DNA of 63,831 nucleotides, filler included, from Globobulimina sp. (lineage: Eukaryota): assembly GCA_003354225.1 (NCBI GenBank). It is 37 parts of 37 records of this genome, joined end to end, with 100 filler letters (N's around TTAATTAATTAA, not from the genome) between each part and the next. Parts side by side here need not be neighbours in the genome. Positions count along the whole stretch, not along the records: positions 24,202 to 25,829 come from PIVH01013905.1; 36 more parts are not named here. One strand, 5' to 3'. The translations under genes were made by a program, and so were the position numbers. A model generated the notes under the pieces. It saw only the letters and a program-made list of their open reading frames with translations. It ran no database searches and was not told where the DNA came from. Positions 1 to 63,831 of this stretch are shown here, in pieces (the stretch's first letter is position 1; the number at the start of each line of letters is the position of its first letter).

Positions 1-1
1 G

Positions 2-622
2 GCGTATCAAAAAACAAAAGCGATTATTGATCATTATGCGACGAGGATTGTATATGAAGCATTAAGTAATGGTATCAAGGCTATTATGGATAATTTTAGT
101 ATTTCAAGAAGGAATCGATTGGTTACACGATTCAACGCATTACGTCGATCATTACATCGATATTATATCGATAATTTAGCAGATTCGCATGTCACAATGG
201 CATTTTATAAATGTGCGCAATGGTTTAATTTGGATACAATGGAAGTACGCCCCCAAGAAGTCAAAGAAGCCACAAAATTTATCCCATGGGGCCATGGTTA
301 TTACGCATCGGATATTAGAAAACAGCTACAATTACAAGCTGAATGGGATGCATTTTTATTAGATGAATATCCAGCAATTGATGCAGATCAAGTGGCTGAT
401 AATGGTGATCGGTGTTTAGTTTATTTCGACGGGAAATCGCAAGTTTGGCCGCTTTTATCGAGTGTGGCAATTCGTACATTAATGGTTTGTATCTCGACAG
501 ATGACGTGGAGCGAATATTTAGTGTTTATAATTTTTATTTTAGCAGATTGGATGCGGTGAATCTTACCGCTGATCATAAGCGAGCGCGTGCGTTTATTTT
601 GCAGAATAAGACTTATTTATGA
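2..622 (+). mobile_element. hAT-family transposase C-terminus (dimerisation domain), 5' truncated by the window/contig start
   Basis: Frame open from nt 2. WPLLSSVAIRTLMVCISTDDVERIFS...NLTADHKRARAFIL fits the hAT dimerisation pattern (PxLxxxAxxxLxxxxSxxxxERxFS...L...F). Confidence 0.7.
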
Positions 623-860
623 TTTTGTTTATGTTTTTGTTTTGTTTTTATTTTGTTTTTGTTTTGTTTTGTTTTGTTTTGGTTTGTTTTTATTTGTTTT
701 GTTTTGATGTCACCCGTTGTATTTATGTGTGTATTTGCTTTTTCTGTGACTTTTTAACTTATTTAATCTATTTTTCACACACTTAACATAGCAAACAGTC
801 ACACAGCAAGCACTGATCAGTCTGCTCTTCATGTTCTAGAGTCCTTTCACAGCCAGGATG

Positions 861-932
861 CCAAAGTGATTTTCGTTGTGATTTTCGCGACAAAGTGATT
901 TTACTAAAAGTGATTTCGCGATATAGCTGCTG
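861..932. repeat. Clustered GTGATTTT(CG) subterminal-type repeats and putative hAT right terminus (...TAGCTGCTG)
   Basis: Four copies of (AA)GTGATTT(T) within 863-920. The segment ends in CTG (CAG on the minus strand) exactly where unrelated RNase H coding sequence begins. Confidence 0.5.
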
Positions 933-1451
933 ATAGGCATCTGCATCATCGACAAAAACAGAATACATTGCTTCGCACAACCTATCGGACCGCAGTCTAA
1001 TCATTATCGTGAACTTTATGCCATCCATAAATCACAATTCCTCATTAATTACTGCAACATAAACACCTCCAATCGAAGAATCCTAATATTCACAGACTCC
1101 TTATTTAACTTTCTCCCTCTCATAATTACCCCTAAGCGCTCCGATAAAAATCCACTATCCATCCTATTTAAGAACACACAAAACTACATTAAACGCAATA
1201 AAATCATATTATGGAAAGTTAAATCACATACCAAACCCCATCAACAACCTTTTAATATGGTTGCAGACATCTTGGCAGATATAGGTCGACAACACCCATA
1301 CAACTCCAATTTAATCACAACAAATTTTAATTCAATAAGATACGCCAAATACAAATCCTTTCTTTACCCACGGGGTATTATACCCAATGACCTTTATTCC
1401 CTCGCCGGGATGTTTAAGCAATCGGTGATGCCAGACTTAGATACTGGCTGA
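933..1451 (+). mobile_element. Retroelement-type RNase HI domain, N-terminally truncated
   Basis: Manual translation upstream of the 1257 ORF gives IGICII...PIGPQSNHYRELYAI...ILIFTDSL...IILWKVKSH...FNMVADILADIG. The E, D, H and D catalytic-region motifs are present and the first (TDGS) motif is missing. Confidence 0.85.
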
Positions 1452-1729
1452 ATGTTCCCCCACTACTACTAAGACCGACATGTGGGGAATCTATAAGGTG
1501 TTATGAAATATGAATAAATTAATAATAGTAAAGGAAAAGCTGAATTTATTTGAACCTGATGTATTAGACGTTATCTGGGTGCAAATAAAATTTATTCCTG
1601 ATATACTTATATATCTATTTACATTCATTNNNNNNNNNNNNNNNNNNNNNNNNNNNNNNNNNNNNNNNNNNNNTTAATTAATTAANNNNNNNNNNNNNNN
1701 NNNNNNNNNNNNNNNNNNNNNNNNNNNNN

Positions 1730-3358
1730 CCCGCTAAACAACACTGGTTCCTGCGGTATTATACTCAGATTCTTCCGCAAATCTTTCAAGCCCAATCGCA
1801 AACAATTAATGCCATCAATTTCAATCAAAGTATCATCGGTCGGTTCAACCAAACGAAACAGCGCCAATAACAAAGAACTTTTGCCAGCTCCCGTTCTGCC
1901 ACAAATACCTACCTTTTCTCCAGGATTTATTTCCATAGAAACGCCCTTCAAAACCAAATCTAAGTCTGCTCTATATCTCATTTTCAAATTTCTAATCACA
2001 ATTTTTCCTTTGGAAGGCCATATATTTGGTGGTCGATATTGAAAGTTAATCTCTTTTGCTTCAGATACAATCATATCATTTTTCTCATCATCGTCCATAT
2101 TAATTTTATCATTTGTTTTCTGCGCATTCCGTTTCAATGCGTTTTCATAATAAAGCAACCTCTCAATGGTTGTAAAGTTCTTTTCGACCTCAACCGACGA
2201 TCGGATCGCCCATTGAAGCATTCCCATCAACGAGTTTCCATAAACCACGGCCAAGGACAACAAAGCCGCTTCAAACTGGTTCCTAAAAAATGCGCATAAC
2301 AACGTCAAACATAACAAAAACACCACTAACATAAAATCCATATAAAAAGCAAACCAGCGCGACCCCAGTTGTTCTGCTAAAATAATTTTATGACTCACTC
2401 GAATCTTTTGACGAATGCTTTTTAGAAATAGAGAATCGGCGCAGTTATACGCACGAATTGTATCCAAACCGTTCAATGTTTCACTGAATTGCGATATAAT
2501 CGGCGTCATTGTCACTTGCGTCAATCGCTTAAAATCGCTCGAACTCATTCGGAAATATTTCTGCAGCCAATATAATGCCGGCAACAATGCGACCAGCAAC
2601 AGCAATGCGTACGGCATAGAAATACTGATAACCACTAAAAAGCCGACGACCAGCAGAGACTGCAAGGAAAAGCTCACAAAATTGCTTGGTAATTCAATAT
2701 CCATTTCGTTGGTATCCTTACTAAATCTGTTCAATATCCGCCCTGTCGGGGTTTTATCAAAATAACTCATTGGTGCTCGCAACACACAGTATAGAGTTTT
2801 CATCTATATATATTTAAAAAAGTTATAGAATTATTGGTCATATGTATTGTTTTTGCGACTTAACATGCAATGATTGTGCTGCCTTATTGCCAAGCCATCC
2901 AAATAAATACGTCGAGCAAAACGTGACAATGGTCAGCAAAACAATGAGTATGCTCCATATAATCAGCCACCATTCTTGCCCCAAGTCCGGGAATCTATTT
3001 ACGCGGTCTTCCTCCGCCCAAAAAGCTAACCACATATCACCTCCAGTTAGAAAAACCTGTCCAAGAATCAACAAAATAATTTCTAAAACCAACCATAATA
3101 CACCTTCGATGTGGTTTTTTTGAGGTACGTCGTCATTGACCACTTCATTGTGATCGAATGGGTTGACTGCGTTATTGAAATATTGCAGATAAGTCTTCCA
3201 CGCCACAGTGCCTGCTTTGCGCTCTTCTTTTGATGTCAACTTTCCTTTTTTATCACGTACTGCTTGCTCCACTGCACCGTACCCCTTTGTCTTTGGGCTT
3301 ACGCTGACTGTTTTTTCTTGTTTGTTGTCATCAAAATCGTCAATACCAACGCTTTCTT
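1730..3358 (-). CDS. ABCC/MRP-family ABC transporter, TMD2 and start of NBD2 (partial); intron 2804-2864
   Basis: VLRAPMSYFDKTPTGRILNRFSKD, Walker A GRTGAGKS, IIPQEPVLFSG. A 61-nt GT-AG intron joins SLH to MKTL. Confidence 0.95.
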
Positions 3359-3458
3359 NNNNNNNNNNNNNNNNNNNNNNNNNNNNNNNNNNNNNNNNNN
3401 NNTTAATTAATTAANNNNNNNNNNNNNNNNNNNNNNNNNNNNNNNNNNNNNNNNNNNN

Positions 3459-4923
3459 ATTCCAACAGATTTGTAACTTTTGATGTATATAAATCGCTAT
3501 ATCTTGCCAGACGATGAAAAAACAAAGTTCTGGTTGAATGTGTTCTAAATATGCTTCCAAATTGTTGATTATATTGTTTTTTAATAATTTCCCTATAATT
3601 TCCTCTTTCTTTTGATAACTGTGATAAATTATCATTTATTTCCGCATCATTCTCATCCATTAAACGTTGCCCATCAAACCACAAATGTTCCACATCCAAT
3701 AAATAACTCAAATCCTTCCGAAATTGTTGATTATTATTTACCTCAATCTCCCTTTCTAACTCCTTAATAATTGCCACAGTTTTCCATTGTCCAGTTTTTG
3801 AGGGACCGATCAAATCACTGCCAATATTATCACCAAAATAAATAACTTGGTCATTGGTTAACTGTGTCAAGCGATGGAATTCCTGCAAACTTCCACCGGT
3901 ATATATACCATTCACTTCTAAGCCGTCATTAATCACTTCGAAAGTGTGGACTCTCCTGAATTTGGATGAAGTTTTAAACCATTTTGGCTTCGACGCTTCG
4001 CAAAATGTCCAATCAAACACTTGTCGCCAATGGGATAAGCCCAACGATTCCACCACATCTTCGAATAAGTATTGACACGCATCGTCAATATAATCGCACG
4101 ACGAATTTGTCAATAAAAATATTTTCTTATTTCCGTTTTTTAACTTTTTTATATATTGTGTCAACAGAGGCATTTTCTCGACAAAATTGGATGGATTTAA
4201 TTCGACGGCTTTATGGAATATCCCTCGATTATGTACATAATCAATGGCTAGTTTTATATCATTGGCAACATATTCAATCTCAAAATCATACTTTTTGTTT
4301 TTTAAGAACTGCATTACGTCGCAATATAAACATGTTTCTGGGACACCGAATAAATCCGTTAGATCTTTGATGTTTTTCTTATAATAAGACTCAGATATTC
4401 TTGTACCACCATATTGTTCTAATATGGTGGACATTGGTACAGTTTCATGGCCATTCAGTATCGTACGCGGACTTATTTTGTAAAATTGGTTTAATTTCAT
4501 TACGTTTCCATTCAATCGATCAAGTTGAAGGCCGCGGATAGCAAAATCTGGATTAAATTCGTGCTGTTTTGCTAATTCGATTGGGTAATTTTCGTGGTTT
4601 ATTAAGTGATTCATTGCATTTTCATAGATAATATGTCCTGATTTGGCATTGTAATTTGCCAAAGTATGATCATAATCAAATCCGTAGCCAACAATGTATT
4701 TTAATGAACAATTGCTATTTCCAAACACTCCTTCGGTGTTTACTGAGGGAATGGTTAAAAATTGATCCGTAAATTTTGAACCATGCCCAGATTTAAGACC
4801 ATTGCACGCTTCTTTAAAGGTTGATGCTGTCATATCGTGACTCACTTTACGTATTGTTTGTGATGCTATTATTTTGCTTCTGGTATTCATATTTTGTGAA
4901 ACTACTTTTCGGAAAGAAAGCAT
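3459..4923 (-). CDS. HAD-superfamily 5'-nucleotidase (NT5DC/cN-II family), 3' truncated, possible mitochondrial presequence
   Basis: YGFDYDHTLA (motif I), FLLTNS, ASKPKWF, IYFGDNIGSDL, FGSIFRT, YSDLYTS. The N-terminus is rich in R/S/K. Confidence 0.93.
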
Positions 4924-5187
4924 TTATAGGCTCCGTCAAAAAAAAGATGTTGCTGGTTTTTAAAAGTTTTCGCAAGAATTACTAAATTGTAGGTATTACT
5001 ACTTTCGAAACGATGCAACTTTCTAAGTGTGGCTTTTTTTGATTCCTCAAAACTTTTAATTTCCTAAAAACAGTACTTTTTTTCGATNNNNNNNNNNNNN
5101 NNNNNNNNNNNNNNNNNNNNNNNNNNNNNNNTTAATTAATTAANNNNNNNNNNNNNNNNNNNNNNNNNNNNNNNNNNNNNNNNNNNN

Positions 5188-5970
5188 TTATTATCCACGA
5201 GAGCCAGTCACACATTTTTATTATGACGTTGCGCAAAAAGGGCAAGCATTCATTCGTACGTCGGACAGAACAAAATTTAATATTTGCACTGAGGAACAGT
5301 TAACAAAGCAAATGCAAACCGAATTAAATCGAATGGAAACTGAATGGATGCAAAACCAGCCAACCATATCACAAAAATGCGTGGATGAGCCAGATGCAGC
5401 AGAATGTAAAAAACATCCACCATCATTCCAGTCGGAAAATGATGATTTTTTTATCGGGAAAATGAATGAAAGCATTTATTGTCGGGCCAAAACCCAAAAT
5501 ATGACCATCACAATTACCAATATTTGTAATTCCGGACCGCGTGCCTTTCGAATATTTGATTTGTTGAGGTATTGTATATTTGTTTTAATTGGACATTAAA
5601 TAATTTGCAATATATGGATGTTGTACGCAGTGATGATGAAATGGCTCATATTCGTGCTTTGGGACAATTTCTGGGCTTAAAACGATCCACAGTGTCGGAG
5701 GAAGCATTGGAAACAGTGGATAGGACCTCGCAAACTGTCTGGATGGAGAGATCAAACTCATTCGTTGTGGATAATATAATCCGTAGAATAGCAGACGCAG
5801 TGCAGATTGATGAGAGACTTTTATTTTTAAATTCATCGTCGGAATCGTTACAATTGGTGCATTATTTCGGAGGAGAGCTATATAAATCGCACGTGGATTA
5901 TGGGACGGATCAACCGCATAATCGGTATATTACATTTATTATGTACTTGAATGATGTGCGTGGCGGATAG
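5188..5970 (+). CDS. Prolyl 4-hydroxylase-like 2OG-Fe(II) oxygenase, partial; intron 5569-5630; ends prematurely
   Basis: RTSQTVW, ESLQLVHY..GELYKSHVDY (HxD), RYITFIMYLNDVRGG. A stop follows GG, before the distal His. Confidence 0.85.
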
Positions 5971-6244
5971 CATTTATATAACTGCTATGTGTGGAGGTGT
6001 GGAGGGTGTGGAGGGTGTGGAGGGTGTGGAGGTGAAGGCGGTGGGGGAGGAAGAGGCAAAATTTATTGTGATAGCTCAATGAGAGCATCTTTTAATATTA
6101 AAGAAGATTTGGGTTCAAATCCCATCATCACATTTTTCTATTTTATTTTTTGTAATTTATTATTTGCTTTTTGAATCTCAAAATTCTGTTTTTATTTATC
6201 AAAAAGTCGTAAAAAAATGAAAAAATGTTAAAAATCATGAAAAT

Positions 6245-6425
6245 CATGAAAAGTATACTAAAAAAATGAATATTTATGCAATATTTGCAAAATTCAAAAA
6301 AATATGGAATCATCGAAAATTGTAAAATCCTGTCAAAAATATCGCATTTATTTTGATGATCATTCGGTGTTTTCATCAATTTTGCAAATATTGCGTAAAT
6401 ATTCGTTTTTTTAGTACTTTTCATG
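6245..6425. repeat. Imperfect inverted repeat with ~50-nt arms (6245-6294 / 6378-6425), MITE/foldback-like
   Basis: CATGAAAAGTATACTAAAAAAATGAATATTTATGCAATATTTGCAAAATT matches the reverse complement of the right arm with two substitutions and a 2-nt indel. Confidence 0.85.
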
Positions 6426-6471
6426 GATTTGCATACCTATACAATAAAACAGTTCTATGTAGAGCCAAAAA

Positions 6472-6543
6472 CAGTGGTTTTCAACCTAGTATTCGAAGTT
6501 GACCTAGGTTTCGAATCCTAGTATTCAAAGTTGAAAACCACTC
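6472..6543. mobile_element. Miniature element with 13-bp perfect inverted ends resembling hAT-type TIRs
   Basis: AGTGGTTTTCAAC (6473-6485) and GTTGAAAACCACT (6530-6542); internal direct repeat CCTAGTATTCRAAGTTGA x2; no TSD seen. Confidence 0.5.
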
Positions 6544-6916
6544 TAGCTAACTCAAAAACCTTGCCAATCACAAAATTGCTTCGATTTTTAATTATACATA
6601 TTTTCATAATCATTGTACGTCGTTCATGTTTTAGTCACCCAGCAATTCATTTCTGTACAGACACAAAGTTCTAAAATCCTGGAATTCCTTAAAAACGACA
6701 ATGATTATGAAAAGAAACTGAGCGACAATGATTTTGACAATTAGTATAAACATGCAATTAAATCCAAACAATCCAGCGTTGAAGATTGAATTTTTGAACA
6801 CGACAAAGATCCGATANNNNNNNNNNNNNNNNNNNNNNNNNNNNNNNNNNNNNNNNNNNNTTAATTAATTAANNNNNNNNNNNNNNNNNNNNNNNNNNNN
6901 NNNNNNNNNNNNNNNN

Positions 6917-7582
6917 GGAAAAGTTGGATTAGATTTAGCGAATAATGGAAGTTTAAGATATCAAAATGTGAATGGATATATTTTGAATCTATATCGAGAT
7001 AAAAATAATGACAATATTTTCTGTGTGGAATATCGAATCGGTTCAAATGATTCAATATATAATGAATTGAGAAAATATTACGGAGCACCAAAAATATTGT
7101 ACCATGTTTACAATTTTAGTGAGTTGATATCGTCAGAAGGTAATAATAATAAGTTGTCATTGCAATATACATGGATCGATAAACAAGAAACAAGAATTCC
7201 CGAAGCTTTATGGGTTATATTTGAATCAGGAATGGATTGTTTAAAATGGAGAGTGGATAAATTTGGGGAGATGATGGATATTGAAAATGTTGTTGGAAAT
7301 GGACAGTTTCATATTCATGGAACTCTGGGCAATGTATCATGTCAATATAAAAATGATAAATATTTTAAAATAGAGTCTGTTGATGCAGGGATTGCAGGGT
7401 TTAGACCTATAAATATGAGCACATTTACACCATTCCCAACACCATTTACTGAGACAAATATAAAAAATGGAGGTGTTGCCTTCAATTTATATAACAATAT
7501 ATGGGGTACTAATTTTGTTGAATATTATCCGTTTGATGATACACAGAAAAATGCCACTTATAGGTTTAATATTTATTTTTGA
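6917..7582 (+). CDS. C-terminal part of a DUF5054-like putative glycoside hydrolase
   Basis: TRIPEALW, FHIHG, FNLYNNIWGTNF..YYPF...YRF terminal motif; open from the contig start. Confidence 0.65.
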   Translation, partial: GKVGLDLANNGSLRYQNVNGYILNLYRDKNNDNIFCVEYRIGSNDSIYNELRKYYGAPKILYHVYNFSELISSEGNNNKLSLQYTWIDKQETRIPEALWVIFESGMDCLKWRVDKFGEMMDIENVVGNGQFHIHGTLGNVSCQYKNDKYFKIESVDAGIAGFRPINMSTFTPFPTPFTETNIKNGGVAFNLYNNIWGTNFVEYYPFDDTQKNATYRFNIYF

Positions 7583-8011
7583 TTTGTTTTGTTAAACATT
7601 TTGTTCGCGCTCATGCAGTCGTCAAAGTTTCGAGTATTTGTTGTCGTGCCTACTATATTGGTGTTCGCTGTCCTGACAGCCGTGTATATTTCTCCCCAAT
7701 TGATTAGCAACACAGATGTCACTGACACTACAAATCTCGACCAAGAGATTGCAACAGAAGATGGTGTAAGATTCAAAGGTCTAAAGTATCGCGATACCAT
7801 TTTTCATATTCAACTATGCACTTTTTTGAGTCCTACTTACTCATCATAGCTCTGTCAACAACTATTAAAAATTTAAAACTAGTATTTATCCTCAAATACG
7901 ACAGCGCACTCGATTTTTTCCCTTTGGAAAACGCGACAAAAATTTGCATTTAACGATATATTCAGATAGATAACCCCCCCTGACTTGTGATAAAATACTA
8001 ACATCCTTTTC

Positions 8012-8398
8012 ATGACGGATATTTGCAATATTTATGAGATAAATCCTGAGGCGATCTCAAACGAAAAAGAAATGAAACAAAAAATGATTGAAATTGAGAA
8101 TAAAAAATGTGAAAATGTTGAAATGATAGCTGACGATGAACAATGTTTATGTTGTTTTGCAATTTTAGACCAATATGCCGATCATGCCGCCGTATGTAAA
8201 TTTGGTAAAGGTATTATTCTCAGACATGACATCGTTGTAAAATCATTTTCGACCTTAATGACACAAGCAAAGATACGCCATTCTATAGAATTGCGACATC
8301 TTTTTGACCACAAACAATTAAAACCAGCCGATATATTTATAAAAAATTTGGGCCTGAACGGTGAAGAATATGCATTTGATATCGATTATTTTTTATAA
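8012..8398 (+). mobile_element. Fragment of an RLE-type (CRE/R2-like) non-LTR retrotransposon: CCHC knuckle plus partial restriction-like endonuclease
   Basis: CLCC...DQYADHAAVC..GKGIILRHD...E....L...KPADI...AFDI; truncated before the distal K..KY motif. Confidence 0.75.
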
Positions 8399-8645
8399 TT
8401 GTCATCTCAACAATTAACATGTACAAATAAAGCATTGCTAAATAACATGCAACAAACACTTTTTTTGTTTATTTTTTCTTTCTTACATTCTCTTTTCTTT
8501 TTTTATTTAGCGGCAACTATGAGAGGAAGAACAGGAATTTTGTTTNNNNNNNNNNNNNNNNNNNNNNNNNNNNNNNNNNNNNNNNNNNNTTAATTAATTA
8601 ANNNNNNNNNNNNNNNNNNNNNNNNNNNNNNNNNNNNNNNNNNNN

Positions 8646-8941
8646 TGTTTGTGTTTGGAGCTGGACCGAAAGGGGTTTAGCACACTTGAAATTGAGGTGG
8701 ACAGTTTGCGAGGGATTTTATAGAGACTTTTTTTACTGTTTGTCGATTTATTGGGTGATCTGAGTTTATATGATTTGGGAGTAGCTGGTATTGACGCATC
8801 TATATTATCGATGTCATTCTCTGAGAGTTCTATTAGTACGGACACTTGATGCATTCTGATGTTTTGGGCGATTGCGTTTTGTGTCTCGTCATCGTATTTT
8901 GGTATAGCAGAGACACTCTGGCTGGGTGAGATGCAACCCAT
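8646..8941 (-). CDS. N-terminal part of a hypothetical protein with MGC (myristoylation/palmitoylation-type) start
   Basis: MGCISPSQSVSAIPK..., open to the contig end. Confidence 0.45.
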
Positions 8942-8975
8942 CTTAATTAGTTTAGTATGGAGATACAAGTTTTTT

Positions 8976-10100
8976 TCAGTAAGTTTTTTTTGCTTTATTG
9001 AAAATGTCATTCAATATTTGACGGTGAACAGACCAATATCCAGCATGACCATCCGGGTCACATCCAGATTTTGCATAAAATGCAGGCTCGCCGCCTATAT
9101 CCCGCGCCAATAATTGATGCACCTCTTGCAATAAATAAAATGGAACATAGGGGAATGAATGATGTTCAATGTGCCATGGCATCATCCACGCCAACTTATA
9201 TTGCAACCAATATGTCTTCGTTGTGCGAGAATTGCTAAACATATCCGTATTGGCTGTACAATTTCTATGCTCTGCAATGAGATATCCCCTTAAGAAGACT
9301 TGACCAATTAAACTCGGTAAAAACCAATATTTCCATAAAAAAGCCACATCAAAAAATATCAATATCAACAGATATAACATAACAAATAACAGCGCTTCCA
9401 ATGATACATTGTATCGTCGCTGTTTACGTTGTAAATAATACTCCAACTTTTTCGGCAATAAATAATTCTGTACGCTTGCATTCAATTTCATTCCTATGAT
9501 GTTATCAAATATGAACAACAATGAATGTCTGCATAAACAGTTTATGCGATCGATCCAAAATGGAATGCCAGACATGTAAGCAATATATTTTCCAAATGAA
9601 TCCGTAATGTCCAAATCGATCCATGTACTTTGCAATTCCGGATCTTTTGATTTGTTGCCTGTAAATCGATGGTGTGCCCAATGATAATATCTATAATGCG
9701 TTGGTGGTCTGAAACAGCTGAAACCAAATACATAGGCAACGATATTATTATATATTGGCGTTTTGAAGGCAGTGTGATGCACTGTTTCATGCACCCCCAT
9801 AAACAAAAAAGATATGGTATACCCACAAAATACCAGAGATGCTAAATGGAATATAAAATGTGGGAAATAAGCATCATTGATGTTGGCTGTTGTATAATGA
9901 ACCAAAAATTGTGAAAATAAAATGAATGAAACATGAAAGACAAATTGTTTGCTTCCCTCCCAATCAGAACGTCGGTTTGCAAATTGTTTTACAATTTCAC
10001 GTGATAACATCGTTTGTGCTGTATTTTTCCTTCGTACTTTGGGTGTAAAATTATCAGTTAGCTCATTCAACTCATTTAGTTCATTCTGAAACGCGCTCAT
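8976..10100 (-). CDS. Membrane fatty-acid desaturase/hydroxylase, MocD (rhizopine oxygenase)-like subgroup, intronless
   Basis: His boxes HETVH, HWAHH, HIEHH; AEH; NSRTT; WMMPWHIEHHSFPYVPFY. Confidence 0.88.
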   Translation of the reverse strand: MSAFQNELNELNELTDNFTPKVRRKNTAQTMLSREIVKQFANRRSDWEGSKQFVFHVSFILFSQFLVHYTTANINDAYFPHFIFHLASLVFCGYTISFLFMGVHETVHHTAFKTPIYNNIVAYVFGFSCFRPPTHYRYYHWAHHRFTGNKSKDPELQSTWIDLDITDSFGKYIAYMSGIPFWIDRINCLCRHSLLFIFDNIIGMKLNASVQNYLLPKKLEYYLQRKQRRYNVSLEALLFVMLYLLILIFFDVAFLWKYWFLPSLIGQVFLRGYLIAEHRNCTANTDMFSNSRTTKTYWLQYKLAWMMPWHIEHHSFPYVPFYLLQEVHQLLARDIGGEPAFYAKSGCDPDGHAGYWSVHRQILNDIFNKAKKTY

Positions 10101-10576
10101 GATTTGGTGAAAATTCTTCGCTTCAATTCAAATACGCAGTTTTGAGTGAAATATCTTAAGGAAAAATGAACAATGCTGCCACGAAAAGACGATCACAATT
10201 ATTAGTAAGTGGATACGTTAGAAACTGTAGCACTCAGTACATCCATACAGATATTATTAGTATCATTCACGCATNNNNNNNNNNNNNNNNNNNNNNNNNN
10301 NNNNNNNNNNNNNNNNNNTTAATTAATTAANNNNNNNNNNNNNNNNNNNNNNNNNNNNNNNNNNNNNNNNNNNNAATGCATTTAATAAACTTACCGATGT
10401 TACAGATCCATCAGATGTCACATCTTCTAATTGTGGTTTTAATTGTCGGCTCACTCTCTTTTTATTGACATAATGTGTGCTTAATTGTGGTGGGACCGCT
10501 GCAGCAGAGCCACCATGTATAGATTTGCTGTATACGTAGGTCTTCAGAATTAGTTTTTTTTCTGTTGGCGATGGTC

Positions 10577-11470
10577 TCATTGACTGAGCATGTGTATTAT
10601 TGTTATAATTACTGAGCGCTTTCCCATCTGCAAATAATTTGGCTGCCTGCAACATTTGATCTTTATTTCATGATTTATAATATCCTCCGCTTCAATATTA
10701 ATGCTAAACTGTTTGTCGTTACTATTTCTGTCATTTAATACTGCTTCATTTTTATTGTTATTTGCAACATTATTTCCTGTCGTTTCTATCGATGGATCAT
10801 CAGCAATGGTTTTGATGCATGGAATTTTAAATCTATATTTACAACAACAACAGCATTTTTTGGTACAGCCCGCCCGCCGGTTTCGTACAAAAAGCAAAGC
10901 AGAACAACAACATTGTATGCTCCATAAAATTGGTAGATAATAAATGATATTTGTACTGTAGGCAATTAATAATACTGCGACATATAAACTTCGTATACAT
11001 AAACCAATGACAGATACTCTTCGCATAAAATATAATTGCGGCAGTAACTCTGTTTGGAGTTCATCAAAAAATGTGAATCGATCAATTAATAAAGATGTGA
11101 ATGATAAGGCACAAAAAAAATTAAATGTTGTATGATACATTATTAATATGGGAAATAGCCAAAAATACATTGTAATTTGTAATGTAAATACTATTATAAA
11201 TGGTATACAATAAAATAAATAAATTGCGAGAACGTGTTTCGTTTCTACAATCGCTAATGTTTTGGCTGTTTTTGTAGTTGTGTAATATTTATGAAATGTG
11301 AATAATGATTCCCAGATTGATACTATTAATGTACCGTATATTACGCATAAATCAATGGAATATGCAATGATATCACCTTTTGGAACAGGTAGATGATGGG
11401 TTGTGTTCAAGGCGTACACATTTTGGTCGTATGCGTGTACATAGTTTGTAATATATGACAATTCATACAA
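10577..11470 (-). CDS. Multi-pass (7TM-like) membrane protein of unknown function with a Cys-rich juxtamembrane tail
   Basis: About five hydrophobic segments followed by CTKKCCCCC. Start and C-terminus uncertain (possible frameshift near 10655). Confidence 0.5.
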   Translation of the reverse strand: MYELSYITNYVHAYDQNVYALNTTHHLPVPKGDIIAYSIDLCVIYGTLIVSIWESLFTFHKYYTTTKTAKTLAIVETKHVLAIYLFYCIPFIIVFTLQITMYFWLFPILIMYHTTFNFFCALSFTSLLIDRFTFFDELQTELLPQLYFMRRVSVIGLCIRSLYVAVLLIAYSTNIIYYLPILWSIQCCCSALLFVRNRRAGCTKKCCCCCKYRFKIPCIKTIADDPSIETTGNNVANNNKNEAVLNDRNSNDKQFSINIEAEDIINHEIKIKCCRQPNYLQMGKRSVIITIIHMLSQ

Positions 11471-12103
11471 TCTATCAATCCATGAGGTGTCGATTAAAAA
11501 TATCTTTATTATAATTAAAATGCCACAAACATGAGAAAAAATGAAAACGAGATTGGAAAAAAATCATATTCATCCGTGGCGTCTATTGGCTCAAAACAGA
11601 AAAGTAGTCTTTAGGTTTACTTATGCTTTATACTTTATGTTTATACTTTATGCTTTATAGTGAAAAACTTTATGCTTTATAGTCTAGCCTTAGACCCTTA
11701 TGTTTTATGGCATGACACGACACTTTCTCTGTTGGAATCTCTAGAAAATGTAATCTCTCATTTCCAACGTCGATAGAAAGCATAAACAGTCGTAACCAAT
11801 TACAACCGCACACTTTGAGCCAAATCAATTGCAACTGCCAATTTCCTGCAATTTCAAACAAGAAAATATCATTATTTGTTATCCATATTTAATAAACACA
11901 CTTAAATAAATAGATTATGATTTCAAATATGAATTTTATGCATATTCCATATGGTGATAATTTTTACCGCACCGTTTCCATGGACTTGTGCGAGAGTGAT
12001 GATNNNNNNNNNNNNNNNNNNNNNNNNNNNNNNNNNNNNNNNNNNNNTTAATTAATTAANNNNNNNNNNNNNNNNNNNNNNNNNNNNNNNNNNNNNNNNN
12101 NNN

Positions 12104-13436
12104 TATTCATTAACTGTCAAAAAGAAAGCACACATTAAAGAATTACCATCGCAGCAAACAATACAATGTTGTTCCACCACTACGATCAATTCGCTCTTAA
12201 AACAGCTTAATTTGTTCCATTTGTCGCATCTTTTAAAGTATGTATAAACAAAACCAAATAATTGTGTGCATGTTTCATGATGTTTGGTACAAATAATATA
12301 GAATATAATAATTATATTTCCTTTGCGGTTGTTGTTTTTAGGGTTTGTGTTGGCGCCGCCACCCAAGATATAAAAGATATGGACCAAAAAGTCATTGATA
12401 TTCCGCATTTATTAAGCGATGGCATTCTTAGCATATTATTCTCTGCGCGTTGGTTCTTAGACCGTACTGTGGATATCGCCACATTTAATTCTTTAATGTC
12501 CCAAACTATCCAAAAATCCATAAATTCCGCCAAATTGTTAAAATCATGTGCGTCATTTAGGAAATTAGACTATCAATTCAGTAAAACGCAATCGTTTATA
12601 TTTTCGCAGTTTGACGAAATAGAAACAATATTAAATGCACTGTCTTATGATGTTAACAAAGCAAACAAATGGTGTCAGAATTTAGCACAAAATAATTATC
12701 AAAAAAAATTGGATAACCATAGTGACAAATTATTGAATCAACTTCAAAGTTAATATATATTGACAAACGCAAATCGTTTTTTGTTTTTGTACATAAAATA
12801 AAGTGTTTTTTTGTACATAAAATAAAATATTTTTTTGTAGATAAAATCGGGCAAATTCATGACACGGTAAAGTTAGAAGAAAAGAAATGGAATAAAAAAA
12901 GACAACAAATTGTGACCTATTTACAAGAAACAGTGCGTAGAATAGAGATTGGGTTAATGTCTTCATTTAAAACATGGATTACAAATGATATTATTGAATG
13001 GTTACAATATATGGATAATGGTATAATTTTAAGTGATTTTACAATTAAACAATTTAAAGGTGCAAATATAAATGGTTATCATTTAGAAAATATTAATGAT
13101 TTAAGTTTAAAATTAATGGGTGTTAAAGATAGTAATATAAGACAATTAATTGTTGGATATGTCAATGCGTTGTTACTTCAATATGATGATAATATGTCAA
13201 TACATAGTGATCATGATATTGATGATACGCATAATAATAATAATAATGATAATATATGTTGTATTTGCGTACGAAATGAAGTAAATACGGTGATTGTACC
13301 TTGTGGCCATGCTATTTATTGTGAAGATTGCAGCAAAAAAAGTGTAAAACATGACAATCGGTGTCCAATTTGTAGACAAAGTGCAAATTCTATTATCAAT
13401 ATTTATAAAGCTGGTTTTAATTTAGTTACAGATTAA
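12104..13436 (+). CDS. SAM-domain plus C-terminal RING (C3HC4) E3 ligase, partial; introns 12238-12341 and 12749-12840
   Basis: WITNDIIEWL...INGYHL...LKLMGV (SAM); CCIC...PCGH..YCEDC...CPICR (RING). Both GT-AG introns restore the frame. Confidence 0.88.
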
Positions 13437-13832
13437 CATAATTTAGTTACAAGCAAACAAAATATTTTACAAACTTTTTGTTGTATTATATTTGTCAAAT
13501 ATATATTTTTCCTCCTTTTTATATTAATTTTTTTGTAGTATTCTTAATCGTTTTATAAATTAAATGTCTTATTTTTATTTTAATAAAAAACAGTATTAGG
13601 ATAATTTTATTTAGTTTCCTTATATGTTTTTGATTGTTTTAGTTTTATTTGTTTGATTTATGTCTTGCAGTCACGGAGTTTGTTTACTTTTTTTTATATT
13701 TTTGATGTGTTTCCCCATTTTTGCATTGATGTNNNNNNNNNNNNNNNNNNNNNNNNNNNNNNNNNNNNNNNNNNNNTTAATTAATTAANNNNNNNNNNNN
13801 NNNNNNNNNNNNNNNNNNNNNNNNNNNNNNNN

Positions 13833-14593
13833 TTCTCCTCCCTGTATCTCCTCAATCGTTCCTATAATAATATTTATAAAAACACTTGTTATAAATCCGA
13901 TATTATCGCAGCATACCTTATCCTCCTCCTCCTCTCGTAATAATCGCTCAATCTCCAATTTTCTATGTAAATCCAGTCAGAATTATATATAAATTGCATT
14001 TGTATGTATTAAACATATAAAAACCTTAATCGTTTTTGTTCAGTATCATTTGTATGTATTTCATATACACCGCAATCTTTAATTATACATTTCCTCATCG
14101 TTTGTCCACTTTGATCGACAGAACCTTGTTTTTCTAATATTTTTAAATAATCCAATCCCGTACAAACTCGTCCAAATGCAACGAATTTATTATTTAAATA
14201 TTGTGCTTTCTTACAAGTAATAGTGAATTGTACTGAATTTGAATTTGGTGCATTATTTGTCATGGATAATATGCCGGGGCCATCATGTAATACATTAAAA
14301 TTCTCGTCATCGAACACAACACCATAAATAGAGGTAGTTTTAATATCACCACCTTGGATTATTTGATTTTGTATTATCTTTGAAAATAAACTATCTTTAT
14401 AACCAACGTTACCATCTGTTTGTGTACAACATAAAACAATAAAATTCTTTACTGTTTTTGGTACAATATCCTCAAATAATTCAAATTCCATTCTACCAAT
14501 TTCTTTGTCACCAATGCCTATATCAAAGTAACAAACAGGGTTTGATGGGTTGTGATGTTGATAACCACTCAGTTTCTGCAGTGCACGCGCCAT
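13833..14593 (-). CDS. Divergent cyclophilin-like protein with a charged C-terminal extension after an intron (partial)
   Basis: NPVCYFDIGIG, ELFEDIVPKTVKNF, IQGGD, SIYG..FDDENF, HDGPGILSM, FVAFGRV. Confidence 0.88.
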
Positions 14594-14926
14594 ACAAAAT
14601 AAATAAAAAAAAAGAGCTAAAGTTCAAGAAAACTGCTTCAATCATGGCAGATCAACCAGTTTTGAAGCAGCCAAAAGATGAAGAACCCGAAGAGAAAGAG
14701 AAGTATGCATCTCATCCAAAGTCAGCAAAACGTTTATCGTTGGAATGTGCATTGAAAGCAGGCAGAAAGGTGCATTGAAAGGGGCTGAAATCCATTTTAT
14801 GAATTGTTGATGTTTTAGTTTGGCACTGAAACGAGTGGATAATTTATATATATGTACAAAATACAATCAAATTCCAAGCAAACCTATATTTGTAAGCACA
14901 GAAACATTAAGAAGCAATATATGTTC

Positions 14927-15461
14927 TCACTCAACAAACTCTCCTCCAGCTCCAGTATCAAATTTGACTGTTATTAAATTATGATCATCGATTATACCAA
15001 CTCTCTCCAATGTTTGTGCTGAGGGCAATACTTTTCCTTCAGAATAAAGAATAATATCTTGAATCTCTGCAAGAACTCCCGATTGAGCTTTATAGATTGT
15101 TTTGATTTTTTCCACTTTATCACTTTTCCTTAATTTTTGATGGAGTTCCATCGGTTGCTCCTGACTGCCGGTAACAATGTATATTTTAAACTCTTTACTC
15201 TCCACATTGCCATTCCTATCCATCACATCAGAGTTACATATAATGTTCGTCCATTTGTATAATGTTCGTCCATTTGCACATCCAGCGGAGTTATAAACTC
15301 CTACGTTGTTTTTATTATTTCTATTAACATATGTTTTCGTATTGTTTTCATTCAAATGATATGTACCACCCCTTGGTCCTTCAAATAATGCACGTTGACT
15401 CGCACATCCCTTCGATGTATATGTTCCAATCACAGTATCAGCGGAATTATTGCTAGTTACA
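14927..15461 (-). CDS. GPRGG (PBCV basic-adaptor-like) repeats followed by a ubiquitin-like domain ending GAGG-EFVE
   Basis: RALFEGPRGGTYHLNENNTKTYV plus a second partial repeat, then beta-grasp pattern FKIYIV...DKVEKIK...LYSEGKVL...TLERVGI...LITV...GG. Confidence 0.6.
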
Positions 15462-15561
15462 NNNNNNNNNNNNNNNNNNNNNNNNNNNNNNNNNNNNNNN
15501 NNNNNTTAATTAATTAANNNNNNNNNNNNNNNNNNNNNNNNNNNNNNNNNNNNNNNNNNNN

Positions 15562-16558
15562 AAAATAGAATCATTATAAATCAACCCATGCGGCACTTGA
15601 TATGTTTCTGCGCCACCACCTGGTAATTATAATAATTATATAAACAACAACAATGAGAGATAAAATGTTATAATTAACCTTGTGTTTTAGTGCCGCACCA
15701 GTAACCCATTGGTGGATCAAAATTATTACAAATGCCACCGATGCCAGCTTGATAATAAACAAATTCGTCAGTGGCAGACTCATTTCTTGGAAACGCAGTT
15801 TCATATACTTCTTCCTCGGGGAATGGTGGAATAACAGAAGGAAACCAATCCATTGCAAATAAGTTTGAACCAAATCCATCTATCTCTGGGTTCGCATTTG
15901 GATAACGGGCACGAATGGCTCTGCTGCCATTGATGCGCAACCCATCAAACATTGGATAATTTTTTAAATTTACGGAATATATATTATATTTATCAGACGT
16001 ATTTTGATATAATTGCCATGAACAATTATACAGAGGTTTAGCTCCGGAAATTATTACTTTTTCACTATTGAAATTTGTAATAATTAGATTCGAATGAAAA
16101 TGATTCATATTAAGTGTTGATACAATGTAATAAATACCTTGTCGTAATATTATCATTCTATTTGTTGTGTTTCTATATTTAACAATTCTATTCAATGCAA
16201 ATTGTATTGTTTTTAAAGGGGAATCAATTGATAATCCTGAATTGAAAATGTCTGAGCCATTTGCTGCGCTGACATACAGTTTAATATTGTCTGCATTGTC
16301 AATATCATTCCATTTTGGTGGTGTTTTAGTTTTGGGGATATCATTGAGAACATCTTTAAAAATATTTAATGGGGATACATTGCAATTTTGTGCTTCAGGA
16401 GCGCCGTTTAATGCATCCGCTATTTGCTGTAGTTCTTCTAATGATAAATGTGGTTGAATGTTTTGAGCAAATTTCAATGCCAATTCACGCATTGGACAAT
16501 CAAATGTTGTCATATTAGCATTGGAAATTACAATTAAAATACAAATTGTTAACAACAT
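15562..16558 (-). CDS. Secreted right-handed beta-helix (GH141/pectin-lyase-fold-like) protein, N-terminal part
   Basis: Signal peptide; LYVSAANGSD...SPLKTIQFA, ILRQGIYY, ISGAKPL, RAIRARYPN. Confidence 0.7.
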
Positions 16559-17976
16559 GTTTGTTGGAGGAGTTTTTCAAAACTTTTGTTGTTGAGCTGG
16601 AAAATTGTAATTATATATTAATGTGAGCGGCCATTTTTTTGGAAAGATGATTATTCATCAAACACAACCATCTCTACAGGTAAATCACTCTTCATATTTG
16701 CATTAGAATTTAGAAACAATCAATATGTTTTCTCCACATCTGTATCGCCGATGAACAAACAAATAATAAATATAAAACATGCATATTTCAGACAGCATGT
16801 AATCAAATACATGATCTAACTCTCAAGTACGAAGCCTTAGAACAGAAATATAATACCATTCAATTGGAAAATAAAGAATATAAAATACATGTTGTGTTAT
16901 ATTACATTTATATGTTAACAATGCATTGCTGTCCATGTACTAATTAACTGTTTATTTATTGAACAGATAGCAGAGCTACATGAACATAATACATATCTTA
17001 AACTTGAATTAGAATCCAATCAGAAACGAATTAATGAGGAAAAATATTTAAAACCACTCTTCAAACATCACATCAGTACAATGCATGAATCTTTAACAGA
17101 ACATGATGCACAAATTAAAAATCTAAAAACTAAATTACATCGCAATAATCTATCAATGCAGTCATTACAATCTGAAAATATTAACATTANNNNNNNNNNN
17201 NNNNNNNNNNNNNNNNNNNNNNNNNNNNNNNNNTTAATTAATTAANNNNNNNNNNNNNNNNNNNNNNNNNNNNNNNNNNNNNNNNNNNNTTATAAAACTG
17301 AGAATGATCCGTATGCGGAGATCAAATTATTAAATGAAGAAATTGAATTTTTACATAAACAAAAAATCACATTTGCAGAGAATGCAGCGACGGAAATTGG
17401 TAAATTAACTGCTATCGTTGGAGTGTTATCGAAGGAACATACAACATTATCAACGCCATATTATAAGAAGTTTAATGATTTTAATCCCGTTGATTCTATT
17501 ATAAGATCCCTTGGTTATACACCAAATAATAGACGATAATCATGGAAAGAAATTTTATTTTGTCATTGTGTCAAATATTTTATTTATTTTTTTGTAGAGG
17601 TTTTCTGTCCCTTTATTTTGCATTGTATCAAATATTTTTATTTGTAGAGGTTTTCTTTTATGATGACTTGGTACTTGGTAGTGTTTAAATAGATATCATG
17701 ACTTTTTTTTTCCTTATTATAACCAACCAACATTTGAAAAGTCTTAACTTTTCCGGTGAGCGGGTTGCTAAAGATGAAATAACTAATATCTTTAGTAATA
17801 TATCTAGAAATGCATAAGACATAAATTGAAAGTCAAAGCAAATCTAAATTAAAATAAACCAATAAATAAATCATAATAATGAACTCAATGAAAGATGACA
17901 ATAAAAATATATTAATAGGGAAAAAACAAAAAAAAAATAATGAAAAAATAGAAAAAAGCAATTAAATAAAAACTAA

Positions 17977-18917
17977 TCAGTTGACAAAATCCGTTTGATT
18001 CATTCTAACAACGTATGAATCACTCATTGACAATGTATTTTTATGATATTTTTGTGGATTGTCAATCATTGATATTCCGTCTGTCCCATCACTCGTTGCT
18101 CTATGTCTTCCATAATGCGTAGCATTAAATTTCTTTACACATTTAATGCAGATACAAATCGCACAAATAATAATAAATAAAGCCATTACCATTAGACCCC
18201 ATTGTAATATTTCAGCACTAATACTTTTATTTTTAACCGAATCCATTGCTTTTTCATTCATCAGCACAGAGTTGTCACTGAATTTCTCGTCGCAATATTT
18301 ATTGTTCGTATCTTTCCATCCAATAACTTGCATATCTTTACATTTAAGACCTATCTCGCCAACAATATTTCTCTTACAGCTGGTATCAAAATATCCTACA
18401 CATGTTTTAGCTGCTTCATTTTCCGCAGACTCTGAAAAACTTTTTGCATTTTTATTCGTCTTGTAAGTTATCTTAAAATATGTTTTATCTGTCGATCCGC
18501 CTTTACTAATATCGCATGACATACTTTGTGAAGCTCGGATATTTTTAAAATTACAAAGTGTTTTTGTAGATTGAGGACCAATTTTCGAATATATTCTTAT
18601 GGATTCAGTCGTAGGTTTTCCGATATATCGGAGTTTCAATTTTTTAATGTCACCCTCACAATCACATGTATTCACTAAATAAAAAAATAAAATCAATACA
18701 TGCATAAAAAATAGCAAAAACAGCTCAAATACCATTTTTTTGTCCAGAAACGGTATAAATATCTGACAATTCTAAACAAAAAAATTATTTAAGTTGATTT
18801 TAATGTAAGCAAACTTGTTGGTTTTGGTGTTGGATTTTCTGTAGGTGCTGTTGTAGGGAATATTGTTGGATTTGTGGCAGGTGATATTGTAGGATCTGTA
18901 GCTGTTGTAATTTCCTT
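17977..18917 (-). CDS. Single-pass surface protein: Pro/Thr (PT-repeat) stalk, Cys-containing ectodomain, TM helix, cytosolic tail (partial, multi-exon)
   Basis: PTxxPT repeats at 18815-18905; CDCEG..KLKLRYIG...DTSC; hydrophobic segment WGLMVMALFIIICAICICI. Confidence 0.6.
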
Positions 18918-19357
18918 NNNNNNNNNNNNNNNNNNNNNNNNNNNNNNNNNNNNNNNNNNNNTTAATTAATTAANNNNNNNNNNNNNNNNNNNNNNNNNNN
19001 NNNNNNNNNNNNNNNNNCTTTTCAATATTAAAATTTTAGACATGCAGACTTTTCCATCTATTAAATTAATTTGAATGCGAGAATGCATATTTTCACCGAA
19101 GGGTACCTTGCACTCCACGCCATCTATGAAATATTTACAATAATGCATAATATTATTAAGGGTTTAGGTCCGACAGCCTTGCACAAGAAACTTTTGAGTT
19201 ACTTCAAAAAAAGTTTTGGGACTTACAAACATCGTCAAAGAGTTTCAGAATGCAGATATCCTGTAATTGTTTAATCTGTTTGATGGTGCTTCAAGTTGCT
19301 CTTTTTCGATTTATTTTAAGAAAATTTTCCTACTTCGCGACTCCACTCAAAATTGTC

Positions 19358-20581
19358 ATGGCGTCTTATGGTTTAGAGTCTGTACAAGTGCTATCCAAAC
19401 TGATCGATGATACATTCCCTTCAATGAAATGTGCAATCTGTTATGGATCCGTAGCATTCCCACAAACACACTCTGCTCAAAACAACTCAAATGCCACAAA
19501 TCTCGACAAGAACGCGAATAATACCTTTTTCGAATCATTATCATTATCTAAAATAGTGTCACCATATTACATGCACAAACTAAATGAACCAATGATAGAT
19601 TTCATTTTCATTGTAAATGACTCGCAACAATGGCACGCGCAAAACTTATCCACCGCGAATTATTACCATTACTCGACATTTCTACGTGTGTGCGGCAGTC
19701 CGTTTGTTTCTTATTTCCAATCCTTAGGTCCCGGCGTCTTATACAACTCATTCATATCCGTCAACAATTACCATATGATGATGAAATATGGTGTGATCAC
19801 TACCAGCCAATTAATGCACGACTTATTGCATTGGAAATCCTTATACATTGCAGGCAGACTACACAAACCTGTCCTATATCTAACGCAAGACATCGATGCC
19901 ATCGATGCCAAACCAAACATGAATGCTTCAAACGCAGTATATTTGAACGATTTGTATGCAAATATCCAGACACAAACAGTGGACGAAATAAATATTGATG
20001 CACCACAGTTAACTGATGCTATTCTACTAAACTTAGATTACGCACTGCGGGTTGCATTAATTATGCTTTTATCCGAGGATATAAACTCGTTCACATTGAA
20101 AGATTTGTTCATTACCATCACGTCATTGAGCTACTGCGGTGATAACAGGAACCAATTTGGCACGGAAGACGTGCATAAAATGGAGAAAATAGTGAATGGC
20201 GGTTATGACCAATTTGTGGAATTATATGATAGGTTTTTGGTGAATTATATTGAGAGAAAAGGCGGAGATCATTACGGTTTTAAGCACGGAATTGATATCG
20301 AATTGTTATGCGAGAGATTGCCAATCAATTTGCAGCGGGAAATGATTGAGTATGATAAGGAGATAATGCATCATTTGGATGATAATGAGCGCGTAAATAA
20401 ATGCATACGTTATGCATTGTGCAGCATTGTGAGTTCGTCGAGTTGGATTCAAACGATTAAAGGTATTTTTTCCATTGGATTTATTAACAGTTTGTGGTAT
20501 GTTTTGAGGAAAGTTAATAAGTATTATAAGAGTACCAATTTGAGTGGAAATCATAAGGAAGTAACGTTGGAATCTGTGTGA
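19358..20581 (+). CDS. TAM41: Mitochondrial phosphatidate cytidylyltransferase Tam41/Mmp37
   Basis: YGSVAFPQ, MIDFIFIV, KYGVI, DLLHWKSLYIAGRLHKPV, LSYCGDNR, QTIKGIFSIG. Start placed at MASYG (uncertain). Confidence 0.93.
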   Translation: MASYGLESVQVLSKLIDDTFPSMKCAICYGSVAFPQTHSAQNNSNATNLDKNANNTFFESLSLSKIVSPYYMHKLNEPMIDFIFIVNDSQQWHAQNLSTANYYHYSTFLRVCGSPFVSYFQSLGPGVLYNSFISVNNYHMMMKYGVITTSQLMHDLLHWKSLYIAGRLHKPVLYLTQDIDAIDAKPNMNASNAVYLNDLYANIQTQTVDEINIDAPQLTDAILLNLDYALRVALIMLLSEDINSFTLKDLFITITSLSYCGDNRNQFGTEDVHKMEKIVNGGYDQFVELYDRFLVNYIERKGGDHYGFKHGIDIELLCERLPINLQREMIEYDKEIMHHLDDNERVNKCIRYALCSIVSSSSWIQTIKGIFSIGFINSLWYVLRKVNKYYKSTNLSGNHKEVTLESV

Positions 20582-20745
20582 TAATTTTAGTAAAGTTTTT
20601 TTTTTATTTTTCATTCTTTCTATGACACATATTTTTGAATTGTTGNNNNNNNNNNNNNNNNNNNNNNNNNNNNNNNNNNNNNNNNNNNNTTAATTAATTA
20701 ANNNNNNNNNNNNNNNNNNNNNNNNNNNNNNNNNNNNNNNNNNNN

Positions 20746-21752
20746 GGATAGATACGATAGATTTCAACAATTACAATTTAGAAATAAATTATTTATGCAT
20801 GGACTTTTACGGGGCTTATGTTGAAAAATTGTTTGTCACGAAATATTTTTTTAAAACTGTCCTTCAATCTGTTATGGTGAACAATGACAAGAACCATAAA
20901 AATGCATTAGATGCAATGATGGAAGTAATGAAAGTAAAGCACGTAAATATAAGCAAACATAGTTTTTATAATAATTATATTCGAAGCAAATGTCAAAAAT
21001 ACCCATCATTAGAACGCACTGCAAAACAATGGTTAGGAGATGAAAAAAATGATGGCGAGACTCATCCAAAATCATTAACCGACTGCAATTTATCGCAAGT
21101 TCTATGTATTTTAGATGATGAGGCCGTATTTAATAATTTGAATGCATTATTAGAGCGTAAAGAAGGTATTATTAATTATATAAAAGTCAATAATTGGGAT
21201 GGTGCTAAACTGAGTCAATTGAAACGTAAACAATTTCTGACCCAATTATCTGACCATTTCAATGATAAAAAATTAATAGGATCATTAGGAAGGTTTTATA
21301 ACAATATTATCAATTTTGATTTGACCAAAATTACTGAAAATGATGGCGAGACTGTACAACAAATATCAAGTTGCACATTGTTAACGGATCAGATTTTGAT
21401 GGATATATTTAATATGAAATATGATGAATTACAGGTTTATATTGCAAATTAACAATATTGATGAAAATGAAATTAAATTACAAATGGCACAGTTTGCCAC
21501 AGAAACTATAAAACGAGCAATCCGAATGAATGAAATCGAATATGTCAGATATCAAAATAATAACCGATGCCAAATCCCGATTGAAAAAGCAAAATCTAAA
21601 TTAGGAATGGGATCTGTCAAACAAATGAAAGCAATGTGGTATCATGGAATAAATCAATATCACGGAATACAAATAGATGATCCTTTCACATTGCAACATA
21701 TTATTGCATTGATTTGCTATTCTGACAACACACAATTATGTACATCATTTAG
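20746..21752 (+). CDS. Hypothetical protein fragment with an apparent +1 frameshift near 21450
   Basis: Two long overlapping ORFs (20799-21452, 21421-21789); internal repeat NDGET; GTATGA donor near 21752. Confidence 0.45.
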
Positions 21753-21798
21753 GTATGAATCGATCTCTACGATTATTCAATATTTATGATATAAAATA

Positions 21799-22373
21799 TC
21801 AGTCGAATTTCCATTTATTGCTATAATAATTTCGATTCCTCCCTCCGTTCCACCTTCTCTTCCTCCCATAACCATTGTAACCATTACCATTCTCATAACT
21901 ATCCTCATCCTCCCCCTCCTCGCCATAATTATCATTCTCAAACACACCATTTTCAAATATATTATTCTCATTGTTATACACATCATAACTTAAATTATTC
22001 TCATTATAATTGTGAATATGCAATTGTTGTTCGAATAAATCGAGCTCATTCGGCCACGTCGTTTGATTCTGATTTTGCATATTCCCAAATTGCAACATTG
22101 GTTGGCTGCCAGTACCAAAATGATTGATGGATTGCGGCGTTATGGGAGTCAGTGGCTGTGTAGGCGCAGTAGTTACAAATGTAAATTGCTGATTTAGTGC
22201 TTGTTGCGTCGCTGCAGCGCTGGCCGCACGACGCGCATTTTCAAATATATCCACCTCAGGCTGGGTCATCGTGGGCTGTGTGTATACATTTGGTAACATA
22301 TTATTATACGTTGCAGTCGGTGTTGGCGCACTGGTCGCTCTCGAGATATTTGGTAGATTTGTAGTGGCCACAG
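21799..22373 (-). CDS. Low-complexity Q/N/T-rich protein C-terminus
   Basis: 190-aa ORF open at the contig end; acidic stretch then RKRR/GGR tail. Confidence 0.4.
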
Positions 22374-23032
22374 NNNNNNNNNNNNNNNNNNNNNNNNNNN
22401 NNNNNNNNNNNNNNNNNTTAATTAATTAANNNNNNNNNNNNNNNNNNNNNNNNNNNNNNNNNNNNNNNNNNNNATCCGCTTTATTTCTTTGAGCCGGAAT
22501 TGATTATAAGGCTGCAAACAAAGCATGTATTGAGGATTGAAAAGTATTTCAATAAACATAAGATTGAATATGAAACATATTCATATCCAATACCTCCAGA
22601 TGTGTGGTCCCAATATGGAGAACATAATAATGACATTGTTTTAAAGCATTTGAATATATTTTTAGTATTATTTCATACTCATTCTGTAGCTGCGTTGTTA
22701 TTGAATGATAAAGAACATTTTGATTATTTAGAAAGAATGATTCATACGGCATTCAATCCCAGATTAATCTCACGAAAACAGGAAGGAAGTCAGCTTTTAA
22801 AACTAGCACAGCTTAAATTGGGTGACAATCAGTTACAAGAAGCTGTTCATAAAATGCTTCAAAATCCATTATAAGACCTGAAAGATATGTTGTTGTATAA
22901 ATATATCATTTAAGCGAGTTTTTGGTCTTTACTTAAAAAAACATTAGCTCTAATCTTTTGATCATCTTTTCGCACCTTCAAAATCAAAATAAATTCATAA
23001 ACATAGACATAGGACATATTAAAAACTAAAAC

Positions 23033-24101
23033 ATGTCCTCATCCAAATCATATGTCATTGCTGAATATGACACTGAAACAAGAAAAAGTGGGTACCTCTA
23101 TCATCCGCATCCAATGTAACTTTACTTTACATGTATAACCTTACATAGTTCCAGGAGACTGGACGAACGATTCATATTCGAATTTAATGAAAAAAGTCCG
23201 CCTAAAATTTCATATTCGTCCTCAAACCCCCATCGATATCAAAGTGTATGATAAAAACAATGATAAATTCTTTATGATTGATTCTGACGAAATGGTCGAA
23301 ATCCCACATGCCGGTTTAATAAAAATCACAAAATGCTCCAAACCCAAAGCCAAAATCACCAAATCATCCCTAACCAAACCCGTTGCCGTCCCACTTCCAT
23401 CCAAACCGAAATTGAGTAAAGAAGAAGACAACGCATTACGCAGCAAATGGACAATTAATTCTGTGGTCGAATTATATTCTGATTCGATGCAAAAATGGAT
23501 GATTGGTAAAATAATCAGCATTATAAATGACAGCGAAGGCGAATGGTTACGGGTACGTTATTTAAAAAACAGAGAAAAGGAAATCCAACGTTTGAATAAA
23601 TTCATTCGGCCCAGGATTGAAACCGCAAAAACAGCCAATGAGAATTATGCGATTCAAACTGAGATAGAAAAAGAAGAAAAAGTAGCACATTTCACACCGG
23701 ATACGCCATCCTCGTCAGATGCGTCTACCACAGATAAAGAATATGTAATTTCAACAACAAAATTCAATGTCGACGCCAAACCATTTGTTCCCGCCTCAGT
23801 CTCTGTGGTACCGCTACAAATTGACGTTGCTATTAATGTTAAGTGATATTCTCATTTCCACTCATTTTACATTTTGCAGTTATACATGATATACATTTGA
23901 AGCAATGCAAATATATATACGTATTATATACACATTAATATATATGAGTCATATTACAGTACATATTATATATTCTATACATAGGCAGCGGATGACAATG
24001 GTCCAAATGCTCCAAATACGCCATCATCGTCATCCGAGGAAGAGGAGGAAGATAAAGAAAAAGGGAAAGCAGCATCTTTGCCGGCGATTGACTATAAAAA
24101 T
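23033..24101 (+). CDS. Protein with PB1-like N-terminus, Tudor/Agenet-like domain and PAM2 motif (partial); first intron 23088-23148
   Basis: Spliced MSSSKSYVIAEYDTETRKIP...; WTINSVVELYS...W..GKI...EWLRVRY; KFNVDAKPFVP (PAM2-like). Confidence 0.6.
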
Positions 24102-24481
24102 NNNNNNNNNNNNNNNNNNNNNNNNNNNNNNNNNNNNNNNNNNNNTTAATTAATTAANNNNNNNNNNNNNNNNNNNNNNNNNNNNNNNNNNNNNNNNNNN
24201 NGTTCAACCAAACAAATAATCTTATCCCAAATAATAATACAATTCAGGAATTATCCATATCGTAAAATAAACAATAATCAAACCTAAAATAACTAATTAT
24301 AGTCCAGATCGTAATTCATATTCAATCCTCAATACTATCTTTTGTTAATTGTTCCTGGTAATCTTTGAAGAACTGTAACGATAATACCTTCGATTTATCA
24401 TTCGGCACATTCTTCACCAAGTCACATTCCGTCAAATCTAAATCTATCATTTCTCTGTTTATTTTATTACCATACAAATAG

Positions 24482-25314
24482 ATAACAGATGACTATGTTG
24501 TTAATTTCGGAGAATTAACCAGTGCAAAAATCCAATTAGTATGTTCAGATAATAACGTAAAGGGATTTGGATGGGATGTAGAACCATTTAATAACAATCA
24601 AGTCCCATTTTTTCGACAGTTATCTTCAATGATAAAGGCATGTAACAAGAAATGGGGCGTGTTTGCGTTTCCAAATGGCTTTTGTGTGGGGTGAGCTCTG
24701 TCTGCTTTTTTGTCTGTGGTGTGGGGTGTGTTCTGGCGTCAAAAAGTGATTACACATATGTTCGAGTCAACCAATCAGAAAAAAATTATTTTTAGAGTTT
24801 AGGTTAGACGACACACACAAAAGCAGACAGAGCCCACCCCACAGATTTCAATACTGATATGTGGGCTGCATTTGGAGGATCTGGATTTGTCATCGATTCT
24901 TCATATGATCTATCAACGCCATGTCAATGTGTTGAACCAAATGCATATGAAACATTGTTAAGTAATCAATTGGTTGCCTTGAAAGCAAATGCAGCCGAAT
25001 ATAATGTCGATTATCAAATATTATTAAGCGGCAGTGGTTCAACCACAATATATACTCAATACACCGGAGGTAATTCATGTTTAGGTGGTGGACATGTTTA
25101 TAATTATACGTGTCCGTATAAAATGGAAGAATGGATGCAATCTGCGGTCAATGCCATGGATAATGTCACTGTTAAAACTGACGCTCATTTTATTGGTATT
25201 GGTATTTATGATTATACGGATACAAACAATGGTGGCTTCCAACCTGCTCTGCCACCATCACAATCACTAAATTTGCTCAAAAGCAGTGGGTATTGGAATG
25301 ATTCTAATGTGTAG
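24482..25314 (+). CDS. Hypothetical glycoside-hydrolase-like protein, 3' exons 24482-24683 and 24845-25314
   Basis: VKGFGWDVEPF resembles the GH18-type DxE strand; FIGIGIY near the C-terminus. The exons join in frame across intron 24684-24844. Confidence 0.5.
24684..24844 (+). mobile_element. TIR-bounded 161-nt intron (introner/MITE-like)
   Basis: G-TGTGGGGTGAGCTCTGTCTGCTTTT ... AAAAGCAGACAGAGCCCACCCCACA-G: 24/25 inverted match, extending to about 33 nt with three mismatches. GT and AG sit at the exact ends. Confidence 0.75.
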
Positions 25315-25534
25315 TACTTGTTTTGTAATATTATTTCAATTATTAAACTGAAAAACTTAAGTTTTCCCTGTGTTCACTACTCGAGGATTGTTGTCAGTGA
25401 TAATCAAGATTCCAAAGCTTAAAAAACTCCCAACAAAGCAAGAGCATAAATAATGTATGCATATGAATATTTGGAAATGTGGGCCGATGATACGGATACC
25501 CAAAGAGTAAGTATACCGGTCAAAACAAAACACA

Positions 25535-25810
25535 GTGTTTTGTTAATTGTTTTATGTTGTTTTATAATTTGTTTTTTATTGTTTTACAAAAGTTTTGTAT
25601 TGTTTTCTGATGTGTTTTCAAACTGTTTTGTATTGTTTTACAATATGTTTTATGGTGTTTTATAAATTGTTTTATGGTGTTTTATAATGTGTTTTATGGT
25701 GTTTTATAACTTGTTTTATGTTGTTTTATATTGTGTTTTATTGCGTTTTATAATGTGTTTTGTGCAGTTTTACAAATGTTTTATTGTGTTTTGCTTTTTG
25801 TTTTGCAATT
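25535..25810. repeat. Degenerate TGTTTTAT-type low-complexity tandem repeat
   Basis: Many imperfect 9-11-nt units such as TGTTTTATA and GGTGTTTTATAA. Confidence 0.85.
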
Positions 25811-25929
25811 TGCAGTTAATTCAAGACAANNNNNNNNNNNNNNNNNNNNNNNNNNNNNNNNNNNNNNNNNNNNTTAATTAATTAANNNNNNNNNNNNNNN
25901 NNNNNNNNNNNNNNNNNNNNNNNNNNNNN

Positions 25930-26169
25930 ATTGAAATACCACCGCAATTTAAATGCTGTTTAACCAAACAAATTATGGAGAATCCGGTGATTGCATTTGA
26001 TGGACATACATATGATAAAGATGCCATTGTAGCACATCTTAAACAATATCATAAGTCACCAATTACAAATGAAGTGTGTGGCGGCAAGGATGAAATGTCA
26101 TTCATGTTATTTGATGATGATAAACTCAAAAAAGAAATTAATATTTTTAAACAAGCTAATAATTTGTAA
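25930..26169 (+). CDS. C-terminal U-box domain (E3 ligase), 5' truncated
   Basis: IPPQFKCCLTKQIMENPVIAFDGHTYDKDAI...SPIT. Confidence 0.88.
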   Translation: MEIPPQFKCCLTKQIMENPVIAFDGHTYDKDAIVAHLKQYHKSPITNEVCGGKDEMSFMLFDDDKLKKEINIFKQANNL

Positions 26170-26295
26170 TATATTTTATAATTATTTATGCAGATGATTG
26201 AGGATGATGTGCTCACTTACTTGACTTACTTGACTTTTTAGGTTCGGGACGTAAGTACGGTTCCAGACTCACAGATTGCTTGAACAACCCCCTTG

Positions 26296-27448
26296 TCAAA
26301 AAGTGATGTGTTGACCTATCTGGAAAAGCGACAGTTGACCAAGTTTATGCAAAGTGTATTGAACGACGCTATCGATGCCACAACATCGCCAGTCAATCTT
26401 TGTAACATCCATCTCCAATAAGCTGCCTATAAAATCCATGCCTGATCTACCCAATTTATCTGACATCGATTTGGGAAACCAAGCACCATATCCTCTCTGT
26501 GCATAATTTGCAACATAAAAACAGAATATATACAAAAAAAACAGACTTTAACAGTGGAATTAAATCCCTTCAACACGTTTTTAAAGATTTCCTTTGCTTC
26601 ATTGACGCCGTAATATGTACCTGGTGGGACATGAAAAGGTGGAAAGCCAAATATCATCACAAATGCGATAACACCAACCGACCACATATCAGCTGAATGA
26701 CAGTAATCACCGGTTATCACTTCAGGTGCAATAAAATATGGAGTGCCACATAACGTATTCAAGCTTTTCAGCGGTTGGCATATTTGACTCATTCCAAAAT
26801 CAATGATCTGAATATCAGACTCTTTATCGTCACTAACAAATAATATATTTTCCGGCTTGAGATCTCCGTGAAATATTCTATGCTTTGCGTGCATATAAAA
26901 CAACGCCTCGCAAATCATTCGAATCACTCGTTTTGTGTCGTGTTGCTGATAGCCATTTTTCTCTTTGGTTCTAGCAAATAACTCGCCGCCTTTACATTCT
27001 TCCATTACAATATGTAATTCGTGCTTACTTTCATATGTTCATGCAGATTGACGATATATTTATGTTTTAACCGCCGCATTATATCTATCTCCGCCTCCAT
27101 TCTGCTTAACATTTTCTTTCTAATTTTATGTGAAGGATCCAATCTATATATCTTTGCTTTGGATATCTCTTTGACTGCAAATATTTTGCCATCGCATTTT
27201 CTTTGACATTGAAAGGCGGTGCCAAAAGATCCTGGCTTTCCTATTTGTTTCAGTTTAGTGTAATGTGCAGAGAAATGAGTGTCTGGATATTGCTCGGTGA
27301 TCCAGACTGTGCGTAAACGATTCATTGTGGGTTGTTTTGATTTCGCAGTGTTGTAGTCTTCATTTTGTTTTAATTCTGTTTTCTCGCCTTTTTTGTACTC
27401 TGCATTTGTTGTATCGTTTGTGTCACAGTCTGATATTTCTGAACCCAT
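26296..27448 (-). pseudogene. CAMK/CDPK-like Ser/Thr kinase with two frameshifts (about 27038 and 26397); intron 26497-26546
   Basis: GKPGSFG, AVKEI, HGDLKPEN, DFG, CGTPYFIAPE, DMWSVG. One base is missing in HE(T)YESK and two in TK(R)LT. Sequencing error cannot be excluded. Confidence 0.75.
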
Positions 27449-27657
27449 GTTTGATATTAGCTCACTTGACTAAAAATAGAAAACTTGTCAAAGTGCATGG
27501 CAGAAACAAAGTATTTTACAGGTAGCAAACGGGGAGCAATTCGAGAATTGCAAGACANNNNNNNNNNNNNNNNNNNNNNNNNNNNNNNNNNNNNNNNNNN
27601 NTTAATTAATTAANNNNNNNNNNNNNNNNNNNNNNNNNNNNNNNNNNNNNNNNNNNN

Positions 27658-29285
27658 CATAATAAATTAAATGATTTTAAAGCATTTATAGTGGAAGGAA
27701 TTGATTTTAATGATAACTCTGGAAAATTACAGTTGTCGATATCTGCTTTAGCACTTTGGAGGGTTTGCATTAAATTTGGATATGATTTTGATGCATTTAA
27801 TGATTTATTTGCTAAATTAATCCAAATATTTAGTGATTTTACAATGAAATTTGAAAAGGATGAACAGAAAAGTAATGATAAAATATTTGAATTGCGACAA
27901 CGACAAACACGCGCAGTATTAAATATTATTGATGTTTTATTGCAGAATTTAACCCCAACAAATTTACGTCATTTACCGTCGGTAACAAATGTTTCCTGGA
28001 ATCAAATTGCAAAATTAACCGAGAAATGTATTGAAATATTTGATAAAACGCGCAGTTTGGACGGAAATATAATGAAAGAAAGCGATTATTTATGTATTGG
28101 TGGATTAGCGCATATTATAAGTACATATTTCAACACTCTGCGACAGCAAAACGACTCCACCACCGGCCAATCGTATGATGATTTATTTCAATTTGCAAAA
28201 AAACAAAGTATTATATTATGCAAGAAATATATTGCAACCTGGTCTGTAGCAAAGGAAAATAAGTTATTACATTCTATATTATTAAACAAAAGGAATTGGA
28301 CATATAACAATACAGAAAGTGAGAAAAATGAACATAATAAATTATTGATACAATTTCCTTTTTTAGATGGTTTATTATGTGATATTCCGTTATCAATTGC
28401 CGTGGTACCAACTGCTGAATATTTAAGTAAATGCGATTATTTATTAGGAATTATCAAAATGGTGACGGAGTTTATTAAAACAGACAGTAAAATAATATCA
28501 ATTTTGATCCAGTCACGTTTTATTGATGCAATTGGCCGAATTTTGCTACAAATAACAAATAAACATTTTCATTTTCGCTTAAATCGTAGTTTACGGTCAT
28601 TATTGTTTAATTATTGGCGCATTGAATTCTTATTAGCTTATCATATATTGAGCTTATGTAACTTATGTCAATCTGGTGGTGATTCCAACACATTAAAGAT
28701 TATTAATATCCATTCAGCGGCCTGTGTCTTATTAGAATGTATCCCGCCCGGTTATCAACATTTGGCTCATAAATTGTTACATCAATATATTTTATCAAGA
28801 AATTATTTGCCTGCACTCAAAAAATTGGCTGTGAAAAATGTACGAAAAAATCCGCAAAACAATGCCTTGTTAAATGGTAAGTCGACTGCATTTTATATTG
28901 AATCTGATATTGACAAATGTTTTTATGATGAATTAATAAATATTTATACCAAACATGACTTATATTTACCGAGCGTATTTAATAAGAAAATGCATAATTT
29001 ATGTGATGCAAATCATTCATTTTATAATGTATCGCGTATTAAATCATTATGTTGTGTTCCAACCATGGTTCCAACATTTTGGTTGTTGCAGCCAATGATA
29101 AATTTATACAAACACAACATTGGTCCGCAGTCAATTACAACTTTGCTACATTTCTTTTTTATTTTGTCCAAATGCTATAGCGACGATTTTATGGAGGAAA
29201 TAATTACTTTCAATGATGATGAGGAGGATGAGGATGGAGCATCGCATCATTATTGGTGTAATGCAGGCGGTAGTAAATTTCCAAC
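27658..29285 (+). CDS. RPAP1: RNA polymerase II-associated protein 1 (RPAP1/MINIYO)-like, internal fragment
   Basis: ALALWRVCIKFG...FNDLF, LLECIPPGYQHLAHKLL and VPTFWLLQPMINLY match recalled RPAP1 blocks in the right order; ORF spans the contig. Confidence 0.7.
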
Positions 29286-29619
29286 NNNNNNNNNNNNNNN
29301 NNNNNNNNNNNNNNNNNNNNNNNNNNNNNTTAATTAATTAANNNNNNNNNNNNNNNNNNNNNNNNNNNNNNNNNNNNNNNNNNNNTTTATTGGATATTTT
29401 AAGTGAAACAAGAAAAAGAAATAAAATAAAATGTTCATTATATGGCGTATGGAAGGATAATAAAGGAAAACGAAGTTGGTTATTTTTTGTATATTCATCA
29501 ATCTCATCATCATTAAATATTAAATATCCAAAAATTAAAATATCAATGCAACAAACAAGTGATACTTATGGATGGAGACAAGATTTATTAATTTTTGACT
29601 GTGTGTGATTGTTATTTAT

Positions 29620-31013
29620 GTGTATTAATGGTGTCTGTTCGCTATTTTTTTGTTAAGCGAAATGTTACCAGATTTGATATCGTGCTTTATATTATTTATA
29701 AGACTCCCTCGATCATAAAGGAAGGTGATATTACATTTCATAGTGTACCAGAAACGGTAAAATATATACCGCCACATGTGCATTCTGGGCAAAACGGCGC
29801 AATTCCAGCAAATCTGAATGAATTTGACGGTCACTTTGAATCATTACATATTAAACCATCATTGTCATCGTCGGCTTTTTTCTCTTTCTCGTCCTGGCAA
29901 TCCTCGCTTTTCTCAATTAAATATTGCATTTCGTCCAATTTCTCCACCACTCCGTAGATCGCATCATTGCCGGAATAGTACGCCAACTCCATCGGATTGC
30001 CAATGATTTGCTTGTTATACACCTGCAAATACTGCAACTTGTCGCTTACTGAGCGTATTGATAATATTCAACATTCGGCCCGCTTTGCTCCACAAATTTC
30101 CTTTCTTTTCTGCACTAATTTCTTCTTTCTGTTCAGCCGTAACATCATACAAAGGTCGCGAACGTGGACTTGGTCCAATTTGCCGTACGCACAGCTTAAC
30201 AAATATTGTGCTGCGGGAACATAGCAAGCAGCGTAATTTGGTGACAACGCAATACTTTCCACGCGTTCTCCGCTATGAATGCCTTCAATGTCTATAATTT
30301 CCACAGATTCTTTAAATGTGACAGTTTCGTCTTTTTCATCGCCTTTTTCCTCAATAAATGCACTCAAATCATGCACTCCGACATCTCCGTCATTGGAAGC
30401 CACCGCCAACAGATCCTCTATCAATGACAAATTGGATATCTTTTGGTAATGACACCTGAACGAATGTAATATTATTAATTTATCCGCATTCAATATGGAG
30501 ACAGCTCCATTATCTTCGCCAACAATCACTATCTTATTGAATTTGCCCCACTCAATGGCAGTAATTGCCGTATTGAAGGTTTTCGTGCTTTGTATCTGCG
30601 GCATGCCGTCTTTTTCAATGTTTGCAGTCAGAAACTGCCCGTTTTTGCTCCCCGAAGCATTCCGAGTGCCGATGCCAATACAATTTGAATTATTTATTTT
30701 CAAAGTATCCACATATTCGTACGCTTTCAATTCGGACTGTATCTCCTTCCATTCTCTGTATATTCCCGTTTTTATATCAATCACAATAAAAGCACAACTT
30801 TTTGCTTTCCCCGCTAATTTGACGGAAGAATGTTCATTAAATCCAACGTATAAAAATGCATTATTTATATCAAAACTTCTTTCGTTTGGTCCAAACGGCA
30901 AATCAATACTTTTCCGAATGATAGCTTTGCTTTGATCCGGATCCCCTTTATGATTATAACCAGGACCAGGACCCTGCTCTAAATATGGTGAAATAAGTGT
31001 TTTTGGGATCTCA
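29620..31013 (-). pseudogene. WD40-repeat protein with frameshifts/stops in its 3' half
   Basis: ITAIEW...VGEDNGAVSI, CHYQKISNL...ASNDGDVGVHD. The frame appears to switch near 30150 and 30040. Confidence 0.55.
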
Positions 31014-31113
31014 NNNNNNNNNNNNNNNNNNNNNNNNNNNNNNNNNNNNNNNNNNNNTTAATTAATTAANNNNNNNNNNNNNNNNNNNNNNNNNNNNNNN
31101 NNNNNNNNNNNNN

Positions 31114-32741
31114 CTGATCATATGCTTGTTTAGCCCTTTCATAAGCAATGGTCGTTCGAGCATGTTCGGCAATGGGGGCATGTCCTTTCAACCATACATT
31201 CCATTTATTTTGATCTTTTATGAATCCATTTGGTTTTATTACTCCGCCTGGTGTATATTCACTTCGGCCTGAAGTTGCAGCTCGTGGAGTTTTCGAGGCC
31301 ACTGGAGCAGATTCAGTTTCTGATTTCTTATCTGTTTTTATTGGTTTAGTTTCAGCAACGAAGAGTGCATTCATGTCTGCATCATTGGCCATCATCTCTG
31401 CTTTAGTGGCATCTGCATACATTAGTTGAATGGTCACATTTGGCAGTTGAGGCATAAGGCGCATGTAAGCTCTGACTCTTGGTTTTAATCCTTGCTTGAA
31501 AGTGTGAATGAGGAATGGATTACTCACTTCCGCTGCTCCATTTGGCCAACACTTGGTAAGAGTAGATTCAAATCTTCGTACATATTCTTGAACTGTGTCA
31601 GTTCCCTGTTTCAATGTGGTAAGTTCTTCTATTCTTTCTGCTGGTGTCCGTTGATCTGCATATCGTAAGATTAGCAGTCTTTTGGTTCGGTCATAATTCT
31701 CTAAATCATAGTCTGGTTGACCTTGAATAATAGTCAGGCATTCGGCAGGAATTTTGGTTGACAAAAATGCGATTTTTGTGATGTCATCTTCCACATGCAG
31801 ATATCTGCACATAAGTTCAAATATGAATAGCCATTGCTTGATATCATCTTTGGCTGGATTAAATTCCTTGACCAGTTGTTCGCATTTTAACCAGCTTGGT
31901 GTTTGACCATCATTTTCATCATTCAGTAATCTGGTTAAATGTTGTCCAAAATCATTCAGAGCTAGTGCCAGGACTTGAGCCAGATTATTGTAGCATTTAT
32001 TTGGATCAACTCCTCCATCTCCCTGTTGATTGGTGTTTGGTGGGGGTCCATTTCCATTTCTACTGGGCTGGTGACCGTAAGGTCCACCAGGCGGCCCTCC
32101 TCTGGGTGGTCTTCGACTTTGTGTGTAAGTTTCTTCAAGTAGACATGAACCTTGTGGTTGTTGTAAAACTGGTGTTTCTTGTTCAAGCACATTTTGAACC
32201 AGGGTTTGTTGCTGATCAGCTTCATGATCACGATTGTTTTGCACGAGTTCCTCTTGATAACGTTGATTTACCTCCGCCAGATGATTTTCCTTATATGAGG
32301 CGGTTTGCAATTCGTCTTGACTCGTTTTAAGTTGAGCTCGAAGTCGATCGACTTCACTTAAGGCTTCTCGTCGCATTTCAGTCATGCTATTTTCGTGACA
32401 TTCTTTTTGGACCATTCGGTGTTGACGACTTCGAGTCCTTTCGGCATCCAATTCGGCCTGTTGATCGTCGGCGGCTCCTTTTTGGGCTTCAAGCCATTGT
32501 TCTCGGTCAATTCTCCATTCCTTCTCGTGTTGAGCTTGAAGTTGACGACGAGCTGTTAGGGTTGCTTCTTCGATCAAGCGAGCTAATTTAGCTTCTTCAG
32601 CTTTTAATTTGTCACTGATTTCTTGTCGAACTGTTTGATATCGACGTTTCCAACCCTCTAGCTGTTGATGTAGTTGAGTCACTTCACCATCTTTTCTTCC
32701 GACTTCCTCCTGATTTTCTCGATATAAGTTTCGATAAGTTT
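31114..32741 (-). mobile_element. Ty3/gypsy-like LTR retrotransposon Gag (coiled coil plus capsid domain), open across the whole contig
   Basis: EFNPAKDDIKQWLFIFE...KIAFL...LILRY...LKQGTDTVQEYVRRFE (major homology region)...FKQGL; intronless and GC-richer than host genes. Confidence 0.85.
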
Positions 32742-33034
32742 NNNNNNNNNNNNNNNNNNNNNNNNNNNNNNNNNNNNNNNNNNNNTTAATTAATTAANNN
32801 NNNNNNNNNNNNNNNNNNNNNNNNNNNNNNNNNNNNNNNNNTTCTCTCCCAATGCTGCTATCAATGAATGACCTGGTGCTTGCACAAATTGATGGTGCTG
32901 CCATGATAAACAGCAGTGTACTAAAGGTTTTTAAACTCAACTTATAATATCATCGCGTGGCATCATGCGCAAAATAAACTAGTTTTGAACAACTATTTAG
33001 TTGATGGTAGCACGCGATGTATTCCTTAAAAATG

Positions 33035-34469
33035 TTAAAGATCCTCAACATTATCTTTATTCATCCTTGCATTGAATTCTTTTGTTGTAACAATCTTTTT
33101 ATTTGCTTCCTTTTGTCTGGCTTTACTTTCCAACTGTTGCTGCACAATAATTCCTTGAACCAGCATTCGCCACAAACCACACATTTTTTTCTTTTCCTTT
33201 TCTTGTTCCTTTTCTTTACGTTTTACATCCATTTCATCCGTAATCCGATTTAGTTCACTTTTATAACTTTTATGTACAACAATTCCATCAAAGACTGGAA
33301 CAGATCTTCCTCTCCGTTGGTCAAATCCAACCATGGCTTTGGCATATTCGATTTCCATCCTTTTCGCGGCAAAGACAGCCCCATTCCTTGAAATATGGAC
33401 ACAGCCCTCAGGCAAATGCACATCGCTCCACAACTCTATATTTCCGCGCGAGTTCACTGGCAATTTATCATTTGCTCCAATTTTAGGCGCAATATATTTT
33501 CTACATTGCCATTTTCCAAATAAATCCGTAAACTCCTCTTCAGATTTGCTCATATGACTGGTCTTAACCTGTTTGGTGAACCCCTCGCCTTCCTTCACTA
33601 CGTAGGCCAATTTGTACCATCTTTCCCGTGTATGCAAATCGCATAAATTCGAAACTGAATACACATTTTCACCCTTTATCTGGCCAATTACTTGCGACTC
33701 GTCCTTTGGATATATGGTCTCATACTTTTTCACAAATTTCTCAATCACAAACAATGGATGATTCCGAAACAAGCCCTCTGTTTTTGGGATTGGTTCACTT
33801 TGAATGCATTTATTGATTTGTTGCCTATCTTTGGCAAATATATCCAGCCACAACTTATCATTTAATATATATTGCCAGCCGTATTGATATGAAACTTGTT
33901 CATTTTCTCTTTTCCATTTTTCAATCATCGCATTATAAAAATCGTTGTGCATCACACGGTTTTTCAAGGCATAGCTCCAAATCTCTGCATATCTCGGTGT
34001 CACATCATGAATGCCGCCAAATTTATCAATAGAAATGCAATAATTCATTTTGTTGTTGTTTCGCTCACAGTCGCATTGATGCAGATTATTTTCGCATAAA
34101 TCAATGTGTATTCTGCCTTTATCCAACAACACATGAACCCATTCATTGCGATCAGACAAATAAACTTCGACGCATTGCACCATACTTCCCTTGTTCTTGT
34201 CGTATATGAAATGCTGTCCTAAATAATTAAAATCATGATCAGGTTTCACATTCTTTAATGCTAATTTTTTGAATAATCTTTCATGTGCCGACGATTTCGG
34301 ATTTCGTAATGTCTCCAATCTCATTTTAATTCCGGTTTTACTTCTTTTCAATGTATTTGCCAATAATTGGACGGCGTCATCGCGATATTCCCATAAATAT
34401 ATATCATCTTTGATGCTCCAATGCTTTTTCGAATTTGGTGTTTCTTTTTGCTTTTCTTTGCTTTTTGTT
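33035..34469 (-). CDS. XPC: XPC/Rad4 nucleotide-excision-repair protein, C-terminal part (BHD1-3)
   Basis: DVTPRY, FRNHPLFVIEK, LHTRERW, LFGKWQ, PVNSRGNIEL, LPEGCVHI, AMVGFD, PVFDGIVV. Confidence 0.95.
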
Positions 34470-36375
34470 NNNNNNNNNNNNNNNNNNNNNNNNNNNNNNN
34501 NNNNNNNNNNNNNTTAATTAATTAANNNNNNNNNNNNNNNNNNNNNNNNNNNNNNNNNNNNNNNNNNNNGCTGGAAAAATAAGCCTAAGCTCTTTTTTGT
34601 GACCGAATGATCGGCGTAGATATCCAACTCATTCTCATGCAAAAACTTAATAAAATAATAGCAAAAGTTCCATTTCTTTGGGTCTGCTTCTGATCGCATT
34701 AAATATTCAAACAACGATACACAAATTTCGTGCGCTGATTGGCGATGGCGAATGGACCGCCATCTACTGACATCACTGCAATCTGCGTGGAACTGTTCCG
34801 ATAGACAGCACACAAATAATTTGCCATCCACCGAAGGAATGATATTTAAATGTCTGCTGTTTGTCGCCGACGCATTGATTCTGTCGCACTGTTCTCCGTC
34901 ATTTTGGTCCGCTGTTGTTTTACTAAAATAGTCAGTAGTTTTGTGCGTATATAAATAGATCAATACTGACAATACGTCAGTTGCTGGCGGTGTGGAGGCT
35001 TTTGGCACCGTCATATGTGAGAAAATCTAATGTTATGTCATGAAGGGGCGTGGGTTATGTTTGCTGTGTGGTAATATATGCTATGTACAAAGAACAGAAC
35101 CTGATCGGTATATTTGCAGCACAATTTAATCACATTCCATTCGAACGCTTCCTCTGCGCGAAAGCCAACAAACCTAGAGATAAATGCCTCCAATTTGTGC
35201 CAGTATTTGGCTTCAAATCGTTTCTGTCGTATCTGTACATGATGCTTTTTATGCTGACCATGCATTGGTACGTGCGCTTTGATTGCATGCTTAATTGTTA
35301 GGTATTTCTGGCAATCGTCGAGTTCTTTCGTGAGTTGGTTTGAATGAGTTTTTCGATGTTTGTGTACAATGTGTTTGAATGTTGTGGTGGCACAATGCCT
35401 GATAATAATTCAATATACTTCTTTTTGTTGATTTGTTGTGGTGGAATCATTTTATACAGCTCCAATGCAAGGAAAGCTATATCTCGATTTCTTGTTGTTC
35501 CATTTTTATGTGCATTTAATGTATCGTTCAAAACAGTCAGTTCATTGAATCTATAAACAACTTTCATTGCATTGAATTATTGCTTTGATGAGTTAGGTGT
35601 TCAGTTGTGATGCATTTAAAGGAGTCGAAAACATTCAGAAAAAAAACGCACTCTTAGTGCAGTGCGAGGATAGGTGTAATAATTGAAATAAAAACGAAAA
35701 AAGTAACCCAATGATAATAATTATTATAGTTAACTATTAAACAACACCATAAAATAAATTAAATGACCAGAAACTGAATATCCTCACGTATAATACTGAA
35801 ACAATCCATTTTTTTTTTATATTATATGCGCTAACATGCTTTGGTTTTATTGCATGTATTTTCAGCAATAATTATTTGAACGATGGTTATTTATAAACTC
35901 ATCCTTTGCTTTCTCTTTTTTAACAGCTTCATTCCAAAGATCAATCAAGAATGTCCCCCATGCAAAATCCCATAATGTCTCGTACCATTTCCTGTTTTTC
36001 TGTTATGTAAACAGCACGTTTGTGAGTTGTGATGACAATTGGATATATTCATTAATTCACAGTAATACCTCTTTTCTCTTTTGCTCTGCTTCCATGATAA
36101 ATTCCGGGGCATACGCAGCTCCACCAATGACCACAAACAGTGCAAACCCGACTGACATGATTATTAAAATATATCTCAGAGGGCACATGGTTCGATGNNN
36201 NNNNNNNNNNNNNNNNNNNNNNNNNNNNNNNNNNNNNNNNNTTAATTAATTAANNNNNNNNNNNNNNNNNNNNNNNNNNNNNNNNNNNNNNNNNNNNTGA
36301 GAACAAAGAAAAAGAAAACAAAAACGAAAAAAAAAAATAAAACGGATAAAGTTATAAATTATAAAAAAATAAGAT

Positions 36376-37696
36376 TTAATCAAGAAAGGCTCTTTTTCTT
36401 CCAGGTTTGTGCTTAGATAAAGTCTCAGAATCACCGGACGCTCCCGATTGATGGCTCGCAGTCGCAATCATTTGAACGCCATCCATATTTAAAACAGTAT
36501 CGTTTATGTCATGTCCGTTTGAATATGTTCCACCCGAACTATTTAAAATATGTTGCCGCAATGACGTATCTGTAATCTCCGAGTTATTTGTAATGATACT
36601 CCCAGAATGCGGTGATAATGTCCTTTGTGTGTGATCATGCGTAGTATGAGTATGCGTGTCATCATTTGCTTCATTATTTAAATGGTTTAAAATCTCTTCT
36701 CGCTTTAAAAAAGTCCATTTCTCGCCAACCAATGACCAATACCAAAATGTCAAAGCAATGGAACTAAAAATATGATACACGCCATGTCCGATATTTTCAC
36801 AAGTTTTATCAATCTCTAATATATCGATTAAATATCCACAGCCTGCGATGATTATAAATATTAAGGCAAAGATAGCCTTTTTATTTTCTGTGGATATCTC
36901 AAATAAACCCAGCGAGAAATAATGCTGTGGCTGCGTGCTACTCCCAATTGAGGATAATCGCAAATTGCGTGATTGCGGAGAGCCGCAGTTTTGTGCCCCA
37001 TCATCTAAGGGCCGAATCATTAGTATTTTCCGTATGAAAAATTCACACAAAAAAAAGGAAACATATGAAAATGAGTAGACACCTCCGGATAAGTATAATT
37101 GCGTAGATTGCCCGAAATATAAAATGGCGACAATTCCAAGCGATAACGCCATGAGTACTGCTATGATGGTTGAGATCCAATGATATTTGGATGAGAATAA
37201 TATCTGTTAGATGGTTAGGTATTAAATTCAATTTGTTTACAAATAGACAACATGGAAAACACTAAACTGTATGTATTTGTTTTGCATTTTTCTGGTTTTG
37301 CGCAGGGGTTTGGTGCACTTTATAATATCTACGAATTTTAAATTGACAAAATAAGCGAGTCCATGAAAACATTGATAACATCAAATAAATACAATACAAT
37401 GCAACTACGTCAATATAACAGGCATATGATGGACCAGCACAACCATGACACGCAAAGGAACCAATTGCATGGCACACTGACAATACACATAAAATATAGG
37501 TATAGATTCCCGTTTGAAATGAATTTGAAAATGGTGTGTGATATTTGAGACAATTACAATTAAACAAATATAATTGTTCCAAGTCATAAAATGCAATATT
37601 TAACGGCAATAAGACATATGCTAAAGACGACCAGCCCACAAATGTTGATGGTACACAGGGAAATGTTGCGTCTGTAAAACTGTGACAAGAAGACAT
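36376..37696 (-). CDS. CREST-superfamily membrane protein, SID1/ceramidase-like; intron 37204-37267; 5' end uncertain
   Basis: SSLAY, GSFACHGC (SxxxH), IDVVALY, GHGVYHIFSSIA (HxxxH) within a multi-TM sequence. Confidence 0.72.
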
Positions 37697-38350
37697 TCTT
37701 CACACATAAAAACTATAAACAAAAAAAACATGCAAGGTACAAACGATTTCTTCAAAACAATAAGAAATCAATTTATGTTACAATGATAAAATAAGTTTAT
37801 TTATATAAACCAGGGCCAGGCAATACATTTTTTGTGCTTCTTCTCCTTACAAAGGTTGTGTAAGACATAGTTTGTTCCTGTTTACAAATCCGTATTTTGC
37901 AACCGGTCTTCCCTTTTTCCCCGGTNNNNNNNNNNNNNNNNNNNNNNNNNNNNNNNNNNNNNNNNNNNNTTAATTAATTAANNNNNNNNNNNNNNNNNNN
38001 NNNNNNNNNNNNNNNNNNNNNNNNNTTTTGAAGTTTTAGAGAAATTGGACTTTTTACGGTTTTGAAGCTTTTTGAGAAATCCAGATATTTACATTTTAAC
38101 AAATTCAACAAAAAAAAGGGTAGATGGTATCGAAAATGGTAATACAAATATTCAACTTGGTGATGAAATATGGCAACAAGTATTGACTCAAAGGAATACT
38201 ACCAATTGCTATGACACACAGTATTTTGAAAGTAATTGCTAGTTAATAATTATTAATTATATATCACCATGGCCATAAATACACTTTTTTCCTTATTACA
38301 AACCTTGTCAGATTTATACTTTATAGTGCCGCTGTAGCATATCAGTTGCA

Positions 38351-39589
38351 ATGGACACAACAACTTTGGAAGACTCTGATGATGAGATGCCAGTTGTAAT
38401 TGATAATGGTTCAGGTCTTATAAAGGCAGGATTTGGAGGCAATGACTTGCCATCGGCAGTATTCCCATCCATTGTTGGTCGACCTCGTCATAAGGGCGTA
38501 ATGGTTGGAATGAATCAAGTTGACGTTTATGTAGGAGACGAATCCTGGGCAAAAAGAGGTATATTATGTCAAAAATATCCAATTGAGCATGGTATTGTTA
38601 CTAGGTGGGATGATATGGAGAAAATATGGCATCACACATTTTACAACGAGCTCCAAATAGCGCCCGATGAGCATTCCGTTTTATTGACGGAGACCGTACT
38701 AAATCCCAAAGCAAATAGGGAGAAAATGACACAAATTATATTTGAAACATTCAATGTTCCCTCATATTATGTGTTACAGCAAGCAGTGGCAACATTATAT
38801 TCCTGTGGAGCCACAACTGGACTCGTCATCGAATCCGGAGAGTCTGTAACAAGGATAGTGCCTATTTATGAAGGTTATTGTTTACCGGATGCGGTCTGCA
38901 AAATGTATATTGGTGGTAGGGATATAACGCAATATTTGCGCAATTTATTGAATCAGCGCGGATATCAAATTACCGGCACATCGCAAGAGATACAAATTGT
39001 GAAAGATATGAAGCAGAAATATGGATTTGTCGCAATGGATTATGACAAAGCATTGGAGGCTGATGATATGGAACAAGAATATGAGTTACCTGATGGGCTA
39101 TGTTTAAGTATTGGAAAAGAACAGTTTGAATGTACAGAATTATTATTTAAACCGGAAAAATGTCCGGATTTAGTCGGATTGGAATATGATGGAATCGCCA
39201 AATGTGTATATGATGCGATACAAAAATGCGATGCTGATGTTCAAAATGAATTGTTTGAGAATATAATATTTGGCGGAGGCAATACTATGTTTAAAGGAAT
39301 TGAGCAACGGTTATTGAAGGAACTTAATGAAATGGTGAGTAAAGAAGTTTTGGTGGATGGCTATGTTCGGAGATATTATAGAAATAAGCAATTATATAAA
39401 GATATTGTTGATTTAATGAATAAATATACATCATTTACACCGAAAATAGTTGCTTCGGAACAGAGAGCATATTCAGCGTGGATTGGTGGATCGATACTGT
39501 CGTCGTTAACAACATTCGAAGAAATGTGGATCGAAAGAGAAGAATATGATGAATTTGGACCAAGCATTGTACATAGAAAATGCACATAA
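38351..39589 (+). CDS. Divergent actin/actin-like protein, intronless, with a 29-aa insertion
   Basis: VIDNGSGLIKAGF, FPSIVGRPRH, YPIEHGIV..WDDMEKIWHHTFYNEL, WIGGSILSSL, GPSIVHRKC. Confidence 0.95.
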   Translation: MDTTTLEDSDDEMPVVIDNGSGLIKAGFGGNDLPSAVFPSIVGRPRHKGVMVGMNQVDVYVGDESWAKRGILCQKYPIEHGIVTRWDDMEKIWHHTFYNELQIAPDEHSVLLTETVLNPKANREKMTQIIFETFNVPSYYVLQQAVATLYSCGATTGLVIESGESVTRIVPIYEGYCLPDAVCKMYIGGRDITQYLRNLLNQRGYQITGTSQEIQIVKDMKQKYGFVAMDYDKALEADDMEQEYELPDGLCLSIGKEQFECTELLFKPEKCPDLVGLEYDGIAKCVYDAIQKCDADVQNELFENIIFGGGNTMFKGIEQRLLKELNEMVSKEVLVDGYVRRYYRNKQLYKDIVDLMNKYTSFTPKIVASEQRAYSAWIGGSILSSLTTFEEMWIEREEYDEFGPSIVHRKCT

Positions 39590-39840
39590 GATTTTTTTCT
39601 TTTTGTTGAATTTTATATCTATATTTTGATCTATACAACGCCACCACGACCAANNNNNNNNNNNNNNNNNNNNNNNNNNNNNNNNNNNNNNNNNNNNTTA
39701 ATTAATTAANNNNNNNNNNNNNNNNNNNNNNNNNNNNNNNNNNNNNNNNNNNNCACTCTGGTGTATCCTCAGCTACATCCAAGCAGATCCAAATTCATAT
39801 CATAATCCAGTTTATACAATTCATACTCTATATATATACA

Positions 39841-41234
39841 ATGCACGAAAAACAACCACCAACTAAAATAGAAGAGAAACAAGAAATAAATTACGGTACG
39901 AAAGCCATCGACAAAGTCAACGCAAACATCAAAGCCAAGCGTCGTTTCTATTCATTTGAATTTTACCCCCCACGAACCGCCAAAGGGGTGGCAAATTTGC
40001 AGAAATCCATCACCAATATGGTCTCTTGGAAGCCACAATGGATGGATGTCACATGGGGTGCTGGTGGGACTACTTCCGACCTAACCCCTGAAATTTGTAA
40101 TTACATTCAAAACACAGCCAATGGCAATTGTATGATGCACTTAACGTGCACCAATATGGTGCCTGAGAAGGTTGACATTGCCTTACAACAAGCAAAAGTT
40201 TAGTGTTTATTGTTTAAATTCTGATTCCTATGATTTATATCCTCGCACTCTCCATATATTGTTATCAGGCCATGGGTTTTAAGAATATCTTAGCTTTGCG
40301 AGGTGACCCACCCAAAGGACAAGAAAAATGGACCGCCATTGAAGGTGGCTTTGAATGCGCATTGGATTTAATTAAATATATTAAGAAACAGTACGGCGAT
40401 TATTTTGGGATCACAGTGAGTGGCTATCCCGAGGGACATCCGGTTGTTCGCAAAATCATCACTGATAAAGGTTGGGATGCTCAGAAAAATGAAAATCCAA
40501 AATATTACGCTGTGCACGAATTAGAGGATGGCAGTTTTGAAGGTGTCTCGCCTGAGGATTGGGTGAATGAATTGGATTACTTACAAAAGAAAGTCGATGC
40601 GGGCGGACAGGTTATTATCACTCAGTTATTTTACGACGCACAGTTATTTATTGAGTGGGTGAAGGCTGTGCGTGCGCATGGCATCACTGCTCCTATTTTA
40701 CCAGGTTTGTTGCGGTGACATGACCGGCATTTACTTAGTAAAGTTTTTTTAGAGTGAAGTAAAGTGAAAATGTGTTTTTTTTTTGTTTCAGGTATTATGC
40801 CGATTAGAAATCATGGGTCGTTTGGCAGAATGACTGGTTTTTGTAAGACTGTGATACCAAAAGATTTGAAGGCAACGTTACTAAAATTGAAGGATAATGT
40901 TGATGAATTATATGAATTTGGTATGGATTATTTGCATAAAATGTGTACGGAAGTGCTATCTGCAAAGGATAAAGATGGCAATTTTTTAGTTCCCGGACTA
41001 CATTTTTATACTATGAATACAGAGAAATGTACGATTGAAATTGTGGCCAAATGTAAAATTGGATGTGAAGATAAAGGGTTTGAAGCACATTTAAATAATG
41101 AATTAAAGCGGGTGTTGAATGAAGCGAAACTGAAAAAAGAAGAGAAAAAAAGAAAGGAGGAAGAGAAAACCAAAGCGGTTACAAAAGCAGCGCCAATTCA
41201 ACAGGGGGAATTTAATGAAGTTAATAGCTTTTAA
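39841..41234 (+). CDS. MTHFR: Methylenetetrahydrofolate reductase, catalytic domain only; introns 40198-40268 and 40705-40791
   Basis: SFEFYPPRT, VTWGAGG, MHLTCTN, NILALRGDPP, GYPEGHP, KVDAG..IITQLFYD, PGIMPI, GLHFYTMN. Confidence 0.96.
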
Positions 41235-41568
41235 TATCTTGCAATACAATGACATTGACAGTCTTTCGTTACTGTGACCGATTGTTTGTAGTTAGTTTTT
41301 TTATCGTTTTTATTTTTTCAATCAATTATTTTTATTTTTTCTAGGTAAATATTGAAAAATAATAACAGTTTCTCTGTGCGNNNNNNNNNNNNNNNNNNNN
41401 NNNNNNNNNNNNNNNNNNNNNNNNTTAATTAATTAANNNNNNNNNNNNNNNNNNNNNNNNNNNNNNNNNNNNNNNNNNNNTATTAGGTGATAACCCTGAT
41501 ATTAAAGTTTTCGCGAAGTAGGCTAGTCATCCCAAAAGTGAAGTCTTCAGTGAAAAAACAAAAACGTA

Positions 41569-43107
41569 ATGGCATCGTTTCAGAAAGTAAAGATAGTATT
41601 GGTTCAGAAATACCATAATATAAAACAATCCCATAAACTATGTGCGGCAGATTTAAATGATACAATTTTAAAACTACGAGCACAAATTATTCAAATACAT
41701 CAATTACAAAATGTTTCTGTAAACGATATTGAAATATTTATAAAAGGAAATATTATTTCATCAAATGACAATAATAAATTATTATCACAATATTGTGTGA
41801 CAAGATATTGTTCCGTATATTGGATTAATTCAAAAACGTTTGTTAATACATTTTACAAAGCTGTCGGTGTAAAAAGCTCAATACAATTTGTTAAAGAATC
41901 TCAATATAAAATTAACTCACCATTTAGGTTAATATTAAATAATATGCAAAATAAGGGAAAATCAAATGGATTATTTGATTTACAACTATTGACATTAAAT
42001 AATATTTATAATAAAATTATTAAATATGAAACAAATCAAAAAATATATGGAAAACAATATACATACAATATAAAAAATATATTTTTATTTATAAAATATA
42101 ATAACAGATTTAAATATATTCCAAATACAAGCGCTAGCAATGACGATGACAATCAACTTTTATCTCAACACCTTCCCGTTTCAGATGAAAAGAAGGATGA
42201 CACAGAGAATGGAGATGATGACATAGAAAATATTGAATTATATTGGTTTGATAAAGACATAATATTTAATAAATTCTATATTTCATCAAAATTATCATTG
42301 TCTACATTGGAGAGTATTCAACAAAAAATTACGCAATTAAGTATTAAACAGCAATATTTATTAATATATGTTGAAAATATTATTAACGGTCAAACTATGA
42401 GTGGAATATATGAAATTACATCAAATTCAACAATGCAGACTGCAAAAGATTATATTGAAACAAATATTGAATTAATTATTTCAAATGATGATTATAAAAA
42501 TGATTTGCAATATTTTCGTGTACAGAATAATGTTTCAAGTGCTACACTATTATGTGATGAAAAGGAGTATGATTTTACATCAACTAAAACGCTATGTATT
42601 CAATGTTTAAATGCAAGCAAAATATTAAATAATTTTATAAATATATGTCAAAAAAGATGTGATAATGTATGTAATGCATTTGCTTTTTTATCCATTAATA
42701 AAAATAAAAAATACGTTAAAATTTCTGTAAAAAATGAAATGAGCAAATTTGCAACAACATATCGTGGCATATTTGAGTTAAGCAATGATTTAAATGTATT
42801 ATCGATAAAAAAGGTTATAAACCGTGCATTGTATAATAATAAATATGAAGCAAAAGTTATATTATTATTTGATAATAAGTTACTAAATGATAAAGATTTA
42901 ATTAATAATAAAAAACCCCTTAAAAACTTTGAATTGGGTGTAATTAATAATAAAATAAATTATAAAAAATTTGTAATACCATTAAGATATACAACGGCTA
43001 TTTACTACACACAGTATATATTAAAGTCGACGGTAGAAAATTTATATTCATGTTGGAATGATTACTTATCATTAATGGTATCATATTATTTATGGAATGA
43101 TAAAAAA
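41569..43107 (+). CDS. Large N/K/I-rich hypothetical protein, possibly with degenerate ubiquitin-like repeats (3' truncated)
   Basis: Over 500 codons open in very AT-rich DNA; DTILKLRAQI...IEIFIKGNII and NVLSIKKVI...ILLFDNKLLND resemble beta-grasp segments. Confidence 0.5.
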
Positions 43108-43644
43108 NNNNNNNNNNNNNNNNNNNNNNNNNNNNNNNNNNNNNNNNNNNNTTAATTAATTAANNNNNNNNNNNNNNNNNNNNNNNNNNNNNNNNNNNNN
43201 NNNNNNNTTATATTTCGTGGATACTTGCGATGGTCACTGCCTATTTGGGCTTTAATTTACCAATTATCCATCAAGAATTATTAGGGTTTATCCATTTGTT
43301 TGGATGGTGTTTATTTATTTTTATTGTTTATATCGCATTCACAATGATTGGATGTTCAATAAACAAAAAGGAATCACATGTCCGGGTAGCAGATGGTATA
43401 TACCATGATGAGTCTGATCAATTGGAAGAAGAGTCTGATAAATTGGTTGATTGTAAAATGTAACACTTTTATTTTTTGTTAGAATTGGCTTTCTGGTTTA
43501 TTTGTATCTTTAATTTTATTTTTTTAGCTTTCTAGTGCAAATATATATGCATGCAATGATAATTAAAAGGAAATCAAGTCAACCCACTGCATCTGCATTA
43601 TTTCCAACAAAAACATTTTAGCACATTTTTTTTATTCAAACATA

Positions 43645-44262
43645 ATGTCAAATAAGAGAAGTATTTCAAATATTAATATGAATGCAAACAATGCCGAATG
43701 TATTCCAATTCCGCCACCAAAGAAGCGTAAATTGGACAGCGATGATATATTGGAAGAAAAAAAACAAAAATTAAATTCCAAAGTATTACACAGAAATAGA
43801 TCAACAATATCTATCACATTTGGTGATGTTTCCGAAAATCATGTTGGAATGGAAAAAAACGGTAAAATGGCAGAGCAAGGATTCACTATTAATGATTTGA
43901 AAAATTATGAGCAAAAATTCATTCAACGTGGAAACAAAACAGAATTTATATTATTAAATGATTATTTACCATCAGATATCAATGTGGACACAAAAGCCGC
44001 AGTGTTAATCATCAGAAATGGCGCTGATTGTATGCTAAAACATATTAATAAAAACGTAAAGGATTTATATGTGGAACAATCTGCATTGCCCATTGATACA
44101 ATGTACTATGATCGAAGAAGAAAGAAGGTATTAAATAAAAATGCGCGCGGCAACTTATGTTTTGATGCAATTGGACATAATTCAGATTACGAAAACGGAA
44201 AAGGAACAGTTATATCATACAATGATGTGCCGGTCACCAAATATATTCGTAACCAGCTTAAT
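43645..44262 (+). CDS. N-terminal half of a giant-virus-type AlkB/2OG-Fe(II) oxygenase-like protein with an NLS
   Basis: [51 protein letters not shown] as recalled from NCLDV oxygenase-like proteins; catalytic HxD half absent. Confidence 0.6.
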
Positions 44263-44811
44263 AAAACTAATCTCCCGATTATTGCCATGACAGCACATGC
44301 CATGTATGGTGATCGTGAAAGATGTCTTGCTGCAGGTATGAATGATTATGTGCCAAAACCGATTGACCGGAAAGAACTTTTCGCAGCACTTCGAAAACAT
44401 ATATCACGACTTGGTGAAGAATTACCATATAGTGATGAAGGGCTTTCCGTAGAACAGCCATATTATGTTCCAGGTATTGATATGTCTGCAGGTGTTGAAC
44501 GACTGGGTGGGAATTGGGAAAAATATATCGATATTGTTGTTGAGTTTTGCGGCAGTTTTGAAAATTCATTTAATCAGTTTACAGATTTCATAGAAAAGGG
44601 TACTTATGGTGATGCGAGACTAATGGCACATTCAATGAAAGGGGTCGCAGCAAATATATCAGCTGTTGACCTTGGTATTGTAACCGGAGCACTCGAAGAG
44701 GCACTGGAGAAAAAAGAGAAAGAACAGTCATTAAGACTTGTCAGGGCCGTGGAAGAGGTCTTTGTTCAGATTCGTGATTCTCTGGAAAAGATGGGGCATG
44801 GGGAAAAATGA
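44263..44811 (+). CDS. Bacterial hybrid histidine kinase C-terminus: half REC domain plus Hpt domain
   Basis: [44 protein letters not shown]; stop overlaps the next ATG (ATGA) after a G-rich SD-like stretch. Confidence 0.9.
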
Positions 44812-44934
44812 AAAATTCATGTTTTTGGAAAGCGNNNNNNNNNNNNNNNNNNNNNNNNNNNNNNNNNNNNNNNNNNNNTTAATTAATTAANNNNNNNNNN
44901 NNNNNNNNNNNNNNNNNNNNNNNNNNNNNNNNNN

Positions 44935-45720
44935 GTAAATCAAATTGTTTTTAATGAGAATTGTTTAGAGAGCTTATTACAAAATGTATTTATTGCGAAA
45001 GTTCATAATAATACAATGAACGAATTATCATTGATTGGGAAAAGTCATTTTGTTGATAAGAATGGAATGAAATCATTTGTGAAATTATTAAAATATCTTT
45101 CAAACAATAAAAACAATACAAATATATCTGTGTTAACTTTAGGAGTATTTTCAATGCAAAAGAAAGAAATAGAAACAGAATTATTGAGTTTAATTAAAAA
45201 TGTAAAATCTTATAAAATTCATATTCAATTTGAAGATTTATTTTTTGATAAAATTAAGAAATATTTTGCTGCATATTTTGAAGCATTGTATAATGTCATG
45301 AACGAAATCAACGAATCTAAAATAATTATTGAAACATTAAAAATTTTATCCATTCCAAACGAAATCATTTGTTTAATTTTAAACTATTCAAAATATCGAC
45401 AGTTTGATTTGGAAATAAGACAACCTGTAAAGGTAATTAATGTGACAAATGGTGTTCGATATGAACATAATTGGAAAGATATGCAACAATATCAGGTTCA
45501 TTTGAAAAAAATTATAACAGAAAATGTAAATAAATTGATATCATATTTTGATAAAATGATTGATGATCATAAAGATATATATCATGATTTCAAATCGAAT
45601 TTAAATGTAAAATCTACGTCAAAGTTATCATCAAAATTTAGAAAATATATGAAGCTTATTTTTGAAAAAGGAACAGATGTTCACATACAAAGTTTTTCTT
45701 TATTATGGAATTTGGATTAA
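44935..45720 (+). CDS. Hypothetical protein C-terminus containing an IPxEIxxLIxxY helical motif
   Basis: Long ORF open from the contig start; SIPNEIICLILNY. Confidence 0.45.
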   Translation, partial: VNQIVFNENCLESLLQNVFIAKVHNNTMNELSLIGKSHFVDKNGMKSFVKLLKYLSNNKNNTNISVLTLGVFSMQKKEIETELLSLIKNVKSYKIHIQFEDLFFDKIKKYFAAYFEALYNVMNEINESKIIIETLKILSIPNEIICLILNYSKYRQFDLEIRQPVKVINVTNGVRYEHNWKDMQQYQVHLKKIITENVNKLISYFDKMIDDHKDIYHDFKSNLNVKSTSKLSSKFRKYMKLIFEKGTDVHIQSFSLLWNLD

Positions 45721-46262
45721 CAAACAATATATGCACGAATAATGTAAATAAGACTTCTATGTAATTAAACGATCGAACAGCTTAAATAAATCTTTTTGCA
45801 CAGAAACGGTCGATCTAAAATGCCACTCATACAGAACGGATGAAACGCAAATGTTTACGGCAATGATAACGATTGAATTGGCAGCATTTGCCATCCTTGT
45901 GTTGACCAGTAAACAACAAACGTTTCTGAAACACTTATGTTTATTCATGTACAGTCAACAAGGAGAGTACTCAAGAGAAAACTGTAACTACCTTTGTTTT
46001 GGTGGTCGATCACTAATCATGTGGCCAGCGAACGGAAAGATCTTCCATACCATCACCATTATTATTATTATTTCTCTGTGGAGATGCAAAGCTATCTGCT
46101 AATGCATCTAACTTATCATTGGAATGCAATGAGTAACGATAGCGTTTGTTACTAGACATTGCAGAAACGATTGCAAGATTACTAGAAGATTACTTAAAGA
46201 TTACAAGATTACAGGGGCTAACAATTTTTTAATGTTTTCTTGAAGTGAATTAATAATATTCA

Positions 46263-46561
46263 ATGTCAAGTTTAAAGCATGAAACAAAACCAAAAGTATT
46301 TAATCTTTCAGGCCAGAAAGAGTTCAACTTGTGTTTTTCTGGATATGTGTATCAATATATTAGACGCAACATCACCATTCCAAATGGGATAATTAATATG
46401 ATATTTGAATATCAAAAATCATGTTGGGATGAAACAATATCAAATGATGGACTTAAAATTGATGCAGGTAACGTTTATCATGATAGATTAGCTGTAGGTT
46501 ATATCTGTTCATTTGGAACACAAGATTTAGAATTTGGAATCTATGAATGGAAAATTAATAT
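46263..46561 (+). CDS. N-terminus of a protein with a GY...IPxxIxxMIxxY motif followed by a SPRY/B30.2-like start
   Basis: FSGYVYQYIRRNITIPNGIINMIFEY...SFGT....GIYEWKI. Confidence 0.5.
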
Positions 46562-46782
46562 NNNNNNNNNNNNNNNNNNNNNNNNNNNNNNNNNNNNNNN
46601 NNNNNTTAATTAATTAANNNNNNNNNNNNNNNNNNNNNNNNNNNNNNNNNNNNNNNNNNNNTGTGTTTGCTTGTTCGTTCCTTTTTGTTTACAAAAGGTC
46701 ACAAAATCGTACCGTAACAAGAGTGTATACAATCAAGTTCTTTAAAAACATTTTGAAATTAATTGAAGGTCAAAAGCGATTA

Positions 46783-48288
46783 TTAATCCGATTCAGTATC
46801 ACTATCAATAATCACTCTTTTACTTTTATTTTTTTTCCTTCTTTCTTTTGAACGTATCATATTCTTTGAATTTAAACTATTTGAATAAGAAAATATAATA
46901 TGCTCATAATTTCTTAATTTTAATCTTATAGACTTTTCCTCAAATTTAGTTTCCTTATTCCATTCATTGTCACACACACCATATTGTCTCAAAACATATT
47001 TTAATTTCACATATTTTGCTTTTATGTGCGAATGATTTATAAATAATATATTATAAATTGGTGTAAATATTAATTCATCTTTTAAATACTTAAACTGTCC
47101 GTTGTATTTGACTGGGAAAATAATATTATCCTTCCTTTCATAATACGGATAAATCATATTTTCATACAATGCATTCTGAAAGGTTTTAAATTCGAATGAA
47201 TTCATATATCGCGATTTTAGTGTCATTCTATTCTTCCATGTAAAACTACGCGATATTATTTTATCCGCATTGCTATACTTGGGAATGGATGGAATTGGCG
47301 CAATTTCTAATGGTTTGGCCACAACATTTTCATCAATCTCTTCATCTTTCTCTCGCAATCGCTGCGCCAATCGATTAATATCAATAAAGGCATGCGATAT
47401 ACATGCATTACATTGAAAATTCTGACAATAAAATAGCATTGCCGATAAACACCCATTCCAACATGTGTCAATGTCATAGGTCATAAAATTAATGGACTCG
47501 GCCATATTGGGCCCCGTATTTAGACCGCCATGAATGCCGCCGGGTGGTGTCACAACTATATCGCCTGGTTCTTGTCGGATAAAATAAACGGGGATACCCA
47601 TTGATAATAATATGTAGGGATCAAACCAATATATCTTATGTTGTAGTGGTGTTTCGCAGTGGTCGCCTCCATCTGAATTGTACTGTGCGCGAATAAATGG
47701 CATTACCCGGCTATGGTGCGCTGGATGGATGCAATACCATATCTTATTATTGCCCCACAACAAGTGATTGACCGCAAACAAATTCATATCTTCGCTATGA
47801 AAGGCAAAAAACGTATCTTGTTGACCAACATAGACGTACGGCGATTCCACCCCTAACATTATTTCTTCTTTTTTAAATGCTGAGAACGGTCCATATCGAG
47901 ATAAATGACTTAATTGCAATGCAGATTCGAAATGATACACTGAATCCTCATCGATTATCCCATACTGCACACTAGACATTCTCCTGCAAATATTATCACA
48001 AAAAATTAATGGGATCTCTTCCGCCGTTGCATTGTCATACAAACTGCCATTCTCCATTCGTTTTTCAAATGCATCAATATCCCAAAAACTAGACATTGCC
48101 TCTTTTTCCTTGCGCTCTGTTTGTTGAATCACAATGGCAAATCCACGATTTATATGTTTCTGTGCGGGAACATAATAATTATCATAATAATTATAACTGT
48201 TGTTAGCTGTGCTGTTTTTGCAATGGTTGCCAGTATAGGCAGCACGTGGTTGCACTTTAAAATCAATGGCATCCGTACCATCATTATC
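46783..48288 (-). CDS. JmjC histone demethylase, KDM4/JMJD2-like
   Basis: GVESPYVYVG...FAFHSEDMNLFAVN..WG..KIWY, QHK, QEPGDIVVT...HGGLNTG.NMAESINF (H-x-E...H triad). Confidence 0.9.
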   Translation of the reverse strand, partial: DNDGTDAIDFKVQPRAAYTGNHCKNSTANNSYNYYDNYYVPAQKHINRGFAIVIQQTERKEKEAMSSFWDIDAFEKRMENGSLYDNATAEEIPLIFCDNICRRMSSVQYGIIDEDSVYHFESALQLSHLSRYGPFSAFKKEEIMLGVESPYVYVGQQDTFFAFHSEDMNLFAVNHLLWGNNKIWYCIHPAHHSRVMPFIRAQYNSDGGDHCETPLQHKIYWFDPYILLSMGIPVYFIRQEPGDIVVTPPGGIHGGLNTGPNMAESINFMTYDIDTCWNGCLSAMLFYCQNFQCNACISHAFIDINRLAQRLREKDEEIDENVVAKPLEIAPIPSIPKYSNADKIISRSFTWKNRMTLKSRYMNSFEFKTFQNALYENMIYPYYERKDNIIFPVKYNGQFKYLKDELIFTPIYNILFINHSHIKAKYVKLKYVLRQYGVCDNEWNKETKFEEKSIRLKLRNYEHIIFSYSNSLNSKNMIRSKERRKKNKSKRVIIDSDTESD

Positions 48289-48388
48289 NNNNNNNNNNNN
48301 NNNNNNNNNNNNNNNNNNNNNNNNNNNNNNNNTTAATTAATTAANNNNNNNNNNNNNNNNNNNNNNNNNNNNNNNNNNNNNNNNNNNN

Positions 48389-48569
48389 TCAGTAACTGCC
48401 GGGCGCTGTTTCTCAATCGAGGTGGCAGCAACTCGGCCAAGTCAGCCTCAGTGTCAGGCGCAAGTTCGGTCGCAGTTACTGGTGTTTCAGGTATTTCTGT
48501 TGGGTCTTGAACACTTTGTAGCAATCGTTGAAATTCGGATTCCGGGACCAATATCATTCGTTCACACAT
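48389..48569 (-). CDS. Polinton PZ-like protein N-terminus (3' truncated)
   Basis: RMILVP N-terminal motif; LPPRLRNSARQLL; start overlaps the stop of the upstream ORF. Confidence 0.5.
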
Positions 48570-48874
48570 ATCAGTGCCAGTCGGGAGATTGTCTTGACAA
48601 TAAAGGGCTTTGCAGCCAAAACTTGGCGACGTGCAGTGAGGGACTGTCTCTTATTGATAATAATCACCAAATGTTTCTTGTAAGGCTTTAGAGGGGCTTT
48701 GTCTTCGATCGACAAACCACAATCTTCGGTTCCAACCAAATTAAGAGCTACCTCACACAGGAAGTCTATAGTGTTCTTGTCAGAAGCCGAAATTAGAGCT
48801 GAGATTTGTTTCAGACTGAAGGTGGAGATAGACTCGAGAAGAGAGCGCTGTGAATCAGGGAGCCAACCGCTCAT
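48554..48874 (-). CDS. Polinton PW/adintovirus gasderminX-like small protein
   Basis: IDFLCEVALNLV...LKPYKKHL..I......ARRQVL pattern; position immediately downstream of the capsid gene. Confidence 0.7.
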   Translation of the reverse strand: MSGWLPDSQRSLLESISTFSLKQISALISASDKNTIDFLCEVALNLVGTEDCGLSIEDKAPLKPYKKHLVIIINKRQSLTARRQVLAAKPFIVKTISRLALICVNE

Positions 48875-48919
48875 CACTAGTGCAAATGATAGAAATGAGG
48901 AAATGTCACTACCGACTGT

Positions 48920-48965
48920 TTTTATAATGTGAGGCGTTGCGCAGAATAGTATTTACAATTTTATT
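48920..48965 (-). promoter_or_regulatory. Candidate AATAAA (48960-48965) after the capsid gene and TATAAAA (48920-48926) before the PW-like gene
   Basis: Both motifs lie on the minus strand in the intergenic gap, in the expected order. Confidence 0.4.
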
Positions 48966-49063
48966 TTTTCTAATGTACAGTGCAAGTGCAAATATATACA
49001 ACAAGTGCAGGTATATACAACAAGATAGTCGACTAACAATAATGGTTACATATAGCATACATA

Positions 49064-50015
49064 TTACAAATCATACTTCTCAACATTACGGTCCTTATCA
49101 ATGGACACACAACTGCGAAATTCGGCGAACAATACACCATTAATGGATTCGCGAAGGTTTCGCTTAAATCTTACTTCGACAGACAGGTTACCCTTCCCCG
49201 ACGCCATCAGATTGGTCTGATCAGGGCTCAGATCGCAGCAGAAGAAGGCTTGGGTACCGCCAAAATTCTCATATGATACAGGACAATTTGTGACCGTGCG
49301 CAGTGCTTGTAGCAAACCGAAATAGGACATTATGTAGTCCTTATTAGCGAAATCAGGTTGATATGCTCTGGGAAGCAATGGCAGGTCATCAATATAGAAT
49401 TGACAATAATTTACACCATAATCAGCGGCACTGAAAATCATTGGATTGTTATCATAACTACCTCCTTTCAGGCCGATTGTAGGACATACAGCAAAGAATA
49501 TACGTGTAGGCAATTGTTTCGTGAATACATTATTTTGTCTGATTGCACTAGTGCCATAAGGAATCAGAAAATCGACCATTTCGACTCTCATATATGGATA
49601 GATTGCCACCTGTGTGGACAATTTATGTTCTATGGCCGAAGCCACTGATGGTGATACAGCAACTCTACGCATAAATAGGGTACATTCACGTAGATCGATT
49701 TGGTAAGCGTCAGTGATCCCCTTGGTTCGGTACAGACTGGATTCTGGCCGGGTACGGTCCAATCGTACCTCGATTGGGGCATTCGGAATAAGGAGCTTGC
49801 TGCAGTTGAAGAAATCGTGCTGCAGACGGGCGCACATGGTGACTTCGCGACTTTTTGCAATCATATCATGACGCCAAGTGTTGGTAATGGGCTCTCCATT
49901 GACATAGATGTCCTCGGTGTACCCTTTTGTCTTCTTCAATGCTCCAGATTTGTATGAGTCGCTATAGTTGAACAAGTTCTGCAGGAAGGCCACATGAGGA
50001 TAATTGGTTCTTTCT
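49064..50015 (-). CDS. Polinton-type double jelly-roll major capsid protein, 5' truncated
   Basis: NYPHVAFLQNLFNY, LQHDFFN..KLLIPN, LPTRIFF, GSYDNNP..F, YQPDF, F..DLSPD, GNLSVEVRF, AEF...SIDKDRNV. Confidence 0.85.
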
Positions 50016-50122
50016 NNNNNNNNNNNNNNNNNNNNNNNNNNNNNNNNNNNNNNNNNNNNTTAATTAATTAANNNNNNNNNNNNNNNNNNNNNNNNNNNNN
50101 NNNNNNNNNNNNNNNAGTCGTA

Positions 50123-50351
50123 CAGAGGTGTTCCCGATAAGAACTACGCATATTATTACTCATACATATATATTAGTTTTAATCATATGGTGGACCTGTC
50201 AAGGGATCATACATGATCATATATATATTATATGATAATATATATAGTATTATATGATCATATATTATCCCTTGACAAGTCCACCATATGATTAAAACTA
50301 ATATATATATATGAGTAATAATATGCGTAGTTCTTATCGGGAACACCTCTG
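50123..50351. mobile_element. Complete 229-nt Tc1/mariner-type MITE with ~95-nt TIRs and TA target-site duplication
   Basis: TA|CAGAGGTGTTCCCGATAAGAACTACGC ... GCGTAGTTCTTATCGGGAACACCTCTG|TA; few arm mismatches; TA-rich core. Confidence 0.9.
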
Positions 50352-50672
50352 TATGTGTTAATTATGTTTGATTGGTGCAAGTAATTGTTGGTTCTCGTCG
50401 ATGTGGTCGAGTTGGATCTTGCCGGCGTGTCGAGGTGGATCTCATTGGCATGGTCGATGATTGATTGAATTTATTTAATTTGTTAATTTATTCAATTTGC
50501 TTGGGCGCCCCGAAACTTTAAAAAGTGAATATAAGAATATAAAATAAATTAAATGACCATCACAACACATGTACAAAGTTTAGCAAATCAATTAACGAAA
50601 CAAGACCTTGATAATAAGGGCTTTCTTTGAAAGCATGAGAAAAATAAATTATTCAGATTAATGTATACAAAA

Positions 50673-51536
50673 TTAAATGTCCACCGAATTGGCCACAATA
50701 TAAGGCCATCGCGCACTATTTATTACAGAAACAGGATTACAAATCGATAAACTAAAAAATTTCAACATAAAACCATCCATCATATACTTGGTATCCTTCA
50801 GTTTCAACCACAATCCATCCAACACACTCACAAAGAACTGGCGAACTTTATCATTTTTGATATACAAAACATTTTTATTTTCCTTTCCACACAGAATATC
50901 ACGCATTTCTTCCATAATAAACTTAAAACAATTAATCCATACTCCATCATCAGTCAATGATACTGCCTCCAATACAAATATCACAGCAAAGAGCCATTCT
51001 TGTTTTACATCGCTTAGATTTTCAAAATATTCAACACAATTTTTATTGCAATCTGAAGACAAAAATTTGTTTGAAAAGGATTCAAAATGTCCAATTATAA
51101 TCGATTCATATTCATGCAACACATTCCAATCATTATTGTGCTGAATCACTAATTTGTTAATCAATAAAGGAATGTATCCATACGATATGGTACGATATAA
51201 CAACAATGAAATAATATCAAATCCAAATGTCTCATGGTATTTAATCACAAAATTACGAAATAATTTGAAGTTTTTGTTATCAAACGAAGCCTTTAAATTT
51301 CTATTTTCTGAATTATCACTTCTTGAAATGCTGGATTCGTAACAATTGCCTTGCGACAATGACTGGCAATGCCGAAATAACAACAATTCGACCACAATCT
51401 CCATATTTTCCATACTCGCATTACTGCATTCTTCTACATTCTTCATTATATTTTCCAAAATATTCACTTCATTCAAAATCATTAATGATCGCAAATCTTT
51501 CCATCTTTCATCATCTTTGCTTTTCTCGTTCCGCAT
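50673..51536 (-). CDS. Hypothetical helical protein
   Basis: 287-aa ATG-initiated ORF; no recognised motif. Confidence 0.5.
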   Translation of the reverse strand: MRNEKSKDDERWKDLRSLMILNEVNILENIMKNVEECSNASMENMEIVVELLLFRHCQSLSQGNCYESSISRSDNSENRNLKASFDNKNFKLFRNFVIKYHETFGFDIISLLLYRTISYGYIPLLINKLVIQHNNDWNVLHEYESIIIGHFESFSNKFLSSDCNKNCVEYFENLSDVKQEWLFAVIFVLEAVSLTDDGVWINCFKFIMEEMRDILCGKENKNVLYIKNDKVRQFFVSVLDGLWLKLKDTKYMMDGFMLKFFSLSICNPVSVINSARWPYIVANSVDI

Positions 51537-51842
51537 GCTTTCATTGGCAAACTGTGCAAAACAAAAACAAATTCTTTAAAGTCCGCGTTTGGTGCAATAA
51601 AAAAAAATAGCATTTCCAAAAAATATATATATCAGAAATCAAAAATCGTCTCATAATAAAAACCAATCACAAGTGAATGCCATTCATTTCACAGAAACAA
51701 CCAATCACAAAAACTGCGAAACAGTCATTCGTAAAACTCAAANNNNNNNNNNNNNNNNNNNNNNNNNNNNNNNNNNNNNNNNNNNNTTAATTAATTAANN
51801 NNNNNNNNNNNNNNNNNNNNNNNNNNNNNNNNNNNNNNNNNN

Positions 51843-52229
51843 GCCAAAGATAGTCAATTTATGATACAGAATTTTGTCAGACATATCAAGAAAATTGAAA
51901 TTAAGCAATGTCACGAACAGGATTTACCTGCGTCGATCCAGGGCAATCAAGGATTGTTAAAGCGGAAGTCGACCAAATATGAAGTGAAAATTGATGGGGC
52001 AGTTGACGAGAATCCGCAAGAAGAGGAGGATTTTAATTGGAGCACTACCATAAATAGTGAGGATTTGGAGGAGGAGAACGAGCAAAATACGCAAATAAAA
52101 GGGAAGTTTACAGTGAGTACTGTTGCTGTGGCCGATGATAATAAAAAAGCGTCAAAGTTCACGGTGACTGAGGTGAATGGTGATGTTCCCAAAAAGTCTC
52201 GCTTTCAAGTGACGCAAGTTGATGATTAG
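51843..52229 (+). CDS. C-terminal tail probably of an OSR1/SPAK/Fray-like kinase, with repeated (R/K)FxV motifs
   Basis: AKDSQFM (post-kinase-like), FNWS, GKFTV, SKFTV, SRFQV; the kinase domain itself is not on the contig. Confidence 0.45.
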   Translation, partial: AKDSQFMIQNFVRHIKKIEIKQCHEQDLPASIQGNQGLLKRKSTKYEVKIDGAVDENPQEEEDFNWSTTINSEDLEEENEQNTQIKGKFTVSTVAVADDNKKASKFTVTEVNGDVPKKSRFQVTQVDD

Positions 52230-52449
52230 TATGTTACTGACTATTGAACTATTTCTACGTTTTCTTTGTTGTGTGTTTCAAGATTACAATAACAATAATG
52301 TTTTTATTTTGTGTTTTTAAATGAAAGAGCGATTACTTTACGTTTTTTTCCTGTGAACTTAAATAAAAAAGTTTGTACTACGTTTTTGAAAATAAAACAG
52401 AACAGAACAAAAAAAAATAATTTAAAATTGGATTTATAAAATGTTTTTT

Positions 52450-53399
52450 TTATTGTTGATCACCAGAATATTTGTAATGATCATCATCCACCGTTGAATA
52501 TATATGCCCGGCATTTGCTAACTCATCAATGGCACCACGGATCTCATTGACATCCTCATTGGGCAATCTTGCAAATATTGCCTCCACATCACAGCCTTGC
52601 TCATTCGACTCAAACTCCGGTGTATTGATAATGTTTAATACCAAGCATTGGATATTTGGTAAACCATTGTTATTGCCATTGTTATTGCCATTATTACGAT
52701 TATTATTATATGAATTATTCATATTGTTGTTATTATTCCTGTTCATATTATTCATGTTCATGTTATTCATATTATTATTATTTTTAGGTTTTGGTTTAGG
52801 AGTTGTATTGGATAAATGCGCAAAAATACACTCTGTGAAATGATGCGTGAGTTCACTAAAATTTGTAATCGGAATAATATCAAATGCATTTATCGAGCAA
52901 CGGCCTTGAAAGTTATTGATTCGACCCACGATACGAACCCATGTTCCTTCACTGTGGTATTGGGTGTTTTGTGTGTGTTTGATGCATGAGACAGAGAGGG
53001 GACACGTAACAGTAAATTGGGGGATTCAGGTTGTTCTTCGCTGTTTGCATTCCATTGTTTAATGTCTAAAGAGCCAGAATAATCATTTACGCGTAATGTG
53101 GTGTGCGAGGTTTGGACATTTATGGATTGTATTTGAGCGATCATTTGAACCTGAGATATTTCCACGTTATCGATAACTAAATGTTCATCGGGTTGCGGTG
53201 GTGCGGCGGTAATAATTTGTTTGATGGTAATTTGAGATAATTTTCGGTTGGCATAAGGTATTTTTTGTAATACTGGTTTATTGTTAAAATTATTGGAGTC
53301 GCCAAAATTTTCATTGTTATTTGAGACAAATCCACCTCCAATCTGTGAACCACTGAATTGTGATGAGCCCGCATTGTAATTATTGTTAAACATGGACAT
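52450..53399 (-). CDS. RPA2: Replication protein A 32-kDa subunit; intron 52952-53010
   Basis: GGGF N-terminus, ITIKQI, VNDYSGSLD, WVRIVG, TNFSELTHHF, winged helix ending GHIYSTVDDDHYK. Confidence 0.95.
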
Positions 53400-54779
53400 T
53401 GTGTAAGTGGTCGGTTTCAAGACGACGGATTGGGGAAACGTGTAAAAAGGATGCAGAGGACTAGATCACNNNNNNNNNNNNNNNNNNNNNNNNNNNNNNN
53501 NNNNNNNNNNNNNTTAATTAATTAANNNNNNNNNNNNNNNNNNNNNNNNNNNNNNNNNNNNNNNNNNNNTGGATTTCATTCAAAACACAAATCAAAACAC
53601 AAACAATTCCTTTATTAATATTTGAAAATAATTATGTTTTAAAAGTGTTGTCCAGAATGAATGAGATTTATTTATTATCTGCACACAACTCGCAAAATCC
53701 TGCAAATTATGAGACAAAAATCATTTATCCGGCCGGACTTATTGTAAAATTCAAAGTGATTCGGAAACGGAGCTCGATCGACAATTCCACCAATCCAAAA
53801 TTTAATATTTCGACAGAGAAAAAAACAAAACGAAGAAGTCAAAGATTACGTGGAAAGACACCAAAACAATCTTATACTGAACCGAAAATATCTGATTTCT
53901 AATTAACATTTTCAATATTTTCCACTTGTTTTTTTTTTTACTAAGAATGAGTTGCCAGCTGTTACCACCTTATATTTTTGTCATAGTATGCTGCATTTTG
54001 GCAGCTTTTGTTGCTTTAATACTGTATCAAATCTGCAACAGTGCGAAAGAGGAACAAATGGTGTCCAAAAATGCTGTTTATCTTTTCTTTGTGGTTACGA
54101 TTTGCACTCTGTTATCGAATGGATGTTGTAAGTTATTAAAATGTTACAATCTGGATTTGCTAGCCACAATTATGCGTTTTTCATGGCTGTTATTATTTGC
54201 CCTCCAATCATATTTATTGTTGTGTGCTTTGTACATATTCAGATAAAGAATGCAGGACTTGCTGCAGTTACATATTAACGAACGAAAATGAAGCACAAAT
54301 GGAAACAAATATGATCGTCGGGATGGAAAAGCCTTAAAATTTTGAAAATAGAGTGTTTTTATTTCGTGGTTGAAATAAACAGAGTTATTTCAAAACAAAA
54401 ACGACAATGCGTAACTATTTTAGAAACTATTTAAAAAAACACATTTAATAAAACCAAACCGTTTCGAAAATAGTAATAGCTACAATTAAATTAGAATTGC
54501 AATTTCCTAATCACCAAATTTTGTACATCAATGTCATGTATTTAAACTAAGCCAGAAACTGTTAGTAAGCTGCATACTAAATCATGTCACACGTTTTGAT
54601 AAAAGCAAGATATGTTTTGATTATTATGTTTGTTTAATTTGTGTTGTGAATGTAATATTTATTGTCAGAACGATGAAGAAAATGAAAGAGCGAAGCAACA
54701 TGTTTTATGTCTTTAATGTGTGCGGTTGAAATTGTACGAGAAAGATGACCGAACGCGGTGGCGGTGGTTAGTTAAGAAA

Positions 54780-55196
54780 TAGCGGACATCTATGGCTCTG
54801 ACGGCAAAAAGCAAAGATTATCACCACTCAAATCATCATTCCCTCAACAAAACGGCAACAATGAACTACCCACACCTCAACAATCACCAATCGCACACAA
54901 ACCGCCACCACCATCACCTTCACCCACGCCGCCATTGCCAATCTCCACCAATCCCACAAATAATGACAACAACAACACAGTAACACCATTACCGCCCACT
55001 ATGACTATGGCAGCCACGGCAGCGCATACACTCACATTTGCGACCAATGCGGCCAAGGTTTCATGGCAAGGCAGGCTTTGGCGGCCCACAAAGGACAACA
55101 CAGAAAAGCCAAACAACGCGCCATTCGACAGCGGGCCGTCCAGCACCATCACAAAAACAACCAATATTATTACCCAAATAACTCGAAAAACACACT
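54780..55196 (+). CDS. Pro-rich segment plus C2H2 zinc finger (fragment, apparent frameshift near 55000)
   Basis: HICDQCGQGFMARQALAAHKGQH at about 55033-55101. Confidence 0.65.
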
Positions 55197-56639
55197 NNNN
55201 NNNNNNNNNNNNNNNNNNNNNNNNNNNNNNNNNNNNNNNNTTAATTAATTAANNNNNNNNNNNNNNNNNNNNNNNNNNNNNNNNNNNNNNNNNNNNAGTC
55301 AAACAGCAAGTAATTAGCAATACATTGACAGCATTAAGCAATAGAATTAATGAATGGAAAGGAATCAATACACAACGAACAAAATCAGCACTATCTCGAT
55401 ATAGAGATTATTTTTGTACCAGTAAGAAATGGTGGGACTCCACTAAAACAAAGGTGTTTGGTGCGTTATTTTGGCTTATTATTTTTAAGCATATTCACCA
55501 GGTTTTTAACAATATTAAACTAGTTTTTTTTTGTTAATCGTCAACTAGTTTTTTTTTTACGTCAACTAGTTTTTTTGTTAATCGTCATACAGTTTGTGGA
55601 CGGTGACGATCACAAATTCTTAAAGATCTTCCAAGCACTCCTTACTGCGCAAGTTAAGTATAACAACACGAAGGAGCATTCATTAATAAATAGAGGAACC
55701 ATGATCCATTCAAAAGAGATCCATGAATATTTGTATGGTGTAAATAATGCATTGACCCTTCAGCAATGGATCCAACATAACGAGAATCCTCAACATAAAG
55801 CAAAAACAATAATGAGTAAATTAACAAATGCATTGACTCGAATTATGACAACTAGTCCACCAAAGGTACCGACGGCAAATATTGTTCCTAATCCTAATCC
55901 TAATAATAATTATAATGTCAATCAGAATCAGGTTAAGATGCGGCCGCTAAACATTATTGATAACACAGTGAACCCAGCGATGCATTCCGTGGTAAACTAT
56001 ACAGGATTCCGCCAATCACAAATTTCACAATACTCCGTCGCTGGTACATATAATTTCTATTCCTATTTATATTGTACACGTATGCACAAATTGTGGTTTT
56101 TAGACGTCCGATATTCGCCATATCGAGTGGCTGTAGCTCCGGTTATAATTACGTATCCAGTCGCTTCATTAGTTCCTATAAATGATAGTCGTGTTGCATG
56201 TATGTGCATGTTGTGTGTTATGTGTATATGTAAAATGGTATATGTGATGTCTCTCAATCCACATATACAGATTTATCAATAATATCAGTACATAATCAAA
56301 TAATATTTTTGCAACAGTAAGCAAATGTAAAATTGAATGGACTTTGATGATGATCGATCAAAATGCTGATGAGATTACTCAGATAATGCCTCTGTCTATC
56401 AAAACTAGTCAATTTCATTATCTTTGAATTTTTAATTAATTCGTTTTATTCTTTTGTGTTACGGTTCATATTTTTTTACTGTTATATTGTTTATTCCTTA
56501 TAGTTATGTTATTCTTTATTACTTATTATGTTAATACTTTTTCATTGAAGTTAAATGTGCGTTTCATAGTAAACCATTATCGATCTCTGGTTATCTCGTA
56601 TATCGTTATTGACTATAATTAAAACTAGTTGTCGAGAAA

Positions 56640-56890
56640 ACAACGCGTACTTATTCCGAAAAACATAGAAACGCATTAGACGTAGATAATATTATGGAAT
56701 TAAGTTAATCCCAGACAACAAATCTACAACTTAATAGAGACTGCTTAGCATTCGTTGGAAGACTACATCCCAATAACAGCAATCTTATAATCGCTGACCC
56801 AAACTCTGTCTTTCATTTACAACCTGGATCCAGTCATGGATCCCTTTATAATCTCACGGGGATGTTCCAGCAATCCGTGACCCGAGGGTC
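56640..56890 (+). pseudogene. Decayed RNase H/C-terminal segment of the same retroelement family as 933-1451
   Basis: LFRKT*KRI...IILW...PRQQIYNLI/DCLAFVGRLHPNNSNLI...LYNLTGMFQQSV versus LFKNTQNYI...IILW...PHQQPFNMVADILADIGRQHPYNSNLI...LYSLAGMFKQSV. Confidence 0.8.
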
Positions 56891-57429
56891 GTTTATGCAA
56901 ATATCGAACAAAACTTGGGTCACNNNNNNNNNNNNNNNNNNNNNNNNNNNNNNNNNNNNNNNNNNNNTTAATTAATTAANNNNNNNNNNNNNNNNNNNNN
57001 NNNNNNNNNNNNNNNNNNNNNNNGCGAACATGGTTGATTGATGTTTTTTTGTCGCACTGTACGCTAGAAATCAGAAAATTTCTTTTTATGGAATATTAAA
57101 ATATTTATCGTTTTCCATCCAAAACCCAAAAATAATGTGCGCGGACGCTTGTACTTTCGAGTGGTCCGTGGTCTGTAGAAAGGATGAAAACAAGTGAGGT
57201 AGAAAAATTGTTTTGTGCAAGGATGACTGGTCAATGATTTTAAAGATCAGAATGGAAGAGAAGAGAGCAAAAAATAAAAGCAATTAAACAAATACTAAAC
57301 AGTACTATTAAAAGAGGAATACTGTTCATTTGCAGAAAAACAAAACAAAAATACAAATATCGATGCAACAAAGCCTCTATATAGGATCGGCCGGTTGTAT
57401 CCACACAAAAACAAAAACAAAACAACAAA

Positions 57430-58452
57430 TCATTGAATATTGATATTATACGAATAATCGAAATTTATTACGATTGTCTGTGTAGAGTCTGAATGTACAT
57501 AATGTGCTTTGATTTTACTATTTTGATCCAATGTTTGTTGAAAATACCAATTATTTATACCACTCAACTCATCATTTTGTTTACGTAAACAATAAATATA
57601 ATTCTTTTGCTGCCGATTCTCTGCTCGTAATCTCTGAATCTCTCTCTTTAAATCATCAGTTATCTCATCTTGTTTTTCATTATAAATCCGCAAAGAAGCA
57701 ATGTTATTTTCTACCCATTTATACTGTTTGTCATTGGTAGCTGCTTGGAATAAATTCATTTTATTCTTCATGTCAACACAATCGATAGCGATCCCAACTG
57801 GATAATATTTTTTTTCCTCACTGAATATGATACAAATCCAATTCTGCTTAATTTGCACTAATAACACCATGTCAACATAATATTTGGTTTTGTGCCGATT
57901 AAATGAAATAATTGGTAGAAATGTGTCGGCTTTTCTGATTTCAGAAATTAATCTGTGTTTTGATACTGACTCTTTAATCTTTCTTTTATCAGATTTAACT
58001 TTGTTTGTTTTAAATACAGCTAACTCTGAGTAGGTATCCATGGATATTTTATTCTTTCTCTTTATCAATTTCTTTACATCAATGCTGTTATATTTTGCAT
58101 TTAATTTTGTTCGTGAACCGCTTGGTAAATCATGTGGATTTATACCATATTTCTTTTTTATTTGCGATGCAGTGAGAAAATATTCGTTCATTTTCCATTT
58201 TTCAATCCGTTTATTTTTTGTGCGAAATCTGGCTTTATCGTTTTCAACACCAATCACATAAAGTAATTCACTGTTTTTTCTACAATGTAAATCTGTGCAA
58301 AGTATTAATATCAATATTGGCCCATGATACATCTTTAAATTTCCATGTAGTAATTCCATATTTGATCGCCATCGTAGATAATAAAATAATTGTTTGTCTG
58401 ATTCAAATTTCTCCAAAATGTAATTGTCGCTGATTGCTTTTTCTGTAAACAT
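57430..58452 (-). CDS. Hypothetical protein with a C-terminal coiled coil
   Basis: 340-aa ORF; heptad region DDLKREIQRLRAEN. Confidence 0.5.
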   Translation of the reverse strand: MFTEKAISDNYILEKFESDKQLFYYLRWRSNMELLHGNLKMYHGPILILILCTDLHCRKNSELLYVIGVENDKARFRTKNKRIEKWKMNEYFLTASQIKKKYGINPHDLPSGSRTKLNAKYNSIDVKKLIKRKNKISMDTYSELAVFKTNKVKSDKRKIKESVSKHRLISEIRKADTFLPIISFNRHKTKYYVDMVLLVQIKQNWICIIFSEEKKYYPVGIAIDCVDMKNKMNLFQAATNDKQYKWVENNIASLRIYNEKQDEITDDLKREIQRLRAENRQQKNYIYCLRKQNDELSGINNWYFQQTLDQNSKIKAHYVHSDSTQTIVINFDYSYNINIQ

Positions 58453-58750
58453 TGGTGGGATAAATATAATTCTCTCTGTTTGTAATTGTTCCGATTCTTT
58501 TGTGTCGTCACTCTCTGCGATCGCGACGTAATTAGGGTCTGTCAGTGTAACATTTTTTGATCATTTATAAAAGTACCAATGCAAAGCACTTATTAAAAAA
58601 TATTAGACGTACAGTATTTAAATATTTTATAATAGACATACTTTTTGCTTNNNNNNNNNNNNNNNNNNNNNNNNNNNNNNNNNNNNNNNNNNNNTTAATT
58701 AATTAANNNNNNNNNNNNNNNNNNNNNNNNNNNNNNNNNNNNNNNNNNNN

Positions 58751-59153
58751 AATACATTTAATATAATATTTTGCACAATTTTATAGTATTCAGATTGGTG
58801 GTTTATACATTGTTTTGTGTCATTTGTTGCTAATATTATTCATATAGCATTACTTTCCAATCATGTTTCGTTGTTTTGCTGTGTTTGATTTGTTTTCCTG
58901 GACTGACATCTCCCATTCTCAACCGCTACCAAGATGTTTAACTTTGACTGAAAACCTTACATTGAAAAACAACATTTTATGGCAAATTGCAACACCTAAA
59001 CACACAACAAATATTTACAAACACGCAAAACAACGAAATATGATTGGAAAGTAATGCTATATGAATAATATTAGCAACAAATGACACAAAACAATGTATA
59101 AACCACCAATCTGAATACTATAAAATTGTGCAATATATTATATTAAATGTATT
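58751..59153. repeat. Long inverted repeat with ~135-nt arms (58751-58887 / about 59020-59153), foldback-like, left arm cut by the contig start
   Basis: Arms are reverse complements with about three differences, around a ~130-nt spacer. Confidence 0.92.
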
Positions 59154-60277
59154 TTATTGCCATGCGCTATTAACCGGGTATTAAGCAATAAAAACAATAT
59201 TTTTTTATATGAAAAGTTATAGTAATATCCCAATGGTATGTTCTTGTGATATTTGATGCAAAAACAGTGATAATATAATGGATATCAATGGTTATTTTCA
59301 TGTGGAATATCACATAATAATTTGGTGAAATTGAAAAATAATATTTAATATAAAATGGTGAATTTGTATCACCGCAACTTATTCAAATGGAAGGAATGCA
59401 TTACAAGCTATTGAATCAATATTAAAATAACCATAAAACAAGATTTTAGCAGCAATATCTGTCAAATATCCGGTTCCAAACAATTCCGCTATCATTAACA
59501 TATTGGAAAACATTTATTTGAGGGTTTTTCGGCTTCACACTGAAAATAACAAATATTCAAATATTATTTTTTTTGATTCTCAAATTCAAATTAGAATCAA
59601 TTACAATTGCTATTAATGCCAAGAAATATCATATTTTTATTGGTTTTAATTTTTTTTTTGGCTCAATATTCGATGTATAATGTAGTGATTAAAATAAATT
59701 TCATTGAACAACACAGAAAAATGTGATTTTCAAAGATGTCATCACACATAATTTTCCAAAGCGGCAAAGTGACATTTGTTGGATGATTATGTACCATCAA
59801 ACGATGATAAACAACATAGTAAAGTATCAATTGTGCCTAAAAGAGGAATTTGGCAACAAACGACTGAACATATTGTCCAATTTTTTTATGTGCGATTTCG
59901 CAATGTATGAAAAAATGGGAAATATCAAACAAGACTGCGAGTACAAATTTTAAAAACAAATATGATTATGATATATTTAGCAACTATTTGTATGTGTAAT
60001 TAATGGATTGTCTTTATTTAAATATTTAATTTTTTATTGTTACATTTTTTCATTTTTACGGCAAGTTTTCTAAAAAGTTTGCTTTCAAAGTCACTGAAAT
60101 CAGTCGTAAAAGCATGGCTTCGTTAAAATTGGATCCTGTAGACAACTTTGTCTGACACTCATGTCAGACATCCATAATGGTTCAATAACCAACTGTGTAT
60201 AATATGAAAGCTATCCTTTGAAAACTCCATTAGTTATCAAAGCAATAATTCAGAAACGGTTAAAAAATCGACACGTG

Positions 60278-60377
60278 AACTGCTCCACCAACGCACAAAA
60301 CACCCAAAACTGCTCCACCAACGCACAAAACACCCAAAACTGCTCCACCAACGCACAAAACACCCAAAACTGCTCCA
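60278..60377. repeat. 30-nt perfect minisatellite (AACTGCTCCACCAACGCACAAAACACCCAA), more than 3 copies, running off the contig end
   Basis: Direct reading of the sequence. Confidence 0.95.
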
Positions 60378-61737
60378 NNNNNNNNNNNNNNNNNNNNNNN
60401 NNNNNNNNNNNNNNNNNNNNNTTAATTAATTAANNNNNNNNNNNNNNNNNNNNNNNNNNNNNNNNNNNNNNNNNNNNTATAGTTAATTATATCCTTTCTG
60501 AATAACTTCTATTGACAGACACATTACTTTACCAATTAATTTTTAAATCTAAACAGATTGCATTTGCAATGCCAGTAGTCTGGATGCATTTAGACAACAA
60601 CAATCAACACTCCACAAATTACTTTATAGGATATATGTCCATGAGCATTATATCAATATCAATTGTTGCTATTTTAACAATGATATTTCCATTAATTTTT
60701 CACAAAAATAATCACATCCGTCAACGAAAAGGTGGTTATGATTATAATATGCCAGTTAACAAGCCTACATACAATAATTTACATAGTATAAGCAAGGAGG
60801 AATCACAGCCTACAAATATTAACATGGAGCATACAAAAAATAATATTCACGTAATTATTTCACCATCTATTAAACCTGGTATTTTATCAAATACAAAATC
60901 TATTATAAGACCATCAATAATAAACAGTCAATTTATCAAAAGTTTACATTCATTATTAAGTATGCCATCTTTACCACCACAAAATACATCAGGTTGTACA
61001 AGTATTACAATGGATAATAGACGAGATTCAAATCAATCAAATGAACCAAATTGGTCCAAAAAAATTACTCTATCTGGATCTTCTACTGTTCATCATCAAG
61101 TTGTTCCGATAATAACAGTAAAAATGAATCGACTCATTCTCATTTCTATAGTAAAGACACGAATAAATTATTGGGAAGTACTGTATTAAAAGGAATAAAT
61201 GAAAGTGAAGAAGATGATGATGAAGTACCATGAATATAAATTGTATAAATTGTGATTGACATATTACTGTTTTTCTTGTTTCTGTTTTTGAGAGGATAGA
61301 ATATAGTATAAATATATACACAAAAATGATAATCAACAAATGATAATAGACATATGTGGGTTTTATAGAATGAATGAATTTATTCATTGTAATTATTTTG
61401 CATTATGTTTTAATTGACTTTTATTTTTGTTTTTCATTGACTCATTTTTGATTGTAATCATTTTGCATTGTGTTTTTGTGTCATTGTATTATAATTATTA
61501 TGAATTTCTTTTTGTTATATAATTAGTTGATTGTTTTATGTGTTTATAACCTGTTTTATAATTTTTGTTGTGTTTAATAATTGTTGTGTCATAAATATAT
61601 TGTTGTTGATGTTGACAATAAATATGACAGCAAACCATGTATTTAATTAATTTTAATTACACACTTACACACTCTGCACACTGAAACCTGAAACCCGTTT
61701 CAGGTCCAGAATAGGATTTTCTGGTTTCCGTAAAAAT

Positions 61738-61920
61738 AGTATAAGATGAAGATACTACTTTTTGCTAAAAACCAATTTTTCCCAACATGACAGAGTATAA
61801 GATGAAGATACTACTTTTTGATCAAAACCAATTTTTTAAAACACACCATCATGGGAGAGATTCACTCTCGGATTTTGGATTTTTGTGTCTTACAGTATAA
61901 GATGAAGATACTACTTTTTG
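61738..61920. repeat. Three identical 27-nt direct repeats (AGTATAAGATGAAGATACTACTTTTTG)
   Basis: Copies at 61738, 61794 and 61894, with gaps of 29 and 73 nt. Confidence 0.9.
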
Positions 61921-62335
61921 ATATATTCGCAAATCATAAAAAACACAATCATAGTATAATGGGAGAGATCATAAAAATTAATAAAACCAATAAAACTAGG
62001 AAGGAAAACAGGTTAAAAATATAATGTTAAAAGAGCTGCCCATCTAGTGAATTCATTGGATTCTTAGTGAACATTTTTAAGGTTTTTCATATAATGTTAA
62101 AAATNNNNNNNNNNNNNNNNNNNNNNNNNNNNNNNNNNNNNNNNNNNNTTAATTAATTAANNNNNNNNNNNNNNNNNNNNNNNNNNNNNNNNNNNNNNNN
62201 NNNNATAATACATCACAACATTGCATTGTGTTTTTACACTTCAGATCGGCTGGGAAAGTCAAATGCAACTGATTTGTAAACAGCACACAAAACATTAATC
62301 AGTGCAAATAATATGTACGTACAAACAAATATGAT

Positions 62336-62933
62336 TTATTTTGTTATAACAGTGAGCAGACTATTTATCATATCCTCGCTTGAATGTGCTGGCACATATT
62401 TTTGTTGAAATATATTATCATTATTCCTCATATTCTCTTTTGTTTTCTTCGTTGTAGCTGTCTCCATCTCAAATTGAGTGAATTCACGGGTTCGGTGAAT
62501 CTCTTTTGTAGTGTTTAATAATGTATTATGTTCTTGATCCATTTGTTGCTGTTTTTCCTTTGTGAATGCTTTCATATTATTCCGATGATATTTAAACTTT
62601 CCTCTTATTTCATCAAATTTGGATACAGAAACCCTATGACTCATAAATAAGGCACCGATTAACATAAATATTGGCATAACCCCAATATGCACGGAAGGCT
62701 TCAAAGTATCCACTGTGGAGTTTACCATTACATCTCTCTGCACCAATTTGCTTGATATAACAACAAAATATGACCATAAATTGGTCCAACATACACCAAA
62801 TGTAAATGCAGCTGTCCATATATTCATTTTTCGAAAGTAATATGGTGGCTTACTCAGCAACGTTACGCATAAAACAATACTTCCAATGAATAATAATGTC
62901 ACCACAATCAATGAATATATTAAAACAGTCTCT
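62336..62933 (-). CDS. Exon of a multi-pass membrane protein
   Basis: Three hydrophobic segments with PPYY; polypyrimidine/AG acceptor upstream. Confidence 0.45.
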
Positions 62934-63831
62934 GCATAGAAAATTAAAACAATTCAACGTTTTATAACTTTTTTTATATTCACAAAAATTATGAAAAGAA
63001 AACAGTACTGAATCAATTATGAGTAGTTTCAACACATTTTTATTCAAATCAGTGCAACAACGCTACAATTTTTCAAAAAAACATTAAAATCAATAATACA
63101 ATGTATCAATCACCGCATTATATGTCTCAATTCAAACAACATCCAAACCACATGGTACAAATACCAATCAATGTTGATGTACACAAACGCAATGAACCTG
63201 ATTACAAACAACAAAAAGCTGGCAAAGATGTCGTGGGAATGTGTATAATGTTTGGAATGGTCATTGTAATGTTTCTATGCTTATTGTACTTGCTTTTTCT
63301 GTGTGCGCCGGACTTTGGTGCTTACTAATTTAATATTTATTATTATTCATAAAACTTAACTATTTTGGGCTGTTCCCGAAATGCCAGAGACAAGAAATAC
63401 CGCTGTTGCAACCATCATAATTTTAACGCTTTTCTCCACCGGCGACAAATCATTTGATCTCTGTGAACATGAATGTATTCTACGTGTGTCGGGTTGGTCG
63501 CCTTTCCATGACATCCAGCTATAAACGTCACATTGATTGATATCGCCATCCAAATACGCGAACCTATAACATAGCGGCAAATATAATGTCAATGTTATAG
63601 CTGTGATAATAATTAATGTGATATGCAAAGCATCGCCGCACGATGGCGTTAGTAATAAATTATTTAAATCATCCTCATTGCAGGTAAATGTCCGCAGGAA
63701 ATTGCGTAACAGCGGGATAAAGCCAATTGTCGTACAGCTCCACGCTAAAACCGCCAGTATTTTGTGCGCTGTTTTGCCCGTTGTAGTGATGGAATATTTT
63801 AATTTGTAACTACAGGCAAATAAAATAATGA

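Follow-up and report, generated by a model that had tools for sequence, protein, structure and literature searches.

Introners, i.e., DNA transposons that generate introns, occur in Micromonas, Aureococcus, dinoflagellates and further lineages (Gozashti et al. 2022, PMC9860276; reviewed in PMC11282704). The published families include some that have inverted repeats without target duplication and some that add codons, and the share of GC donors ranges over 0-50% (PMC9860276). In other lineages, the nonconventional introns of euglenids and the MITE-derived non-canonical introns of Fritillaria borealis have ends that pair, by which the junctions are drawn together (available text of PMC11282704). 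Within the literature searched, and the supplementary species tables of two large surveys aside, no report of introners in Foraminifera was found. Rhizaria and foraminifers are not mentioned in the main texts of the two surveys, in their available portions (PMC9860276; PMC12130899), and a 2026 rhizarian genome paper gives, in the part available, no introner signal in its species (PMC13746701).

The locus described here is a 167-nt element in a coding sequence of Globobulimina sp. It resembles introners in being short, non-coding and multi-copy, in having terminal inverted repeats (TIRs), in interrupting coding sequence and having GY...AG at its ends or close to them, and in being present or absent according to haplotype. 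Inverted repeats without target duplication, GC donors and codons added to the message are likewise features of some introner families (PMC9860276, available text). It differs from introners in that some copies outrun the ends of this copy, the copies appear to number tens and not to reach the hundreds or thousands, the other 36 contigs analysed yield no further copy, and the element is known here as a DNA insertion. Two of four introner features were found, i.e., a multi-copy family and a recent gain with an empty site. With MITEs and foldback elements it shares a length below 200 nt, inverted-repeat ends, a strong hairpin and insertion polymorphism, and its arms appear to be built of units as in foldback elements; however, its target-site duplication is at most 1 nt, its two ends differ, the left one alone carrying an 8-nt tail, and it could be assigned to no superfamily or autonomous partner. 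Its ends pair as do those of the euglenid and F. borealis introns, and in the alternative register of the join they are non-canonical (GG..CA), as the ends of those introns are (PMC11282704). In those lineages, however, excision from RNA has been shown, whereas here the joined form is also present in apparent DNA.

The window, i.e., the whole stretch of DNA that was analysed (63,831 nt, filler included; assembly GCA_003354225.1), consists of 37 contigs of 1627-1629 nt each, sorted by length and separated by spacers of the form N44-TTAATTAATTAA-N44, and features count as neighbours only within one contig. The element and its host gene are on the contig at 24202-25829. For the empty-site comparison, Logan contigs with at least 80% likeness to this contig were taken from four public runs, X1 (organism A), X2 (organism B, from a separate study), and X6 and X7 (further organisms from the study of X2). 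Logan contigs lose rare variants, so that the filled form could still occur in X1 and X2, and summed contig depth is not equal to copy number. The features of the host gene and the element are as follows.

24202..24488, plus strand: 3' part of the upstream intron, at least 287 nt, with acceptor AG at 24487-88; traversed by X1 record 4 and skipped by X2
24489..24676, plus strand: coding exon upstream of the insert (NDYVVNFGEL...WGVFAFPN), from tblastn with P0001 and P0002 and from the X2 join at 24489
24535..24536, plus strand: 24-nt gap relative to X1 and X2 (8 codons, SFANATAS by hand), where P0001 and P0034 have AFANATAS
24677..24843, plus strand: inserted element, 167 nt, from the joint of 24676 to 24844 in X1 and X2 contigs and from homologues that read FPNDFN across the site
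24677..24684, plus strand: 5' tail GGCTTTTG outside the stem, 8 nt, unpaired in the fold; CTTTTG also precedes the arm elsewhere
24685..24720, plus strand: left TIR arm, 36 nt, from an inverted-repeat search
24808..24843, plus strand: right TIR arm, 36 nt, from the same search
24844..25314, plus strand: coding sequence downstream of the insert (DFNTDMW...WNDSNV, stop at 25312-14), from the open reading frame and tblastn

The insert was composed of a 159-nt core bounded by the repeat and the 8-nt left tail GGCTTTTG, in which the GC at 24678-79 could serve as a donor and the G at 24684 opens a GT donor. Its register is ambiguous by 1 nt (G), and 24678-24844, which starts with GC and ends with AG, is equally valid. 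The preliminary description had reported a TIR element of 159-161 nt at this place and had regarded the G of its GT donor as a flanking host base. The inverted repeat was confirmed, with arms at 24685-24720 and 24808-24843 that are 89% complementary and separated by 87 nt; the left-arm 25-mer has a single further match, in reverse orientation and with 1 mismatch, and two matches were obtained in none of 100 shuffles. The boundary, however, had to be redrawn on the left by 6-8 nt, as the joint in X1 and X2 places this G inside an insert of 167 nt that starts at 24677/24678 and not at 24685. The ends are accordingly asymmetric, as the stem reaches exactly to the right one but stops 8 nt short of the left one. 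The GC content of the element was 0.44 and that of the arms 0.50 and 0.56, compared with 0.33 for the contig.

In the RNA fold of 24677-24844 the free energy was -65.2 kcal/mol, compared with -42.7 ± 4.2 for shuffles (z -5.3), and none of 200 shuffles was equally stable. The first 8 nt were unpaired, and the stem set the GC-bearing tail beside the acceptor. Matches in Rfam were limited to miRNA hairpin families and were far below threshold, at 26 bits versus gathering scores of 140-180; a miRNA identity was rejected as generic hairpin likeness.

The fixed-length target-site duplication of a canonical MITE was not found, as at most 1 nt (G) is shared when the filled and empty forms are compared. 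The 8 nt to the left of the arms (GGCTTTTG) and the 8 nt to the right (GATTTCAA) match by eye at 3 of 8 positions. An imperfect target-site duplication GCTTT/GATTT was considered and rejected, because CTTTTG precedes the arm in another copy and therefore belongs to the element.

The multi-copy nature of the element within one genome was evident from the summed depth and from loose ends in other contexts, which bears out the earlier view of a dispersed-repeat copy with terminal inverted repeats that interrupts coding sequence. In X1 the summed depth over the element was 109, 232, 316 and 273 in four bins versus 9.16 on exons, i.e., 12-35x, which is not a copy number; in X2 it was 74-169 versus 25-28 on the flanking exons, a 3-6x excess to be read in the same way. 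In our reading the family comprises tens of copies and not hundreds to thousands. Most of the other copies in X1 and X2 have T at 24771, judged by depth. Past 24843, at least four X1 contigs (agreement 0.98) and at least three X2 contigs run into CAAAAG and then into a further arm-like unit; among the loose ends listed, one X1 contig has a further arm unit ahead of CTTTTG upstream of 24679. The ends of this copy are therefore not common to all copies, and the shared ends G/TGTGGGG...CCCCACA/G that had been expected of the family differ in several of them. Other copies appear to be longer, their arms consisting of a ~28-nt unit (core TGTGGGGTG.GCTCTGTCTGC.TTTTG) in several repeats, which would be the architecture of foldback elements and some MITEs. 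A second partial copy of the core, TGTGGGGTG, was present at 24720-24735 beside the left arm, and extra units outside the two ends (24679 and 24843) were seen on contigs that cover other copies in part.

In the other 36 contigs of the window (~59 kb), BLAST, pattern search and all-against-all BLAST yielded no second copy of the element, the two arms of the element itself being the only matches; the repeat of the upstream intron was likewise absent from them by all-against-all BLAST. The arm pattern had no match in metagenome contigs and none in viral contigs. One contig of X7 (organism D) aligns with 38 nt of the left arm (24681-24718) with 7 differences and with both flanks different, which could be due to chance or to a distant relative of the arm unit.

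The site of the element is empty in other data, which come from this organism or a sister one. Record 4 of X1 (817 nt) covers 24329-24676 and then continues directly with 24844-25259, the shorter side being 255 nt, and the same joint of 24676 to 24844 ('skips 167', both=1) occurs in X2 records 10 and 11. The joined form reads FPN-D-FNTDMW. An empty form of the kind to which the preliminary description had pointed as a check thus exists in both X1 and X2. X6 and X7 contributed short pieces of low identity, none of which spans the insertion site.

Homologues of the host protein, which belongs to a small, uncharacterised family matched by both exons, agree with the empty form. The nearest named relatives, with 82% and 64% identity over exon 2, come from the foraminifer Bolivina argentea (two EukProt proteins), so that the organism of the window is probably a foraminifer as well. 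FP[NK]DF is read by P0001, P0002, P0033, P0034 and P0026, and the closest homologues have exactly FAFPNDFN. The span of the W...MW motif was the 15 residues of the empty form in 14 of the 16 homologues fetched, 16 residues in one and 13 in another, and P0034 and P0033 (contigs of 1423 and 831 nt) run uninterrupted over the insertion site. A recent gain is indicated by the empty site in X1 and X2 together with this uninterrupted spacing; an ordinary ancestral intron at the same position, in relatives or in all alleles, was not encountered, X1 and X2 being empty and P0034 and P0033 continuous. Pfam has no family for the host exons or for seven homologues, and a protein atlas gave a lead only, to GH18/EndoS-like TIM barrels (score 0.92). 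The search for related loci of the host family produced 227 pattern matches, none of which was confirmed.

The type of run is recorded for neither X1 nor X2 and has to be judged from the contigs themselves. X1 record 4 passes unbroken and unbranched through the acceptor at 24488/89 and includes 160 nt of the upstream intron, which X2 contigs splice out; its depth of 9.16 is flat, with 4.2-9.1 in neighbouring non-coding pieces, and X1 also includes a record of 98 kb. On these grounds we infer that X1 is DNA. X2 contigs, in contrast, exit at 24489, directly behind the AG at 24487-88, into an upstream exon WDGRIGTAA (hand translation) that matches P0001 (NWDGRIGTAKNDYVV); their cover is 3-5 on the putative upstream intron versus 25 on exons, and it ends ~50 nt past the stop codon, so that X2 is probably RNA-like. 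If X1 is DNA, as its continuity through the upstream intron suggests, the joined form represents an empty site and is not proof of splicing.

The part of the upstream intron on this contig is itself a repeat. Positions 24202-24485 belong to a second dispersed repeat, which X1 records 1-3 match with 12-39 differences before they diverge. This repeat stops 3 nt short of the acceptor (AG, 24487-88), and the 5' end of the intron is off the contig. The upstream intron may be a second intron derived from a repeat.

The haplotype that carries the element differs from X1 and X2 in other respects as well. It has the 24-nt deletion at 24535..24536, where Bolivina carries AFANATAS, and 11 extra nt at 25308-25318 across the stop codon. 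X1 and X2 have G at 24527 and A at 24637; by codons read by hand, the insertion haplotype has K at 24527 for the E of Bolivina. Both indels leave the protein readable, as the 24-nt one is in frame and the 11-nt one regenerates a stop. Because X1 and X2 share these indels and SNPs, they represent another haplotype than that of the insertion carrier. Judged against Bolivina, the insertion haplotype is probably the derived one and the odd one out. The loss of eight conserved codons and the change of a conserved E to K look like relaxed constraint.

In our view a MITE-like or foldback-like element entered an exon recently, is polymorphic there and is a candidate nascent introner, and we put the probability that it marks a gene-interrupting allele or a recent gene copy, rather than an established intron, at roughly one in two. 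A copy of ~167 nt of a non-autonomous inverted-repeat family would have been inserted as DNA between the N and D codons of FAFPN/DFNTDMW, with the haplotype of the contig analysed filled and the haplotypes of the two other data sets empty. The interruption might be tolerated through intact copies or paralogues. That the event was a gain, and that it affects the gene, we infer. The reading as a gene-interrupting allele is preferred because read-through of the insert gives FPNGFCVG and then a stop at 24692-94, four codons in. On the other hand, the two other indels of the haplotype, which keep the protein readable, would fit a gene still in use, and exact ends, such as the possible GC...AG reading gives, are what would be expected of an intron-making element or of a reverse-spliced intron; given an AG end, the chance of a GY start is estimated at ~1 in 10. 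The absence of a target-site duplication and the asymmetric ends are unusual for cut-and-paste insertion. Possible mechanisms include a duplication-free transposase, the uptake of part of a repeat when a break was repaired, and insertion of a spliced-out intron. If the element is not spliced, it would be an ordinary transposon knock-out allele, informative mainly in that this organism would have a short hairpin element that is active.

A tentative alternative is that the element is already a nascent introner, i.e., that it was inserted and is removed by the spliceosome in carriers, either through GC24678...AG24844 (giving FPNDFN) or through GT24684...AG24844 (giving FPNGFYFN, with two added residues). 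In favour of this, the register 24678-24844 starts with GC and ends with AG, and its exact removal restores the ancestral message; the fold leaves the tail with the GC donor unpaired and the stem places it by the acceptor; and the insertion haplotype is open-framed on both sides. The published families with inverted repeats, GC donors and added codons provide precedents (PMC9860276, available text). Three introns elsewhere in the window are supported by homology and could be compared.

40198-40268: MTHFR intron, 71 nt, GTTTAG...CAG, from homology
40705-40791: MTHFR intron, 87 nt, GTTTGT...CAG, from homology
26546-26497, minus strand: kinase intron, 50 nt, GTCTGT...CAG, from homology

The acceptor of the element, CACAG/A, resembles these local ones, as all three end with CAG, and the upstream intron of the host gene ends with ACAG. 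The local donors (GTTTAG, GTTTGT and GTCTGT) are weak and T-rich, and GCTTTTGT and GTGTGG are not far off. The local donor signal is unlike GTRAGT, though three introns are too small a sample for a consensus. A tally of donor hexamers over every GT..AG pair that bridges open reading frames was dropped as too noisy. The element had also been described as longer and richer in GC than the other introns; this holds against these three (50, 71 and 87 nt) and for its GC content relative to the contig, but the other introns modelled in that description were on unrelated contigs.

Several results stand against splicing in carriers. The only RNA-like run, X2, has the haplotype that is empty in the DNA-like X1, with the same states of the 24-nt and 11-nt indels, and its message comes most simply from an allele that never held the element. 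The GT at 24684-85 and the AG at 24843-44, from which the preliminary description had derived an in-frame product FPNGF-Y-FNTDMW, are present, but they carry little weight, as 18 GY..AG pairs around the element are open-framed and a frame-keeping pair is expected by chance; moreover, the stem buries one base of each splice site, T at the GT donor and A at the acceptor. The junction 24683/24845 that this model predicts is absent from all contigs of the four runs (X1, X2, X6 and X7), and the 17-residue span that follows from its two added residues occurs in none of the 16 homologues. If the observed joint 24676/24844 were a splice, it would correspond to GC24678..AG24844, and a GC donor at 24678 was among the outcomes that had been named as contradicting the model. 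The copies that extend past 24843, in at least four X1 and at least three X2 contigs, show that the ends are not shared family ends, and no further copy is found in the ~59 kb of the other 36 contigs. An introner family is thus a testable candidate rather than a finding.

Somewhat more doubtful is the specific form in which this would be a newly gained foraminiferal intron, polymorphic for presence and absence, with the 167-nt GC...AG hairpin excised exactly to give FPNDFN, the tail presenting the donor and the 36-bp stem setting it by the acceptor. If such exact GC-AG removal were true, it would constitute, within the literature searched, the first introner family in Rhizaria, and the different repeat of the upstream intron, 3 nt from its acceptor, would hint at frequent introns of repeat origin in this lineage. 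If carriers do splice the element out, the locus would offer a rare view of the birth of an intron, with the empty allele still segregating, in Foraminifera and Rhizaria, for which genome data are poor.

The insertion could also be a fragment of the repeat that was copied as filler DNA into a double-strand break during end joining, without transposition, which we regard as unlikely. The lack of a target-site duplication and a junction with microhomology of only 1 nt (G) would suit such an origin, as would a left end that lies within the repeat unit (tail GGCTTTTG) and a right end at a unit boundary, with other copies longer on both sides. However, the insert stops on the right exactly where the inverted repeat does and on the left only 8 nt beyond it, and a random fragment would rarely be so neat; inverted-repeat families without target duplication are in any case known (PMC9860276, available text).

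It is a little less likely that the element has gone to fixation and that the joined forms of X1 and X2 are both spliced RNA, which would make it an established transposon-made GC-AG intron, with X1 retaining the upstream intron. The joint does equal GC24678..AG24844, neither run has a recorded library type, and X2 is RNA-like in skipping the upstream intron and in its cover, which ends ~50 nt after the stop. X1 record 4, however, crosses 24488/89 unbroken at a depth as flat and low as that of its non-coding neighbours, the 98-kb record is in the same run, and the 24-nt and 11-nt indels and shared SNPs identify X1 and X2 as the other haplotype and not as a transcript of the carrier.

Slightly less probable again is that the filled state is ancestral, and that an old transposon-derived intron was precisely lost from the haplotype of X1 and X2 through recombination with a reverse-transcribed spliced message. 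Intron loss mediated by reverse transcription has a 3' bias, and here the joined form is exact and the 3' intron is gone while the 5' intron is kept, which fits that bias. Against such a loss, the insertion haplotype is the derived one elsewhere (E to K and deletion of AFANATAS, relative to Bolivina), and the contigs of P0034 and P0033 (1423 and 831 nt) are uninterrupted, hence free of the intron if those contigs are DNA.

Finally, the assembly is highly fragmented, long palindromes stand at the start of two other contigs and a 2-nt frame break was seen by eye in the kinase gene, but an artefact of assembly or amplification is highly improbable, as two chimeric joins would have had to fall on neighbouring bases of the gene and leave the host sequence intact, and the element was found in two independent studies (X1 and X2).

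Some further observations were made in the window. The frame break of the protein-kinase gene is at 27020-27045 on the minus strand, in ...IVNLHE/YESKHELHIVMEEC, and by eye seems to consist of 2 extra bases and not of an intron. The Pfam domain Pkinase was assigned to the open reading frames at 27008-27469 and 26430-27038, and the frame shift could represent either an assembly error or a pseudogene. The two palindromes at contig starts are at 58751-59153 and 50121-50353, with arms of 129 nt at 98% and 103 nt at 96%, and may be foldback elements or inverted chimeras produced by amplification or assembly; a weaker palindrome is present in the contig at 5188-6816 (contig positions 1050-1247). On the contig of the element, the 3' end (25467-25829) consists of short repeats similar to TGTTTTAT/TGTTTTAC, for which the summed depth in X1 reaches 644 versus 9 on the gene, and is satellite-like. 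At 31114-32739 on the minus strand, an open reading frame of 542 amino acids fills the contig and has a retrotransposon gag domain (Pfam PF03732, E 2.6e-9), which indicates that retroelements are present in this genome.
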